Made by a program: the position numbers and the translations under genes | The notes under the pieces: generated by a model | Told to the model about the DNA's origin: nothing | Database searches by the model: none | What the model saw: the letters and a program-made list of their open reading frames with translations, nothing else | In this document: one piece after another, positions 1 through 64,000 of the stretch | Layout: each line of letters begins with the position of its first letter | How positions within the stretch are numbered: the stretch's first letter is position 1 | IMG/VR virus record: IMGVR_UViG_3300029305_002828 | Span: 1 to 64,000 of that record | Source: a virus | Lineage: Duplodnaviria > Caudoviricetes | Direction: 5' to 3' (one strand) | Length of the DNA stretch: 64,000 bases

Positions 1-494
1 TTAGCAGCTACGACGATATAGATATCTTTATTAGGATTAGTTTCAATAATAGTACTGAATAGCTGATCCTTTAGATCAATAATATTATCAATACTGAATC
101 CACTATCAATAGCATCAAAGATAAACCATAACTCAGATTCATTAGGATTATCTCTGATAAATCTACCGATCTTTCCAGCAACTCCTTCAATATTAATCCT
201 AATCTGTTCACCTTCAGATGCTATTGCTAGAGTAGCTAATAAATTCATATTACCACGCATAAGTGCAGACTGTCTAGAATTATTACCTCCATCAGAGAGA
301 TTATTATATTTGAGATATTTAATTTTATCTTCCCTGAGTTGGGGAATAATATATCCATCCATTAGTGTAGTTTTACCACACCCATTACATCCGACGAGAA
401 TAGTTACTCCTGGTTCAATAGTAACTTTAGTTTTCATATATAACTTCTCATCATCTGAATATGGACATTTATCAAGTTTGAATGTTCTACTCAT
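1..494 (-). CDS. ABC-type ATPase, stand-alone (runs off the window edge)
   Basis: Own translation from ATG at 494: MSRTFKLDKC...TILVGCNGCGKTTLM (Walker A), ASEGEQ (ABC signature-like), WFIFDAIDSG (Walker B); frame open to position 1; not in the ORF track. Confidence 0.75.
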   Translation of the reverse strand, partial: MSRTFKLDKCPYSDDEKLYMKTKVTIEPGVTILVGCNGCGKTTLMDGYIIPQLREDKIKYLKYNNLSDGGNNSRQSALMRGNMNLLATLAIASEGEQIRINIEGVAGKIGRFIRDNPNESELWFIFDAIDSGFSIDNIIDLKDQLFSTIIETNPNKDIYIVVAA

Positions 495-504
495 AATATC
501 ACTC

Positions 505-798
505 CTATATTTTTAATATTACTCCTGAGATTACTGAATCTCGTCTCATCCACTCTTCTTTATAGGATATATTGTTGAAATTATAAAGATCTGTAACATC
601 ACCTCTTATATCATATAATCTTCCATGATATAAGAATAGGAAGTGACAATCAATTGTTTCATATACTATCTCTCCTCCGAATCTTTCATTAAGGATAACT
701 GAGAAATAGTAGCAATATCCATTTCTAAATGTATTCTCTAGAACTTCATCTTTTTCAAAGATTTTAAAATCCTTTATGAATTTTTCAATAGCATTCAT
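505..798 (-). CDS. Small hypothetical protein with papain/transglutaminase-like Cys-His-Asp arrangement
   Basis: NGYCYYFS...CHFLFLYHGRLYDIRG. Confidence 0.5.
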   Translation of the reverse strand: MNAIEKFIKDFKIFEKDEVLENTFRNGYCYYFSVILNERFGGEIVYETIDCHFLFLYHGRLYDIRGDVTDLYNFNNISYKEEWMRRDSVISGVILKI

Positions 799-828
799 TA
801 TAATCACCCCTAATAAAATGAATAAAAA

Positions 829-856
829 ATGAGTGGGACATCATAGTCCCACTCAT
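829..856. terminator. Intrinsic terminator downstream of the tRNA cluster
   Basis: ATGAGTGGGAC/GTCCCACTCAT stem; the adjacent A-tract gives a U-tract on the minus strand. Confidence 0.75.
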
Positions 857-869
857 ATAATATTTTAAC

Positions 870-945
870 TGGTGACCCAGCGGAGGCTCGAACTCCGGAC
901 ACCCGCCTTAAAAGGGCGGTGCTCTACCTACTGAGCTACTGGGTC
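870..945 (-). tRNA. tRNA-Lys(UUU)
   Basis: Revcomp GACCCAGTAGCTCAGTAGGTAGAGCACCGCC-CTTTTAA-GGCGG...GTTCGAG...GGGTCACCA; full cloverleaf with encoded CCA. Confidence 0.95.
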
Positions 946-952
946 ATATCGA

Positions 953-1022
953 TCGCCCCTGCCGGAATTGAACCGGCACCTTCGGATTTATAATCCGCTG
1001 CTCTACCTTGAGCTATGGGGCG
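953..1022 (-). tRNA. Atypical tRNA or tRNA pseudogene, anticodon AUA (nominally Tyr)
   Basis: Revcomp CGCCCCATAGCTCAAGGTAGAGCAGCGGA-TTATAAA-TCCGAAGGTGCCGGTTCAATTCCGGCAGGGGCGA; A7:A66 and G27:A43 mismatches, short variable loop, no encoded CCA. Confidence 0.65.
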
Positions 1023-1168
1023 GTAAACAATAAAGTCTTGCTTCCGCTACACATCTGCCTTTTGATACCGTGACCCAAATGTACCAGCAATTCTCTATTG
1101 AATAACCGATATAGCTCATTTGCTCTCCACGTTGTAAGTAGTGGCGATATTTGTTACACATCTACTTG

Positions 1169-1244
1169 TGGCTGGGCTAGTTGGATTCGAACCAACGGAA
1201 TGCAGGAGTCAAAGTCCTGTGCCTTACCACTTGGCTATAGCCCA
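1169..1244 (-). tRNA. tRNA-Gln(UUG)
   Basis: Revcomp TGGGCTATAGCCAAGTGGTAAGGCACAGGA-CTTTGAC-TCCTG...GTTCGAATCC...AGCCCAGCCA. Confidence 0.95.
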
Positions 1245-1247
1245 ATA

Positions 1248-1323
1248 TGGCTCCCCCAGTAGGACTCGAACCTACGACAGCGCGGTTAACAGCCGCGTGC
1301 TCTACCGACTGAGCTATGGAGGA
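1248..1323 (-). tRNA. tRNA-Asn(GUU)
   Basis: Revcomp TCCTCCATAGCTCAGTCGGTAGAGCACGCGG-CTGTTAA-CCGCG...GGGGGAGCCA. Confidence 0.95.
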
Positions 1324-1334
1324 ATATTTAATTG

Positions 1335-1695
1335 ATGGAACTAATATCTCTACACCCTAACCTAGCCCTTAGGCTGCTAGTGACCTCACCTCATCCACGC
1401 CTCGAGATATTAATTGGAGCCCATCTTTGTATTGTATTTAGCTAGGTGCTCCTCCCTAGGCCAAGCCTCCACTTAATCCCGCCTGTTCTGGGTATCGATG
1501 TGACTTGACTGCTTATGCCCTTAAGCGATACGAATATGAATGGTCGCCCCTACCTTTCATACTCTTAGGCAAACGTAAGTTGGCTCTCACAGGCTCGATT
1601 TGCATTTTCTGAAGTAGAGTGCTGCTCCTAACTATCCCATCTCTACCACTGTAGTCAGTGAACCAGCCACGATATATCATTTCACGTGGACTTTG
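1335..1695 (-). ncRNA. Putative structured ncRNA(s) within the tRNA cluster, family unidentified
   Basis: About 360 nt spacer with tRNA-like GC content and no credible ORF; several helices, e.g. 1342-1350/1404-1412 and 1532-1540/1556-1564. Confidence 0.55.
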
Positions 1696-1782
1696 TGGTG
1701 CCGGTGACCGGACTCGAACCGGTACGCTGTTACCAGCAAGGGATTTTAAGTCCCTGGTGTCTGCCAATTCCACCACACCGGC
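1696..1782 (-). tRNA. tRNA-Leu(UAA)
   Basis: Revcomp GCCGGTGTGGTGGAATTGGCAGACACCAGGGA-CTTAAAA-TCCCT, long variable arm, ...CACCGGCACCA. Confidence 0.95.
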
Positions 1783-1866
1783 GTATATATTAGTTGGTCT
1801 CTTGGTTTTAGGATATCCATGGCTTCCCCATTGCCGGTTTATAGTCTGTTTGACCATTCAGACTTT

Positions 1867-1943
1867 TGGTGGGCCTTCGGAGATTCGAACTCGGGACCGT
1901 CCGGTTATGAGCCGGATGCTCTAACCAACTGAGCTAAAGGCCC
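1867..1943 (-). tRNA. tRNA with CAU anticodon, most likely Ile2 (lysidine type)
   Basis: Revcomp GGGCCTTTAGCTCAGTTGGTTAGAGCATCCGG-CTCATAA-CCGGA...AAGGCCCACCA; body resembles Bacillota tRNA-Ile2 rather than fMet/Met. Confidence 0.85.
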
Positions 1944-1950
1944 TTATAAA

Positions 1951-1982
1951 ATGGGCTGGCACCCACCTAGATACCAGCCCAT
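1951..1982. terminator. Hairpin between the ABC/PspA operon and the tRNA cluster
   Basis: ATGGGCTGG...CCAGCCCAT inverted repeat. Confidence 0.6.
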
Positions 1983-1991
1983 ATAGGATAG

Positions 1992-3590
1992 TTACTCCTC
2001 AACAGACTTAAAGAATACGTCAGTACGACGATTAAGAACTGCATCAGGAGAATTCACATCAACAACCATCTTAGTATTACCGTTGCCGACTGTGATAATT
2101 CTATTAGGATCAATACCACATGCAATGAAATATTCAGCTACTGCATTAGCTCTCTCCAAAGACAATCTCGTACCACCTTCAGTGTTATTACGAGAGTTGA
2201 TATTACCCTCAATCTGAATAATGGAACCGTCTAGAGTATTAGCAATCTCTACAAACTCATCCATGATTTCATATGCAGATGCGGGATCTACAAATACAGC
2301 AGCATCTCCAACAAACTCAACAGTCATAGACTTAGTAATCAGAGAAGCAACATTCTTAACAGCTTCCTTCTGCTCTTCAGTAAGTTCTACACTTTCCTTA
2401 TTAACTGTAGTAGTACTATAAGAATCAGAAAGTTTAGTCAAGTATGTAGTATCAAAGATAGTGAGTACGGTTTTACGATTAACTGTCTCTCCAATACTCT
2501 CCCAAACATCACACATATCATTGAATACAAGAGGAGCGGTTTCCTTCAGGACTTTAGCATTTTCAGCATAACCCATCAATTCTGCATCAGCACACTGAGC
2601 CTTAATATCCTCATCGGAAGTGCCAGCAAACATAGGTATCACTTCACGGATATAGTTGAATTCAGTGGTGTACATTTCATTGGCCTGGAATACACCATCC
2701 ATGAACTTAGCAATGATATCAGGATTAGCCTTAGCAAAATCTGCACGGAATACAATTCCATCCATAATCAAAGACTTAGAAAGTTTGGTAGAGAACATCA
2801 AATGAGAATCACCAGCCTCTTCAGCATAAGACAGATATGGCTGCCAGGTAGCTGCAACATCCAGTTCACCAGCAAAGAATGCTTTGCCAGTTTCAGATGC
2901 ATCTTCAAAGAGAATCAAGCTATCAATGATACTAATCTTATCAGCATCAGGCAGATCAGATTGATTCACAAACCAAACAACCAGAGTCTGAGCTTCAGAG
3001 AAACGAGGAACACCAATCTTCTTACCAATTAGATCTTCAACATTTTCAATTCCTTGCTTAGCAATGATGCCATCACCACCGGCAGAATAGTTAGTGAAGA
3101 AAGGCATTACAACATCCAATCCTGCATCACTAAACTTACTGCTCAAGAAAGCAGTTCTGTTAAGAGTATAACCAGCAGCATTAAGCTCACCGGTAATGAG
3201 AGCGTTACTGCTTGCAGTTGCATCATTGATAATATTAATATTTACATTTAGACCAAGTTTATCAAAGATAGAACCAGGCTGAGTAGTCAATCCCTGATTT
3301 GCATCAATAATCGGCTTCCAACCAATCCACTCATCAAGAGACAGATTAATAGTAGTACCATCATTGCTATTAGTATTACCAGGAGTAGGAGTAGTGTTGG
3401 GAGTAGTACTGGGATTAGTGTAATCACTACCAGGGGAAGTAGTAGATTCACTGCTCTGACCAGGGTTGTCGTTAATGATATCATTACCTCCGAGAAGCTT
3501 GAAGCCAAAGAATGCACCGGCTCCAATTACCACTAGTGCGATAATAAAGATCACAACACGACCAGCAGTTGTAAGTTTCATTCTCTTCAT
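1992..3590 (-). CDS. Membrane-anchored ABC substrate-binding protein (NMT1/THI5/SsuA-like) fused to a C-terminal OmpA-like peptidoglycan-binding domain
   Basis: N-terminal TM, S/T/P/N-rich linker, DEWIGWKP...GGDGIIA...LDVAATWQPY binding domain, then IQIEGN...LSLERANAVAEY...RIITVGNG...NRRTDV OmpA motifs. Start chosen by RBS (track start 3620). Confidence 0.85.
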   Translation of the reverse strand: MKRMKLTTAGRVVIFIIALVVIGAGAFFGFKLLGGNDIINDNPGQSSESTTSPGSDYTNPSTTPNTTPTPGNTNSNDGTTINLSLDEWIGWKPIIDANQGLTTQPGSIFDKLGLNVNINIINDATASSNALITGELNAAGYTLNRTAFLSSKFSDAGLDVVMPFFTNYSAGGDGIIAKQGIENVEDLIGKKIGVPRFSEAQTLVVWFVNQSDLPDADKISIIDSLILFEDASETGKAFFAGELDVAATWQPYLSYAEEAGDSHLMFSTKLSKSLIMDGIVFRADFAKANPDIIAKFMDGVFQANEMYTTEFNYIREVIPMFAGTSDEDIKAQCADAELMGYAENAKVLKETAPLVFNDMCDVWESIGETVNRKTVLTIFDTTYLTKLSDSYSTTTVNKESVELTEEQKEAVKNVASLITKSMTVEFVGDAAVFVDPASAYEIMDEFVEIANTLDGSIIQIEGNINSRNNTEGGTRLSLERANAVAEYFIACGIDPNRIITVGNGNTKMVVDVNSPDAVLNRRTDVFFKSVEE

Positions 3591-3649
3591 AATAGTTTCA
3601 GTTCCTTTCCAAAGTTTCAATATTTGATAGTTACTTTATGTAAGACAAT

Positions 3650-4396
3650 TTAATTGTTCTTACCATACTTAGCCTGCAGCTCCTGCAGGTATGCATCGGA
3701 AGATGCCTTGGCTGCTGTCTTTTCAGCATTAGCAATCTTAGTACTGCTTCTACTGTTACGAACAGCAACAGCACCATCAACTTCCTTGCGAAGATCACTA
3801 AGACCATCATTGACAGAACCAAGCAACTTATCAGTTGCAGAGTCACGACGAAGTTCATCCAGATCACCCAGAAGATCCTTCATATTACCTTTCAACTTCA
3901 GTTCCTCAACTGCCATCTTGCTCTGCTTCTTCAGCTCACGAAGCTTCTTATCATAAGCCTCATAAACTTCCTTAGCTTCAGCAACCATGGGATCGAGCTC
4001 CTTAAGGTATCCTTCCTTCTGACGGATTTCAAACAGGATCTCTTCACGACGTTCAGAGAATACTGCTGCCTCTTGCATATTACCAGATCTAACCAGAGAT
4101 TCACACTTCTTCTCAACATCCTTGAGCTCATCTTTCAATGTAGTAATAGATCTCTTTACAGATGTCTGCTCTCCAACGAATCGATTTAGAGTATCTCCAG
4201 CTTTATTGTAACGATCTTGGACTTCCTCAATTGCTTGATTGAAGACAGCCTTAGCTCCATCAGGAGTCTTAGCAACATCCTCAATGAAGATATTTAAGAA
4301 GCCTTCGATCAGAACTTTGATCTTCTTTCTTACACCAGGGAAGATCAGAAGCATTAGTAGTAATACTACTATAATTCCGCCGATAATCCATTCCAT
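3650..4396 (-). CDS. PspA/IM30 (Vipp1/ESCRT-III superfamily) protein with N-terminal TM
   Basis: TM, then KTPDGAKAVFNQAIEEVQ followed by a long coiled coil ending YLQELQAKY, typical of PspA. Confidence 0.75.
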   Translation of the reverse strand: MEWIIGGIIVVLLLMLLIFPGVRKKIKVLIEGFLNIFIEDVAKTPDGAKAVFNQAIEEVQDRYNKAGDTLNRFVGEQTSVKRSITTLKDELKDVEKKCESLVRSGNMQEAAVFSERREEILFEIRQKEGYLKELDPMVAEAKEVYEAYDKKLRELKKQSKMAVEELKLKGNMKDLLGDLDELRRDSATDKLLGSVNDGLSDLRKEVDGAVAVRNSRSSTKIANAEKTAAKASSDAYLQELQAKYGKNN

Positions 4397-4399
4397 ACA

Positions 4400-4948
4400 T
4401 TAGCCCTCCTTGTTATTTAAGATTCCTTCAGCGAATTCTTGCAGGGACTTAATCTGATCAAGTTCACTCTGAATAGCAGCAGTAGAATCTGCAGTATTCT
4501 TCTTAGCCTCTGTGATCTTTGCTTCAGCAGATTCAATGAGACCCTTAAGCTTCTCAATATCAGCTTCCGCTTCACAAATGGTTGATTCATTTGCATCTTT
4601 GATGTTTACTTCAGCGGTTTCAAGGATCTCAATACGCTGAAGAGCATCACTAATGATCGTATTGATACTAATGTTGTTAAGAGCAAGGATACCTGCAATA
4701 GAAGCCTGTTTCTTAGCAGTAGTCATCTCAGCAGGGAGTACATCCATATATGCCTTGATCGTGAAGATTGAATTATCTTCGGGAATTCCTGCCCTCTCAT
4801 AGATGCTTGAAATGAGGTTGAGGTGATCAATCTCATCCACATTTACATCAGGTGACGGTAACTCTACCTCCGGTACTGTAGTAACCTGCACAGGTGTTTC
4901 AGGTTCTTCACGCTGAATGAGTCCCATCTTCTCAAAAATGTTTGCCAT
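4400..4948 (-). CDS. Hypothetical coiled-coil protein of the PspA/ABC operon
   Basis: MANIFEKMGLI amphipathic start, C-terminal coiled coil, tight operon spacing. Confidence 0.7.
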   Translation of the reverse strand: MANIFEKMGLIQREEPETPVQVTTVPEVELPSPDVNVDEIDHLNLISSIYERAGIPEDNSIFTIKAYMDVLPAEMTTAKKQASIAGILALNNISINTIISDALQRIEILETAEVNIKDANESTICEAEADIEKLKGLIESAEAKITEAKKNTADSTAAIQSELDQIKSLQEFAEGILNNKEG

Positions 4949-4966
4949 GGTTAGTGCCCTCCTTCT

Positions 4967-5569
4967 TTAAAGTTTAATTATGTGATCACACATTTTTGAT
5001 GCTTCATCTTGGCTGTGTGTTACCATAACAATAGTTGACTCTACTTCATCTTGGATATCAGTAATTAATTGTTGCATAGTAGCACGAGTTTTATCGTCCA
5101 AAGCAGATAAAGGCTCATCCATCAACAAGTATTTTGGTTTAACATATAACGTTCTAGCTAATGCTAAACGTTGCTGCATACCACCTGACAGTTGGGATGG
5201 ATATCTATCTGCATGATTCAGTAGACCAACCTTGTCCAACACAGCTAATGCATCTTTTTCATTTCGTTTTCTTTTATCTCGCTGAGCAATAAGTACATTA
5301 TCTACACAACTCAACCAATTGAAATTAGAATACTTTTGATGCATCATGTAAACTGGATTTTTATCAGCATTCTTATAGATCTTCCCATCTATGAAAACCT
5401 GACCAGATACCGGTCTAAGTATACCAGCAATGGTACGAAGTAAAGTAGTTTTACCTTTACCGGATTGGGCCAATATTCCATAGATCTTGTTATCTTCGAA
5501 TGTCTGATTGATACCAGAAATGATTGGTACTTTATTAAACCCAATCGCCAAATCATTCAACTGTATCAT
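4967..5569 (-). CDS. ABC transporter ATP-binding protein (NitT/TauT family)
   Basis: QSGKGKTT, LSGGMQQR, LLMDEPLSALD, VTHS. Confidence 0.92.
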   Translation of the reverse strand: MIQLNDLAIGFNKVPIISGINQTFEDNKIYGILAQSGKGKTTLLRTIAGILRPVSGQVFIDGKIYKNADKNPVYMMHQKYSNFNWLSCVDNVLIAQRDKRKRNEKDALAVLDKVGLLNHADRYPSQLSGGMQQRLALARTLYVKPKYLLMDEPLSALDDKTRATMQQLITDIQDEVESTIVMVTHSQDEASKMCDHIIKL

Positions 5570-6335
5570 TCACATACCTCCATTTGAAACAGAACCGAAT
5601 CAATGCATTTCCTACTTTATCAAAGACATAACTGAATAGCATGATTGCAATAATTGCTGCAAATACTACTGCAGTTTTACCTCTAGCAGAACTTACATTG
5701 ATTATGAAACCGAGACCATATTTAGCATTAGTAGCTTCTACAACTGCACAATATGTCCAACCGATTCCATACATCATTAGGAATGTACTACAGATTGATG
5801 GAAGGGAAGCGGGTAATAATATTTCTTTAATTGTCTCCCATCCTCTCATGCCTATCGTCTTACCAGTATCCATAAGATCTTCAGGAACTTCATCAAAGCA
5901 TAATAGTACTGATGGTAATAGATAGACAAATGTTGCAATAAATAGGAATGAAATTTTCATTTCTTCTCCAATACCAAACCAAAGGATCAGTAATGGAGAC
6001 AATGCAGTTACAGGGATATACCTTAGGAGTGATACAACTGGCATTATGATTCCTTTTATCCAGTTTACTCCATAAATTAGTAATGCCAATGGAACTGCAA
6101 CACACATTGACAATACTGATGCAAATGTTATTCTGATGAATGAATAGATCAACCCATTTTGAAGTTGCTCAGTCTCAATCAAATCAACAAATGCTGCCCA
6201 TACATTTTTTGGTGATGGGACGAATAATGGTTGAGTGAATTGCGAGGCTATGTGCCATATAGCTATAACTACTATAAGCATTATTACTCCTCTGATGATA
6301 CTTGGTAAAATTTTCTTTGGCGGACTCCTTCGCAT
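5553..6335 (-). CDS. ABC transporter permease (NitT/TauT family)
   Basis: About 6 TM segments; LRYIPVTALSPLLILWFGIGE; EAA-like loop; GLGFII. Confidence 0.9.
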   Translation of the reverse strand: MRRSPPKKILPSIIRGVIMLIVVIAIWHIASQFTQPLFVPSPKNVWAAFVDLIETEQLQNGLIYSFIRITFASVLSMCVAVPLALLIYGVNWIKGIIMPVVSLLRYIPVTALSPLLILWFGIGEEMKISFLFIATFVYLLPSVLLCFDEVPEDLMDTGKTIGMRGWETIKEILLPASLPSICSTFLMMYGIGWTYCAVVEATNAKYGLGFIINVSSARGKTAVVFAAIIAIMLFSYVFDKVGNALIRFCFKWRYVNDTVE

Positions 6336-6398
6336 GTATTTTACCCTCCTCGTAAATAATGTTTTAGTAGGGACTCAATAATGTATCTCTACACATGA

Positions 6399-6411
6399 AG
6401 AATATATAATT
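6399..6411 (-). promoter_or_regulatory. Putative phage early-type promoter (AATTATATATTCT)
   Basis: One of at least 12 copies of this motif at operon starts in the window. Confidence 0.6.
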
Positions 6412-6419
6412 AAAAAAAT

Positions 6420-6444
6420 AATGGGGGTGAAATTCACCCCCATT
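6420..6444. terminator. Intrinsic terminator
   Basis: AATGGGGGTGAA/TTCACCCCCATT stem next to an A-tract. Confidence 0.75.
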
Positions 6445-6446
6445 GC

Positions 6447-6758
6447 TTACGCATCATAACACTCGCTTTGATCGATAGGAATTAATTCCATTCTCATACC
6501 CTGATCTTTATTGATCCCACAGAATTTCCCATATGCATCAGGATTTAATGGATTCTTATCATCATACCAAAGACCGTAGAAGATTCCGAAACTATCCTGA
6601 TGACGATTCCACATTACAGGCCCAGCCATGTGAGTATTCTTAAACTTATAGAATGAACCTGTAAGTATCTCATCACCATTACAGTCTAGAAGACCAGTAG
6701 GGATACCAATCCTTTCTTTTTTACTTTTAGGAATCTTTGGAAATTTTATCTTTTCCAT
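6447..6758 (-). CDS. YopX-like phage protein
   Basis: PTGLLDCNGDEILTGS resembles the YopX TGLKDKNGKEIYEGD motif. Confidence 0.5.
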   Translation of the reverse strand: MEKIKFPKIPKSKKERIGIPTGLLDCNGDEILTGSFYKFKNTHMAGPVMWNRHQDSFGIFYGLWYDDKNPLNPDAYGKFCGINKDQGMRMELIPIDQSECYDA

Positions 6759-7245
6759 ACTTGGTTCCCTCCCAATTGATTTTCACAAGATAACCAGATA
6801 GTTGATTTAAAATCTTATCTGCGTCATCCTTGAATTTATTTTCGATATCTCGGATGAGCCGATCAGTATCCACTGTACACCATGAATGGTTAAGTTTATA
6901 CGCGAGCTCCAGACTTTCATATTCTTCCTGAAGTTCAACCAACTTCCATTCATCACGGTTAACAAAGTATCCAGACTGAAGAAGGTCAGCTTCAACACCA
7001 CTTTTCAGATGGACAATGATTCCACGGGAGGTAATGATCCTGAAATTGCCTTCAAAGTCTTCATCTCTGATATCAACGATGTTGGTTGCGAATCCATCAT
7101 CATATTCATCAAGGAACATCCGAACTGTAGTACCACAGTTAGTACATACATGGATGGCAGAGCGATTTTTATAATCTTTAGCCATCCAATCCCATACTCC
7201 GGGAATAATGTGAATACGACCGCAGTTACAGAACATAATTTGCAT
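6727..7245 (-). CDS. Hypothetical protein with N-terminal Zn-ribbon
   Basis: CNCG...CTNCG; RBS GGAGG. Confidence 0.6.
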   Translation of the reverse strand: MQIMFCNCGRIHIIPGVWDWMAKDYKNRSAIHVCTNCGTTVRMFLDEYDDGFATNIVDIRDEDFEGNFRIITSRGIIVHLKSGVEADLLQSGYFVNRDEWKLVELQEEYESLELAYKLNHSWCTVDTDRLIRDIENKFKDDADKILNQLSGYLVKINWEGTKYGKDKISKDS

Positions 7246-7265
7246 TTATATTACCTCCATTTTAA

Positions 7266-7559
7266 TTACATCAGAAACATAGGATCTTCAGAATTATAAT
7301 CCTTCTTCAATCTTTTACCACCACGATTCTTAAGATGGATATCGACATTCAATTCATCATTGTCGATAAGATTAATTGCAGCAATTGTTGAAGCAACCCT
7401 GATGCCAGTAGATGCAATGATGGTGGTAATAAAATCTTTGAAACTTCCATCATTGTGTTTAAAGTAGTTTTGCTCCACAGCCTCACCTGCAATAGCGCCA
7501 CCAATAGCAACACCAATGCCACAAATTAACCCACAGGGAATAGTGATCTTCTTAGACAT
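7266..7559 (-). CDS. Hypothetical membrane-associated protein
   Basis: Gly-rich hydrophobic N-terminus; overlaps the upstream stop. Confidence 0.55.
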   Translation of the reverse strand: MSKKITIPCGLICGIGVAIGGAIAGEAVEQNYFKHNDGSFKDFITTIIASTGIRVASTIAAINLIDNDELNVDIHLKNRGGKRLKKDYNSEDPMFLM

Positions 7560-7953
7560 AATTCATACCTCCATAAAATTGATTACCAATAATTGCCATC
7601 TGAATAATAGTATCACAGATAAGATTGCCATTACGACCGAATGCTTCGATGCACATACCTCTGAATACCATATCATTCTCAACGAGACATTCAACAGGGA
7701 TATAGGTTACGTCATCATAATTGGCATATCCATTATCCACCCGGATCATAGAAACTTCCTCATCATCAAAATATAGTTTACCGATAGGAAGACCTTCATC
7801 AGGAATAGAACCTGAAGCAATGATATTGCATTCATTTTTGCTATTGTAAATATGAACATGTCTTGCTAAGCTGTCAAAATTCATAGAGTGATATCCATGA
7901 TCATCAACTGGAGCATTCTCTATGAATTTCTTCACATCTTTAAAAGTATACAT
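7552..7953 (-). CDS. Hypothetical protein
   Basis: ATG at 7953 with AGGAGG RBS and the promoter motif at 7979-7990. Confidence 0.6.
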   Translation of the reverse strand: MYTFKDVKKFIENAPVDDHGYHSMNFDSLARHVHIYNSKNECNIIASGSIPDEGLPIGKLYFDDEEVSMIRVDNGYANYDDVTYIPVECLVENDMVFRGMCIEAFGRNGNLICDTIIQMAIIGNQFYGGMNYV

Positions 7954-8013
7954 TGTTATCTCCTCCTTTTCTACTATTATAATATATAATATTATTCTCA
8001 TTAAATCCGATAA

Positions 8014-8048
8014 AAATAAAAGGAGGGTATCATACCCTCCTTTTATTT
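8014..8048. terminator. Bidirectional intrinsic terminator
   Basis: AAATAAAAGGAGGGTAT/ATACCCTCCTTTTATTT. Confidence 0.8.
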
Positions 8049-8209
8049 CATTCAATTGGTTTTATATTTTCAAGATTTTCACGTTTTACTTTAAATAATT
8101 TTCTACATCTGAAACAGATGTGATTGAAATCATCTTTATATGCAATGGAATTTTCAAATTCACAATGCGGACATTTAACAGTGGCGAATACTACATTATT
8201 GTTTTCCAT
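8048..8209 (-). CDS. 53-aa Zn-ribbon protein (not in the ORF track)
   Basis: MENNNVVFATVKCPHCEFENSIAYKDDFNHICFRCRKLF...; AGGAGG RBS. Confidence 0.7.
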   Translation of the reverse strand: MENNNVVFATVKCPHCEFENSIAYKDDFNHICFRCRKLFKVKRENLENIKPIE

Positions 8210-8221
8210 ACCATTCCTCCT

Positions 8222-9331
8222 TTAAGAAAGTAACATTTGTAAATTGATTGGATAATCTACAAATCGTTTATTATTCAAGGCTTCCACAGATTCAATATCA
8301 ACCTTATCAACAATCTGAGATCTTATCTGATCGATATCAGTTTCACTTAGTAGTGAATATTGATTCTCAATACTCATGCATTGAAATGCTTGTTTGATAT
8401 CAGCCCTAATTGTATTCGGGAATAATTCAATAACCGAATCAATAGCTCCAAAGTCTTTAAGGATGATATCTTTCTCAAGACCTCTCTTAATAATACTCAT
8501 GAACTTATCCATTGACAATTCTTGATCAGATCGAATATTGCGGATTTTACTTCCCTTTACTGCCATTAATAATCTATAATACAACTCTGAGTTGAATATA
8601 GATATATCAAATGGACTCTTCTCAGGGAATGTATATCCTAGTACATCATCAACACTACTCATGATCTCTTGTTCTGGATAAGTATACTCTATACACAACA
8701 CAATGAAGTTTGGATTAAAGTAATATAGAGTATCAAATCGATCTCCAGTAATGATAATGTTCTTATCTGGACTAAACGTTGATACAATATAGGGAATTAT
8801 ACTTCCATCAAATGTAGTTGATTCCAAGAAATAACAATCAGGAATATATGATAAGATCAACTTTATTTCAGGAATAATAATCTCATTTATAATACCACCT
8901 ATGGTCCTGAACTTTGGATTCTGTGTATACTTATTGAAATAGAAGTTTCTATAGTATTTATTATAAACTTCCATCTGTTGAGTATACTGCTTGTCCATTG
9001 CTGTATGATAGAAGTAGACTTTTACCTTTTGATTTCCATTGTTACCGTATGCAGTTTTGAAATAAGATTTATAATTTCCAACAAGATTCAGTATCGATGA
9101 TTCTAATTCGATAACCATATCATGTTTGAAATACGTTGCCAATGAGTTTAGTCCTCTACGGGAACTTAATTTATCTAGAATACTTTCAAAGTTAATGAAC
9201 ACATTAATTGTTTCAGTATCTAGATTTACTCCGCTCTTTTGCGAGTTTACATGATTGAATATTGTCTTCCATTTTAATCTATATATCCCCGCAACAACAC
9301 CGATTCCAGGAGTATATCTCTCAATGTTCAT
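8222..9331 (-). CDS. Hypothetical protein, possibly a PIN/5'-nuclease (T4 RNase H/FEN-like) fold
   Basis: INVFINFESIL and NIIITGDRFD resemble FEN-family strands; directly downstream of the primase. Confidence 0.4.
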   Translation of the reverse strand: MNIERYTPGIGVVAGIYRLKWKTIFNHVNSQKSGVNLDTETINVFINFESILDKLSSRRGLNSLATYFKHDMVIELESSILNLVGNYKSYFKTAYGNNGNQKVKVYFYHTAMDKQYTQQMEVYNKYYRNFYFNKYTQNPKFRTIGGIINEIIIPEIKLILSYIPDCYFLESTTFDGSIIPYIVSTFSPDKNIIITGDRFDTLYYFNPNFIVLCIEYTYPEQEIMSSVDDVLGYTFPEKSPFDISIFNSELYYRLLMAVKGSKIRNIRSDQELSMDKFMSIIKRGLEKDIILKDFGAIDSVIELFPNTIRADIKQAFQCMSIENQYSLLSETDIDQIRSQIVDKVDIESVEALNNKRFVDYPINLQMLLS

Positions 9332-9344
9332 AAACTATACCCTC

Positions 9345-10319
9345 CTATATTTTCTGCTCTACCAGTTTAATTTTATCTATAGGAACACCTACATCTTTCC
9401 CTTTAATATTTTTATAAATATAAATGGAATTAAATAACCATTTATATTTTTTGAGTTGAGCTTTGATTGAAGACTCATTAACATCCGAATCAATATAAAC
9501 TTTTATGATTACATTGCTTCCTATAAATCCTTTAGCTATTGCATATTCAACTCCACTAATATAGTCGGATCCAAGTGTAGCAATGAATGCTGAGTTCTCA
9601 CCATCATTGAAATTCTTATATATGGATAGAACATCAAGTACACCTTCTGCAATATTCACGATAAGGTTTTCAGATGTAAATATATTAATCAATGCTTTAA
9701 TCGTATAGAAAGATTTATTATCCGAATTAAATAAGGCTAACTTTCTCCATCTACCTTCCTCATCATAGAATGCTCTAGTTAATAACACAGACTTATCATC
9801 TGATAAAAATGAAACACTATCATTATTACTCGGCATGATATTCCTGATTCTCGCACTAGAAGCATATGGATATACGGTATTCATATCCCATACAATCTTA
9901 AACTTATCATAGTCCTCAAAAGTGAAACCAGGTCCAAGTCTATCATTAATATATTTCACTTGTTGAGAATCCATTACTGGAACTCCAGTAATCAAATTAA
10001 TATCTTTATGCTTTATAGATCCAATTCTATTGAATCTTTGATTATCAATAGAATCAACTACTTCAGACTTTACTCCTAGTAGTTTTAAGAACTTGCTTGT
10101 GACTTTACCACCCTTATTACATTTAAAACAATTGAATAGCAATGGCTCAGATGGATTATTAAAGTCACACTTAATATAGCAATGAGAATCAGTTGGGTCG
10201 TTCTGACTATCACCACATATTGGACATCTGATTCGATATTGAATATTATTAACCTTACGAAATACTGTACTATGATTCCTGATTTCGTCAAGGATTTGTT
10301 GCTTCATTGTATTAGTCAT
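9345..10319 (-). CDS. DNA primase (T4 gp61-like; Zn finger plus TOPRIM)
   Basis: RCPICGDS...FNCFKC; IAEGVLDVLS; ATLGS; YIDSD. Confidence 0.85.
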   Translation of the reverse strand: MTNTMKQQILDEIRNHSTVFRKVNNIQYRIRCPICGDSQNDPTDSHCYIKCDFNNPSEPLLFNCFKCNKGGKVTSKFLKLLGVKSEVVDSIDNQRFNRIGSIKHKDINLITGVPVMDSQQVKYINDRLGPGFTFEDYDKFKIVWDMNTVYPYASSARIRNIMPSNNDSVSFLSDDKSVLLTRAFYDEEGRWRKLALFNSDNKSFYTIKALINIFTSENLIVNIAEGVLDVLSIYKNFNDGENSAFIATLGSDYISGVEYAIAKGFIGSNVIIKVYIDSDVNESSIKAQLKKYKWLFNSIYIYKNIKGKDVGVPIDKIKLVEQKI

Positions 10320-10364
10320 TTTGCAACTACCTCCTTATACCAGCATTTTTCCTTATCTGTAGAT

Positions 10365-10393
10365 AGAATATATACTTTAAGATTATATATTAT
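10365..10393. promoter_or_regulatory. Divergent pair of early-type promoters (primase and tubulin)
   Basis: Minus AGTATATATTCT (10365-10376) and plus GATTATATATTAT (10381-10393). Confidence 0.55.
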
Positions 10394-10522
10394 GAATGCA
10401 AGGTATAAGAATAAAACTTAGCTATGAACCTTATACTTTAATGGGTACTGAATAAGTAAATGATATATAACAAGAAGTCATAGCTAAAACCACAATTCTA
10501 TTTTAAAGGAGGACTTTAAAAC

Positions 10523-11692
10523 ATGGACAAGAAAATTGCGATTATTGGTGTAGGTAACTGCGGTAGTCAGGTTGCTCAGTTAGCCCAGTCTAAGTATCCT
10601 GATCTATTCGACTGTATCTATATCAATACCAGTGACTCCGATCTTGCAATGGTAACCGTAGAGGATCAGCTGAAGTTCAAGATTGGTAAGAAGGATGAAG
10701 TGGAGGGTTCTGGTAAGAACCGTACCAAGATGAAGGAATATCTGATGGCCGATATCAACAATATCCTCACCGATCAGAATCTTCAGCAGACTATCGTAGA
10801 TAAAAAGTATACTTTCATTGTGTCTTCTGCTGCTGGCGGTACTGGTTCTGGTGCTGCTCCTGTACTGATGGAGATTCTTCGTCAGATGTTCCCTGATACT
10901 AACTTCATCCTGGTAAGTGTGCTTCCTCAGATCTCTAGCTCTCTTATGGAACAGGGTAACACCCTTGAGTTCCTGAATGAACTTTATGACGTTCTTGGTG
11001 AATCCACTACCTATATGATCTATGACAATGAAAGCACTGCTGATCTTCCTCCTACCAAGGCTCTGGAAGTTGTCAATGAAAACATTGTTGAAGATCTGCG
11101 CGTACTCTCCGGTGTAGATAACTATCCTACTCCTTACGAGAGTATTGATGAAGCTGATATGGAAAGTATCATTACAACTCCTGGTCGTCTGCTTGTTGTA
11201 AGACTGAATAAGCGTCTCACCGAAAAGAGTATGGAAGATAACAATCTCGATGAGATGATTATTAAGGCCATCAAACAGTCTGCTCATGCTGAAACCGACA
11301 GGAATAAGAAGGTCGTACGCTGGGGTGTAATCACCTACTTCACTGATGCTGTTAATAAACTCTACACTACTGAGTTTGACAAACTCACTGAGTTCATTGG
11401 TACTCCTATTGAGCGATTCAACCATAATGCAATCAATAAGAATAACGAGAATCTCAACTTCTTCTATATGATTGCTTCTGGTCTGAGTCCTATCAATGAT
11501 CGTGTTGTAAAGGTGACTGAGCGTATTGAGGAGCTCAAGAACGCTCTTGCTAGCGATGATAGCTCTCGCTACATCCTCTCTGGGGATGGTGCATCCTATG
11601 ATGTTCTTGAAGCACGTCGTAAAGCTGACAAGCGTGCTAATACTCCCGAAGAAATTAATCCTTCGGATATTTTCAAGAAGTTCATGAAGTAA
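10523..11692 (+). CDS. phuZ: Phage tubulin/FtsZ-family GTPase (PhuZ/TubZ-like)
   Basis: IIGVGNCGSQVA, YINTSDSDL, GSGKNR, tubulin signature AAGGTGSG, SIDEADM (T7-loop-like). Confidence 0.85.
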   Translation: MDKKIAIIGVGNCGSQVAQLAQSKYPDLFDCIYINTSDSDLAMVTVEDQLKFKIGKKDEVEGSGKNRTKMKEYLMADINNILTDQNLQQTIVDKKYTFIVSSAAGGTGSGAAPVLMEILRQMFPDTNFILVSVLPQISSSLMEQGNTLEFLNELYDVLGESTTYMIYDNESTADLPPTKALEVVNENIVEDLRVLSGVDNYPTPYESIDEADMESIITTPGRLLVVRLNKRLTEKSMEDNNLDEMIIKAIKQSAHAETDRNKKVVRWGVITYFTDAVNKLYTTEFDKLTEFIGTPIERFNHNAINKNNENLNFFYMIASGLSPINDRVVKVTERIEELKNALASDDSSRYILSGDGASYDVLEARRKADKRANTPEEINPSDIFKKFMK

Positions 11693-11775
11693 TGTACATG
11701 ATGATGGAGGGGGATAAAACCCCTCCATCATCTACTTTATGTCTTAATCTAAATTTAAAACGAGGTGATTTATTT

Positions 11776-13080
11776 ATGGGAGACATTACAAAGAAAATTA
11801 CTGACGGGACTGTTCAGATCGTAAAGGATAAAGTCGGCAAAAATATAATTGAACCATTGAACAATCTTGTCGATCAGAATATATCTGATATAACTACTAC
11901 CATTGGATCTTTTGTGATCAGATCCATTAGAGGAAAATTTCAAAGAAGTATAACATTCAACATCGGAAACAACTACGCTGATAGATGGATGGAAGAAGCT
12001 CTATATGGTATCCTCTATAAGTATAATAACATCAAGAAGAGTAGTCGTTTAGAGCTGACAAATAAAGTTGGCTTCAATGATGGTACTGGAATGTACTATC
12101 GACTGGATGATGGAACTCATAATCTGAAATATAGGAATTATGATATCCTTCTGGTAATCCAAAGTCATACTCAGACTACCATGGGTGGAAGAGCTAACAC
12201 TCAGCGAATCTACACTATCATCACATATAATCTCAGTCTTGACTTCGTAAAGGACTTCGAGAAAGATATGGTAGCAAATAGAAATAGTTTGCTGAAGATT
12301 AAAGCTGATGCTCCTACCGTAAATGTATTTCAGGATCTTCATGAGAGTGATGGATATACCTATTGGGAAAGAGTCCTTACTCTCAATAAACGTCGAATCA
12401 ATACCATCTATATTCCTGAGGAGACTAAAAGGATTATTGTCAAAACTGTCAATGAATTCTTTGCCAACAAAGAATATTATAAGAGACATGGTATCACTCA
12501 TAACTTGAAAATTCTTCTTTATGGTGAGCCTGGAACTGGTAAGGATTCTATTGCGAAAATGATTGCATCCGAATGGAATCGTAACCTGTACTACTGCACT
12601 GGTGGCAAGGATGGGCGTTTCATTCCTAATGCAATTACTGATAATAGCTCTGATGTCAACTATCCTCTATTCCTGATATCTGATCTGGACAAGTATCCTT
12701 TCCTTATCAATGAACCTGATGTGAAGCTTGATGAGGATAATAAAGATGAGAAGATGAAGCATAAACAGGCTTTCGGAAATATGATTAATGCTCTTGATGG
12801 TATCCTCAGTGGTGAGGATAGAATTATCATCATGACTACTAATCATATTGAGAAGTTTAGTGATGTTATTCTTCGTCCTGGTCGTATCGATCTGAAGTTG
12901 TATATCACCTATGTCACAACTGATGTGTTTAGGAGATATGTAAAAGACTTCTATGGAATTGAACTTCCTGCTGATATCAAAGTCAAGAAGGGAACTACAA
13001 TCGCAGATATGCAATCTGATGTGGTCTTCATGAAGTTGACAGCTGATGAGTTCATCAAAAAGTATACTACTAAGAAGTGA
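11776..13080 (+). CDS. BCS1-like AAA+ ATPase
   Basis: LLYGEPGTGKDS; INALDGILSGEDRIIIMTTNHIEKF; LRPGRIDLK. Start by RBS GAGGTG. Confidence 0.8.
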   Translation: MGDITKKITDGTVQIVKDKVGKNIIEPLNNLVDQNISDITTTIGSFVIRSIRGKFQRSITFNIGNNYADRWMEEALYGILYKYNNIKKSSRLELTNKVGFNDGTGMYYRLDDGTHNLKYRNYDILLVIQSHTQTTMGGRANTQRIYTIITYNLSLDFVKDFEKDMVANRNSLLKIKADAPTVNVFQDLHESDGYTYWERVLTLNKRRINTIYIPEETKRIIVKTVNEFFANKEYYKRHGITHNLKILLYGEPGTGKDSIAKMIASEWNRNLYYCTGGKDGRFIPNAITDNSSDVNYPLFLISDLDKYPFLINEPDVKLDEDNKDEKMKHKQAFGNMINALDGILSGEDRIIIMTTNHIEKFSDVILRPGRIDLKLYITYVTTDVFRRYVKDFYGIELPADIKVKKGTTIADMQSDVVFMKLTADEFIKKYTTKK

Positions 13081-13081
13081 T

Positions 13082-13115
13082 AAAAAGAGAGGGTGGAAGC
13101 TCCACCCTCTCTTTT
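13082..13115. terminator. Intrinsic terminator
   Basis: AAAAGAGAGGGTGGA/TCCACCCTCTCTTTT. Confidence 0.8.
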
Positions 13116-13157
13116 CTTTTTAGCAATTTTACAAGAAAAACAAAACCTCATTTTTTC

Positions 13158-13310
13158 AATTATATATGTTATGTAAAACATAACATGTTTCACATAACAT
13201 GCCTCTCGGCATGATTGTGAATCATGTTTAGTTTGATGATTATTACATCATCTATTATCATAGATGATTTAAATAATCATTGATTTAGAATGCTGCATAA
13301 CATCATTCTA
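13158..13310. repeat. Cluster of four inverted repeats in a non-coding gap
   Basis: Hairpins at 13166-13186, 13182-13228, 13236-13280 and 13286-13310; CATAACAT occurs three times. Confidence 0.7.
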
Positions 13311-13320
13311 TGCCGAATTT

Positions 13321-14505
13321 TTAAAGTGAGGCATTAGGATTAGTTATTCCTAAATGATGTTCCAATGAAGCAATTCTTCCAGAGAGAATAGAAACTTCAT
13401 TTATGATCTGAGCTAACTGAGTAGTGATCATATCACTAGGAATCTTATTGATGAGATTATCCATAGTACCTTGCATTCTATTTACTTTGGAAGTCAAGGT
13501 CTTCAATTCACTATCAGAAGCTTTATTTATCAACTCATTTTTTATACCATTTATCTCACCAATACTACTCAAAGAAGAAACTAAAGAAGTTACAGTATCT
13601 CTAATCTCTAGTAAATCATTTTGATCAGCTTTATCTCTAATAGCTTTATCAAGACCAACAATATCAGAAATATTGAGTTCAGGTAAATCTCTGATAGTAA
13701 GTTTATCACCAACCTTAACTAAACCTTTACTATCAACTCTTACCTTGGTATAGGTTCCAGGAACAATAGGTTCATTAGCATCTAGCTTGTTGACTAGTTC
13801 CTGTTGAATAGCATCAATTGTTTGCTGTGAAGGAATATTAACAAACCTAGACTCTAGAGTATTGATTCTAGAAATCAACTCACTAGGAATATCATTCAAT
13901 CCTAATTTATGCTCACCATTGATAACTCTACCATACTGATCAACTGTTACCTTGATATATGTTCCAGCACTAACTTTGATTGTAGGAACTTCATCTTCCT
14001 TATGAGAAGTAACCATCAATGAATTAAATGAGGAAATAATAGCTTCCAATCCATCAATCTTTGCCATTGGTAATATAGGAATATCAGAAGGTAGTAGATC
14101 AGCAACTGATACAATTCTACCATCAGCAGTAAAATTAACTTTCGTACCAGTACCAACAATCTGATTCAACTTATTCATCGTAGGTTGAATAATATTAGTT
14201 ACTTCATTCTTGAAACTTTGTAATTCTTTTTTAGAAGCTTTATCTTCAAGAGATGATCTTAGGTTTAATACCTTATCAATTCCTAATTCAGGAATATCAC
14301 TTTGATCAAGATTGGTACCTCTAATTACTAAACCATTTTTATCATATGCTACCTTACAAGCAATTGCAGGAGGTATAGGAGGATTTGCAATCAACCTCTG
14401 CTGATCGTTGATTTTAAGAGCATTGACTACTTTCTCTATACCAATAACAATACTTTCTACTTCCTCAATTCTTTGATTGAGAGTTAAAATAAGATCTGTA
14501 TTCAT
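13321..14505 (-). CDS. Probable tail fibre/virion protein with GTYxKVxVD repeats and coiled coils
   Basis: GTYIKVTVDQYGRV, GTYTKVRVDSKGLV, GTKVNFTADGRI, each followed by an L-x-x-x-D-I/L-P motif. Confidence 0.7.
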   Translation of the reverse strand: MNTDLILTLNQRIEEVESIVIGIEKVVNALKINDQQRLIANPPIPPAIACKVAYDKNGLVIRGTNLDQSDIPELGIDKVLNLRSSLEDKASKKELQSFKNEVTNIIQPTMNKLNQIVGTGTKVNFTADGRIVSVADLLPSDIPILPMAKIDGLEAIISSFNSLMVTSHKEDEVPTIKVSAGTYIKVTVDQYGRVINGEHKLGLNDIPSELISRINTLESRFVNIPSQQTIDAIQQELVNKLDANEPIVPGTYTKVRVDSKGLVKVGDKLTIRDLPELNISDIVGLDKAIRDKADQNDLLEIRDTVTSLVSSLSSIGEINGIKNELINKASDSELKTLTSKVNRMQGTMDNLINKIPSDMITTQLAQIINEVSILSGRIASLEHHLGITNPNASL

Positions 14506-14608
14506 AAAATATCCTCCTCTTGACAGAATTTGTAATATCTTTAGAGGTTGGTGAATGATTTTTATCGACTCACTATTAACAGTTTAAAATTTATATAAAG
14601 GAGGTTGA

Positions 14609-17600
14609 ATGATCATGCGTGATGATATGTATGAGAACAACTGGAGTCCATTTGATCCCAGATGGTATCAAGCTGCTTTTGATCAGTTTGTAAGTACAGC
14701 TGATCAGTTATTCAATCAAGATTTGATCATCCAACAGGGTTTCAATTTACCTGATGCTGATGGATCTAGATCATCTGTGTTTAGAAATGAAGCAGTATTA
14801 AATAACTCATTCAATGAACAAAAGCTGAGAGAAACTCTAAAAGATATATACTTAAATTCCAGTCATCGACTGGTTGCTGCTAATAATGATAATGTTCACT
14901 TTTATCAGTGGCATGGGTATATGTCTAATATGGAACTTATTCCAAATACTGATACATGCCAGTTTGTGATTCCTACTACCACTTTTATTTCACCTAAAGA
15001 ACGAGATAAGTTCAAGCTTTCACAGTTCTATAGGAAGTGGATTAAGCCTGAGGATTTGTTAAATAACTGGGAAATTTTTAAGTGGTATTGTATGTTATTC
15101 ATCGACCAGAAGGTTTATTCTGAATATGAACTTCGAATTGATGATCATGAAACTACAATCAGATTCAAGTATTATGATTACTGGGTAAAGGTAAATCATC
15201 CAGTTTATATCTACAAATTCGACACTAATGCATCTTGTCGTGTCCTCATTAGTAAAGAATTGTGTGAGAATCAATGGAACTGGAAGATGCCTACTAGCTA
15301 CATCAATGATCAGAGAGTTGTAAATTCTACTAACATTGTAGTAGCTTTCAATAAGATCAGTGATCAGAATATTCGTAAAGATGGTAAGACTCATATTGAA
15401 GTGCTTGGGGATAACTTGGAATTCCTAACTATTGAAGATGGAATTATTGATCTCTCTAATATCAGTAGTTTCAATAATCAATATATTAGATCTGAATCTA
15501 CTGAGTGGCTTTGGATGAGTATTATCATTCCTAAGTTTCTACATGAGTATCCCATTATCCTTCCTACTGATGTAGTATATAGACCCTATGAAGCTGACCT
15601 GAGACCTGTAGCTATTTATGATAACATGGGTATCAGATACAATAAAGCTGAGAAAGGTATTACTAATAAACAAATTTACATCGATATGAATGGACGTCTT
15701 GCTGAGGAACATAGTGGATGGAAACAAATGATTAGACCAATAGTATTATCAGATGCTTTTGATGATCCATTTAATGAACCTTATATGGCATTCATTGATG
15801 AACTAAGTAATCTTCGAGATCTTACTGTAAAAGGTGCAGATACTATTGAAGATTTCCGATTCTTTATGGAAGATAATCCTGATGAAGATAAGTTCCAATG
15901 GTTTGTTGAGAAACTCATGAAAGAAGTAGAAGATATTCATAATGCATATAATACCTTCCTCAAGAATAGAAGGATTGATACTGATAAAGCTTATGAGTAT
16001 CTATATAAGGATTTCTATAATACTATGCTTCAACTTCAGGAAGATGGTATCTATAGTGATTGGTTTAATAGATCTAAAGAGGATGAAGGAACTGAACGAG
16101 ATTTCTGGTTCTATATATCTCCCCAGATTTATATTCCTAGAGAGATGTATGATAAGTTCTCTATCGTCTATACTTTAGAATCTATTAACGATAATGGGTT
16201 ATTATGGAATAACGTAGACCAGTTTATGAATCAACATCGTTTCCGTAGACCTATTGAAGAAGGAAACTTCTGGACATTTGAATGGGATAATGATGATAAA
16301 GTCTGGCGTCCTTACCATTTAAATATTACCAGACATTTTCCTGATGTATATTTTCCTAAAGATCCTGCAAGTGATACTGCTGAATTGGGTAGAATATTCA
16401 AAGCATTTTTCTTTTATAGTGATACGATGAATGTTTTGAATCAAAGTGAAGAAATTGTAGATGCAACTCCTGCTTGGGATGTAGATATGCAAGAGTATGA
16501 GTTTGATAGAGGTGCAGTCTATAGAGATATCTTCATGGAGAAATTCTACTGGATGGGTGTAAGGTCTATCTATAAAGGATTGATCATTACTAAGTCCAGA
16601 TGGGAAGCTCTTGAATATGTTATCGACAATAGTTCTTATGAACGTTTTAACGAACTATTCCTGAGGACTATGGATCCATATTTCAAATTAGGTCTTGCAA
16701 CATACTTGAAGAGTTCAAACTATAGTTTCCCATTCGATGATGCCATCAGTAAGATGAATGAAGCAATTGATCTCATCTGGCTTGGATATAAGAAGATAAC
16801 TAATTTCGAAGTATATTTAAATAAAACTTGGATCCCTTCTTACTTTGATTACATAGTGAAGATAATGGATGAGTGGGAACCTGGTACTAGATTACTTCGT
16901 CGTCCTCGTTCTTCTTTTGATGTTCTTCGTTTATTGCCAATGCTTATTTCTATCGAAGATAACATCACTATTGCGGTTGGTACTGTGAATGAAACTCTGA
17001 AATGGATTCTTGAGAAACTCATGCAAGAATCTTATCATTTGAACTTTGATAATATTCTCTCTATTCAAGAGAAAGCTCAAGAGATGCTCCAGAATATCAA
17101 GGATGTGTATAAGTTTACTAATGAATTAGATCTTGATATCTATGGTATTGAGGATCTTAATCATATCATTAGTAAGTTGAAACATCATATGGAATTAACT
17201 GATGAACTTGAGTTATTATTCAAAGCTTCTCAGGATGATGTTACAACGCATAATGTTTATAAGTTTAAACAAGATATTTTGAAAGATGTCAGTGATAATC
17301 ATCTCGAATCTCTATATGGTCATATCACTTTAATTGGTGGAATGGTTCAAGACTTTGACATGCATGGATTCATGTTAGCGGTTAATGACCTTTATACTTA
17401 TTTTGAATGGAATAAGGTCAATCCTGATGACAAGAGTTTGATTGGATATGTTAACCAGTTTAATGATCCTTGGTCGGTTAAAGTCAAAGAATTACGTAAT
17501 AAACTATTCCAATCTACTGCAATTATGTATGGTGAGTTTGATTCTAGTAAAGCCTATACGAATGATGAAGTAATTAAATTCACCAATAGCGTTGAGTCTG

Positions 17601-20600
17601 TTAGACTTGATATTGAAAACTTTAGTAATGCTATTGCTGAATTCTGGACTACTATGGGTTATGATAAGGATCAAACTGTAATCGATAAGTTTGACTATGT
17701 AAATTCTTTGCTTGATAAATTAATTATTAATCTTGGAATTTATATGGATGCAAGAGCTGAGTTACTTGAAGAGGTTGCTAGAATCTTAGAACTGCTCATG
17801 AAGATGCATGACTATGATATTAGTAAAGTTGAAACTACATATCTCGATGGAATTAAGTTAGCTCTTGATAATATCGTCTTATCCTTGTCATATATTGCAG
17901 GTGCAAATCATCGTGATGATGCGATCAAAGAGTTCAATAAGCTCAAGAATAATATTGTTAAATGGAACGGATTCCTTTCTATCGAAGAAGAAGTATTTAC
18001 TAAGCTGCTCGCTTTTACTACTCCTCCTATTGAATTTATTGAAAGACTCCGTAAAGATGAGGCAGTATTGAATGAGATGATTGTATATATGGATAGTGCG
18101 AATATTCCATATGTACCTGATAGTAGTTGGCCTACATATTCTGATGTCTTCGAAGTTGATCAATTTGAATTGGTTGATGGAGGTTTCTACAATAAGGTTG
18201 ATGAATTTGTGGCTGCTCCTAAACTCGGATCATACAAAATCAATGAAGTTAGTGATAATGAAATTGGAGTAACTAAAGCGATTGAATCTACTGGATATCG
18301 TGGAACTGTTTACAGAAATCCAATGGTTCAGAATAACTTCTATGATACCGTTACCAACGGAGATGGTATGGGTATAACTATTAAACCTCTTCGTTCTAAG
18401 AGGATTCCTATTATCAACGATGAGGTTGTTCGTATGTATATCATGCGAATTCAAAATAGTTCTTATCTAGTATCAAACAATCTTGATACTCCAAACCCAT
18501 ACAGCAATATTGCTTTGGAAACAACATTGGCTGGAATCGAAGAGATTAATAATGATTGGAATAATATGCTTGACATTTATTCTGAACATATGTCCATTGA
18601 ATCAAAAGAATATGTTGGTGGGTTAATTGATCTCTTAGAATCTATAATCGAACCTGCTAGAAAGTTGATTGAACTTCGTAACAATGTTGATCTTGCTGGT
18701 TTAATTACAGATTTAGATTCCTTTATTACTAATTGCTATGAATATGCTCGTAAGAATGATTTGATTACTGATCAATATTACTATTACGAAGAAAATGTTA
18801 AAGTAGCATTAGTAGACTTCCAGGAATTCTATGGTAGTGGAACATCATGGAATAGTTCCTCCCAATTAAGATCACTACTTGATGATGCTAAGTATCCAAT
18901 TAGACTTTTTAAAGTTAGGACATTAGATATATTCCCCCATTCTGATGAGAAAACTAAAGTTTCTAAGGAATGTGAAGATCTATTAAACAAGATATCTACA
19001 ATTGAAACTACCTTAAGCAAACTTCCAAATATGATTGTAGATATTACCCCTATCTCTAGAAAGTTAGAAGAAGATATCAAAGCGATGCCTAGCGATCTTA
19101 TTAAAAAAGATAAGTGGTATCGTATACGTAATATCAGAGTTGCTCTTGAAGGTGAAGGATATAAAATCGGTGATATATTAGCAATTATTCCTGAACTTCC
19201 TGTTGATACTGCCGGTAATAAGATCACTGATCAAGAAGATCTAATAATGAATGATACTATACTAGTTAGAATCAATGAGGTTATTGACGGTAGAGTTACT
19301 GGTATAGAGGCCTTAATGGATTATGCAATTCCATATCTAATTTGGGGTGTCCGTAGAACCAAAACTCTCATTGGTAAAGGTAAGGGTCTAACAGTTGATG
19401 TATATTCATATGAGTTAGAGTTATCTGATAGCACTCTATTCCAAGATAGTAGTTCTGATATTGCAAGGCTTCCCCAATATAATGAGAACGATATGTTCGT
19501 ATTCAAATTTGAAAATGTTCATGATTTGAATATGCAATATGAAGTTTTCTATGGGGGTAAGCAAATTACTAACTTCTTCCAGAGACATATTTCTGGAACT
19601 GATAGACTCCATCCTAGCAGCGTTGATGCTTTATATCTTAACGCAAATGATGTTTCTGATCTAAAGAACTCTTCCATCTATATTCCTGCTGAGCATTATT
19701 TTATCTATAGATTAGATAAAGTAGTTATTAAAGATCCTGGTGCAGGTTATGCAGTCGGGCAGGAAGTCTTTGTTGATTTAGAAACTATTGCATTACGTCT
19801 AAAGATTGCAAGTCTTGTTGCAGGACCTACTAAAGGTATTGCTTCTGTTGAAATGTCTGATATTCGAATCAATGAAGATGTTGATAATCCTAGTTGTGAA
19901 GAGGCAAAGGTTGTACCTGACTCTTTAAATAACATCGATGATGAATTCAATGTTGGATATTACGACAGACTTACCAAGGAAGGTATTGTAAAGGGTTCTA
20001 CTAAATCTTTGGATCCTGCAGGATATGATTTTATCTCTAGACGATTCGATGATCTTGAAGATGGAGATCGTAATAAGAGATATATGTATCCAGATGTGAA
20101 CATGCCTGACATTGAAGGCGTTGCTAAAGAAGGAGATCCTGATGAAGGATTCTATCAGGGTAGTAGAATTGATAATCCTTATCATCCTATAGAAGATGAT
20201 CATAAGTGGAATGGTATCATGAATACTATTTCTCCAACTGATCCATTCATTCCAGATTGCAACAGAGTTCCTCCTGGTCAACCTATAAAGGGTGAATACC
20301 AACTTATTGGCAGACAAAGGATCCATGATTCTACTAAAGAAACGAATGATAATGTAACTGTAAAGTTTGATTTCTCAATTAAGAATGCAGCAATGATTGA
20401 TGGGGATTATTCTGTATCTAAATATTCTCAGCTTCCTAAACATATGCTCGATTGGCCTGATGCCAAGATTGGTAAATGTGTAATAGTTGAGAATGATGAA
20501 ACTAATAACGGTCACAGAATGATGTATCGCCTAAGAACATTTGTTGCTGCAGGATATTTCGTTTATGATCTTCCTGAGGTTGCAGATTATAAATGGAATC

Positions 20601-22843
20601 ATTTTGAAGTTGATTGGATGAACTGTGACTTCTATCCTGATTATCCTTCTAATCAATCTAAGTTCTCTGATGCTCCATGGTTTACAGCTAAAACATTCTT
20701 AGCAGTACAACGTTCTATTGTTGATGGAACATATACTGATAGATTTCCTGTTGTTGATCATTATGGTCATACTTATATCAAGGATTTAACAGTAGATGAT
20801 CTGTCAGTATGGAATAACACTACTCATGAGTGGGAAGATCTCCATGATGAAACTAAATGGAAGCTTGAAGTAACTGATAGTCCAACTCGGGAGAAATGGG
20901 GATTTAAACTCACTTATCTGGAAGAAGGAACTTATTCTTACGACATGCAATTATATCTGAATAAAGTTCCATCTACTCAGATGAGAAACGCCACTATGAA
21001 GCGTGATGCTGTAATGGATATTGCTGCTACTATGGTTGCTGAAGTAAATAATCCTGCAATCAATACTTTTGTTAATACAGGAAGACATTTGAGAATCAGA
21101 AAACTATTCCCGTATGAACAGAAAGAAACATTTACGATTGGACGTAATCCAGATGGTAGTTATAAAGGATATGAAATGGATTTCATTGTAGCTCCATATT
21201 TACATTTCCGAAATGAATTACATCTGGAAGATGTTAAGATTTATAATAAACATGCTGGTAGATTCGAGAATCTTCTTGATACTAATCTCTTTGAGGTTAG
21301 ATTCAAAGATCCTAAAGCAATTGCAACTGGATATGAAACCCAAACTAAAATTGTTCAAACTTCAATCAGTTATTCTGGTGAAGGATTTGTTGATGGTGAA
21401 ATTTGGGCGTATAACCAAGAATTTGGTATCAGTGTATTTGGTGTTGTAACTGCTGATTACAAAGCTGCTGGTCATCTCTTAACATTTACTCCAATTCATA
21501 CAGTAAATCCTCCTACTGAAGATATCGGTCTTGAGTTCCAAGTCTTCCAGAGAGATACTCAGACTAATAAACAGATGGGCCTGGTTATTATTGAATTCCA
21601 GACTGATAAAGTTGAAGTGCATGGAGATGGATATATTCATAATGTGACTAATAGATTTGCACCTCTGCCTAAAGAATTTAAGATCATCTGCAAGTACAAT
21701 CTTGATACCCTTGCTGAGTATGATGTTATAATTTCTAAGACAGCTAGACAGTGGAAGTTTATTGAGTCTAAGTGGATGGTATCTCCAACGTTCCATCTTC
21801 CTGACTATAATGTTCAGCAGGATAGAGTTTACATCTTAACATCTCAAGGTAGATTTCCTTTAAAGAATCCATCTACCGGTAAACCCTCTATCAATGTAAT
21901 TCAAAAGGAGAATGGAACAGATGTAACATTCTTGAATCTCTATAAACAGTATGAACATCTAGAGGTTAGAACTGTTCCTTATCCGATGAAATCTGTATAT
22001 GTACAGCGCAATATTCCTAAGTCTGGTTTTATCGATCTTGCTGGTAAGATTAATAAACCTCTAAACAAGAAGTATTTCGAATTCTGGGTAAATGGTAGAT
22101 TACTCTTTGATGAAGTTACTATTATTACCCCCACAAAGATTTTCCTTCATGGTTTGAAGTCTCTTAAGAATCTTGAAATTATTGAGGTTAATCGTGATCC
22201 TAATGAGTACTTCAGTGATACATTCTTAGAGGTTGATCAGACTGACCTTGGTAGACCTTATTATCATTGGAATCTAAGGACATATCTGGATGCTGCATTG
22301 GAAGGTGAACTCGAGGAAGATAACTATACACCTGAAGAGCAAGAGTTGCTTTTATCTCCTGTATGGAAACAGGTTGCAAAGGATCATCCTGAGTTCAAGA
22401 ATTATCCTCCTAATGTTGATATTGAGTCTGATATTCTTTCTCGAGTCGATGACGATGATTATCCTCTCGATACTTTAGAAGACCCGACTTATCAGTTTAT
22501 GATTCTTAATGCTCCTACACTTGAGGGACTGCCGATTGTTGATCGTAGTTTAACATTTGACCACTTTGGTTTCATTCCTATGACTGATTTTATGATTATT
22601 GATATCATGAATGAAGAATGGGCAGAAGAGATTGGATCCAATCCATACTTCCCTGAACATTCTGTAATGACTGATGCTGAGTGGTATGGAATGACTGCAA
22701 GGTTGTATGATGAATATGGTATTAGAGTACATACCTTAGATGAAAAGGTGTATTCAATTACTGATACAAATCTATTGAGAATTAATACTGAGACTAAGCT
22801 CAGTAGAATTGTAAAAAATAATGTTAAATATGATCTAACTTAA
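14609..22843 (+). CDS. Giant 2744-aa probable virion structural (tail/baseplate) protein
   Basis: Uninterrupted ORF with AAGGAGG RBS; central helical region; repeated GxGY/F beta motifs (EGEGYKIGD, PGAGYAVGQ, SGEGFVDGE). Confidence 0.65.
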   Translation: MIMRDDMYENNWSPFDPRWYQAAFDQFVSTADQLFNQDLIIQQGFNLPDADGSRSSVFRNEAVLNNSFNEQKLRETLKDIYLNSSHRLVAANNDNVHFYQWHGYMSNMELIPNTDTCQFVIPTTTFISPKERDKFKLSQFYRKWIKPEDLLNNWEIFKWYCMLFIDQKVYSEYELRIDDHETTIRFKYYDYWVKVNHPVYIYKFDTNASCRVLISKELCENQWNWKMPTSYINDQRVVNSTNIVVAFNKISDQNIRKDGKTHIEVLGDNLEFLTIEDGIIDLSNISSFNNQYIRSESTEWLWMSIIIPKFLHEYPIILPTDVVYRPYEADLRPVAIYDNMGIRYNKAEKGITNKQIYIDMNGRLAEEHSGWKQMIRPIVLSDAFDDPFNEPYMAFIDELSNLRDLTVKGADTIEDFRFFMEDNPDEDKFQWFVEKLMKEVEDIHNAYNTFLKNRRIDTDKAYEYLYKDFYNTMLQLQEDGIYSDWFNRSKEDEGTERDFWFYISPQIYIPREMYDKFSIVYTLESINDNGLLWNNVDQFMNQHRFRRPIEEGNFWTFEWDNDDKVWRPYHLNITRHFPDVYFPKDPASDTAELGRIFKAFFFYSDTMNVLNQSEEIVDATPAWDVDMQEYEFDRGAVYRDIFMEKFYWMGVRSIYKGLIITKSRWEALEYVIDNSSYERFNELFLRTMDPYFKLGLATYLKSSNYSFPFDDAISKMNEAIDLIWLGYKKITNFEVYLNKTWIPSYFDYIVKIMDEWEPGTRLLRRPRSSFDVLRLLPMLISIEDNITIAVGTVNETLKWILEKLMQESYHLNFDNILSIQEKAQEMLQNIKDVYKFTNELDLDIYGIEDLNHIISKLKHHMELTDELELLFKASQDDVTTHNVYKFKQDILKDVSDNHLESLYGHITLIGGMVQDFDMHGFMLAVNDLYTYFEWNKVNPDDKSLIGYVNQFNDPWSVKVKELRNKLFQSTAIMYGEFDSSKAYTNDEVIKFTNSVESVRLDIENFSNAIAEFWTTMGYDKDQTVIDKFDYVNSLLDKLIINLGIYMDARAELLEEVARILELLMKMHDYDISKVETTYLDGIKLALDNIVLSLSYIAGANHRDDAIKEFNKLKNNIVKWNGFLSIEEEVFTKLLAFTTPPIEFIERLRKDEAVLNEMIVYMDSANIPYVPDSSWPTYSDVFEVDQFELVDGGFYNKVDEFVAAPKLGSYKINEVSDNEIGVTKAIESTGYRGTVYRNPMVQNNFYDTVTNGDGMGITIKPLRSKRIPIINDEVVRMYIMRIQNSSYLVSNNLDTPNPYSNIALETTLAGIEEINNDWNNMLDIYSEHMSIESKEYVGGLIDLLESIIEPARKLIELRNNVDLAGLITDLDSFITNCYEYARKNDLITDQYYYYEENVKVALVDFQEFYGSGTSWNSSSQLRSLLDDAKYPIRLFKVRTLDIFPHSDEKTKVSKECEDLLNKISTIETTLSKLPNMIVDITPISRKLEEDIKAMPSDLIKKDKWYRIRNIRVALEGEGYKIGDILAIIPELPVDTAGNKITDQEDLIMNDTILVRINEVIDGRVTGIEALMDYAIPYLIWGVRRTKTLIGKGKGLTVDVYSYELELSDSTLFQDSSSDIARLPQYNENDMFVFKFENVHDLNMQYEVFYGGKQITNFFQRHISGTDRLHPSSVDALYLNANDVSDLKNSSIYIPAEHYFIYRLDKVVIKDPGAGYAVGQEVFVDLETIALRLKIASLVAGPTKGIASVEMSDIRINEDVDNPSCEEAKVVPDSLNNIDDEFNVGYYDRLTKEGIVKGSTKSLDPAGYDFISRRFDDLEDGDRNKRYMYPDVNMPDIEGVAKEGDPDEGFYQGSRIDNPYHPIEDDHKWNGIMNTISPTDPFIPDCNRVPPGQPIKGEYQLIGRQRIHDSTKETNDNVTVKFDFSIKNAAMIDGDYSVSKYSQLPKHMLDWPDAKIGKCVIVENDETNNGHRMMYRLRTFVAAGYFVYDLPEVADYKWNHFEVDWMNCDFYPDYPSNQSKFSDAPWFTAKTFLAVQRSIVDGTYTDRFPVVDHYGHTYIKDLTVDDLSVWNNTTHEWEDLHDETKWKLEVTDSPTREKWGFKLTYLEEGTYSYDMQLYLNKVPSTQMRNATMKRDAVMDIAATMVAEVNNPAINTFVNTGRHLRIRKLFPYEQKETFTIGRNPDGSYKGYEMDFIVAPYLHFRNELHLEDVKIYNKHAGRFENLLDTNLFEVRFKDPKAIATGYETQTKIVQTSISYSGEGFVDGEIWAYNQEFGISVFGVVTADYKAAGHLLTFTPIHTVNPPTEDIGLEFQVFQRDTQTNKQMGLVIIEFQTDKVEVHGDGYIHNVTNRFAPLPKEFKIICKYNLDTLAEYDVIISKTARQWKFIESKWMVSPTFHLPDYNVQQDRVYILTSQGRFPLKNPSTGKPSINVIQKENGTDVTFLNLYKQYEHLEVRTVPYPMKSVYVQRNIPKSGFIDLAGKINKPLNKKYFEFWVNGRLLFDEVTIITPTKIFLHGLKSLKNLEIIEVNRDPNEYFSDTFLEVDQTDLGRPYYHWNLRTYLDAALEGELEEDNYTPEEQELLLSPVWKQVAKDHPEFKNYPPNVDIESDILSRVDDDDYPLDTLEDPTYQFMILNAPTLEGLPIVDRSLTFDHFGFIPMTDFMIIDIMNEEWAEEIGSNPYFPEHSVMTDAEWYGMTARLYDEYGIRVHTLDEKVYSITDTNLLRINTETKLSRIVKNNVKYDLT

Positions 22844-22847
22844 TAAA

Positions 22848-22880
22848 AAAGAAGGAGGGGAGATGATCCCCTCCTTCTTT
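22848..22880. terminator. Bidirectional terminator between convergent genes
   Basis: AAAGAAGGAGGGGA/TCCCCTCCTTCTTT. Confidence 0.85.
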
Positions 22881-22884
22881 AATG

Positions 22885-23667
22885 TTAGTCAGCCTTATTG
22901 CTGTCAGAGTTCTTTTCGATGGTATTCTTATTCTTATCCTTATTACTCTTGGGCTCTTTGTTATTCTTTTCAGAACTACCAGCCTTAGTATTGGTATGTT
23001 CATGAGCCAGTGGAGTTACAAGATCCAGAAGGGCATGCTGACGACGAAGAATCTCATTGTACTGAGCCTCCTGAGTAGTTAACATATCACCAATAGCTTT
23101 ATTGAAACTATTAGTGATCATCTTGCTATGTTTCTCAAAGGAAACATCAATATACTTCTTGAGCTTCTTCACAGTCTTCTTACGCTGCTTCTTGATGTAT
23201 TTAAGGATTTCATCCTTATTATCAGATCCATGTCTCATGATAACTTTAGCGATGATATCGAGAGTTTCATCATCCTCATCATCGTCATCCTCATCATCAT
23301 TTTCATGATCGAAGAATTCACAAGAATTGACGAGAGGACAGCTGTTGCAATATTTTGGGATTTCTTTCTCATCTCCATCTTCAATACTATACCATGCGCC
23401 CTTCAGATTGGGATCATCATCCTCATCTTCATCCTCATCAACTTTAACTTCCTTGAGCTGGCAGGTCAGGTGTTTCATAAGATCTTCAATGGCACTGAAC
23501 TCAAAGATCTCACCACGCTCTTTGTTTCCGATGATGAGAATAACTTTCTTCTCTTCATCATCATAGAATTCACTGAAACTCTTGACGACCCGGTTTACAA
23601 ACTCGATGAGTTCAGGGTTTGGATCACCAACCTCTTTATGGCAGTGACAATTGTTGTTTTTCTTCAT
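22885..23667 (-). CDS. Acidic hypothetical protein with a CxxCxxxxxC motif
   Basis: Poly-D/E tracts, CNSCPLVNSC; AAGGAGG RBS; promoter motif at 23720-23732. Confidence 0.65.
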   Translation of the reverse strand: MKKNNNCHCHKEVGDPNPELIEFVNRVVKSFSEFYDDEEKKVILIIGNKERGEIFEFSAIEDLMKHLTCQLKEVKVDEDEDEDDDPNLKGAWYSIEDGDEKEIPKYCNSCPLVNSCEFFDHENDDEDDDDEDDETLDIIAKVIMRHGSDNKDEILKYIKKQRKKTVKKLKKYIDVSFEKHSKMITNSFNKAIGDMLTTQEAQYNEILRRQHALLDLVTPLAHEHTNTKAGSSEKNNKEPKSNKDKNKNTIEKNSDSNKAD

Positions 23668-23839
23668 GTGAGCTACCTCCTTGTTAATATCGGACAATAA
23701 GTACCGTTTGTACATTTATAGAATATATAATTATAGATAGTATATTTTAAGGGCCTGCCTATATATTATAATAATGAGCAATAATAAAAGGTCAGTTAAT
23801 TTTGCTCAAAATTTGATTATAATTATGGAGGTATCACAC

Positions 23840-24613
23840 ATGTATATTTCTACTGAGTCCAAGCTGGACTTCCACTCTGCTGTGAACTACTGCATCGACA
23901 TGTCCCGCAGCCATGCTAACTTCTTCGTCGACACCCAGTTCGGGACGATTCCTGTTGAGCTGAACTACCGCTACATGGGCGACACCCTGGTTACCGTCGA
24001 TGACTGGGCGACGACTGAGGTGACTAAGTTCATTGCCCACAACCGGCATGGCCACTATGACTACATCGTCCGGATCAATTTCGTCCGTGGCCAGGACAGC
24101 TCCTTGACGAAGGCTGAGTTTGTTGTCGCCTTGGCTACTGTCCTTCTCAAGCGTTTCATCGGTAGCTACATCAGCTGCTCTGATAAGAAAGTCATGGCAC
24201 TGACCTATGCATATGCTGAGGTCTACTACATGTCCACCGATGCTAGTAGCTATGCTAAGTCCTATATCGATGCTCATAACAAGATGGCCAGATTCAGCAG
24301 CAAAAACTACGCGATGATCATGAACATGAGCACGGACAAATTCAGAAGCATTATCTGGGGCGCCCGCGAATCCTTCGATTCCATCATCAGCAAGATCAAG
24401 GATCCCAAGGGTTCGGTCTATTCTACTGACTTCGGCAACCACTTTTACGATGTGCTGATGTACATCTGTCTGCAGTCCATCGACCATGAGTGCATCTACA
24501 ACCGCAAGATGTATAACAGCATCCTGGAACAGAAGGTCGATATTCCGTTCAAGCTTGAGGCTATCGACTTCATCAAGTATCTGATCAACGAAATCCAGAA
24601 AGAGAGGAACTAA
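23840..24613 (+). CDS. Hypothetical protein (GC-rich; paralog of the next gene)
   Basis: GGAGG RBS; motif CTATATATTATA at 23759; FFVDTQFGTIPVELNY. Confidence 0.7.
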   Translation: MYISTESKLDFHSAVNYCIDMSRSHANFFVDTQFGTIPVELNYRYMGDTLVTVDDWATTEVTKFIAHNRHGHYDYIVRINFVRGQDSSLTKAEFVVALATVLLKRFIGSYISCSDKKVMALTYAYAEVYYMSTDASSYAKSYIDAHNKMARFSSKNYAMIMNMSTDKFRSIIWGARESFDSIISKIKDPKGSVYSTDFGNHFYDVLMYICLQSIDHECIYNRKMYNSILEQKVDIPFKLEAIDFIKYLINEIQKERN

Positions 24614-24614
24614 C

Positions 24615-25304
24615 ATGAGAAAATATGAAATCGATGAGGCAGTACATTTCATTGAGACTGCCATCGCTAATGGTCGTAATGACTTCATCCTCGATACTGA
24701 GTTTGGCCGCCTGGTTATCGATGTAAACTATGAGGATTATGGCCCTGAAACCACTGTCATCGTTGAGCCCTGGGCCCAGGCTCCTGCCACGAGGTTCAAC
24801 ATGATGAACCTGCATTCCAAGGCTGACTTCTATGTCTGCATCGCCAATCCTGTTTCGAGGTTCACCATCAAGCTTCGGGCTATCGAGGCTATCTATCGCG
24901 TCCTGTTCATGAGCATGGTTGATGTTCAGATCAGCCAGGCTATGGTGGATGCCTGTATAATGATACACAGAAAAGAAGTGGAAGGAAAGCCCTTCACTGT
25001 TAACCTTCTGCTGAAGGATTTCCTGAAGCATAACCTGCCCCCACTGATCCGTTCCAACGACATGGTAGTGTATGTTTGCCGGGAGTTGATGGAAAAGCGC
25101 GTTGAAGATGCCAAGCGGCTGGTTAACGAGGCTGCTATCAAATTCGATGTGGCTATGATGTCTGGCCTGTATCATGTCGTCAGCATGGACAACTTCTCCA
25201 GAGAGATCTTCGGTCTGCTCATCTGGGTGGCTGAGGAGTCTCACTTTGATCTCAGACAGCGTATCTCCAACTGCTGCAGATCTAAAAGGTACCTGCCTCG
25301 CTAA
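24615..25304 (+). CDS. Hypothetical protein (GC-rich; paralog of the previous gene)
   Basis: FILDTEFGRLVIDVNY; starts 1 nt after the upstream stop. Confidence 0.7.
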   Translation: MRKYEIDEAVHFIETAIANGRNDFILDTEFGRLVIDVNYEDYGPETTVIVEPWAQAPATRFNMMNLHSKADFYVCIANPVSRFTIKLRAIEAIYRVLFMSMVDVQISQAMVDACIMIHRKEVEGKPFTVNLLLKDFLKHNLPPLIRSNDMVVYVCRELMEKRVEDAKRLVNEAAIKFDVAMMSGLYHVVSMDNFSREIFGLLIWVAEESHFDLRQRISNCCRSKRYLPR

Positions 25305-25344
25305 GGCAAAAAGATTGGGGTGGAATAATCCACCCCATTTCTTT

Positions 25345-26763
25345 TTACATTGTTAAGTGAATTATTTCTTTTGCCAAAGTTTCTATCTTCTTAACTCTAG
25401 CTCTCCACCACCAGTTGCATGCAGGAATACAAGTATCTACTATATCAAAGAAGTATGTGTCTTTGTCTTCTGCATAAGGTCTAAGTCGTCCAAACATCTG
25501 TTCAGTAACAACTTTAGAAGCAATAGGTTCTGCACATATTACTGCTCTTAATCCTGGAATATCTCTACCAGTACCACAGGATTTAATAGTAGATACAATA
25601 ATATCTTTCTTCTCTGCTGACTCTTTTTCATCTGCTGATAATCTAGAATGATATGCAGCTATTGATTTATTCTTAATTTCCTTTTTAAGTTTAGATACCA
25701 CCAGATCAACAGCATCAATCAATGGAACAAATATTAGAATTTTTCCTTCAACATTTTTTAGTTTATCTAATATATCCACTATAGTTTTATATGCAGTTTC
25801 ATTTTGATCAGTAAGAAATGCATATCTACCATATGATGCAGCAGTCATTCCTTGATATCCAATTACAGCAGCTCTATCTTTAGGACTGATTCTACTATTG
25901 ATGTTTACTACATGATATACAACATGTTTCTTTACAACTTCTGCAGATTCCATCTCTCCATAGGTTGATACAGAGTTGAATGCTCTTTTGAAACATGTTG
26001 ATTCAGTTTTATCACTTCTATCGAATGTTGCAGTAAGATACCAAGTTCGATCAGTATTACTAAAGAAATCTACTAGAAGAATATTAGCAAACTCCATATG
26101 AGATTCATCATATACCTTAATACCAATATTCAATTTCTTGAAGAACTTGTGAAGCATATATCCATTCGTAGATGTCATATAACTTCTAAGGGTCTGGTGA
26201 TTAACGAAATATACTTCAGCTGGATCTACACAATCTTCCATTATAGCAGTAATTATATTAGATCCTGCAATATTCATTAATTCACTAGGCCTATAATCAA
26301 ACATCTTATGATATGTTGATATCCATTGTTGTTTGAGTGCTTCATTAGGAGTTATAATCAAAGTCTTTAGTTTGAGTTTTGTTGAACTATATGCTACACA
26401 GAATGTTTTTCCAAGACCAGTCTTTAGGTTAAGTGCTAATTGTTTTCCTTCACTAGTTAGGAAGTCAATGCTTTCTTCTTGTATTTTATTCCTTGGATCA
26501 TACAAAGCATAATGCTGACGTTTCATTTCCTTAAATGGATCTGATTCTTTAATGAAGTTAGCTTTAGTATCAGCTAACATTTCAATCTTGCTGATAGGAG
26601 TTCCTCTAGGAAGAAATAGCTTTCCATCCTCAATCATATATCCACAAGGAAAATTATTTCCAGTAAATTTATCAGTTGCAGTATACATATCTTCAATCAT
26701 AGGAATGTCATCTTTTTTATATGGATATAGTTCCATATGGGTATTATACACGTCTAACGTCAT
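25345..26763 (-). CDS. Superfamily 2 DNA helicase (UvsW/XPB-like)
   Basis: LKTGLGKT, YDESH, LTATFDRSD, GTGRDIPGL, QMFGRLR. Confidence 0.88.
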   Translation of the reverse strand: MTLDVYNTHMELYPYKKDDIPMIEDMYTATDKFTGNNFPCGYMIEDGKLFLPRGTPISKIEMLADTKANFIKESDPFKEMKRQHYALYDPRNKIQEESIDFLTSEGKQLALNLKTGLGKTFCVAYSSTKLKLKTLIITPNEALKQQWISTYHKMFDYRPSELMNIAGSNIITAIMEDCVDPAEVYFVNHQTLRSYMTSTNGYMLHKFFKKLNIGIKVYDESHMEFANILLVDFFSNTDRTWYLTATFDRSDKTESTCFKRAFNSVSTYGEMESAEVVKKHVVYHVVNINSRISPKDRAAVIGYQGMTAASYGRYAFLTDQNETAYKTIVDILDKLKNVEGKILIFVPLIDAVDLVVSKLKKEIKNKSIAAYHSRLSADEKESAEKKDIIVSTIKSCGTGRDIPGLRAVICAEPIASKVVTEQMFGRLRPYAEDKDTYFFDIVDTCIPACNWWWRARVKKIETLAKEIIHLTM

Positions 26764-26850
26764 ATAATCACCTCCATAGAGATATTTTTAATTATATATT
26801 ATTTTTATAATATATCATCCACCCAGAAAACTTAATTAACGCTAGGAGGA

Positions 26851-28476
26851 ATGACAATGTTGAATCAAACAACAGGAACTGGTAGGCCAAACATTGATCC
26901 CATCATACCTGATGTATTTATGCCCAGGTATGATATGTTTTCCTACTATAACCAAACTCATGTATCAAACAAAAGTACCCAAGCAGAACTAGATCACATT
27001 GTTTCATTAATTGCAAACTTCGATGCATATTCCCATTATACCTTTGATCTCAATAAGTATGTTTACAGTACTCTTGATAGACGTATTAATGGAAAGAATC
27101 CAAAAGATGGTATAGGTAATCTGGTATATAGACTTTTTAGATATATTCCAGATATGGATGTTACATACAGAATACTTCATAAAAACTATGTTGTATATGT
27201 ATACATCACTAGACCATCTGCTAGTATTGTTACAACAAATAGCACCATGACAATTATTGCCATTAATAATAAGATAAATGGATTGATTGCTCATAAGGTA
27301 GAAATCAAAAAAGAAATGATTGGGAATAAGATCGAATTAATTCGTAGTTCCGGTGCTCCATATAAAGCATATCTCAATAATGTTATTGAGAATCGGTATA
27401 ATGATTTTATTTCCTATGATTATTTGATTGGATTAATCGGTGAATCTCTTATAAAGTATATCACTGACTATAGAACTGGTTCACTTGAATCTCATCTAGA
27501 ATATCAAAAGGGTAATGTCGAGATAGCATTTATTGAGAGTTGTCAGAACACATTGCTTAGTAAAGGAAAGGTTCTATCTACAAATATTGAATCTATCCTT
27601 AGGAACTATTCATCCACTGAGAAGAGTTCCAATTATTATCGACATACATATGGAAGACTAATTACTGACTCTGCTCATGAGAAATATGATTGGACAGGAT
27701 ATACTAAATCTCCTTTAGTAAAATTCTCTAATAAGTATAGTGATTTCATTTCATTGTATATGGATTTCTTGGATATATTCAATCCTAATAATAGAACGAA
27801 TATTCTACGCTATATGCTGCATCCTGGACTCGGAACAAAACTCTCATTTGAGTTATCTAATAAGAAATTCATACTAACTGATTATGAGATCATTGGTAAT
27901 AGAATCCATATTTACGCACAGTACTATATCAATGAGAATATATTCATAACCGGCTCTGCAGTTATTGCTAATGCATCTTCATTTAATATTGAGACTTCTA
28001 TCAGCGAGACTAGGTTAAACCTAAACTATATTGGTGTTGGTGAACACACAAGGGTTAGATTTGAAGATATTCTTAGTGATGTTCCAAATGAATTAACCTC
28101 TGTTGATAACCTAATGCAACTGATTAAAGATGTCATAACCCTACAGATCATAATACATGATCGTCCTAAAATGAAAGATGTATTAAAGCAACGGACATAT
28201 GGTGGAGGATCTAGAAGTAAGGCTTTAAGTGGTTATGGGGACAGAAAAGTTATAATATTCAAAGTAACTGGTAATATCCGTGATTCAAAGAGATACATAA
28301 ATCTAGGATATAATCCATCTACTGAACCTTCTCCTCAACGTGAATATGTTAGATTCTGTTGGGAACGTAAAGGATATTGGAGACGTAATCGAGGAGGAAC
28401 TCTAAGCTATATTCCACCAGGAGTTTGTTATAGAAGACTTCCTTTAACCGACAAAGAGGTCCACGTTATCGATTAA
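26851..28476 (+). CDS. Hypothetical protein
   Basis: 541 aa; C-terminal WERKGYWRR...YIPP, a VRGHWR-like motif seen in phage proteins. Confidence 0.6.
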   Translation: MTMLNQTTGTGRPNIDPIIPDVFMPRYDMFSYYNQTHVSNKSTQAELDHIVSLIANFDAYSHYTFDLNKYVYSTLDRRINGKNPKDGIGNLVYRLFRYIPDMDVTYRILHKNYVVYVYITRPSASIVTTNSTMTIIAINNKINGLIAHKVEIKKEMIGNKIELIRSSGAPYKAYLNNVIENRYNDFISYDYLIGLIGESLIKYITDYRTGSLESHLEYQKGNVEIAFIESCQNTLLSKGKVLSTNIESILRNYSSTEKSSNYYRHTYGRLITDSAHEKYDWTGYTKSPLVKFSNKYSDFISLYMDFLDIFNPNNRTNILRYMLHPGLGTKLSFELSNKKFILTDYEIIGNRIHIYAQYYINENIFITGSAVIANASSFNIETSISETRLNLNYIGVGEHTRVRFEDILSDVPNELTSVDNLMQLIKDVITLQIIIHDRPKMKDVLKQRTYGGGSRSKALSGYGDRKVIIFKVTGNIRDSKRYINLGYNPSTEPSPQREYVRFCWERKGYWRRNRGGTLSYIPPGVCYRRLPLTDKEVHVID

Positions 28477-28511
28477 AAAATAAAGGGGAGCGCGATTGCT
28501 CCCCTTTATTT

Positions 28512-29021
28512 TTATACAATTTGGAAAATTCTGATTATAGTAAATCCATGATCTTCTATAGGATATTCAAATCTCTTCTTCAATGCCAGAATCATGTTAT
28601 CAGGAAATACTCTGTACCCAATGTTATTAAACTCTGACTTCTTAAGTTTTAATGGAATCAAAGCTTTATTAACACTTAATTCATACTCGAGATTGTCAAT
28701 ACTAAGTTTAATAACTTTTCCTGAATATAATTCTTCAGCAGGAAGTTCAATCCATGATTTATCATCTAATCCATGACTATATGTGCAAAGTTTTATATCA
28801 TCTGGATCGATTGTAGATCTTAGTTTATCTTTGAATTCAAGTTTATCCATTAACCCATCCCATAGAGTTTGATCCACAACTATTAACACAGTATACTCTT
28901 TAGGACTTTTAGAAATTAAAGTCTTATTAACATGGAAATAATCGGTTAGCGATGCCCTTTGCATCGCATCTTCAAATATGTTTACTGCATCGGCAAGACC
29001 TTGCTCTTTCTTTTTGGCCAT
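28512..29021 (-). CDS. Hypothetical protein
   Basis: GGAGG RBS; overlaps the end of the HD gene. Confidence 0.6.
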   Translation of the reverse strand: MAKKKEQGLADAVNIFEDAMQRASLTDYFHVNKTLISKSPKEYTVLIVVDQTLWDGLMDKLEFKDKLRSTIDPDDIKLCTYSHGLDDKSWIELPAEELYSGKVIKLSIDNLEYELSVNKALIPLKLKKSEFNNIGYRVFPDNMILALKKRFEYPIEDHGFTIIRIFQIV

Positions 29022-29788
29022 AACGAAATACCTCCTAACTTCTTAATCCCAGTATTCTTTCGAATTAGTGGATTTATGGCTTGCACTCTCTTATAGTAAA
29101 GATCTGTAGTCATTAATGATTGTTCATCCGGATTTTTTCCTTGAGAAATCAATCTAGCAACATACAATCCAGTACTATAGTTAAACTCTTTACCAGATTC
29201 TCCAAATACTACCTTATCTAAGTCTACTCGTACACCAGTATTCTTTTCATTTATTCTCAGGTAGTTGGATGATAATTTATCAGCAAGCATTATAATATCA
29301 ACTAATTCTTTAGTCCTATCAGATAATGTTTCATATACTGATGTAATTGGACAAGAATGAAAGAAGATAGGATAAATTACTTCAGGATCTTCAATACCAA
29401 ATTCTTTTATTAAGAAAATACCTGATGCTAATGCATGGAGTTGAATATCTGTATTGAAGAAGTCTGCAAGATCCCATTCTTCAAGAATATCAAGATTTGT
29501 TCTAACATACCTATTTAGATCTTGAGGAATGTTGTGTTCATCTTTCCAGACTATTGTTCCATCTTTAGATGGATCAAGTCCGTGTTCTTTTAATAAGTCA
29601 TGGGAAAGTGCTATAAAACTTAATTTGTCCGGGGTTATCTCTGTGCCAAGCTTCTCTCGTAATATTAGGGCGTATTCACGAGCAGCTTGAATGTGATGCA
29701 TATGATAACTAAAGTCGGCCCTACTATTTTGAATGAACTCATTTAATTTCAGAATAGTGTCAAGCTTGATGTAAAGTTTCTCTCTCAT
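28982..29788 (-). CDS. HD-domain phosphohydrolase, YqeK (Ap4A hydrolase)-like
   Basis: HH...ALSHDLLKE...QLHALASG...FGIEDPEV..PIFFH...IIMLADKL matches the YqeK H-HD-H-H-D spacing. Confidence 0.7.
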   Translation of the reverse strand: MREKLYIKLDTILKLNEFIQNSRADFSYHMHHIQAAREYALILREKLGTEITPDKLSFIALSHDLLKEHGLDPSKDGTIVWKDEHNIPQDLNRYVRTNLDILEEWDLADFFNTDIQLHALASGIFLIKEFGIEDPEVIYPIFFHSCPITSVYETLSDRTKELVDIIMLADKLSSNYLRINEKNTGVRVDLDKVVFGESGKEFNYSTGLYVARLISQGKNPDEQSLMTTDLYYKRVQAINPLIRKNTGIKKLGGISLWPKRKSKVLPMQ

Positions 29789-29927
29789 AAGATAAATACC
29801 TCATTTCTGTCATAATTGACTAATCTCCTACTATAATAGAATATATAATCGACTTGGCTATATATTATACTTATGACACATCGTAGCAAGTGGACTTTAC
29901 ACAAGCTATATTCTAAGGAGGATCTTT

Positions 29928-30914
29928 ATGTACGCCAGAAACAACAAGTATAGGACGATGAGAAGAAACGCTAGAAAGTATCAGCCCAAGCATCTCAAGG
30001 TTGATGCGACGGCTGTACGCATTCATCGCCGTATATGGTTTGAAGCATTGATGGTTGCAATCGCGACATTCTTTGCATCACTAGCGCTAATCCTTTGCAT
30101 TAATTTCACATCTCAGAATGAGATTATTGATTCACAGCCCCAAACTCAAATCACTGGAGTTTCCACTCCTATCAAATCTGAACCGATCGTTGTATACGAG
30201 GATGTTATCAGAGTAAGCAGTAGTTATACCAAGGCATTTGTCAGTCCATATGATGTTGTCACTGCTGATTATACTCTGGAAACATTGGAAGCGGAATTTC
30301 CAACTGAAACTATTAAGACCATAGAACCTGTAGAACCAACAGAACCTGAAACCAAACCGATTACACTACAGGATCTCATTGGTGATAATGTCATTAACTT
30401 CGGTGGAGCCACGCTAACAAGATATGATTTACCAAGCAAATATTATGGAAACATCGATTTCTCCAGCTTCCAACCATTTATGTGTTATACTGCTATTACC
30501 AACAAAAGCGCCCCAGCATATCATGTTGTAAATAGCGAGCAGTGTTACACAGATGAATATGGTCTTCGTCGTTATTCTACTACCTCTGATCAATTCACAA
30601 TTAATGGTCAGGACGATTACCTAATTGCTCTTGGTACATATTATAAAGAGAAAGGAGTAGTAGGTAATCGGTACTTGATCGTAACTGAAAATGGAATGTA
30701 TACCGCCAGAACAGGTGACGAAAAATCAGACAATCACACTGACGATATGCATATGTTTACAGTGCATTCTGATGGCAAATGTGCAGGTATTATCGAATGG
30801 ATTGTTGACTATGATAATCTGAACAGCACAATTGCCACAAGTGGTACAGTTACAAGAGGTGGACCTGAAGTGTTGAAGGGTGAGATCCTTCACATTTACA
30901 GCATCGACCAGTAA
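29928..30914 (+). CDS. Membrane-anchored protein with a putative cell-wall-active (3D/double-psi barrel-like) domain
   Basis: Basic N-terminus, TM, P/E/T linker, then GLRR...YLIALGTYY...VGNRY...TGDEKSDNHTD...IIEWIVD. Confidence 0.5.
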   Translation: MYARNNKYRTMRRNARKYQPKHLKVDATAVRIHRRIWFEALMVAIATFFASLALILCINFTSQNEIIDSQPQTQITGVSTPIKSEPIVVYEDVIRVSSSYTKAFVSPYDVVTADYTLETLEAEFPTETIKTIEPVEPTEPETKPITLQDLIGDNVINFGGATLTRYDLPSKYYGNIDFSSFQPFMCYTAITNKSAPAYHVVNSEQCYTDEYGLRRYSTTSDQFTINGQDDYLIALGTYYKEKGVVGNRYLIVTENGMYTARTGDEKSDNHTDDMHMFTVHSDGKCAGIIEWIVDYDNLNSTIATSGTVTRGGPEVLKGEILHIYSIDQ

Positions 30915-31005
30915 TATCTTAAAAGGGAGAGGACGTTTTGTTCTCTTTCTTTTTTATAAATTTCCACGTATTATTAAAATTAATCATAGAAGGAGGACAT
31001 GTACA

Positions 31006-31620
31006 ATGGATGGTTATCAAGTATTTCAAGTTATTCTAGATAACTTAGCTGTTCCAATTTTACTAGCTTTAGGTGGCGGTATCGCAGTCCTTGTAACTAA
31101 ATGGACTGAAAAGATTGGGAAAAGCGTAACTGTTAAAAATGAAATTGAGAGCATACAAAAGCGAATGAGTACTCGTCAAGATATTCTTAATACACTCCGT
31201 CCCACAGTAGAAGCAGCAGTAGCATCCAATATGCAACTAGCAGATACATTGCGTAAGAAGAATGGTAAACTAACAGAAGAAGATGTTGAATTATTAAATA
31301 ACTCTGCAAAAGAGTTAGTGCTTAATACTCTTCCTGATAGTTTAACTGATGATGATGGTGTACTACTAGATATCATTGGTGGTCGTGATCAATTGGATAC
31401 TGCTATAAAAATTATGATCGAGCAGTATGTCTATGAGTATAAAATTAAGTCAGCAAACGTAGATGTATATGGATCTTCTAATACACAATCTACTGGTAGT
31501 GTACCTGTACAAGGTGGGTATGCTTATCCTACATCAAATGTGATTGCTACCTATACTAGAAAAGGTAATAAACCAGAGTCAACTATGGTTAGTACTGAAA
31601 CCACTGAAGCTAAAGGTTAA
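31006..31620 (+). CDS. Holin-like (LL-H-type) membrane protein
   Basis: N-terminal TM, VEAAVAS, IKIMIEQYVYEYK; AAGGAGG RBS. Confidence 0.5.
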   Translation: MDGYQVFQVILDNLAVPILLALGGGIAVLVTKWTEKIGKSVTVKNEIESIQKRMSTRQDILNTLRPTVEAAVASNMQLADTLRKKNGKLTEEDVELLNNSAKELVLNTLPDSLTDDDGVLLDIIGGRDQLDTAIKIMIEQYVYEYKIKSANVDVYGSSNTQSTGSVPVQGGYAYPTSNVIATYTRKGNKPESTMVSTETTEAKG

Positions 31621-31624
31621 CTAA

Positions 31625-31659
31625 AATGATAGCGGAGCTAATTAGCTCCGCTATCATTT
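31625..31659. terminator. Perfect palindromic terminator
   Basis: AAATGATAGCGGAGCTAATTAGCTCCGCTATCATTT. Confidence 0.75.
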
Positions 31660-31719
31660 ATTTATTCAGGAATACCAAGTTTATAATTGATTAAAATAAA
31701 CAATAAAGGAGTTGATAAA

Positions 31720-34536
31720 ATGAAAATCGACATTCTTGATATTAATAAACTAATTGGAGTTAATAATCTACAAGAAGTTACATCTCCTAGACTATTTTCA
31801 AATAAAATGATGTATGACCCACAAGGCATTTTATCTAATGATATCTTTGGTATTTCTAAAGGAGATAGGCGTGGAACATTTGCATATGTTAATCTAAACC
31901 GTCACTTCATTCATCCTCATATCTATTCTAAGGTATTGAAGGATATGTTTAAGGGAATAATTTATATTGTATCTGGCCAAAGATATTATTCCGTTAAAGA
32001 TGGTAATTTAGTTGAAGATGAAGATAATGGTTGGACTGGCCTTGAAGAACTTTATAAACATTGGAATGAAATTAATTGGAAGAATAAGAAGTCTGATAAT
32101 GCTGTAAATAAACAGCTCTTATCTAATTTAACCAGAGATCAAGTATTCATTGATAAGATGATTATTTGTCCTCCTGCATATCGCGATGTTATGTTAGCTG
32201 GCACGGTTGACTCTTCTGACCATCTTAATGAATTAAATGATCTTTATGTAAAACTGATTCGTACTACGTCTTCTCTGAATGAGGGTGGTGTATTTGCTGC
32301 TAGACAGTATGCTACCCAAATGAAAGTTCAAGAGATTCTTGTTGATATTATGACTTACTTTAAGAATCAGATTTCTAAGAAGCAAGGTTTGATCCGCAAG
32401 AATCTTATTGGTAAGAGTGTAGACTATGGTGTACGTGCAGTTATCTCTGCTCCTACTTATAACAATAATCATATCAATGATAATATGATTGACTTTGAGC
32501 ATGTAGCATTACCAATCTCTCATTGCTGTTCTACATTCTATCCTTTCATTGAAGCGTGGTTAAAGAACTTCTTCACTAGAGAAATCATCAACGATCCGAA
32601 TATGATTTCATTCTATGATTATGATCTCAAGAGAGAAATCACTGCTACATTAAAAGATCCTGATATTCAATTCTCTGAGAAGAATATCAAGAAGATGATC
32701 AATGACTATTGTTTGAACCCTGATAATAGATTTAAGGTTATCAATGTTGATGTTGAGATTCCTAATGCTAAGGGAGTCAAGATTAAGAAAGCATCTATTA
32801 TCCTTAAAGGTAAAACAATGCTTGACAATAATATATCTCAGGTACTTAAAAGATCTATGACTGTCACTGATATATTATATCTTGCATGCGTAGATGTTTG
32901 TGAAAAACGTCATGTTATGGTGTCAAGATATCCTGTTGGTACAGATAAAGGTATCTATTTCAATAAGATCAGAGTACAGTCTACCACTCAGCATGTTAGA
33001 GTTATCTTCAATGGAAAAGAATATCCATTCTATCCTAAGATTGATTTTGATATTCCTCAGGATAAAGTTGGTGTTCAGTTCATTGATACTCTTGTAATGT
33101 CTAACTCTCACCTTGAGGGTATGGGTGCTGACTATGACGGTGACCAAGTTTCTATCCGTGGTATTTGGAGTGATGAAGCTAACCTAGAAGCAGAACAAAT
33201 TATGGATCAGAAAATGTCTGTATTAAACATTACTGGCACTAATGCAATGGTAGTTGCTAAAGAAGTATTTAACTCTCTTTACGAACTTACTAAGATTGGT
33301 CCAGAACCTGGTAAACATATTTCTGATATTGATCAACGTAGATATTTAGCTTTACAACCTAATGGGATCACTCTAAGTCTATTGACTGAAATGTTTGCTG
33401 ATACAGTAGATACTTCAAGTAAAGATAGAAACGTTGGTAAGCGTAAAGCTAAGCATAAAACTTGGGATATTATATCTGTACCTAAGGATCATTTCTTTGA
33501 AGGTTCTCCAGCTGTAGATCTTACAATTGGTAGATTCATCGCAAATAAATTTATGTTTGAATCTTGTGGAATTATTTCTATATTGGGGATCTTCAATAAT
33601 GTAATGAATAAAGGTAGCATTGGTGCAATCGATAATTTGGTTGGTCAAATTCTCATGGAGAATAAAATTAATAAAAAGCAGTTTAATAGTTATCTTGAAC
33701 ATCGAGATACTTTAGGCTACTGGCTGAATGGTATGCTTGCTCATACTATTTCTGAAAGAATGTTGAAACCTCTTCCTGAGATTGAAAAGAAGAAAGCTGA
33801 ACTTTGTAAAAAATATGAAAAGGAACTTGCAGAGGGTAATATTGATGTAATGACCAAGATTAGTGATGAACTGGTTGCATATGCAAAGGAAATTTTAAAA
33901 GGTGATCCTGGTATGGATCTCTATGACTCTGGTGACTTGGATTTCGGTAATAACTACAAAAACAATGCTATCTTGAAAGGTGCCGTAATCAATAAGATCA
34001 CTAATGAATATGACTTTATCTCTAGCTCCTTTATGGGTGGTATTGAAATTAAAGATATACCTGCCCATGCAAACAGTATTCTTGCAAGCCAGTATCCCGC
34101 ATCTATTGCAACTGCTGCAGCTGGTTATATGGGTAAGAAACTACTTGCACTTTTACAGATGATCGAGGTAGATGAACCTGGTACTGATTGTAGTACTAAA
34201 CAATTAGTCCCAGTAAAGATTACTAAACATAACTCGAAAGATATGCTGTATACCAACATTGATAACGGAAGCGGTCAACTGACTATGTTGACTAAAGAAA
34301 ATATTAATTCTTACATAGGTCAAACTGTTAGAATGAGATCCCCAATGACTTGTGTAAATGATAAAATTTGTTCTAAATGTGCAGGTAATCTTTTCTATAT
34401 GCTTGATGTCAAACATGCAGGTCTGTTTGCTACGCAAATTTCCCACTCTGCATTAAACTTAGGACTTAAAGCAAAGCACAATAGCTTGGTTGAACTGTTT
34501 ACATTTAAACCAGAAGAACTTATTGAAGATATTTGA
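31720..34536 (+). CDS. Multisubunit RNA polymerase beta' polypeptide (phiKZ/AR9-type, probably the virion RNAP)
   Basis: GILSNDIFG; KKQGLIRKNLIGKSVDYGVRAVI; catalytic GADYDGDQ; bridge helix TAAAGYMGKKL; RSPMTC...ICSKCAG; trigger-helix-like LNLGLKAKH. Confidence 0.92.
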   Translation: MKIDILDINKLIGVNNLQEVTSPRLFSNKMMYDPQGILSNDIFGISKGDRRGTFAYVNLNRHFIHPHIYSKVLKDMFKGIIYIVSGQRYYSVKDGNLVEDEDNGWTGLEELYKHWNEINWKNKKSDNAVNKQLLSNLTRDQVFIDKMIICPPAYRDVMLAGTVDSSDHLNELNDLYVKLIRTTSSLNEGGVFAARQYATQMKVQEILVDIMTYFKNQISKKQGLIRKNLIGKSVDYGVRAVISAPTYNNNHINDNMIDFEHVALPISHCCSTFYPFIEAWLKNFFTREIINDPNMISFYDYDLKREITATLKDPDIQFSEKNIKKMINDYCLNPDNRFKVINVDVEIPNAKGVKIKKASIILKGKTMLDNNISQVLKRSMTVTDILYLACVDVCEKRHVMVSRYPVGTDKGIYFNKIRVQSTTQHVRVIFNGKEYPFYPKIDFDIPQDKVGVQFIDTLVMSNSHLEGMGADYDGDQVSIRGIWSDEANLEAEQIMDQKMSVLNITGTNAMVVAKEVFNSLYELTKIGPEPGKHISDIDQRRYLALQPNGITLSLLTEMFADTVDTSSKDRNVGKRKAKHKTWDIISVPKDHFFEGSPAVDLTIGRFIANKFMFESCGIISILGIFNNVMNKGSIGAIDNLVGQILMENKINKKQFNSYLEHRDTLGYWLNGMLAHTISERMLKPLPEIEKKKAELCKKYEKELAEGNIDVMTKISDELVAYAKEILKGDPGMDLYDSGDLDFGNNYKNNAILKGAVINKITNEYDFISSSFMGGIEIKDIPAHANSILASQYPASIATAAAGYMGKKLLALLQMIEVDEPGTDCSTKQLVPVKITKHNSKDMLYTNIDNGSGQLTMLTKENINSYIGQTVRMRSPMTCVNDKICSKCAGNLFYMLDVKHAGLFATQISHSALNLGLKAKHNSLVELFTFKPEELIEDI

Positions 34537-34625
34537 TTATATATTCTTTAAATGAGGCACTGGGTAAATATAAAGAGCAAACCTGGTTAACTCTCTGATT
34601 AAATATTTACAAGGAGGAAGTACAC

Positions 34626-35402
34626 ATGAGTCAAGTAAAATTCAGTTCTGTGTGTCCGGAGTGCGGCAAAGATATTCTTCTATCTGCTGATATCCCCGAT
34701 ACATCGAAACCCTATCCGCGTGTTAGAGGAGGTCTTGAGCCAGTCGGGGATATTTTGGTTTATAGAATCTCTTCTGAACAGATCAAGGAATTCCTTATTC
34801 AGAAGGCACGTCATTATGTTCCCGATGTAATGATGACTATCGTTCCCCGATACATCGAGAAGAAACGTCGGAACAATAATGATCCTCATCGCTCTTATGC
34901 ATCTTTCCGCATTGCATTCTCCGATCATGTAATCGAAAAGAAACAGGACCTTGGTTGGTTCGGTAGCATTGGCGAGAATGGAAGCAATGTAAAGCTTCAT
35001 GATGGTATCATGAAAGGCATGATCGACAAGTATAAGTTCAATCTCAAGAATGTTGAGGCATGGCTGAAGAGCTATAAGATTCTTGAGAACCTTGAAGATA
35101 GCCGTGGTATCACTGAGCCTTATATCAATGATATTCGTCAGTTTGCAACTCCTCGTAGGATCATTGCTGAGAATAATGAACCTTGGATCATTTTCGCAGC
35201 TGCTGCTGAAAATATCATCAATGATATGCTAACTGATGTAAACACTGGTAAGATCAACGGTCGTATCCATATTCATGATATTTATCCCATCTCTAATGAG
35301 ATTGTTGAATTTGTCGTATACATTCATCCTTCTCAGATGAAGACTAGGGAGAATCCTCATGTACGTCAGATTCTTCTCGGTGAGAGTAAACCCAAGAAGT
35401 AA
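34626..35402 (+). CDS. Hypothetical protein with N-terminal CxxC
   Basis: CPECGK; AAGGAGG RBS; promoter motif at 34535-34547. Confidence 0.65.
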   Translation: MSQVKFSSVCPECGKDILLSADIPDTSKPYPRVRGGLEPVGDILVYRISSEQIKEFLIQKARHYVPDVMMTIVPRYIEKKRRNNNDPHRSYASFRIAFSDHVIEKKQDLGWFGSIGENGSNVKLHDGIMKGMIDKYKFNLKNVEAWLKSYKILENLEDSRGITEPYINDIRQFATPRRIIAENNEPWIIFAAAAENIINDMLTDVNTGKINGRIHIHDIYPISNEIVEFVVYIHPSQMKTRENPHVRQILLGESKPKK

Positions 35403-35513
35403 TATCCACAATAATCCCATAGATAAATACACGATATAACACAACAATTATATACGGCGTATTTATCTATGGGGACGCCTATAAATTATATTTATCATAG
35501 GAGGATGCTTATT

Positions 35514-35753
35514 ATGGCAACGAAAACTGGTAAGGTAAAATGGTTCGACGTTCGTAAGGGGTACGGTTATGTAACCGATAGCGAGGGTAATGATTTCTTC
35601 TGTCATTTCTCTGGTATCACTGAAGGTCGTCATTATACTGGTCTTAAAGATGGTGATGAGATCACCTTTGAAGTTGTTCAGGGTAAGAAGGGCGATCAGG
35701 CTGGTAATGTAAAGCTTGTTGCTCCTGAAAAGACTGAGCAGGCTGACGCATAA
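35514..35753 (+). CDS. csp: Cold-shock domain protein
   Basis: GKVKWFDVRKGYGYV (RNP1), DFFCHFSGI (RNP2), GKKGDQAGNV. Confidence 0.92.
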   Translation: MATKTGKVKWFDVRKGYGYVTDSEGNDFFCHFSGITEGRHYTGLKDGDEITFEVVQGKKGDQAGNVKLVAPEKTEQADA

Positions 35754-35832
35754 TCTAAACCATACTTGCTAAATATGAAGGAGGGATCTAATCCCTCCTT
35801 CATATTTTATTTTTATTTGGAGGATTTGAATA

Positions 35833-36063
35833 ATGAAACAAGTTATGATTGTATTTGAAATTCCTGATGATGAGATCATTGATCAAAGTGTTGTTCCGAA
35901 ACTTTCTCATTGCAGAATTAAAGAAGAAACCAAAGCAGATATGATCTGTTCTACGCCGGTAAGGATTATTGATAATCAAGAAATAGTAGGACAAGTAGTA
36001 TCAATTTTATCAGCATATAATATTGATTGGAAAGCCAAAGCTTTTAGAGAAGAAGTGTTATAA
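35833..36063 (+). CDS. Hypothetical protein
   Basis: GGAGG RBS, 76 aa. Confidence 0.55.
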   Translation: MKQVMIVFEIPDDEIIDQSVVPKLSHCRIKEETKADMICSTPVRIIDNQEIVGQVVSILSAYNIDWKAKAFREEVL

Positions 36064-36132
36064 CCGTATTTAATATCAACTCACTTATATATTTTAATTA
36101 TAGATAATATATGAGAGAGGTTGTGTTATAAA

Positions 36133-36570
36133 ATGCCCTGTATCGCTTACTATCGTGACGGTTTCCCTGCCTATAAGGATGGTGACGAGGAGAGGTTGTT
36201 TGGTAAGGATGGTCAGAAGGTTCTGAAGATCTGCATTGATCTCTGCCATCGTTATTTCAAGCATCGTGATGATGGGTACCCCATGGACCCTTCCATCACC
36301 AATACCCGCCGCCGTGACTATGAGACGTTCCAAGAGTGGAAAGAGGCTATGAAGCAGTGGCAGGATGAGCATCCCAATGAGATGGCGATCTATAACGATG
36401 CTATCAATGAGTGGAATGCCAAGGATCAACGACTCCTGCGGAAGCTCTATGGGATTGCTAAACATCGGCATCTCCGAATCGAGTGGGGAGCCCATGGGAG
36501 CTGTGTGTGCTACCCGGATCGCTTCTACATCTACCGCAAGGGCGATATCATCGCGATGGTTCAGTGCTAA
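36133..36570 (+). CDS. Hypothetical protein (GC-rich)
   Basis: Promoter motif at 36084-36095; followed by a hairpin; GC clearly above the flanks. Confidence 0.6.
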   Translation: MPCIAYYRDGFPAYKDGDEERLFGKDGQKVLKICIDLCHRYFKHRDDGYPMDPSITNTRRRDYETFQEWKEAMKQWQDEHPNEMAIYNDAINEWNAKDQRLLRKLYGIAKHRHLRIEWGAHGSCVCYPDRFYIYRKGDIIAMVQC

Positions 36571-36627
36571 CAACTTCAAGGGGTTCTCAGAAATGGGGCC
36601 CCTTATTTTTTACAAGGAGGAATAAAT

Positions 36628-37479
36628 ATGAGCGCAATAATGATGGATGGTAATGCATTAGCAAAAGCAATTAAAGCAGATATTGCTGAGAAAGTAAGTT
36701 CAATGTATAATAAACCTGGCCTTGCAGTAATTATGATTGGTAGTGATCCTGCTAGTAAGATTTATGTAAATGCTAAAAAGAAAGATTGTGAAGAATGTGG
36801 TATAAGGAGTTTTGATTATCCATTAGATGGACCTCAACTTGAACAACGTACCATTGAGTTGATCAGGATTCTTAATAAGGATAAGCATATTGATGGAATC
36901 TTAGTTCAACTTCCGCTTCCTCATTATATTGATACCAATAAAGTTCTATCTGCTATCATTCCAATTAAGGATGTTGATGTGTTTACTGAAACTAATGTTG
37001 GAGCTTTAATGATTGGAAATCATGATATTGCTCCTTGTACTCCTTCTGGTATTATGGCTCTTCTTCACTCATATAAGATTGATGTTGATGGAAAGAAATG
37101 TGTTATTGTAAATCGGTCTAATCTTATTGGAAAACCATTAGCAATGTTAATGACCCATAAGAATGCAACAGTGACATTATGTAATAGCCATACACAGAAT
37201 CTGATTGAAGAATGTAGAACTGCTGATATTCTAGTTACAGCAACTGGTGGAGGCGTAAAGGTTACTGCTGATTGGATCAAAGAAGGAGCAGTAATTATAG
37301 ATGCTTCTACTAATCGTAATGAGAACGGGAAACTTTGTGGTGATCTAATTATTGATGATGAAGTTCTTAATAAGGCTTCTTACATTACTCCTGTTCCTGG
37401 CGGTGTTGGACCAATGACTAGAGCAATGCTTATGTATAATACTCTATTTGCTGCTGTGAATTATAATGGTAAAAGATAA
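36628..37479 (+). CDS. folD: Methylenetetrahydrofolate dehydrogenase/cyclohydrolase
   Basis: PGLAVIMIG, YVNAKKK, GILVQLPLP, KDVD, PCTPSG, ITPVPGGVGPMTRAML. Confidence 0.95.
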   Translation: MSAIMMDGNALAKAIKADIAEKVSSMYNKPGLAVIMIGSDPASKIYVNAKKKDCEECGIRSFDYPLDGPQLEQRTIELIRILNKDKHIDGILVQLPLPHYIDTNKVLSAIIPIKDVDVFTETNVGALMIGNHDIAPCTPSGIMALLHSYKIDVDGKKCVIVNRSNLIGKPLAMLMTHKNATVTLCNSHTQNLIEECRTADILVTATGGGVKVTADWIKEGAVIIDASTNRNENGKLCGDLIIDDEVLNKASYITPVPGGVGPMTRAMLMYNTLFAAVNYNGKR

Positions 37480-37513
37480 AAAATAAGGGGAGCACCATCG
37501 CTCCCCTTATTTT

Positions 37514-38839
37514 TTAATAATCTAATCCGCGATCATCGAACTTAGCTTCCAGAGGTTCAACAAAACTTAGATGATCATTCAAAGTAGGAACGATAAATTT
37601 ATTAATATTCTCCCAAATAGGTTTCTCTTCTTTTTCCTTATAAACATCTTTCAAATTGAATGTAAATGAATCATCACCTTTAAACTTCATTCGATTCTTA
37701 TTACCTTCAATTATACCTTTATCTCTACCATACATGATGATAGTACGTAAAGGATCAAATCCATTCTTATGAGAGAAAACCATTTCAAATGAGATACCTT
37801 TAGAATTATTACCAGACTGATTAGAAGAACTCTTGATAGGTTCAACCATTACCATATGTCCAGCAAATCCATCAGATTCTTCAGTAAAGTCATCACCAGG
37901 TTTAGCAACTAGCTTAATGATGTTGAAAGGATAGAAGATCATAGTCTTGCCACCAGGAATGATCTCATCCTGTTTTAGATAATTCTGCTGTTTAGCAACA
38001 GGAGTAAAGGCATTCATACTCATGTTAGTATTAATATGATTAATACCATAGACAATGATGTTAGCTTCTTTACAAAGTGGAATGATATCCTTAAAGAAAC
38101 CTTTTAATGTTTTAGCATCACGAGCACCTTCAGTATTACTTCTCATCTTCTCTGCATCAGATGCTTCTTTAGTATTGTTAGGATTAAAGGTTTCATTCAA
38201 TACAGTTGTAATAGAGTCAATGATAATGATAGTCGGCATAAATACCATAATATCTTTACCAAACTCATTCTTGGATCCACTTGGTACCATTAACTGGTCC
38301 TTTAACTTCATCTTGTTTACATAGGTCCTTACGATCATTTCCTGAATTGTATCAAGACCTACAAGACCAGTCTTAATGAGGTATCGTTCAACTCCACCCT
38401 CTTCATTACTGAAGTACTTAGCAGGGAGTCTAGTAATATTCTCACATCTAGAAATATCAATTCTGTTTTCACAGTCATAATGAATTACATTAGCATATGG
38501 GAACTGTCGAATGATATTACCTGCAATCTGAACAGCAAGAGTTGTCTTACCTGTACCAGAGTTACCAATAATAAGATTGAATGTACCAGCGGCCTGACCA
38601 ACTCTAGGCTCCTGTTTGATAATATTTCCTAGTTCATCATGAATGTTTACAACAGATCCGAAGTAATAGTCAAACAAATGAAAACCAGTCTTATGAAAGG
38701 CTGTGGTAATATTTGTTTTGAACATATTCTTTTTATCGTTTTCACCTAATGCTACAAGTAGAGGATTGACGAGTTGTTTATTATCAAGCTCTGTCGCTAG
38801 CTTCTCTACAAGATCGGCGTCTTTCTTTTTTGCTGCCAT
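37514..38839 (-). CDS. recA: RecA/UvsX-like recombinase
   Basis: TGFHLFD, GNSGTGKTT, YDCE, IIIDSI, GINHI, IPGGKTMIFY. Confidence 0.85.
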   Translation of the reverse strand: MAAKKKDADLVEKLATELDNKQLVNPLLVALGENDKKNMFKTNITTAFHKTGFHLFDYYFGSVVNIHDELGNIIKQEPRVGQAAGTFNLIIGNSGTGKTTLAVQIAGNIIRQFPYANVIHYDCENRIDISRCENITRLPAKYFSNEEGGVERYLIKTGLVGLDTIQEMIVRTYVNKMKLKDQLMVPSGSKNEFGKDIMVFMPTIIIIDSITTVLNETFNPNNTKEASDAEKMRSNTEGARDAKTLKGFFKDIIPLCKEANIIVYGINHINTNMSMNAFTPVAKQQNYLKQDEIIPGGKTMIFYPFNIIKLVAKPGDDFTEESDGFAGHMVMVEPIKSSSNQSGNNSKGISFEMVFSHKNGFDPLRTIIMYGRDKGIIEGNKNRMKFKGDDSFTFNLKDVYKEKEEKPIWENINKFIVPTLNDHLSFVEPLEAKFDDRGLDY

Positions 38840-38954
38840 ATAGACACTCCTCCTTATGAATATTTGAGATTAATGCTTTATATTATCGAGTTCAGAATAT
38901 ATCATTTTACTAAACAACTACAAATATGATGGGGAGGTTAACCTCCCCATCATA

Positions 38955-39986
38955 TCATACACTTACTCTTGGAATAAAATTCGCTCCAAGATATACTGCT
39001 TGTTCCTTTTCTAAAATTAAGTTTCCCATTAATCCTTTAGAGAAACTAAATCCAAGTATGTTAGAATTTGTACATGGTCTGATCATCAATCTGAATTCCT
39101 CTTCAGATCTATATACATTGTCCTGATAAAACAGATGTTCAATATTATCGACAATATATGAGAATCCAGGATAACCTTTCTTTTCACCAATCACTTCTAG
39201 TTTATATTTGTTATTATGGAATGGATCAATGAAATCATCATAATCAATTAGTGATGATATACCTAATGACCATAATACTCTCTGTACAATCTTCAACTTT
39301 TCTTGATTGTTACAAATAACACCAACTCTATTATTTGTAAATATCTTAGGAGAGTATCCCATATCAAATACACCACGAATGAATTTCTGTCTATTCTTAA
39401 TAGTAGAATATACATATGAATCTGGAGTTACTGGATTTCCTTTGAATAATTGATCCCATGTAATTCTACTACCTTTAGGATCTCCAATAAATTTGAAGTA
39501 TACTCGACCATCGAGACCAATAGAATCAGACGAATAATCAACACCATATTTATAGGCAAATAGTTCATTTGATCCAGAGAAATAGTACGGTAAGTTTACA
39601 TGAGGATCATTAAGTGCTCCAAATGTTAATAATGCTCCAGCTAGATATGGATCTGGTGTTAGAGGTTTCTGTATGGTGGATTTAAATTCAACTGGATATT
39701 GTTTAATTTCCTTGAACAGATGATCTCTATGATTGATAGTCATCACAGATGTGATTCCATCTCCAATATATAATTGATCCTGATCTCTAACTGAATCAGC
39801 TCTTCTATCATTATAGATAATATGATTGATGATAGTAGGAGTATTAGGAAGATCTATACCAATTACTTTCAGTAAATTATTTGTGCCATATTCATATACA
39901 TAATCACCAGGAACTACATCTTGTAATTCCAAGATGCCTCTCTGTGTTAATATATTTATAGGATAATATGAGTTAGTACTAAACAT
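38955..39986 (-). CDS. Free-standing degenerate intein-like protein (Hint plus LAGLIDADG)
   Basis: ILTQRGILELQDVVPGDYVY (Hint N), DPYLAGALLTFG and RQKFIRGVFDMG (LAGLIDADG blocks C/E), VQRVLWSLGI (block H), YLGANFIP (Hint C); own RBS and terminator; no exteins. Confidence 0.7.
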   Translation of the reverse strand: MFSTNSYYPINILTQRGILELQDVVPGDYVYEYGTNNLLKVIGIDLPNTPTIINHIIYNDRRADSVRDQDQLYIGDGITSVMTINHRDHLFKEIKQYPVEFKSTIQKPLTPDPYLAGALLTFGALNDPHVNLPYYFSGSNELFAYKYGVDYSSDSIGLDGRVYFKFIGDPKGSRITWDQLFKGNPVTPDSYVYSTIKNRQKFIRGVFDMGYSPKIFTNNRVGVICNNQEKLKIVQRVLWSLGISSLIDYDDFIDPFHNNKYKLEVIGEKKGYPGFSYIVDNIEHLFYQDNVYRSEEEFRLMIRPCTNSNILGFSFSKGLMGNLILEKEQAVYLGANFIPRVSV

Positions 39987-40102
39987 ATTTTACACCTCCA
40001 AAAATATTATTCTATTGAATATTGGTCCAAATATTATCCATAGATTATTCTAAACAAGCCTATTAAAGTGGGAAAAAGAACTTATTAAGGAGGAATCTCG
40101 TT

Positions 40103-41239
40103 ATGGCTACTAAAACCACAAATAATACTAGTGAAGAAGTAAGAGCTTCAGTATCTTCTATATATGCTGAGTTATTGGCTAAGCGTAGAGAAGAGAAGGA
40201 GGCTAAAGAAGCTAAGAAACGTGAAGAAGAAGCACTTCGTGAACAAGAAAAAGAAGCTAAGAAGTATGATGATGAAGGTAAGAAGATCTCTAAGAAAGAG
40301 CGCCGTGAACAAGAACTTGCTAACTGGCAATCAGTTATCGTAGGTCTTACAGGTGAGGACTTAGAGTATTCAACTGAGACTAAAAAGTCTAAGAAGAAGT
40401 ATAAGAAATGGATTGATGAAGAAAGTGATTCTTCTGTATTAATCCCCAAAGAGAAGAAAGCTAAGAAGAAAAACTATAGTAAAGAATTTGCTCCTGAGCT
40501 TCAAATGTTAAGATCTATTGTAGCAGATCAGAATAGGTTTACTGCAGATCTTCAGAAGAGATTTAACACTATGGCTGGCCCTGCTACTAAGGATGCAATG
40601 CCTCCTAACAAGACTATGGTAGAACTTGCTAGTGTTATTAATGCTGGTCGTTCTAACTCTCTTGGTGTACTTCGAGAGATTGGTAATCTTAAGAAGGTTA
40701 TTGCAGAGCTTTATATTAAACAGCGTAAAGAGGATGCAGCTAATGGTGGTACTGGATTACCTACCGATTTAGCATTAATGGGTTCTGGTATTGCTTCTAG
40801 TCTATTCGCTGATGAACCTATGGGAAGTATGAGTTCATTATCTCAGGTACAGCAGCCTGTTCAAGCACAACCTGGTTGGTCTCCTACTCCTCCAGTAGCA
40901 ACTGCTGTAGCAACACCTGTAATGGCAACTGCTTCTCCAGTTAATAATCCTATGGCTCCTTCTGTTCAGATTCAGGAATTTGATCCTGATTCATGGGAAG
41001 GTCCTGATAATCTAAAATTAAATGCTTCAGTTGAATATGAGACTATTCCTCATCGAGTAGTAGTTGAATTAAATCAAGCTACTCGTGATGTGAGATTCAA
41101 AGCTATTCATAGTGAAACTGGAGAGGAACTTCCTAATTGTCCGGTTCCTACATATGATCCTAGGAATCTAAATCTTAATGAGAAAGATATGATTGCGAAA
41201 GGTCAGTTTGATGAAACGTACAAATTAGAAATCATTTAA
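40103..41239 (+). CDS. Hypothetical protein
   Basis: K/E-rich N-terminus, P/A/Q linker; AAGGAGG RBS. Confidence 0.65.
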   Translation: MATKTTNNTSEEVRASVSSIYAELLAKRREEKEAKEAKKREEEALREQEKEAKKYDDEGKKISKKERREQELANWQSVIVGLTGEDLEYSTETKKSKKKYKKWIDEESDSSVLIPKEKKAKKKNYSKEFAPELQMLRSIVADQNRFTADLQKRFNTMAGPATKDAMPPNKTMVELASVINAGRSNSLGVLREIGNLKKVIAELYIKQRKEDAANGGTGLPTDLALMGSGIASSLFADEPMGSMSSLSQVQQPVQAQPGWSPTPPVATAVATPVMATASPVNNPMAPSVQIQEFDPDSWEGPDNLKLNASVEYETIPHRVVVELNQATRDVRFKAIHSETGEELPNCPVPTYDPRNLNLNEKDMIAKGQFDETYKLEII

Positions 41240-41260
41240 TTTTTGAAAGGAGTGAATGTT

Positions 41261-44200
41261 ATGTACTCGAATATTGAATCGAGACAAATGGATCCACTCC
41301 AGGATTTATTTTCAGATATTAAAAAGATTCTAGAGTTTATGGAAATCAAGGATCAGAGACAAGCTGATGATAATGAAACACAATTCAGTCGAGATATGGC
41401 TGAGATGTGGGTCATGGCTAAAATGGAACAAGATACTTATACTACATATAGGAAGTATTGGACTACCGATATGTTCCAAGAAGTTCTACCGAATGTCAAG
41501 CTTAACAATGTTCGTTATTGGATGAATAATCCTCATAACGTTCCTCTTGATTTCCGTAACATTCTATTGATACGTGGACGTCAAGCCTTTTTAGATTCTT
41601 ATGAAGAGCAGAATGATTATTATAGAATGCTAAATGGTTTACCTCCACATGGAACTCCTCCGTCAGAATTCATATACTTATCTGAACCTATGAGGAATCA
41701 GCTTCATGCATCAACTGATCCTTTACATATGTTATCTCCATTGATTCAGAATAACTATATGGGTACTGATGAATATCAGGAAGTACTTGCAGCTAACCCT
41801 GATAAAAAATATCTGAAGTATCTTGGAATGTATAAGATTGATACATTTACTGCTCGTCGAGCTAAAGATTTCGAAATCATTCGTTACCCATTAAATCGAT
41901 CTGACATCAATCCTAATCTGATAAATGTTTTCTCTTCATTATATGCAGATTATCGTGAATATGTAATGACTACACTTTATAATCCTCAATTTGAAGATCT
42001 ATATACAAACTATAGAACCTTCATGGGTGTGTTAATCACTTCATTCACATTGATGCAGATTTCAAACAAGGGATTAGAATTTGCGAATGCTAGAAAGTTC
42101 CTAGATGACTCAGCTATTCATACAATCTTATCTATGTATAAAATTCCAGATGAGTTATTGATGACTGATGAAGTTAGACGTAACCTTGTTATCAATCTAC
42201 CTACATTAGTACTCAATAAAGGTATGAATGAAGTTTACTATAAACTCGTAGAGATTCTTGGATATGAAGATATTGAGTTTAGTAAACTACTGATGATGAA
42301 GGGTCAGAAATTCAGTAAAGATAATAACTTCAAAGCTGAGAACGATTCTGAACCTTATTTCATTCAGATTGGATTAACTGATGAAAATCCGTATGATACT
42401 ATCAGTAATGGTAATGCTCCTATTCATAGTTACAAAGATATTATTTCAGGAGACCCAACATGGTGGGATCTTCCTGATACACAAAAGATACTGAAAGAAA
42501 GTAATTACACAGTATCTGATTCTAAGTATATTATGATGGAAGCAGTAATCCAACAGATCAAATATCTATTTGAATCAATTTACTTCCCTAGATTGATTCT
42601 TGATAATAAAGAGTTTACCGATACATTTCTTATTGAATTACCAGAAATATTAGGCACTGAAACAGTTTCTATCTTTGATATCATGGTATTCATTATTTCT
42701 GCTACTTGTATGAATAGTGGGATGACTGGTCAAATTATCTCAGAAGAATCTGGGTTACTTGCAACTGCTGGATTCAACTTTGATATGGACTTTGATTCAT
42801 TCACTGAATATATCAATAGCAGTAAATATCTTGATAAGGAAAGAATTGTGTCATTTATAGAGGATCTAACTGTCAGAACTCCTTCTGATATAAATCGTCT
42901 ATATAATGACGTAATGTATCCAATGAGAGAATGGATTGAACGAAAGATTGCTTCTGCAGATACTCGTCAAGAATATATTGAGTATGAAAATATCTATAGG
43001 GCTATGTATACATATGACCTTAATAAGAATCCATTCTTAGCAGATTTTGAACTTCCCATAGAAGTAATCAGGAAGAACTATAATCTTACTGAGGATGAGA
43101 TGACTGCATTTAGACATTTTTATCCTCATAATATGAATGGTACAACTATTACTATTGATGAGTATAGTCCAACTGTAAGTAATACCCGTTATAGTAATCC
43201 ATTCCTTGCCAGAAATCTTCCTGTTGATTGGTGGATCCATATTACTCTTGATACCCCATACGGTATTGATGATAGAGGATATGTATATTTTTATGATATT
43301 CTAAATCATCCCGATCTAAGAGAGTTAACTAACCGTGATGGTTCTAGAGTATTTATGGATTATGAAGATGGAGAGATTGGCTGGCAGATAAATCAGCAAG
43401 CTGTTAATAAAGCTCTCGAGTTAATTGATTTACTTGATGAGGAAATGTTAAACAGTGCATACTTCCAAGTCTTTACTCCAGTTTTAGGAAGCAACGGTAA
43501 ACAATATGAAGCTGGTGAAAAGTTACCTCCTGCTATTAGAACTGGCATCTTTAAGAATATTCTTAAAGATAAAATTCAAATGGATATGCAAGGTTTAGCT
43601 GTTCCTCCTAAAACATATCTAGAATATCTTTATCGCAAGAATGAGAAGCTCTATGATCTTCTAACAAAAGATGATAGATTTAATAGAAACAAAGAAGCTT
43701 GGATGAATGATATTCTTCGTATAGTCCTCGCTGTTGAAACTGAACTAAGTATCCATATGAAGTATCTTGAACAGTCAGTAGTTGGTCAAGAGTTATTCTT
43801 CAAACCTCTAGTAACTCTTATTAATAGATTTAAATCTACAATGGTTAATCTAGCTAGAGTTAGTATGAGACATGTATTTGGAGACAAGTCTGATGCTGGT
43901 GGTAATTCTAATATGTTTAAGTTATTCGATGAACTTGGGTTTACTATTAGATTTACTATGTTCGCAAATAAAGATCATGATGCATCTTTTGGATTATATG
44001 ATACAGAACATTTGATGAAGTATCATCTTATTCTAAAAGATAGATCTGAAATGTTCACACAGACTATTGGATATGGATTTGCAGCAGAGACTAGGGATAC
44101 TACAATGGGATCCATTTGTATGAGTGATGAAATTAAATTCTTTAAGAATGGAGAGCCTATTGATCCGGATGGTCAACATCCTTCTTGGTATACTGGTGAT

Positions 44201-44332
44201 CCTGGTACAGGTAGATGGGATCAGGAGCATGATATCCTTATGAGAATAAGAAAAGGTACTGCTAATATAAAGAATCTACCTGTAGACCTTGATGGATGGC
44301 AAGACTTTGTCGAATCTTATAATGCTGAATAA
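41261..44332 (+). CDS. Large probable virion structural protein
   Basis: YEEQNDYYRMLNGLP motif recalled from phiKZ-related structural proteins; about 1023 aa. Confidence 0.6.
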   Translation: MYSNIESRQMDPLQDLFSDIKKILEFMEIKDQRQADDNETQFSRDMAEMWVMAKMEQDTYTTYRKYWTTDMFQEVLPNVKLNNVRYWMNNPHNVPLDFRNILLIRGRQAFLDSYEEQNDYYRMLNGLPPHGTPPSEFIYLSEPMRNQLHASTDPLHMLSPLIQNNYMGTDEYQEVLAANPDKKYLKYLGMYKIDTFTARRAKDFEIIRYPLNRSDINPNLINVFSSLYADYREYVMTTLYNPQFEDLYTNYRTFMGVLITSFTLMQISNKGLEFANARKFLDDSAIHTILSMYKIPDELLMTDEVRRNLVINLPTLVLNKGMNEVYYKLVEILGYEDIEFSKLLMMKGQKFSKDNNFKAENDSEPYFIQIGLTDENPYDTISNGNAPIHSYKDIISGDPTWWDLPDTQKILKESNYTVSDSKYIMMEAVIQQIKYLFESIYFPRLILDNKEFTDTFLIELPEILGTETVSIFDIMVFIISATCMNSGMTGQIISEESGLLATAGFNFDMDFDSFTEYINSSKYLDKERIVSFIEDLTVRTPSDINRLYNDVMYPMREWIERKIASADTRQEYIEYENIYRAMYTYDLNKNPFLADFELPIEVIRKNYNLTEDEMTAFRHFYPHNMNGTTITIDEYSPTVSNTRYSNPFLARNLPVDWWIHITLDTPYGIDDRGYVYFYDILNHPDLRELTNRDGSRVFMDYEDGEIGWQINQQAVNKALELIDLLDEEMLNSAYFQVFTPVLGSNGKQYEAGEKLPPAIRTGIFKNILKDKIQMDMQGLAVPPKTYLEYLYRKNEKLYDLLTKDDRFNRNKEAWMNDILRIVLAVETELSIHMKYLEQSVVGQELFFKPLVTLINRFKSTMVNLARVSMRHVFGDKSDAGGNSNMFKLFDELGFTIRFTMFANKDHDASFGLYDTEHLMKYHLILKDRSEMFTQTIGYGFAAETRDTTMGSICMSDEIKFFKNGEPIDPDGQHPSWYTGDPGTGRWDQEHDILMRIRKGTANIKNLPVDLDGWQDFVESYNAE

Positions 44333-44373
44333 AACAAAAAAATATAGAGCCCGAATCATCGGGCTCTATATTT

Positions 44374-44997
44374 TTATAACTGCCTAACATGCCTACGTTC
44401 CTGTTTACGTCTTGAATCACATATCCTTCCCCATACTTCATATTGGAACCACTCGATGATTCCTTCTTTATAAGTATGAAGTTTATAGGTTCCAGTATAA
44501 TCGAATTTTGTTACTGGAATCTTAATATGTTTATTGATAAACCTAAACACTGGTTTGAAAGCAATGTTCTTAGAATCTGGATAATACCATTTTGGTTTGC
44601 GAGTAGAGATATAGAAATCTGGAATATAGTAATACATTCTCTTGAATTGACTAGAAGTTGGATCTACGTACATAGTAACTCCCATCATTTTTACTACTGC
44701 CCATGTATGTTGAACAGGCCATAGACAAGAGTTAAGTCTAGGAGAATGTTTTTGTTCACCATGAATTCCATGACAATCAATACTCATATCATGCTCTTCA
44801 GCATATTTTCTTAATTTGAGAATGAGTAAGTCAACTGACATGTCACATAACCCTGTATAGTTTTCACACTCTCCTCGATATACATTATATTGCTTTGCAA
44901 GTTCTTTGCGTACTTCCATCACAATATTGTATAAAATACTACTAACGTGTTCTTCAGTACTGTTTTTGAATTTTAAGCCTATACTATCAGATTTCAA
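44374..44997 (-). CDS. Transglutaminase/papain-like fold protein
   Basis: TGLCD...QHTWAVV...MYVDPT Cys-His-Asp triad. Confidence 0.6.
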   Translation of the reverse strand: MKSDSIGLKFKNSTEEHVSSILYNIVMEVRKELAKQYNVYRGECENYTGLCDMSVDLLILKLRKYAEEHDMSIDCHGIHGEQKHSPRLNSCLWPVQHTWAVVKMMGVTMYVDPTSSQFKRMYYYIPDFYISTRKPKWYYPDSKNIAFKPVFRFINKHIKIPVTKFDYTGTYKLHTYKEGIIEWFQYEVWGRICDSRRKQERRHVRQL

Positions 44998-45032
44998 GTT
45001 ATCATACTCCTTTCTTGTTAAAATGGAGTATC

Positions 45033-45194
45033 TTATTCAGTAAAATACTCCAGTTGCTGTTCCTTATTTTTATTACCATCTTCGGTAATGGGATTCTCTT
45101 TTTGTTTAATGGGATCATATTTATCTCCCAGTCCTGTTCGTAGCTTCAGATCATTGTTTACATTTGCAGGGATTTTAATCTTCTTCTCTTCCAT
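45033..45194 (-). CDS. 53-aa hypothetical protein (not in the ORF track)
   Basis: MEEKKIKIPANVNNDLKLRTG...; AAGGAG RBS; fills the operon gap. Confidence 0.5.
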   Translation of the reverse strand: MEEKKIKIPANVNNDLKLRTGLGDKYDPIKQKENPITEDGNKNKEQQLEYFTE

Positions 45195-45348
45195 TTGTGA
45201 ACAACTCCTTATCTTTTATAATTTTCTTTTTATCGATTTTAACCATATGGGCATACCGACCTGCTTTAATAACACCCTTCCGGATGTCTAATATAATCTT
45301 ATCAAAGCCTTGATTATGATACTCTTCGTATCTATCAATACATCTCAT
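45175..45348 (-). CDS. Small hypothetical protein
   Basis: AAGGAGG RBS; promoter motif at 45389-45401. Confidence 0.5.
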   Translation of the reverse strand: MRCIDRYEEYHNQGFDKIILDIRKGVIKAGRYAHMVKIDKKKIIKDKELFTNGREED

Positions 45349-45459
45349 ATAAATATTAACCTCCTTATTTAGCATCTGTGTTATATATAGAATATATAAT
45401 TACAGCAGAACTCGAAGTTAATGCAATATATTTAATATAATAGAAAGGTGGATTTTGTT

Positions 45460-46575
45460 ATGAATACGTCTTTTTCATTAACGATGGTTGATGATGTTAT
45501 CCTTCATAATATGATTAATAGTAAAGAATTCAAAGAGTTTTCTAATTCATTGGATTATTTGGATACTTTATTCAATGAAAGTCTTATCACTGAAAAGGTT
45601 AATGATACAACTCCTAATGCAGGTAAGTTCTTTGGTGCAGTAAAGAAAAATACAGTTGATACAACCAAAGATGTAGTTAAGGTATATGGTGACGTTGTAT
45701 CTGGTAATGCAAATGTGATTAAAGCTACTTGGGATTTAGCTGTTAAATCAATTGGTTTTATTGCCAAAGCACTAAAGTATGTTTTAAATAAGATATCTAA
45801 TATTCCAAGAATGATTCTTAAGTTAGGTGCTAAAATAAGTGACTTAAGTCTTGATGTAAGAGCAAAAATTTCTGGTAATATAACTCTACATGTCACTGCT
45901 TCTGATATTGAATTGATATATAACCATCACTTGATGCGTAGATTAATAGCATATGTTGGATATGCTTCATCCCTTTCTAAAGGGGATTTCTGGTCAACTC
46001 TTACACATCGTCGTAAAGCTGAGAGTGATGGTAAAGGAGTTAAAGATAAGATTCACGATTTAGTTGTTAGTGAAAATGATATAAAGACATGTAAGAAGAT
46101 GTCTTCTGAGTTTGCTCATATTAAGAATACTGAATTTAGACGTACTATAATTGATCTTCGAGATAAAACTAATGTTAATATTTACTTTGGCGCAGAAAAG
46201 ATGATTAAGTTTACTGATATTTATGGTAAGAAATATGAGGCTTCTTATACCGAGGCATTAGCTAAAATTATAGAAGATCTTGAAGCTAAACGTAAAGAAA
46301 TAGAAGATCTTCATCAAGCTATCGGTGAGAAGCTTCATTCCACTGAAGTAAATCAAGCATATAATCATCTTAGCGGTCATGCAAAGTATATATTAACTAA
46401 TACAATTCTTGAGATCTCTAAAGTGTCTGGGATTATTGGAAACTTTATTAAGTATATATTACTAGATATCAATACTATTAATGAAAATCTTGATAAGATT
46501 ATTGGTATCAGTCGTGGTAAACTTGCTAATGCTAAAGAAAAAGAGAGATCTAAAAATATACCTAATCAGAAATAA
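45460..46575 (+). CDS. Basic helical protein, possible internal head protein
   Basis: Acidic N-terminal segment ending near LITE followed by a Lys-rich helical body, as in protease-processed jumbo-phage head proteins (inference). Confidence 0.45.
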   Translation: MNTSFSLTMVDDVILHNMINSKEFKEFSNSLDYLDTLFNESLITEKVNDTTPNAGKFFGAVKKNTVDTTKDVVKVYGDVVSGNANVIKATWDLAVKSIGFIAKALKYVLNKISNIPRMILKLGAKISDLSLDVRAKISGNITLHVTASDIELIYNHHLMRRLIAYVGYASSLSKGDFWSTLTHRRKAESDGKGVKDKIHDLVVSENDIKTCKKMSSEFAHIKNTEFRRTIIDLRDKTNVNIYFGAEKMIKFTDIYGKKYEASYTEALAKIIEDLEAKRKEIEDLHQAIGEKLHSTEVNQAYNHLSGHAKYILTNTILEISKVSGIIGNFIKYILLDINTINENLDKIIGISRGKLANAKEKERSKNIPNQK

Positions 46576-46612
46576 TATATTGGGTGAGGGACAGTCCCTC
46601 ACCCAATATTAT

Positions 46613-47320
46613 TTACTTACTCTCTTCAGGAATTATGTTTAATCCTGTATTGACAAGTTCCTTTGCCAGATTCTCAATGGATTTACTCATGCTATAGGAC
46701 CATTTTTCAATTGTCATTCTTCTTGCATTATTATGAATCTCATCCTTCATGAGTTCAGTAATCTCTTCAGGATGTTTTTCAATATAATTAGTAGCTGTAC
46801 GTTCGAGAGCCCACTGAATTCCTCTACCGAAACACTGTGCATCTTCATCACCGACGAGAGGGACATCTGCGGTGATAGTCTTACGGAATATCTCAATCAT
46901 CTGATCATGATACTCATTAATCATATCTGCTGCATATTTGTCAACAATCTCTTTGAGAACCTGTACAGGAATACTTCCACAAAAATCACTACGGTTATTG
47001 AATACATCATCCAAGAATGAATTTACCTTGGATTCATATATCTTCCTAGCAACATCTTTCATCTCATTTACAGAGAGATAGTTGGTAATATCGAAACGAT
47101 CTTCGAGATTAATACTACCAGGACAATACTCTCTGCAATCCTCAGCTTGAACAGTGATCTCTAACTTATTGACAGTATCTTCATCACTGTCATCAATCTC
47201 CATGACATAGTCAATGAGACCGCAAGGAAGATGTTTAATCTCCTTTACTTCTGCAATCCAACCTCTCCATTTACCTCGTATGATGAGAAGTTTATTTCCA
47301 ACATGCGTTATAGCTGACAT
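46613..47320 (-). CDS. Hypothetical protein with a KOW-like N-terminus
   Basis: VGNKLLIIRGKWRGWIAEVKEI. Confidence 0.55.
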   Translation of the reverse strand: MSAITHVGNKLLIIRGKWRGWIAEVKEIKHLPCGLIDYVMEIDDSDEDTVNKLEITVQAEDCREYCPGSINLEDRFDITNYLSVNEMKDVARKIYESKVNSFLDDVFNNRSDFCGSIPVQVLKEIVDKYAADMINEYHDQMIEIFRKTITADVPLVGDEDAQCFGRGIQWALERTATNYIEKHPEEITELMKDEIHNNARRMTIEKWSYSMSKSIENLAKELVNTGLNIIPEESK

Positions 47321-47715
47321 TTGCTTTCCTCCTCCGGATTATGTCCTATGAAATTTATCTTGTTTCCTATGAATGAAGGAATTAAATCCTTCACATCTGC
47401 TTTATAACAACCAATTGCGCATTCATCTACAATTGCAGTAGATTTATAGAATTCGATATGGATGATTTCCCAAAGATTTCCATTAGGTATAACTTCAATA
47501 CACCCTCTAGTTGCTCCAGGAACTCTAAAAGGAATGTACCATTTACCAGAATGATCTTCAGGAGGCATCATATATGTTTTCATCCACTGATCATATGGAG
47601 GTCCCAACTCAGACTGATAAATCTGATATAGATCAAACATATCTGTGATACTACATTGATATTCATCATCATGGTTAGGTCTAATCCTAACATCAATAAT
47701 AGCATCAGGATCCAT
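47308..47715 (-). CDS. Hypothetical protein
   Basis: Overlapping operon arrangement, RBS. Confidence 0.6.
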   Translation of the reverse strand: MDPDAIIDVRIRPNHDDEYQCSITDMFDLYQIYQSELGPPYDQWMKTYMMPPEDHSGKWYIPFRVPGATRGCIEVIPNGNLWEIIHIEFYKSTAIVDECAIGCYKADVKDLIPSFIGNKINFIGHNPEEESKCQL

Positions 47716-48179
47716 TAATCTTCCTCCTTAAATAATTTATCCCAATAAGAAATCTTATCGACCATATTGTCTCCTCGTTCATCCTTTTGGGAATCCCACA
47801 TTTCTTCAAGCTTTTTGTTTTCCTCTGGAATAATGCTTAATGGAAATGACATCGGATATGTTAAAGAGAAATCAGATGGAGTTATAGCATATCCATAAGG
47901 GATGGCACCTCTATTTTCAAAAATTGTTTCAAGAATATGATAGTATGTGACAATGGCCATTCCAGGATTGCCACCAGAACACATTGAAATGATATATCCA
48001 AGTTCAACAGGAATCTTTACATCATATGCCTCGGTTCTCTTAAAGATAATCTTAGAGATGAATTCATCCTCATCATTGGTGATATATTTCTGGGTTCCGG
48101 GCTTCATTTCATTTAAACCCCACATTATGAGTAGTCTAGAACATAACTCACTAGCGGACATCTGGTTCAGATCTTTCAT
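47715..48179 (-). CDS. Hypothetical protein
   Basis: Operon arrangement, GAGGAGG RBS. Confidence 0.6.
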   Translation of the reverse strand: MKDLNQMSASELCSRLLIMWGLNEMKPGTQKYITNDEDEFISKIIFKRTEAYDVKIPVELGYIISMCSGGNPGMAIVTYYHILETIFENRGAIPYGYAITPSDFSLTYPMSFPLSIIPEENKKLEEMWDSQKDERGDNMVDKISYWDKLFKEED

Positions 48180-48182
48180 TTA

Positions 48183-48413
48183 TTATTCCTCCTCAAGTGT
48201 TATAGGTACAACCTTAAATGTATTTTGCTGGATTTGCTCTTTCATATTTGCTTTAAACTTTTGGAGATATGGGCATGTAAACCCATCTTCTCCAATTTTA
48301 CATGTATCCCTATTTCGAGATATTCCGCATTCACCTTTCCTAGTATCAGGTGATACTTTATAGAAGAAGCAATCATCTGGTTTAGATGGCATCTCAGTGA
48401 CAATAAATTTCAT
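48183..48413 (-). CDS. Small 4-Cys protein (paralog of the next gene)
   Basis: MKFIVTEMPSKPDDC...C...CKIGEDGFTCPYLQKFKA. Confidence 0.7.
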   Translation of the reverse strand: MKFIVTEMPSKPDDCFFYKVSPDTRKGECGISRNRDTCKIGEDGFTCPYLQKFKANMKEQIQQNTFKVVPITLEEE

Positions 48414-48415
48414 AT

Positions 48416-48670
48416 TTACTTTTCTCCTAAATATACAGGAATATCAGTTGCTCCAATAACTGAATCTCCTTGATAGTGATGCTTGAAGGCATGAGCTTTA
48501 AATTTCATCAAATGGGGACACTCAAATCCTTCTTTACCTATTTTACATTCGAAATATGGCTCTCTAGAAAGCATACAACTATCAATGCTCCTAGTAAATG
48601 GATCAGTGAAATAATTGTGAAATGAACATTCATGAGGGTTTTCAGGTATTTCATCTACGATTATTTTCAT
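48416..48670 (-). CDS. Small 4-Cys protein (paralog of the previous gene)
   Basis: MKIIVDEIPENPHEC...C...CKIGKEGFECPHLMKFKA. Confidence 0.7.
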   Translation of the reverse strand: MKIIVDEIPENPHECSFHNYFTDPFTRSIDSCMLSREPYFECKIGKEGFECPHLMKFKAHAFKHHYQGDSVIGATDIPVYLGEK

Positions 48671-49053
48671 TATTCTGCCTCCACTTTAAGACCACAAGTA
48701 GCTTCAAACTTGATACCAACTGAACTATGTTTATCCATAAGACGTTTATTGAATTCCTGAACAAGTTCTGCATCGGTGATATGCTCAATGATACTAAATG
48801 GGGTTTCCCTATATTTATCAATACCACCATTCTGGAAAGCCCAATGAATTAATAGATTCAGTCGATCATCGTCAGAAAGTTCACAAACTTTCTTCTTATA
48901 GATATCATCAATTTTATCTTCAGTAATGTATTTATGAATTATATGAATTGCACCATTATTAGAATACCTGAATAGGTATCTAATAAACTCCATAAATTCA
49001 TTATAAGTATCACTGTTTACTTTTTTAACAATCTTCTTGTAATCATCATTCAT
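48670..49053 (-). CDS. Hypothetical protein
   Basis: Operon arrangement, AAGGAGG RBS. Confidence 0.6.
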   Translation of the reverse strand: MNDDYKKIVKKVNSDTYNEFMEFIRYLFRYSNNGAIHIIHKYITEDKIDDIYKKKVCELSDDDRLNLLIHWAFQNGGIDKYRETPFSIIEHITDAELVQEFNKRLMDKHSSVGIKFEATCGLKVEAE

Positions 49054-49819
49054 TTATGATCTCCTCCTTTTGTGATTCATTATGATTGTTTTCATGAGAC
49101 AATACTTCCTCATAGTGTTTAACAGGAATACCTCTAAGTTTACAGAAATCAATCTCTTCTTGAGTATTCTCACCAACATACCCATCTTCAGCAATAAGTA
49201 TTACATAATCAGATGCAAGCATCTTTTGACGATGAAGTTCATCATAAACTTTATGTTGAGAAGGAGTTAGTGCGAACTCAGGAGTGAAGAATAGAGGATG
49301 CTTGAATATAGCAGGTGTCAATACAATAAATCCTTTTTGAGATAGAGTAGTTTCAACCATCTCAAATGTATTCTTGAATTTACCACTGCCAATCAATGTC
49401 ACAACAGGGAAAGTTTGGATAGGTTCAAGATATTCAATCTCAATATATTTATGACTGGTCGCATACTCAATCTCTTTTTGAGTACTATTTCCAATATAAC
49501 CTTCTTTGTTGATAACAAAGATCATATCAGAACGATCAATTCTTTTGAACTGAATATCTAGTAACTTCTTATGACGGGTTTCTTTTTCTTCTTGAGTCAT
49601 ATCTTCACTCATAGGTTGTCTGAATGGAGTGAGCACAATATGACCCTGCTCAGTAAGAATGGCTCCTATTCTTAAGAATTCATTCCAGTATTTCATACTA
49701 CCGCAAAGTGTAATAACCTTACTAGTAGATCTTCCAGGATCACTGGTTGGATCTACCATTGCTCGATTGAAATCTGGTTTGTTGACAATAGTTTCTTTGT
49801 TTTGACTGTTAACCCACAT
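49046..49819 (-). CDS. Tandem nucleoside-2-deoxyribosyltransferase-like domain protein
   Basis: Two copies of TLxGS...GxIVLTP...SDx(I/V)...GY(I/V)GxxTQxEI. Confidence 0.65.
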   Translation of the reverse strand: MWVNSQNKETIVNKPDFNRAMVDPTSDPGRSTSKVITLCGSMKYWNEFLRIGAILTEQGHIVLTPFRQPMSEDMTQEEKETRHKKLLDIQFKRIDRSDMIFVINKEGYIGNSTQKEIEYATSHKYIEIEYLEPIQTFPVVTLIGSGKFKNTFEMVETTLSQKGFIVLTPAIFKHPLFFTPEFALTPSQHKVYDELHRQKMLASDYVILIAEDGYVGENTQEEIDFCKLRGIPVKHYEEVLSHENNHNESQKEEIINE

Positions 49820-49833
49820 ATGTTATACCTCCT

Positions 49834-50172
49834 TTAATAATTCCATGCGACTCTTGCAGACAACTCAGTACGATGTACAATAGAAGGATCATAATTAACA
49901 TGACCACATCCATAACAGTGATAGCCGAAGCTTCCATCTTCATATGTTATAAGAGTTGGAAGACTTCCACATTTAGAGCATTTCTTAATTTTGGAATCAA
50001 ATAGCTGCTCATCAGTAGTATCACTTTCTTTACGTAACCACTCAATGAAATCATCTACAGACGAACTCAAGAGTCTTCCATTTGCATAAAGTGCATATTG
50101 TTGCAGCTGTTTATACACATATGCAAACTCCTCTGGGCTACTTAGTTCCATAAGTTTGTCAAAGTTTCTCAT
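49834..50172 (-). CDS. Protein with a C-terminal Lar (restriction alleviation)-like Zn domain
   Basis: KKCSKCGS...YHCYGCG...ELSARVAWN. Confidence 0.55.
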   Translation of the reverse strand: MRNFDKLMELSSPEEFAYVYKQLQQYALYANGRLLSSSVDDFIEWLRKESDTTDEQLFDSKIKKCSKCGSLPTLITYEDGSFGYHCYGCGHVNYDPSIVHRTELSARVAWNY

Positions 50173-50251
50173 TTTACATTCCTCCATAATTTATATAAAT
50201 AAAATAACGTCATAATATAATTTTAATAAATATGCAAGGGAGGTATTAGTT

Positions 50252-51436
50252 ATGTCACAATTGACTAATGACCAATACGTTGCCTCTTCTAAACTTGAAA
50301 AATGGTATCGTAAATATAACCACCAGATCATAGAAATTTCAGCAGTTGTAGGTACTGGTGTTTGGGATCTAATTCAGAAGTTTATTGATGATGAAGAATT
50401 TGATCCTCGAGAAGTTATGTATTTATCATATAACCAGAAGCAAGTTCTAGAAATGGCAGCGAAACGTTACCATACATACTATATCAATGGAATAATATAT
50501 AATTACACACGTATAGTAGATTTTGATACACTTCCAGTTATCAATCATACTTCTAAAGAATTAAAATATGAATGGAAAAAGGAAGTAAGAAAAAAGATTG
50601 ATAAACGATATAAGTTGATGGTGGTATTTGACTCAGTATTATTAAATGAAAGAACATTGACTGATCTCTGTTCTTTTGGATTGCCGATAATACTGATAAG
50701 AGATCCGATGCTGTTGCCAGCACCGGACTCTTATACATATTTTCATGATCCAAATATAATACTAAGAGAACCTCATCCTGATTACATTCGTAATCCTTTA
50801 AATTACTTTGCTCATAAAGTTCTTAAGGATGAAACTTTTACACCTGGTAGCTATGATAATGTTACAGTTGTACAACGTAAACAGATGAATCTTTACAATC
50901 TTAAATCCTCTGATATGAATATCACTCTTACTGATGGATTAAGACATAATGTAAATCGAATGTATCGAGATCGAATTATGAAATGTAAAGACTCAGTCAA
51001 TGTTCCTAATGAGAGATTAATTGTTACAAGTGATATGTATGGACATCGGATTGTAAATCAAGATGAAAAGAATATTAAAGTTTATCTACGTAGAGGTGTA
51101 GTAGGAAATATTACCAGGATTTATAAACATGCTGAAAGTACAAGATTTGTACATTTTGAGTTTAAACCTGAATTTTACTTTGAACCTTTTGAAGATTTAA
51201 CTTTAGATAGATTCCATCTTAACAGAATAATTTACAATTCTAAACAACAGATTCCTGATGAATATGTACAGATGGAATATGCATATGCATTAACACCATC
51301 ACTTGCAAGATTGAGTCATTGGGATAAAGTTACAATGATTCTTGATCCAGTTAACGATGTAGACCCAGCAATACTTAAGTCAATGATTTATACAGGAATT
51401 ACTAGAGCAAAGAAATCCCTAACTCTCATTGTTTAA
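50252..51436 (+). CDS. Degenerate Dda/RecD2-like SF1B helicase homolog
   Basis: Motif VI YTGITRAKK intact; Walker A reads AVVGTGVW, Walker B VFDS, motif V YAYALTPSLARLSHW. Confidence 0.7.
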   Translation: MSQLTNDQYVASSKLEKWYRKYNHQIIEISAVVGTGVWDLIQKFIDDEEFDPREVMYLSYNQKQVLEMAAKRYHTYYINGIIYNYTRIVDFDTLPVINHTSKELKYEWKKEVRKKIDKRYKLMVVFDSVLLNERTLTDLCSFGLPIILIRDPMLLPAPDSYTYFHDPNIILREPHPDYIRNPLNYFAHKVLKDETFTPGSYDNVTVVQRKQMNLYNLKSSDMNITLTDGLRHNVNRMYRDRIMKCKDSVNVPNERLIVTSDMYGHRIVNQDEKNIKVYLRRGVVGNITRIYKHAESTRFVHFEFKPEFYFEPFEDLTLDRFHLNRIIYNSKQQIPDEYVQMEYAYALTPSLARLSHWDKVTMILDPVNDVDPAILKSMIYTGITRAKKSLTLIV

Positions 51437-52722
51437 GTAGAGCATTTCTTTAATGCAATACGAGAAGAAGGAGACATATATCCCTCAGATTCAATTAAGA
51501 AGAAATGATATGCATAAGCAATACGATATTTAAACTTACCATACTTTTCTTGCTTTAAAGTTTCATCGAATACTAACTGGAAGATCTTATTAGGAGAGAA
51601 AGCACTAATATCCCAGTTCTCACCATTAATATAGAAGATAACTTCATTCTCTTCCATACGTGCTTTCATAATATCAGCATTGTATTTATTATCACTCTTC
51701 GTATTGTAGACAATCGTTTCATTACGTTGATTGATATAAGATTGATCTGCATCTTCAATATTAATGGCTGTATCATCAGTAATAACTACTTTAGCTTCAC
51801 TACCAATATGCTCGTTATTAGTTTCAGTAAATTTCTGAGTACTAATATCAGCATCTGATAGAGCAACGTAGTTTACTTTCTCTCCTTCCTTTCTAATCAT
51901 ACCGTTACCAGGAACTGTATTCTCGATTGAGGTAACTACAAAAGTAGTTTCAACCCATTCACCTTCTCGTTTAGCAGTTACTTTATCGCCAGCACTATTG
52001 AGTATGTATAGGGTGTCTATATCATAAAAGATAGTTGCACCCTTCTTATAGATTCCATAGTATTGGTCCATATAGATTAATGCTTTATAAGCAGGATGAG
52101 CAGGCATAATTAATTCTTTATATACTTCATCATTCTCTGCTTTACTCATTAACACTTTTTTATGTTTAGTAGCTGTAAGTAAACGACCAATGAATTGTTG
52201 AATGGTATTTTCAGTATACACTTCGTTGTATACTTTATTGGATGCATCTAATAATTCACGATTGAATAAGTATAGCGGTACAATGTTCTGAGATTCATAA
52301 TAGTTTTCACTCTCAAGATCATTGAGTTGGAAATCTTCACTCTGATTCTGTTCAAGACGTGCTTCCATAGCTTGTACGTCAACAGATTCATCATCATCGT
52401 TCAGATAGATAGAGAATTCACAGTTCCATACAAGCTCAGGAGATGTATTGAACATTTCAGTATCTACATCCATGCCGATTTTGTTCAATTCAAACTTGCA
52501 TACAATATCACGTTTGTTTTTAAGTATCCAAAGTCTCTTACGTATATCTAATCGTAATACAACTTTAAGGATTGCTCTGATATTAAATTCATAATCACAG
52601 AGATATTCAACTGAAAGAATATTAGTAGCATCCAGTTCAATTTTTTCATCTTTCATCATAAGTACCATGGTTGGTAGCTTATACTTACAAAGGTATCGTT
52701 TAGTGTTAGCATCATCAATCAT
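51433..52722 (-). CDS. Hypothetical protein, possibly baseplate hub-like
   Basis: About 430 aa, beta-rich; C-terminal WDISAFSPNKIFQL...YRIAYAYHFF resembles the end of hub proteins (weak). Confidence 0.4.
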   Translation of the reverse strand: MIDDANTKRYLCKYKLPTMVLMMKDEKIELDATNILSVEYLCDYEFNIRAILKVVLRLDIRKRLWILKNKRDIVCKFELNKIGMDVDTEMFNTSPELVWNCEFSIYLNDDDESVDVQAMEARLEQNQSEDFQLNDLESENYYESQNIVPLYLFNRELLDASNKVYNEVYTENTIQQFIGRLLTATKHKKVLMSKAENDEVYKELIMPAHPAYKALIYMDQYYGIYKKGATIFYDIDTLYILNSAGDKVTAKREGEWVETTFVVTSIENTVPGNGMIRKEGEKVNYVALSDADISTQKFTETNNEHIGSEAKVVITDDTAINIEDADQSYINQRNETIVYNTKSDNKYNADIMKARMEENEVIFYINGENWDISAFSPNKIFQLVFDETLKQEKYGKFKYRIAYAYHFFLIESEGYMSPSSRIALKKCST

Positions 52723-52815
52723 GACAATAACTCCTTTCATAGAAATATGTATAAGTAGTTATATTATTGACCTAAAATTAAAATTTATTTAATAAGTATA
52801 GAAAGGAATGATATC

Positions 52816-53766
52816 ATGAGTCGTTTAATTAAAATGAAAGACAGAGTGTCTACTATTGATACTCATAATGGTGGATTTCGTGGTGAAGTAATCTTTGGTA
52901 TCGGTAAAAAAGAGATTCCATTTATTGATCCATATGGTAACCCTGCATATAGAACTGAATTTGATAAAGTTTTATACAGAGATGAAAACATTGTTCCCAT
53001 TGGTGGTTACCAATTCGCATTTAATAAGTTATTCAATATTGGATTAGATAAGGAAAGTACTCTCCGTGTTGGTGACTTAAATGACGAAGCTCCTCAGATG
53101 AAGATTGGTGTTCAAAGATCTGAATATCAATCTCTCAACTATAATGCAGAGACTAACTTAAATGGCATCAATGTTCCTCTGAATGGTCCTGTTAATATTT
53201 CTGCAATGAACTTCATTTTTGGTTTTATGATCGGTGATGGTGGCGCCCGTGAAGATAACATGACTGCTATTGCTCCTGACTATAAGAGACGTAGTTTATT
53301 TAGAGCTATTCCATTTCGTATGAGCAATGATGGTTATCCTATGCCTGAAGGTAAGTACTTTGGTAAAGTTGATTCTTTCCATGGGGTAGGTGCTGGATCT
53401 ACTGTTACTTCTTACTATGTTAAAAAGTTTGATAATCCTGCTCCTCGAATTGTACATAGTTGGGTAACTGATAATCCTAATGAATTAACTATTGTGGATG
53501 ATACAGTATTTGCATCTACTTCTTCTATGGCAATTGAATCTTATGTTGAAATGAATATTTCCGTAAGTGAATATGATGGTAGAGGTTTCTTTACTTCTAG
53601 TAATGCTAGTCCTAGAGTAAATGAATTTGGTCTGGTAAGTGGTTGGTATAATGTGGATAAGAATGATTATGAATCTCTTCGTTTGTTTACCCACTTTACT
53701 CGTCCTAGTCTTGCTCTAGCTGAGAATGATTCTATCGAAGCAATTTATAGATTATACGCAAGATAA
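52816..53766 (+). CDS. Probable virion structural (baseplate/tail) protein
   Basis: ENIVPIGG, FMIGDGG, IPFR, YYVKKF, RVNEFGLVSG, IYRLY pattern typical of baseplate-wedge/tail-collar proteins. Confidence 0.55.
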   Translation: MSRLIKMKDRVSTIDTHNGGFRGEVIFGIGKKEIPFIDPYGNPAYRTEFDKVLYRDENIVPIGGYQFAFNKLFNIGLDKESTLRVGDLNDEAPQMKIGVQRSEYQSLNYNAETNLNGINVPLNGPVNISAMNFIFGFMIGDGGAREDNMTAIAPDYKRRSLFRAIPFRMSNDGYPMPEGKYFGKVDSFHGVGAGSTVTSYYVKKFDNPAPRIVHSWVTDNPNELTIVDDTVFASTSSMAIESYVEMNISVSEYDGRGFFTSSNASPRVNEFGLVSGWYNVDKNDYESLRLFTHFTRPSLALAENDSIEAIYRLYAR

Positions 53767-53887
53767 GTAATAAATAATAGAGGGGCTTGTATAGCCCCTC
53801 TATTTAATTTTTTAAGACACATTAATAAAGTGGAAGGTGACCTCTGTCAAATTTCAAATATAATAAAAGTAAAGGAGATGTATAAAA

Positions 53888-54508
53888 ATGAAACCGACAC
53901 CGAAACGTTCGATCTTTAATATGGAAACATTATTGATCGTCCTTATTGCATTCTGTGTAGTTTTCCTTAATGGGTACACGACGAACAAGATTCAAGAACT
54001 AGAATCATCGGCGAATGGAGCAATGTTTGTACAAGAGGATATTATTTATCCTGAAAGTGACATGTTGGCAGAAGAAATTGTTAAATATCGGCCTGGGTCG
54101 TGTAAGATGATTGAAATGTATAACGCTGATTTAGAATTGTTATTTGCAATTCAATTTAATGATGCAAATCCAATTCATAGCGATAACATTATTGATCATC
54201 CAGAACTTGTTAAATTGCTAACAGAAAATGTCGAAGGACGAACTACAATTGAGACAGAAGAATATAAAGAAGAGATACATTTTCAATGGATTCAAAATGA
54301 TCATGGAGACGAACGACTAGTTATAGTGTATAGCTCAGTTGAACTTGTAAGATATCTTTGGGTATTCCAACTCATGTGTTATCTCATTCTAGTATTGGTA
54401 TTTGTTCTTTTAATCAGATTACATTTAATAGATTATAGACGTACTGTTAAAAGATATGAAGTGACAACAAAAAATACTCAGAATGAGCTAGTGAGTGGGA
54501 GATATTAA
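53888..54508 (+). CDS. Two-TM membrane protein with an extracytoplasmic Cache/PAS-like domain and no output domain
   Basis: TM at about aa 13-30, about 125-aa loop, TM at about aa 157-180, short tail. Confidence 0.55.
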   Translation: MKPTPKRSIFNMETLLIVLIAFCVVFLNGYTTNKIQELESSANGAMFVQEDIIYPESDMLAEEIVKYRPGSCKMIEMYNADLELLFAIQFNDANPIHSDNIIDHPELVKLLTENVEGRTTIETEEYKEEIHFQWIQNDHGDERLVIVYSSVELVRYLWVFQLMCYLILVLVFVLLIRLHLIDYRRTVKRYEVTTKNTQNELVSGRY

Positions 54509-55202
54509 TGCTCAAAAAAATTTACACAGAAAGGTTGTGTTATCCTATATGGACGAAAAGAATTCCACACAGAAGATAAAATCTAAAGGTAAATTAGGTT
54601 TTATAAGATATGAAATATTACTAATGTTAGGAATCATCGTATGTCTGTCATATATGACTATGTATGAATCCATGGTACATAGATATAGTGCAATCAGTGC
54701 ATCCCCGGCTGGAAATCTTGCGATTATTCATGATCAAGATACAGCTAAAGCATATAAAGAAATCGGCTGGCCTATAGTTGAATTCCATCATGACTCTACA
54801 CAATTTGTTACTATGTATGGCCAGGATCAAGAAGAAATATATCAACTTATGCTTGGTAATATTCTTGATATGCATGAAGATATTAATGGACTTAAAAACT
54901 GGTGGCCTATATTTAATTCTAGGGATAATGGACATATAGACCTGCGACCAGACGGCGTTAACATGATAATTAACTACAAATGGCTAAACTTCGAGGATGG
55001 TACTAGGTATTTGCTAGTATATAATACTGACATTAAAATAGATACCATGCTTAATGCATTTAGTATTGTATCTTACGTTGCTATGATTCTCAGTTTTGTG
55101 ATGTTAGGTAGTATTATATACTGGAGATGGTTTAGCCTTATTAATAAATATAAAGCCATCAACGCCCAAGTGCAGGATATTATTTCCCAACAAGTGAGGT
55201 GA
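54495..55202 (+). CDS. Two-TM membrane protein, paralog of the upstream gene
   Basis: Same topology; NYKWLNFEDGTRYLLVYNT versus HFQWIQNDHGDERLVIVYSS. Confidence 0.55.
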   Translation: MGDINAQKNLHRKVVLSYMDEKNSTQKIKSKGKLGFIRYEILLMLGIIVCLSYMTMYESMVHRYSAISASPAGNLAIIHDQDTAKAYKEIGWPIVEFHHDSTQFVTMYGQDQEEIYQLMLGNILDMHEDINGLKNWWPIFNSRDNGHIDLRPDGVNMIINYKWLNFEDGTRYLLVYNTDIKIDTMLNAFSIVSYVAMILSFVMLGSIIYWRWFSLINKYKAINAQVQDIISQQVR

Positions 55203-55245
55203 TGTCTATGCACAAATTTTATAAATGAAAGGAGGATGATGCGTT

Positions 55246-55665
55246 GTGGACCAATATCTTTCCACTGTTATCATTGCACTAATAACTGGCGTCTTCTCAG
55301 TTATTACTCTAATCATCCAAAAGAAGCAAGATAAAGTTATAAGTAAAATTGATGAACAAACGACTTTTATAGATAGAGAGAAAAGTCTCAAGCAGAAGCT
55401 AGCCCAAAAAGAAAAAGAAAGAGAACTATTGATTCAAGATATGATGATTCTTATTCTTGATACCAATATTTATATATTAAAGAATTCTAATATTGGCGAT
55501 GGTAATCTTTCTATAGAAGAAGTATATAAAGAATCGGATAAACTCAAAGAGAAATTTAAAGCACTCAGTGAAGAAATCGCTGAGATTACTAATGAATATG
55601 CTCTTGTTCTAGATATCACTAATGAGGTACAACGTGGGTTAGAACGGAGTAATCCGAAGAAATAA
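55246..55665 (+). CDS. Holin-like protein (N-terminal TM plus coiled coil)
   Basis: STVIIALITGVFSVITLII then a charged coiled coil; AAGGAGG RBS. Confidence 0.5.
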   Translation: MDQYLSTVIIALITGVFSVITLIIQKKQDKVISKIDEQTTFIDREKSLKQKLAQKEKERELLIQDMMILILDTNIYILKNSNIGDGNLSIEEVYKESDKLKEKFKALSEEIAEITNEYALVLDITNEVQRGLERSNPKK

Positions 55666-55672
55666 TACTTCA

Positions 55673-55707
55673 TTATTAAGTCCAGGGGATTCCCCTGGAC
55701 TTAATAA
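55673..55707. terminator. Long palindromic terminator
   Basis: ATTATTAAGTCCAGGGGA/TCCCCTGGACTTAATAAT. Confidence 0.75.
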
Positions 55708-55854
55708 TTTTATTTATATATTATTACAAGGAAATGTAAGGAATATTATATCATCTTCGGGACCAATACGTATATTAAAAATATTTCAGCAATATACTGA
55801 AGATGTAAGATATCCCTAACATGGAAATCTATTAATCTAAGGAGGAATACTCAC

Positions 55855-56421
55855 ATGAAAACTGTCAACGAGACTCTAGGCAAGATCAAGGGCGAAGGTA
55901 AGATCGACGAGGTTATGACCGGTAAGGGTGCATTCAGCAAGGTTGGTTTTTCTGATACCGTTAATGCACTGGTAAACGATACTACCTTCAAGGTAAAGAC
56001 CTACGGCAAGGACGGCAAGGTAAACGGCGAGGTTAACCTGAGTGAACTGATTCGTTCCGACCTGAAGAAGACCGTTGCAAGTGCCAAGTATCCTCAGAAG
56101 TCCGAGGCTGCTGTTCTCGACACTGTTGATATCTGCACTAAGGGTCTGGCTGAGGCCATTCCTTACATCGTAATGGAGCAGATGAAGGCTGGTAAGAAGT
56201 TTGATCTTCCTGCACAGGCTAATGTGTCTGGTAGCATTTACCTTGCTAATGTTCCTGGTAAGGTTAAGGAAATTCAGATCCGTGATCCTAAGACTCAGCA
56301 GAATCTGGGTTCTGCTACTATCACTACTAAGGATAGTGTTCAGATTCGTGCTAAGTCTCCTGTTCCTGCTCATCTGCAGTCCAAGGTCCGCAAGGATCCC
56401 AATGGTAAGGTAATCGGCTAA
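55855..56421 (+). CDS. Abundant basic DNA-binding protein, HU/IHF-like
   Basis: Lys-rich, strongly biased codons; MKAGKKFDLP...IRDPKTQQ resembles the HU beta-arm (RNPKTGE). Confidence 0.5.
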   Translation: MKTVNETLGKIKGEGKIDEVMTGKGAFSKVGFSDTVNALVNDTTFKVKTYGKDGKVNGEVNLSELIRSDLKKTVASAKYPQKSEAAVLDTVDICTKGLAEAIPYIVMEQMKAGKKFDLPAQANVSGSIYLANVPGKVKEIQIRDPKTQQNLGSATITTKDSVQIRAKSPVPAHLQSKVRKDPNGKVIG

Positions 56422-56452
56422 GAAACAGATTATCTCAATGGAGATTACCACG

Positions 56453-56587
56453 ATGAAAAAGAATGAAATCTATGATATCTCTTTAGATGAAAATTCTAAA
56501 GATGATAAATCATATGAAAATGATAACCTCAATGACGTAGATGTTGAAGAGGTTTCCATGGGTATAGAGGTAGCAAGACGAGGTTAA
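56453..56587 (+). CDS. 44-aa acidic peptide (not in the ORF track)
   Basis: MKKNEIYDISLDENSKDDKSYENDNLNDVDVEEVS...; GGAG upstream. Confidence 0.4.
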   Translation: MKKNEIYDISLDENSKDDKSYENDNLNDVDVEEVSMGIEVARRG

Positions 56588-56616
56588 CCACATCATAAAA
56601 AAGGATGTGATGACCT

Positions 56617-56859
56617 ATGTATCTGACTGAAGAAAAAGATAGGATTGCTTCTTACTTCAAATATCCATGTGAAGTAATAAAGACTCGTGGTACTCAGGAA
56701 GGGATAATTCTCAAGTTCGCCACATTCTACCTAAAGATTTACGATGATAATGTTGAAAACATGTATATCGTTGAAGGATACAGGTATGATAATACAGCTC
56801 TAGTCTTTCGAGATAGAGTTGCTGGTAACCGAATGAGAGAATATGCTGCGCAGTATTAG
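56617..56859 (+). CDS. Hypothetical protein
   Basis: 80 aa, RBS, followed by a terminator. Confidence 0.6.
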   Translation: MYLTEEKDRIASYFKYPCEVIKTRGTQEGIILKFATFYLKIYDDNVENMYIVEGYRYDNTALVFRDRVAGNRMREYAAQY

Positions 56860-57029
56860 CTGCTAACCTACATATGATAAGAAGGAGCTAAATGCTCCTT
56901 CTTATCATATTTTTTATTACCTATATAACAATAATATTAAAGTTGCCTTATGTGGGCAGCGTTGACTATTATATCGCTTTATTGCCTTGCGAAAAATGAT
57001 TATAAGTATTTATAGGAGATGAATTTATT

Positions 57030-57875
57030 ATGTATACGAGAAACATTTCAGAACTTATAAAACGAATATGCATCGTCGTAGCAGTTATTGTATTAATGGC
57101 AGTCAACATGAGTAGCAATGTGGTCAAGACAGGATATGCTTTAGAGATCCCTCATGATGTTGTATCTAATGTAGTCTCACCTGCTGTATCATTTATGATG
57201 AAACCATTTCTAAACAATAACCCAAGAGCAATGGCTGAGATAGTAGTTAATACTGTTAATCCAATAAGAGAAGAATTTGTAGAAAGTATTGAAAAAAAGA
57301 TTATAATCAGTGAGATTATGGAGCATGAGCATGCCGAGGTACAGGCAGAAAATGTGGAAATTGAAACAGTATTAACCGAATCAGTGGTTGTTGAAGAAGT
57401 AATAGTTGAAGAGCCTGTTGTCTCTGAACCTATAGTGGTATCAATTGAATACCCAATTGCATCACTAAATGAAATTAGTATTACAGAGACATATGACTTT
57501 AGTTCAGTTCCACTAAGTGAGGAACTAATGCAAGCAACAATTGATCATTGTGATAAATTTGGTATACCAATTGCTATTGCATTAGGACTTATGGATGTGG
57601 AAAGTGATTTCATCACTACTGCTGGTTCTCAATCTGGTTGTTATGGTTTGATGCAGTTAAACCATAAATATTTTGATGTATATACCGAACCTGCTCAGCA
57701 AATACATGATGGACTAGAGTACTTATCTAGTAACCTAGAGAAGTGTGATGGTGATATGATGTTAGCATTGAATATCTATAATGCTGGTCATATTACTGGT
57801 AATATGAGCTATTCAAATAAAGTTATGAATGACGCAGCTAAATGGTCTGAGATTACTGGAGCGCCGATGGTGTAA
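57030..57875 (+). CDS. Lytic transglycosylase (SLT domain) with N-terminal signal/TM
   Basis: LMDVESDF, GCYGLMQLN, ALNIYNAG. Confidence 0.88.
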   Translation: MYTRNISELIKRICIVVAVIVLMAVNMSSNVVKTGYALEIPHDVVSNVVSPAVSFMMKPFLNNNPRAMAEIVVNTVNPIREEFVESIEKKIIISEIMEHEHAEVQAENVEIETVLTESVVVEEVIVEEPVVSEPIVVSIEYPIASLNEISITETYDFSSVPLSEELMQATIDHCDKFGIPIAIALGLMDVESDFITTAGSQSGCYGLMQLNHKYFDVYTEPAQQIHDGLEYLSSNLEKCDGDMMLALNIYNAGHITGNMSYSNKVMNDAAKWSEITGAPMV

Positions 57876-57889
57876 AGGAGGAAACATAC

Positions 57890-58030
57890 ATGGATCCAAA
57901 TAAAGTTGAATATCCTTGTCCAGAACATAATAACGAGTTGACCACTATTGTTGAATGTGTAACCTGTGATAAATGTCTTGGTTGTGATGTGTATGCTACG
58001 ATGCTTGACGAAGTTTACGACATGAAATAA
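57890..58030 (+). CDS. 46-aa Cys-rich peptide (not in the ORF track)
   Basis: MDPNKVEYPCPEHNNELTTIVECVTCDKCLGCDVYATMLDEVYDMK; AAAGGAGG RBS. Confidence 0.65.
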   Translation: MDPNKVEYPCPEHNNELTTIVECVTCDKCLGCDVYATMLDEVYDMK

Positions 58031-58067
58031 AAAATAAAGGTGGGGCAATGAACCCCACCTTTATTTT

Positions 58068-58427
58068 TTAATCAACTACTTCAGATTTAGGGTTTTCAAT
58101 TGGAGTAGGATCAGGATTAGACCCACCGAACATACAACCAATGAGTACACCAGCAACAACAATACCAGCAACACCGAGGCCAATGTTACGATTACGAACA
58201 CGATTCTTATAAACCCTTTGCATAATATCCTCAAAGGAATATCTATCGGAATTCAGAAATAGACCATCAGGGATATATACACCTTGATCAGGTTTAATAA
58301 CATCGGGTGTACGAACCTTCTCCATTACTTGATTAAAATTCTTTTTTGTGGGAACCATGCCTTTGGTAACGTAGTCGATGACATCAGTTTTGTACTCGAA
58401 TATCACTCGTTCGGGATTACATAACAT
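58068..58427 (-). CDS. Hypothetical protein with a C-terminal TM
   Basis: IGLGVAGIVVAGVLIGCMFGG; promoter motif at 58480-58492. Confidence 0.6.
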   Translation of the reverse strand: MLCNPERVIFEYKTDVIDYVTKGMVPTKKNFNQVMEKVRTPDVIKPDQGVYIPDGLFLNSDRYSFEDIMQRVYKNRVRNRNIGLGVAGIVVAGVLIGCMFGGSNPDPTPIENPKSEVVD

Positions 58428-58564
58428 ATGAACACATCCTTTCTAAAATATAAGCATTACAATACTCGTATGCTAAGTTATAATATATAATCGAGTAATA
58501 TAAGTGTGAACGAGATTAATAATGAATAAATAACAAAATCTATGAAGAAGGAGGTATATACTCT

Positions 58565-60646
58565 ATGGCTGATTCAAGTCGAGTAAATGGTTCTATTCGT
58601 AGAGATCTATATGTATTTGAAGATGAGAATAATCCTAGGACTAGTCAAGCTGAAAATGTATTACCTAGTACTATCCTAGATCAAGTATATGATGATCTAT
58701 CTCCTACGAAGAAAAATCTTAGAACTATTCTAGAAGAGCTTCGTCAGGAAATCATTACTGGTGGTAGAGGAAATATTAAGTTTCCAGTTACTTCAGTAAA
58801 TGGTATGATGGACGATGTTATTCTGAATAAGAAAAACATTGGTCTTGATAAAGTTGACAATACGAGTGATATTGATAAACCTTTGTCTAATCCTCAAAGA
58901 CAAGCTGTAATGGAAATTCTTAAAGGATATGATTTTAAGGTAAACTTGGATGAGTTATATACTCATTTAATGAATACAGATAATCCTCATGATGTTACTT
59001 TAGAGCAGATCAACAAAGATGATGTTCTTGCTACCTTTGTTAGACATTATATTGGGTTGCATAATACATCTCAGAGTTCAACTGTACATGCTGATATCCG
59101 TGGTAGTTTAAGACGGTTATGGGTATTAGTAGATGGAATCAATGGTAATGTTGAAGAGAAGATTGAAACTGTATTAGAGTCTCTCGATAACCATTTGAAT
59201 GATGAAAATGCTCATCTTGCTTTATTTGAAAAGAAAGAAAATATTGAGAATAAAGTAGTTGAGTTTAATTCTACTACTAATGTAGACCACACTAAATATC
59301 CTACTACGAGAGCAGTTGTTGAATTTGTTGCTAAAAAGCTTGTTGAATTCGAAGAGACTTTACCTGATATTGAACATTGGATTGATGATATCAAGGTAGT
59401 AGAAAAACGCAGTAGTCTTCCCAGGGCATCTATAACTACTTTCCATAAAGCCTATTTCATTAGGTATGGAGAAACTTCTCATCCTGAGATTGCTATTTGT
59501 AGAATGAATCCTGATGGTAAGACATTCGATTGGGATATCACTCCTTTTAGTACTTTTAGTAAGTATAATCAAAATCACTTTGAAGATACTACTGAAGGTT
59601 TCTCTATTAAGATGGGAAGTATAGTAGATTCAATCTTAGGTGATAATGGTGCTTTAAATTTGTCTCTGTCAAATATCTTAAAAGGATATTATACTAAGAC
59701 TGAGATTGATGATCTTAAATACATTAATCACATTAAGATTCTTCCTGGAACTACTGATGGTACGATTCGCTTCTATACAAATAATGATATCATGACAATG
59801 TCTGAGGACATTGCTGTTGCAGGATTAAAACGTCTTGCATATCTTGAATGGGTTACAGAGAATGAAATTTGGGATAATGCTATTCATGAGCGTCACATTG
59901 TTCATAAAGCAGTCGCTACTAAACATATTCAGGATAGAGCAGTTAAACCCTTGAATATTGAATGTCCTTATGGATTCATTATTGGTAATGACCATGATAC
60001 TGAAAATCCAACTGCGAATCATATCACTCTTGAACAGCTGGCAACTTATTTACGTCCATTGATTGGTGGATGGCCTGATCCTAATGTACCTGGTGGAAAC
60101 CCCTGGTATGATAGGTTATCAATCCAATTAATGCAAACCCAGAACTGGTTGATTGGTGTTGAATATTCTTTTGGTAATGGTGGATATGGTATTCGCTTTA
60201 CAGGTAATATTAGCTGTATTGAGAATATGCGTCATAAGCTATTACTTACTCAGAATATCACAACAACTACTGGTTTTATTCTTCTGGATGCCGGTGGTGC
60301 ATGGATGTATCAATCCGATCCTGATGAAGAATGGACTGTACTTGGTGGTTCTAATATCACTGGTCATACATTTGGTACTGTTACTTTAGATAAGAATGGT
60401 TTGTATTTAGAAACCATTTCTACTGGTAACCGTATCAATGCTCCATTTGATGTATGGATTAAATATACAAAGACTAAGGATATCAATAAGTATCCTGTTA
60501 TTCAACCTCCATATGAGGAAGAGGATCTTGAGGATGGTCCATATCCTAACTATTATAATATGACTGTCCAACAGGTCGATGAATCTGAAGTTGGAGTATT
60601 GGATAATGTGAAAGTTGAACGACTAGCAGTCAATGAAAATACGTAA
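58565..60646 (+). CDS. Tail fibre-like virion protein
   Basis: VTSVNG..DVILNKKNIGLDKVDNTSDIDKPLS, HLMNTDNPHDVT, KYPTTRAV, AVATKHIQDRAV fibre motifs. Confidence 0.75.
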   Translation: MADSSRVNGSIRRDLYVFEDENNPRTSQAENVLPSTILDQVYDDLSPTKKNLRTILEELRQEIITGGRGNIKFPVTSVNGMMDDVILNKKNIGLDKVDNTSDIDKPLSNPQRQAVMEILKGYDFKVNLDELYTHLMNTDNPHDVTLEQINKDDVLATFVRHYIGLHNTSQSSTVHADIRGSLRRLWVLVDGINGNVEEKIETVLESLDNHLNDENAHLALFEKKENIENKVVEFNSTTNVDHTKYPTTRAVVEFVAKKLVEFEETLPDIEHWIDDIKVVEKRSSLPRASITTFHKAYFIRYGETSHPEIAICRMNPDGKTFDWDITPFSTFSKYNQNHFEDTTEGFSIKMGSIVDSILGDNGALNLSLSNILKGYYTKTEIDDLKYINHIKILPGTTDGTIRFYTNNDIMTMSEDIAVAGLKRLAYLEWVTENEIWDNAIHERHIVHKAVATKHIQDRAVKPLNIECPYGFIIGNDHDTENPTANHITLEQLATYLRPLIGGWPDPNVPGGNPWYDRLSIQLMQTQNWLIGVEYSFGNGGYGIRFTGNISCIENMRHKLLLTQNITTTTGFILLDAGGAWMYQSDPDEEWTVLGGSNITGHTFGTVTLDKNGLYLETISTGNRINAPFDVWIKYTKTKDINKYPVIQPPYEEEDLEDGPYPNYYNMTVQQVDESEVGVLDNVKVERLAVNENT

Positions 60647-60746
60647 GTAAATGATAAAGTGGTGGGTATTACACCCACCACTTTATTTTCTTATTATTTA
60701 CATTCCATTTAATTAAGTTAAAATATATCAAAGAGGTGAATGTAAA

Positions 60747-62561
60747 ATGAATGCATTTAAACTAGAAAAAGATATTATACTGTACAAGGTGCAGTTTGAT
60801 AAATATTGTCTAAATCTTTTTCATGAATATAGACTAGATAGATTGTCTCTAGATGTAGATGGATTATTATTTAGGATCAAATATATGGTTAAAAATAATA
60901 AAGATCTTGATAAGATTCCAGAGTTACAAGATCAGTTTATTGAAAAGGCTAGACAACTTCACAATTCTTTCGGTGAATTCCTATATCTTTTAATCGCTCA
61001 AGTTATTGGTATTCCGGATCCGTTTAAACTTGATGACTTAGAAGATATATTAGCACAAGATGTAAAGATCGATACTACCTATGTGAAGTTTAAGATGGTA
61101 GTAGTATCAAGTAATAAAGAATTCCTTGAGTATATTGATAATAGTATTCCTGAGGATGAAGTCTATAATATTGATAAAACCGAATATTTTAGATTTAATA
61201 CTGATTCTTATAATGATGGAGTATCTAAAGCATATCCAGAATTATTTGAAGATCGTCATCAGGATGTTGTCGGTAAAGGTGCAGATGGAGATGTCTTCGT
61301 TCATAACTTCACATTTCAAACATCAGAAAGATGTTCCCTTAACTGCACTTACTGTTATCAGTTTAATAAAACTCCAATGAGAATGCCATTTGAAACAGCT
61401 AAAACTTTCATTGATAATCTTTTAGCAGATAAATATGGATATATTAACAGATATAATTCTCCTGCCATTATCATTGAATTTATTGGTGGAGAACCTTTAA
61501 TGGAGATTAAACTTACTAGGAAGATTTATGAATATTTCCTTGAGAGATGTTATGAGTTAGATCATCCTTGGTTTACACTTCATAGAGTATCCATCTGCTC
61601 TAATGGTATGCAATATTTCAATCCAGATGTCCAAGCATTCTTTAATGATTATGCTCAGAATGTCTCCTTTAATATTTCAATTGATGGTAATAAAGAGTTG
61701 CATGATGCTTGTAGAATTCAGCCTAACGGTGAAGGTAGTTATGATATAGACATGGCTGCTCTTAATCATTATAACAAACATTTTACTCCAGAGCGTAATT
61801 CTAAGATGACTCTTGCTCCATCTAATATGAAATACCTATTTGATTCTGTAGTAGATTTCATTAATAATGGAATGACATGTATCAATATTAACTGTATCTT
61901 TGAAGAGGGATGGAATCAAGAAACTGCTTTAATTGAATATCAACAATTAAAGAAGTTAACAGACTATATCTTAGATAACAATCTTGAGCATCTCTATATT
62001 GCTATCTTTAATGAGATACAGGAAGATATGTTTTCTAAGTATAATGATTCTGCTCCATGTGGTGGTCAAGGATCGATGCTTGCATTAAGACCTAATGGCC
62101 AGTTCTATCCTTGTATTCGTTATATGCCTACATCAGTTGGTGATAATGTAAAGGATCTTTGTATTGGCCATATTGATACAGGTATTGTTGGGCGTGAGCA
62201 AGATTCTGAAATTCTTCAGATGATGGACAGAATTACTCGTAGAAGTTACAGTAATGATATTTGTTATGAATGTCCATTGAGTAATGATTGTGCAAACTGT
62301 ATTGCACTTGGCCATACTGTATTTGGTACACCTAATAAAAGACCTACATTTATTTGTATACAGATGATTGCAGAAGCATTAGCTAATGTATATTACTGGA
62401 ATAGATTATTGCTTAAACATCCTGAATATGATCTTCCTATACGAAAGAATGTAGTTCCTGATGAGTGGTCTTTATTGGTAATTGATAAAGATGAACTTGA
62501 TTCTCTTAAACTATTAGAGTGTGCTGCAATCGCTTCTAAGATAGAGTTAGGAGGTAAATAA
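60747..62561 (+). CDS. Radical SAM/SPASM maturase resembling the CXXX-repeat-target family, with an N-terminal extension of about 180 aa
   Basis: TFQTSERCSLNCTYCYQ, EFIGGEPL, ISIDG; SPASM CGG...YPCIRY...CYECPLSNDCANC...FIC; C-terminal LANVYYWN. Confidence 0.85.
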   Translation: MNAFKLEKDIILYKVQFDKYCLNLFHEYRLDRLSLDVDGLLFRIKYMVKNNKDLDKIPELQDQFIEKARQLHNSFGEFLYLLIAQVIGIPDPFKLDDLEDILAQDVKIDTTYVKFKMVVVSSNKEFLEYIDNSIPEDEVYNIDKTEYFRFNTDSYNDGVSKAYPELFEDRHQDVVGKGADGDVFVHNFTFQTSERCSLNCTYCYQFNKTPMRMPFETAKTFIDNLLADKYGYINRYNSPAIIIEFIGGEPLMEIKLTRKIYEYFLERCYELDHPWFTLHRVSICSNGMQYFNPDVQAFFNDYAQNVSFNISIDGNKELHDACRIQPNGEGSYDIDMAALNHYNKHFTPERNSKMTLAPSNMKYLFDSVVDFINNGMTCININCIFEEGWNQETALIEYQQLKKLTDYILDNNLEHLYIAIFNEIQEDMFSKYNDSAPCGGQGSMLALRPNGQFYPCIRYMPTSVGDNVKDLCIGHIDTGIVGREQDSEILQMMDRITRRSYSNDICYECPLSNDCANCIALGHTVFGTPNKRPTFICIQMIAEALANVYYWNRLLLKHPEYDLPIRKNVVPDEWSLLVIDKDELDSLKLLECAAIASKIELGGK

Positions 62562-63521
62562 ATGAATTCGGTATCAATTAAACCAAACAGTCTCTCTATA
62601 GGATACAATGTTACAGGTCAAGATTTTTTTGATACAATTTCTGGATTCTCTGATTTTGTTCATTCATATTTTTTCTCACTAACTGAGGATGTTCATGGTA
62701 ATAAGTTTGATTCCGATAAAACATTCAAGACTCTATGTGAATGTGAGAAGTATGGAATGAAAGGAAATCTATTACTTAACCGATTTGATTCTTCTGGTTT
62801 ATATTGGCATCTGGTTCAAAAAGCAAGAGAAATCGACGGATTATCCGGTGTCACAGTTATTCATCCAAAGATTGCTGAATGTATTAAACAGGATTTTCCA
62901 GAATTAGAAGTTCATATTTCTGTTCGATATTGGGATTGGTTGGGTGATAGAGATGGAACAATCCGCACAAATCCATTCGACAAGATTAAACTTCTAGCTG
63001 AGTCTGGAGTAGATGTTGTAAATATATCTGGCGAACTTCATTTCAATAATAATGATGTAATTGAATATATCCATGAAGTTGGAATGAAAGCAAAAATCAT
63101 TATTAATGAAGGATGTATTATTGGTAGGGAATATAACTATAATAAATTTCCGGAGTTTGAAGAATTTGATTGTAAGGGTGATAAAGGTGGTAAGGATGGT
63201 AAATGTGGACGACATTGTATAGATTTATTTGAAAAGTATCCTTGGATGAAATTATCTAGAATAGGATTATTTAAGGAAGATCTATTATATCATAATTATG
63301 ATATTTTTAAAATTGCTTCCAGAATGATTTCGAATAAAGATCTATATGACATTTTAGTTAAATTCGTTCTAAGCCCTAGAACTATAAATCTCTTTGGAGT
63401 TCCTATAACTGATGATAATTATCAAGCATTTATGAATTGGATTGCTGACAGATCTAATTGTCCAATTGACTGCTATAATTGTAGGAAATGTGAATACCAC
63501 TATAATCAAATAACAAAATGA
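62562..63521 (+). CDS. Peptidase U32-family (Fe-S) protein
   Basis: VTVIHPKIAECIKQDFPELEVHISV, IINEGC, FKIASR, C-terminal CPIDCYNCRKC. Confidence 0.7.
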   Translation: MNSVSIKPNSLSIGYNVTGQDFFDTISGFSDFVHSYFFSLTEDVHGNKFDSDKTFKTLCECEKYGMKGNLLLNRFDSSGLYWHLVQKAREIDGLSGVTVIHPKIAECIKQDFPELEVHISVRYWDWLGDRDGTIRTNPFDKIKLLAESGVDVVNISGELHFNNNDVIEYIHEVGMKAKIIINEGCIIGREYNYNKFPEFEEFDCKGDKGGKDGKCGRHCIDLFEKYPWMKLSRIGLFKEDLLYHNYDIFKIASRMISNKDLYDILVKFVLSPRTINLFGVPITDDNYQAFMNWIADRSNCPIDCYNCRKCEYHYNQITK

Positions 63522-63523
63522 TT

Positions 63524-63557
63524 GATTAGGATAGGGATTCTAAATCCCTATCCTAAT
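63524..63557. terminator. Intrinsic terminator
   Basis: ATTAGGATAGGGATT/AATCCCTATCCTAAT. Confidence 0.7.
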
Positions 63558-63618
63558 TTACTTAACTGGAACGACTTATTAAGTCATGATTGAAATAAGT
63601 AACATGGAGGTGATTTAA

Positions 63619-64000
63619 TTGAATAGAGATTTATATTCTAATATAGAATTTACTGATCTCAAAGAAAGATTAAATCAAGAGATATTACGTAGAGGAACTT
63701 ATCGATGGTGGGATCCTCTTACTACTCCATCAGTTGGTGAAGACCAAAGTCCACCATTAACTATACCTGCTTCTGGAGGGCAGATTATAGTTGATGATAA
63801 AACTTATACTGTCAATAATCCTTCTGAAGGATCTCTTGAAAGAACTAGGAATGTTCATTATCCAGCCCAAGGAGAAAACCCTGCTGGACAAAACCCTGAT
63901 CGAAAATCTACTGTACCTAATACATCTGCAGCTCAATTAAATGTAGATGAACTTCGAAACCTATTGATTGGTCTAGCTAAGATACAAGATATCAACCTAT
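63619..64000 (+). CDS. 5' part of a probable virion protein, candidate rSAM substrate (runs off the window)
   Basis: TTG start after GGAGGTG; MNRDLYSNIEFTDLKERLNQEILRRGTYRWW... open to the window end. Confidence 0.65.
   Translation, partial: MNRDLYSNIEFTDLKERLNQEILRRGTYRWWDPLTTPSVGEDQSPPLTIPASGGQIIVDDKTYTVNNPSEGSLERTRNVHYPAQGENPAGQNPDRKSTVPNTSAAQLNVDELRNLLIGLAKIQDINL

Follow-up and report, generated by a model that had tools for sequence, protein, structure and literature searches.

Why would a phage carry, among its tail genes, a radical SAM/SPASM enzyme followed directly by a gene resembling the U32 family of Fe-S proteins, and on what would such enzymes act? The question arises at the end of the window that we analyzed, positions 1 to 64,000 of IMG/VR record IMGVR_UViG_3300029305_002828, which is a contig of 95,277 bp estimated to be 32% complete. 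Its relatives have genomes of 289–292 kb, which bears out the jumbo-phage setting proposed in an initial annotation of the window. That annotation also described intact genes between a tail-fibre-like gene and a new ORF at position 63619, and the ORF coordinates agree: on the plus strand the segment holds 58565–60646 (693 aa), 60747–62561 (604 aa), 62562–63521 (319 aa) and an ORF running from 63619 onward. We confirm what was observed there; the interpretation, in which both Fe-S enzymes mature a Cys-rich region of a virion protein, is partly supported.

As judged from profile matches, the 604-aa protein (60747..62561) is a divergent, phage-borne relative of the radical SAM/SPASM maturases of the CXXX-repeat-target type. 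TIGR04115 is its best family (E 4.5e-98, 329 bits, model positions 3–359 of 359), at a score 21 bits short of the curated cutoff of 350 bits, and both NCBI and JGI name members of this clade “radical SAM peptide maturase, CXXX-repeat target family.” PapB is the runner-up at 141 bits, TIGR04463 reaches 41 bits, and among solved structures CteB comes closest (5WGG, E 6e-14). A grouping with the sulfatase maturases was rejected (53 bits vs. 329 for TIGR04115). The CX3CX2C cluster motif (C196/C200/C203; 61332..61355) and the seven Cys of the SPASM region (C438, C456, C506, C509, C515, C518 and C537; 62058..62357) are invariant in 51 homologues, and Pfam SPASM matches the homologue at locus L009, so that the enzyme is intact with a full SPASM Cys set, as first described. 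In relatives, mini-inteins split the CX3CX2C motif. Because the TIGR04115 match begins at aa 187, the enzyme has an extra N-terminal domain of 186 aa (60747..61304), close to the 180 aa or so originally estimated. This domain, which has no Pfam or NCBIfam match, is confined to this jumbo-phage group, and all 146 homologues share the same architecture. Of the comparisons suggested at the outset, that of this domain with RRE domains showed no similarity to the RRE of CteB, and that of the enzyme with TIGR04115/TIGR04119 gave TIGR04115 as the closest family. The system here has no TIGR04119 companion gene.

What, then, is the substrate? The initial annotation favored a Cys-rich region of a virion protein, probably the one encoded from 63619, over a short bacteriocin precursor, and suggested looking for (Cxxx)n repeats beyond position 64000. 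The predicted repeats are indeed present, and they lie in a large protein. The gene, of which the first 127 codons lie in the window (63619..64000, plus strand, TTG start after GGAGGTGA), continues to contig base 66291 and encodes 890 aa, comprising a Cys-free N-terminal domain (aa 1–302), a 407-residue Cys ladder (aa 303–709) and a C-terminal domain (aa 710–890) that is variable or absent among homologues. The ladder contains 88 Cys at period four, with 68 of the 87 Cys-Cys gaps exactly C-x3-C, compared to 9.1 ± 2.9 in 10,000 shuffles. Its Cys are strongly conserved: among eight homologues 84 of 89 Cys are invariant while non-Cys ladder residues are merely 52–69% identical, about 85 Cys columns are invariant across 98 homologues, and the ladder DNA contains no tandem repeat. 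The F-x-x-L-K…E-I-x-R-R start, which had been said to recall phage proteins with CxxxC repeats, is indeed common to the Cys-ladder proteins of another phage group. Inteins occur at the ladder start in relatives.

The enzyme and the ladder protein travel together. Both genes are present in all three complete relatives of about 290 kb, whether adjacent or not, and they are adjacent in seven related loci. In two of the complete genomes (G001 and G002) the genes are unlinked, and in G001 the ladder gene and the small ORF that follows it remain beside fibre genes while the enzyme gene has moved away. The pairing recurs in an unrelated group of gut phages of 110–144 kb, in which a ladder ORF lies 5′ of the enzyme gene in 32 of 33 loci (the 33rd has no upstream DNA) and, at locus L021, the pair sits between tape-measure and fibre genes. 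It recurs again in Salmonella phage SPN3US, where two ladder ORFs adjoin two radical SAM genes, and tail genes lie alongside each time. We take this as strong indication that the 604-aa enzyme acts on the 890-aa ladder protein.

We found no description of a phage version of such an enzyme/Cys-ladder system in the literature. The closest counterpart is the CXXX-repeat system, whose canonical bacterial-type set comprises TIGR04117/04114, TIGR04115 and TIGR04119, and which is a computational prediction for which we found no biochemical study. There, as here, Cys recurs every four residues in a target whose gene neighbors that of the enzyme, and the TIGR04114 cutoff is exceeded by a short ladder protein from phage MT835573 (21.3 vs. 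20). However, the phage enzyme departs from it in its sub-cutoff score, its N-terminal domain and its lack of a TIGR04119 partner; the canonical target that we read is 174 aa with a twin-arginine signal, whereas the phage target is 890 aa with three domains, an internal ladder and no signal peptide, and it is phage-encoded beside tail genes. The maturases PapB (freyrasin) and CteB (SCIFF), which make ranthipeptides, share with the phage enzyme the design of CX3CX2C plus two auxiliary clusters, although it scores far under their family cutoffs. These two enzymes act on peptides of about 45–50 aa, which have an RRE-bound leader and a core of the Cys-X3-Asp/Glu or six-Cys kind. The ladder spacers, by comparison, contain much Ser, Thr, Gly and Asn but just 7–11% Asp+Glu, so the Cys-X3-Asp/Glu scheme by which PapB and QhpD choose their acceptors does not apply. 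CrpC of Methanococcus voltae (TIGR04463) provides a precedent of another kind, in that this radical SAM/SPASM enzyme installs ranthionine thioethers on a Cys-rich protein, CrpA, and not on a short peptide; CrpA has repetitive Cys motifs and a conserved N-terminal part needed for engagement (PMC13692751, 2026). It differs in belonging to another enzyme family, in its 17-residue repeats with C-X-X-Q/D motifs in place of a period-4 ladder, and in being a cellular, non-viral system tied to iron/sulfur physiology (PMC13692751).

As a whole, we consider it reasonably probable that the two genes encode an enzyme-substrate pair yielding a thioether-stapled ladder, likely in a tail or fibre protein. 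In the reducing cytoplasm of the host, the radical SAM enzyme would cleave SAM, abstract hydrogen from ladder residues and link Cys sulfurs to neighboring carbons. Thioethers like those formed by CteB, PapB, QhpD and CrpC are the most probable outcome. A stretch rich in Cys, Ser, Thr and Gly that could not otherwise fold, and that AlphaFold2 leaves unfolded, would thereby be stapled covalently into a rod resistant to reduction. Most likely the finished protein is structural and associated with the tail or a fibre, its distal domain being exchangeable; the conserved 92-aa ORF overlapping the ladder stop codon (contig coordinates 66291–66569) is a possible assembly helper for it.

Could the ladder instead be mainly a metal-binding or disulfide module (metallothionein-like, or an Fe-S/Zn scaffold), with the enzyme modifying few or none of its Cys, or some other target? 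We consider this improbable. To our knowledge, no metal-site pattern keeps a strict C-x3-C period across 400 residues. The composition of the ladder (22% Cys, small polar spacers, no conserved acidic acceptor) would suit such a module, as would the AlphaFold2 model, in which both flanking domains fold (pLDDT 70–90) but the ladder does not (pLDDT about 30), as expected of a structure that depends on a cofactor. Similarly, the twin-arginine-type signal of the canonical bacterial-type target is typical of cofactor-bearing exported proteins, and metal binding is predicted for many archaeal Cys-rich proteins encoded close to radical SAM genes (PMC13692751, section 8). Against this, a dedicated enzyme accompanies the ladder in all of the complete genomes and across three unrelated phage groups, the nearest characterized relatives of this enzyme all make Cys-derived thioethers, and disulfides would presumably not last in the anoxic gut habitat.

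Is the modified protein part of the virion? It probably is. Its position argues for this: the neighbors here include virion proteins, a lytic transglycosylase, the fibre-like gene and a 1294-aa fibre gene, and a place beside fibre genes is kept in the three phage groups. Its N-terminal part is conserved and its C-terminal part variable, as is typically seen in fibre and receptor-binding proteins, and a small coupled ORF follows it, as we believe is often the case after fibre genes. The opposing explanation is a non-structural, intracellular or lysis-released factor, such as a redox or sulfide buffer, an anti-defence protein or a bacteriocin-like agent. It draws on the domains of the 890-aa protein matching no known virion fold (best Z 4.7), on the protein matching no virion protein by sequence, on bacterial CXXX systems not being phage-structural, and on a mixed neighborhood in which a sigma-like factor and an exonuclease are also near, which counts against a tail protein. 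Among phages whose particle proteome is published, none has a homologue, except for the unannotated SPN3US ORFs. The protein lacks a signal peptide, however, and no protease or transporter gene lies near, and we regard a non-structural role as unlikely.

The 319-aa gene (62562..63521, plus strand) had been called a U32-family gene with a Cys-rich tail. The tail is present, and the modeled protein is a TIM barrel whose top Foldseek match is a U32 protein (5D88, E 5.7e-7) and whose ESM Atlas neighbors are U32/TrhP clusters (TM 0.63–0.74), but 5D88 is tied with other TIM barrels (VIA-align Z 15.0 vs. 14.5) and the match to Pfam PF01136 is below cutoff (E 0.014, 15.1 bits vs. 22.4). Four invariant Cys (C185, C204, C215 and C219), after a barrel strand ending N-E-G-C, recall the four-Cys [4Fe-4S] sites of U32 proteins (UbiU/UbiV, TrhP and RlhA, with 5D88 being the structure of Mk0906), although their spacing, C-x18-C-x10-C-x3-C, differs from CX6CX15CX3/4C and CXnCX12CX3C (PMC6747719), and the U32 C-terminal domain is missing. 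The protein is probably a distant U32-like Fe-S protein, the likeness to U32 systems being limited to this one gene.

Does it act on the ladder as a second enzyme, adding an O2-independent hydroxylation (+16 Da) after the radical SAM step? Its start codon comes immediately after the stop codon of the radical SAM gene, a terminator-like hairpin of 15 pairs (63525..63557; palindromic stem, scored on the minus strand) marks the end of a common transcription unit, and the arrangement is the same in the closest complete relative, G003. In other phages its relatives always lie in clusters of small radical SAM genes, which makes some functional link to radical SAM chemistry plausible, but no ladder is near. 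A joint role is nevertheless unlikely, because most relatives lack the gene; because only this contig and G003 have it between enzyme and ladder, its slot being empty or filled by unrelated ORFs in L003, L004, L006/11/13 and L010; because G002 lacks it while keeping enzyme and ladder; because in G001 it lies about 40 kb from both, beside a HemN-like gene and two small radical SAM genes, a pair whose distribution (G001 and G003, not G002) it follows; and because no U32-sized Cys-rich gene was seen in the cassettes of L021 and SPN3US, the two other ladder-bearing loci that we read. Although co-transcribed with the radical SAM gene here, it probably stands outside the ladder system, most likely as a passenger belonging to another radical SAM pathway.

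Lastly, the 693-aa gene (58565..60646) serves as context only. Its tail-fibre-like label has a basis in PHROG tail-fibre/minor-tail matches, but these are short (aa 75–116 only, best E 6e-9). Its N-terminal 500 aa are kept 5′ of the radical SAM gene in L004, L006 and L010 (tblastn), while its C-terminal part is not conserved among relatives, and a terminator-like hairpin of 15 pairs with a T run (60653..60687) closes it. The AC-N7/8-TAA motif reported before 58565, 60747 and 63619 is present 47–55 nt 5′ of all three starts, but carries little information: 8% of random 100-nt windows contain it and, between −75 and −30, so do 16 of 105 ORFs. The ladder gene has the AC-N7-TAA form 48 nt 5′ of its start (63571..63582), and the AC-N8-TAA form 47 nt 5′ of the radical SAM start (60700..60712) is a possible late-promoter element.

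The ORF that opens at 63619 on the plus strand had been predicted in the initial annotation to bear Cys repeats, and the sequence beyond 64000 confirms that it does: the ORF leaves the window, ends at contig position 66291 and encodes an 890-aa protein with 89 Cys, 88 of which lie inside residues 303-709, a segment we call the ladder. Sixty-eight of the 87 gaps between the ladder Cys are exactly four residues (C-x3-C), against 9.1 +/- 2.9 such steps, and at most 21, in 10,000 shuffles of the segment, and Cys makes up 10% of the protein relative to a median of 0.8% among the ORFs of the contig. Comparison of eight homologues (47-71% identity) shows 84 of the 89 Cys to be invariant, with only 52-69% identity at the non-Cys residues of the ladder; when the set is widened to 98 homologues, Cys is invariant in about 85 columns, and the spacers consist mainly of Ser, Thr, Gly and Asn, with Asp plus Glu accounting for 7-11% at each spacer position. 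The ladder is not a recent tandem expansion at the DNA level, as TRF detected just one array of 12 nt x 3.3.

The ladder is flanked by an N-domain (aa 1-302) that has no Cys and is well conserved, and by a C-domain (aa 710-890) that is variable (32-67% identity) or missing among homologues. Searched with a profile of the N-domain, 1.84 billion proteins yielded only 24 representative clusters, and the full-length matches that we examined carried ladders of 42 to 105 Cys. The 890-aa protein had no match, TIGR04114 included, when scanned against NCBIfam at E values up to 10, its sole tblastn match was a low-complexity stretch of mycobacteriophage Tweety, and the ESM Atlas held no usable match; the database's precomputed annotation places PF27846.1 on the protein and all its homologues. 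AlphaFold2, run with the 98-sequence alignment, modeled the flanking domains with fair confidence and the ladder with a pLDDT of about 30. Searches with this model returned no usable fold match in BFVD or in the PDB by Foldseek or by VIA-align wide (best Z 4.7, for the C-domain; Foldseek E above 0.03) which, given the length of the model and the low confidence of its ladder, does not indicate a new fold. A resemblance between the N-termini of the ladder protein and the neighboring fibre-like protein was not significant (E 0.15). Some homologues are interrupted: P0013 and other ladder proteins of 1220-1350 aa contain inteins with LAGLIDADG homing endonucleases at about residue 306, in the first rungs, and in two related loci (L003:3272-3646 and L010) extra beta-rich modules of 60-125 aa lie in frame within the N- or C-domain. 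The latter gave no Hint or intein match and so resemble inserted domains more than inteins.

Upstream of the ladder gene is a radical SAM gene (60747-62561, +), whose 604-aa product matched the NCBIfam model TIGR04115 ("radical SAM peptide maturase, CXXX-repeat target family") at an E value of 4.5e-98 over model positions 3-359 of 359, with a score of 329 bits, slightly short of the 350 bits set as the curated cutoff. PapB (141 bits), QhpD-type (88), SCIFF maturase (78) and anaerobic sulfatase maturase (53) followed at much lower scores. Its affinity is thus to TIGR04115 and not to the sulfatase maturases, as had been proposed, even if the match stays under the cutoff. By comparison, in MT837480 (L022) we found a canonical set comprising a 174-aa Cys-repeat target with a twin-arginine signal, a TIGR04115 enzyme scoring 630 bits and a TIGR04119 protein; however, no phage genes are visible in this 6.8-kb record, filed as "Bacteriophage sp.", and it may therefore be bacterial DNA. 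The CX3CX2C motif (C196, C200, C203) and seven SPASM Cys of the 604-aa enzyme are all invariant across 51 homologues, and the nearest solved structure is that of CteB, a thioether-forming SCIFF maturase (E 6e-14), in an alignment that starts past the peptide-recognition domain (RRE) of CteB. Residues 1-186 had no Pfam or NCBIfam match; this N-domain is confined to the jumbo-phage group, where 146 homologues have the identical architecture, some of them already named as "CXXX-repeat target family" maturases by NCBI or JGI. A test of whether it is a fused copy of a 202-aa "helper" ORF found in a group of gut phages with genomes of 110-144 kb detected no relation (BLASTP E 0.079; hhalign probability 0.55%).

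Most of the radical SAM homologues have an in-frame mini-intein within the CX3CX2C motif, at one of two different sites: before C200 in L005:8001-10277 and L007:8001-10238, and before C203 in L009:8001-10319. These elements begin with Cys and end with His-Asn, after which a Cys follows, and homologues of about 950 aa additionally have LAGLIDADG domains. The copy in the window has no intein.

How constant is the association of enzyme and ladder? The contig, a single phage sequence of 95,277 bp, opens with the 64 kb of the window; CheckV estimates it to be 32% complete, and the related phages, one with direct terminal repeats, measure 289-292 kb. Megablast of the region against 50,697 phage records gave no match. 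Here the ladder ORF, a nearby candidate Cys-X-X-X repeat target, starts 1,058 nt 3' of the radical SAM stop codon. The two genes adjoin in seven related loci of the jumbo-phage group (L003, L004, L005, L006, L010, L011 and L013), and no ladder was found within 8 kb downstream of the enzyme in four others (L007, L008, L009 and L012). Two of these four belong to the complete genomes G001 and G002, both of which encode a ladder elsewhere, so that both genes are present in all three complete genomes. Complex prediction for the full-length radical SAM protein and residues 1-70 of the ladder protein gave a score of 0.00, which counts neither for nor against binding.

The pairing recurs in other phages. 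In MT835573 (L021), a human-faecal phage record of the 110-144-kb group, an enzyme 36% identical to that of the window adjoins a 193-aa protein with 22 Cys, and the pair sits between the tape-measure gene and tail-fibre genes. This short ladder protein scores above the TIGR04114 repeat cutoff (21.3 vs 20) and shares with the 890-aa protein the start motif (D/E)-F-T-x-L-K-x-x-I-N-x-E-I-x-R-R. Within the 110-144-kb group a ladder ORF is 5' of the enzyme in 32 of 33 loci, the remaining locus having no upstream DNA. Many ladder genes of this group (L026:4538-5119, also L028-L039 and L047-L048) contain a TAG, in frame, at a position that encodes Trp in the remaining copies; the stop codon could be recoded, or the copies could share a nonsense mutation. 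In Salmonella phage SPN3US, a 130-aa ladder ORF with 21 Cys (L069:2094-2486) and a 134-aa one with 20 Cys (L069:2497-2901; both in NC_027402 around 143.4-144.2 kb) lie upstream of two radical SAM genes. RefSeq annotates neither, the first being in an unannotated gap and the second overlain by a CDS, ACQ60_gp100, called in another frame. The SPN3US cassette is just 3' of a 5,184-nt gene that, matched by size, would be gp168, a 188-kDa "baseplate/tail fiber candidate" detected in particles (PMC5694885).

We found no paper on the biochemistry of TIGR04115 or on a phage version of the CXXX system, and the present system is a phage variant of a predicted bacterial one. Its candidate substrate, at 890 aa with an internal ladder, agrees with the earlier expectation of something other than a short bacteriocin precursor, and it likewise differs from the short precursor with a cleavable leader of RiPPs; in the ORF listings of 10 related loci the pair had neither a protease nor a transporter ORF beside it. 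What, then, would the enzyme do to the ladder? Radical SAM/SPASM maturases have been studied for the small peptide natural products that they make, and it was only in 2026 that a whole protein was shown to be cross-linked enzymatically through thioethers, formed from Cys by a SPASM enzyme on a Cys-rich protein (PMC13692751). By analogy with this precedent and with its own closest relatives, which form Cys thioethers, the enzyme would most likely staple the ladder through many thioether links. The chemistry of the PapB-type ranthipeptide system is a poor guide to where such links would go, as the enzyme reaches 141 bits against a cutoff of 340 for that family (NF047865) and, with Asp plus Glu so scarce in the ladder spacers, the Cys-X3-Asp/Glu acceptor logic of PapB-type substrates is inapplicable. 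An array of invariant Cys might also be mainly a metal-binding or disulfide-bonded module that owes little to the neighboring maturase, which we consider unlikely. The source sample is animal faeces and homologues were binned with Ruminococcus and Lachnospiraceae assemblies, making an anoxic host plausible, and under such conditions disulfides would plausibly be unable to hold.

Gene context suggests that the ladder protein may be a part of the virion. Its neighborhood includes two proteins classed by PHROG as "virion structural", a lytic transglycosylase, the gene for the 693-aa fibre-like protein (58565-60646, +) and a 1294-aa tail-fibre gene, and in G001, where the enzyme has moved away, the ladder gene is still beside homologues of these fibre genes. 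The same neighborhood also has a protein with sigma region 4 and an alpha-CTD and an exonuclease, and the ladder protein had no PHROG structural match, as might be expected if the modified protein were a non-structural phage product; given the persistence of the fibre genes beside it, we find that reading improbable. A 92-aa ORF (contig 66291-66569; L001:8291-8569), whose ATG overlaps the TAA stop of the ladder gene, precedes a strong terminator-like hairpin (contig 66573-66601). In G001, G002, L004 and L005 this ORF still accompanies the ladder gene, including where the radical SAM gene has a separate location; it appears to resemble the small assembly genes often found 3' of fibre genes and may be an assembly helper.

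If thioether stapling and a place in the particle are taken together, a bolder proposal follows, which we regard as possible though doubtful: that one enzyme would use dozens of thioether bridges, as many as about 88 in each chain, to staple the ladder into a rod, a new covalently cross-linked fold that would serve as a non-reducible disulfide substitute in the tail/fibre apparatus of phages from anoxic, reducing habitats and would be the largest known RiPP-type substrate. Several unrelated phage groups keep, near tail genes, this enzyme class together with proteins in which as many as about 100 Cys at even spacing are strictly conserved. Were the ladder cross-linked and in particles, it would represent an unknown means of stabilizing virion parts in reducing environments, and the uncharacterized TIGR04115 family would gain a concrete and very large substrate. 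As a cultured carrier, SPN3US allows direct testing.

The initial annotation had also made the U32-like gene (62562-63521, +) a component of the ladder system, and comparison across relatives did not bear this out. It starts immediately after the stop codon of the radical SAM gene, and a hairpin is found 3' of it, so that the two genes form one transcription unit here. The 319-aa product is probably a U32 family member: it matched PF01136 over aa 94-121 only, at 15.1 bits (E 0.014), below the gathering score of 22.4, and its model is a TIM barrel (pLDDT 72) whose top Foldseek match is the U32 protein 5D88 (E 5.7e-7, TM 0.58 by target), although VIA-align ties 5D88 with methylenetetrahydrofolate reductases and other barrels (Z 14.5 vs 15.0). 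Its structural neighbors in the ESM Atlas are U32/TrhP clusters, with PF01136 on 28% of its own cluster, and its family has four invariant Cys in a spacing close to, yet unequal to, published U32 Fe-S motifs (PMC6747719). Neither tblastn against the 50,697 phage records nor a search of PDB sequences with the family profile gave any match. The TIGR04119 companion ("CXXX repeat peptide maturase") is not this neighbor, NCBIfam having returned noise only and hhalign a probability of 0.1% against the TIGR04119 protein of L022.

Only in the window and in the complete genome G003 is the U32-like gene between enzyme and ladder; in L003, L004, L006 and L010 that slot is empty or filled by unrelated ORFs, and the gene is elsewhere in G001 and absent from G002. 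In other large phages its relatives are embedded in clusters that group as many as five small radical SAM genes of high divergence (L058:2060-10382, from IMGVR_UViG_3300045988_181898, and L061:5000-9000, from G001, the latter additionally with a HemN-like gene), with no ladder protein near them. G003 also has the two small radical SAM genes that neighbor it in G001, whereas G002 lacks them, exactly the pattern of the U32-like gene itself. Every line of comparative evidence agrees, though from only three complete genomes, that the U32-like gene would most likely be a passenger here, part of another radical SAM module, and a reading from adjacency alone proved misleading.

Two observations concern transcription at this locus. 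The motif AC-N7/8-TAA is found at window positions 58510-58522, 60700-60712 and 63571-63582, 47-55 nt 5' of the starts of the fibre-like, radical SAM and ladder genes, and it also precedes several neighboring structural genes; of 105 ORFs, 16 have it between -75 and -30, it occurs in 8% of random 100-nt windows, and it may be a late-promoter element. Farther downstream, a 250-aa protein (contig 66666-67418; L001:8666-9418) has sigma-70 region 4 (aa 39-81) fused to the C-terminal domain of the RNA polymerase alpha subunit (aa 99-153), an uncommon combination in a phage transcription factor.
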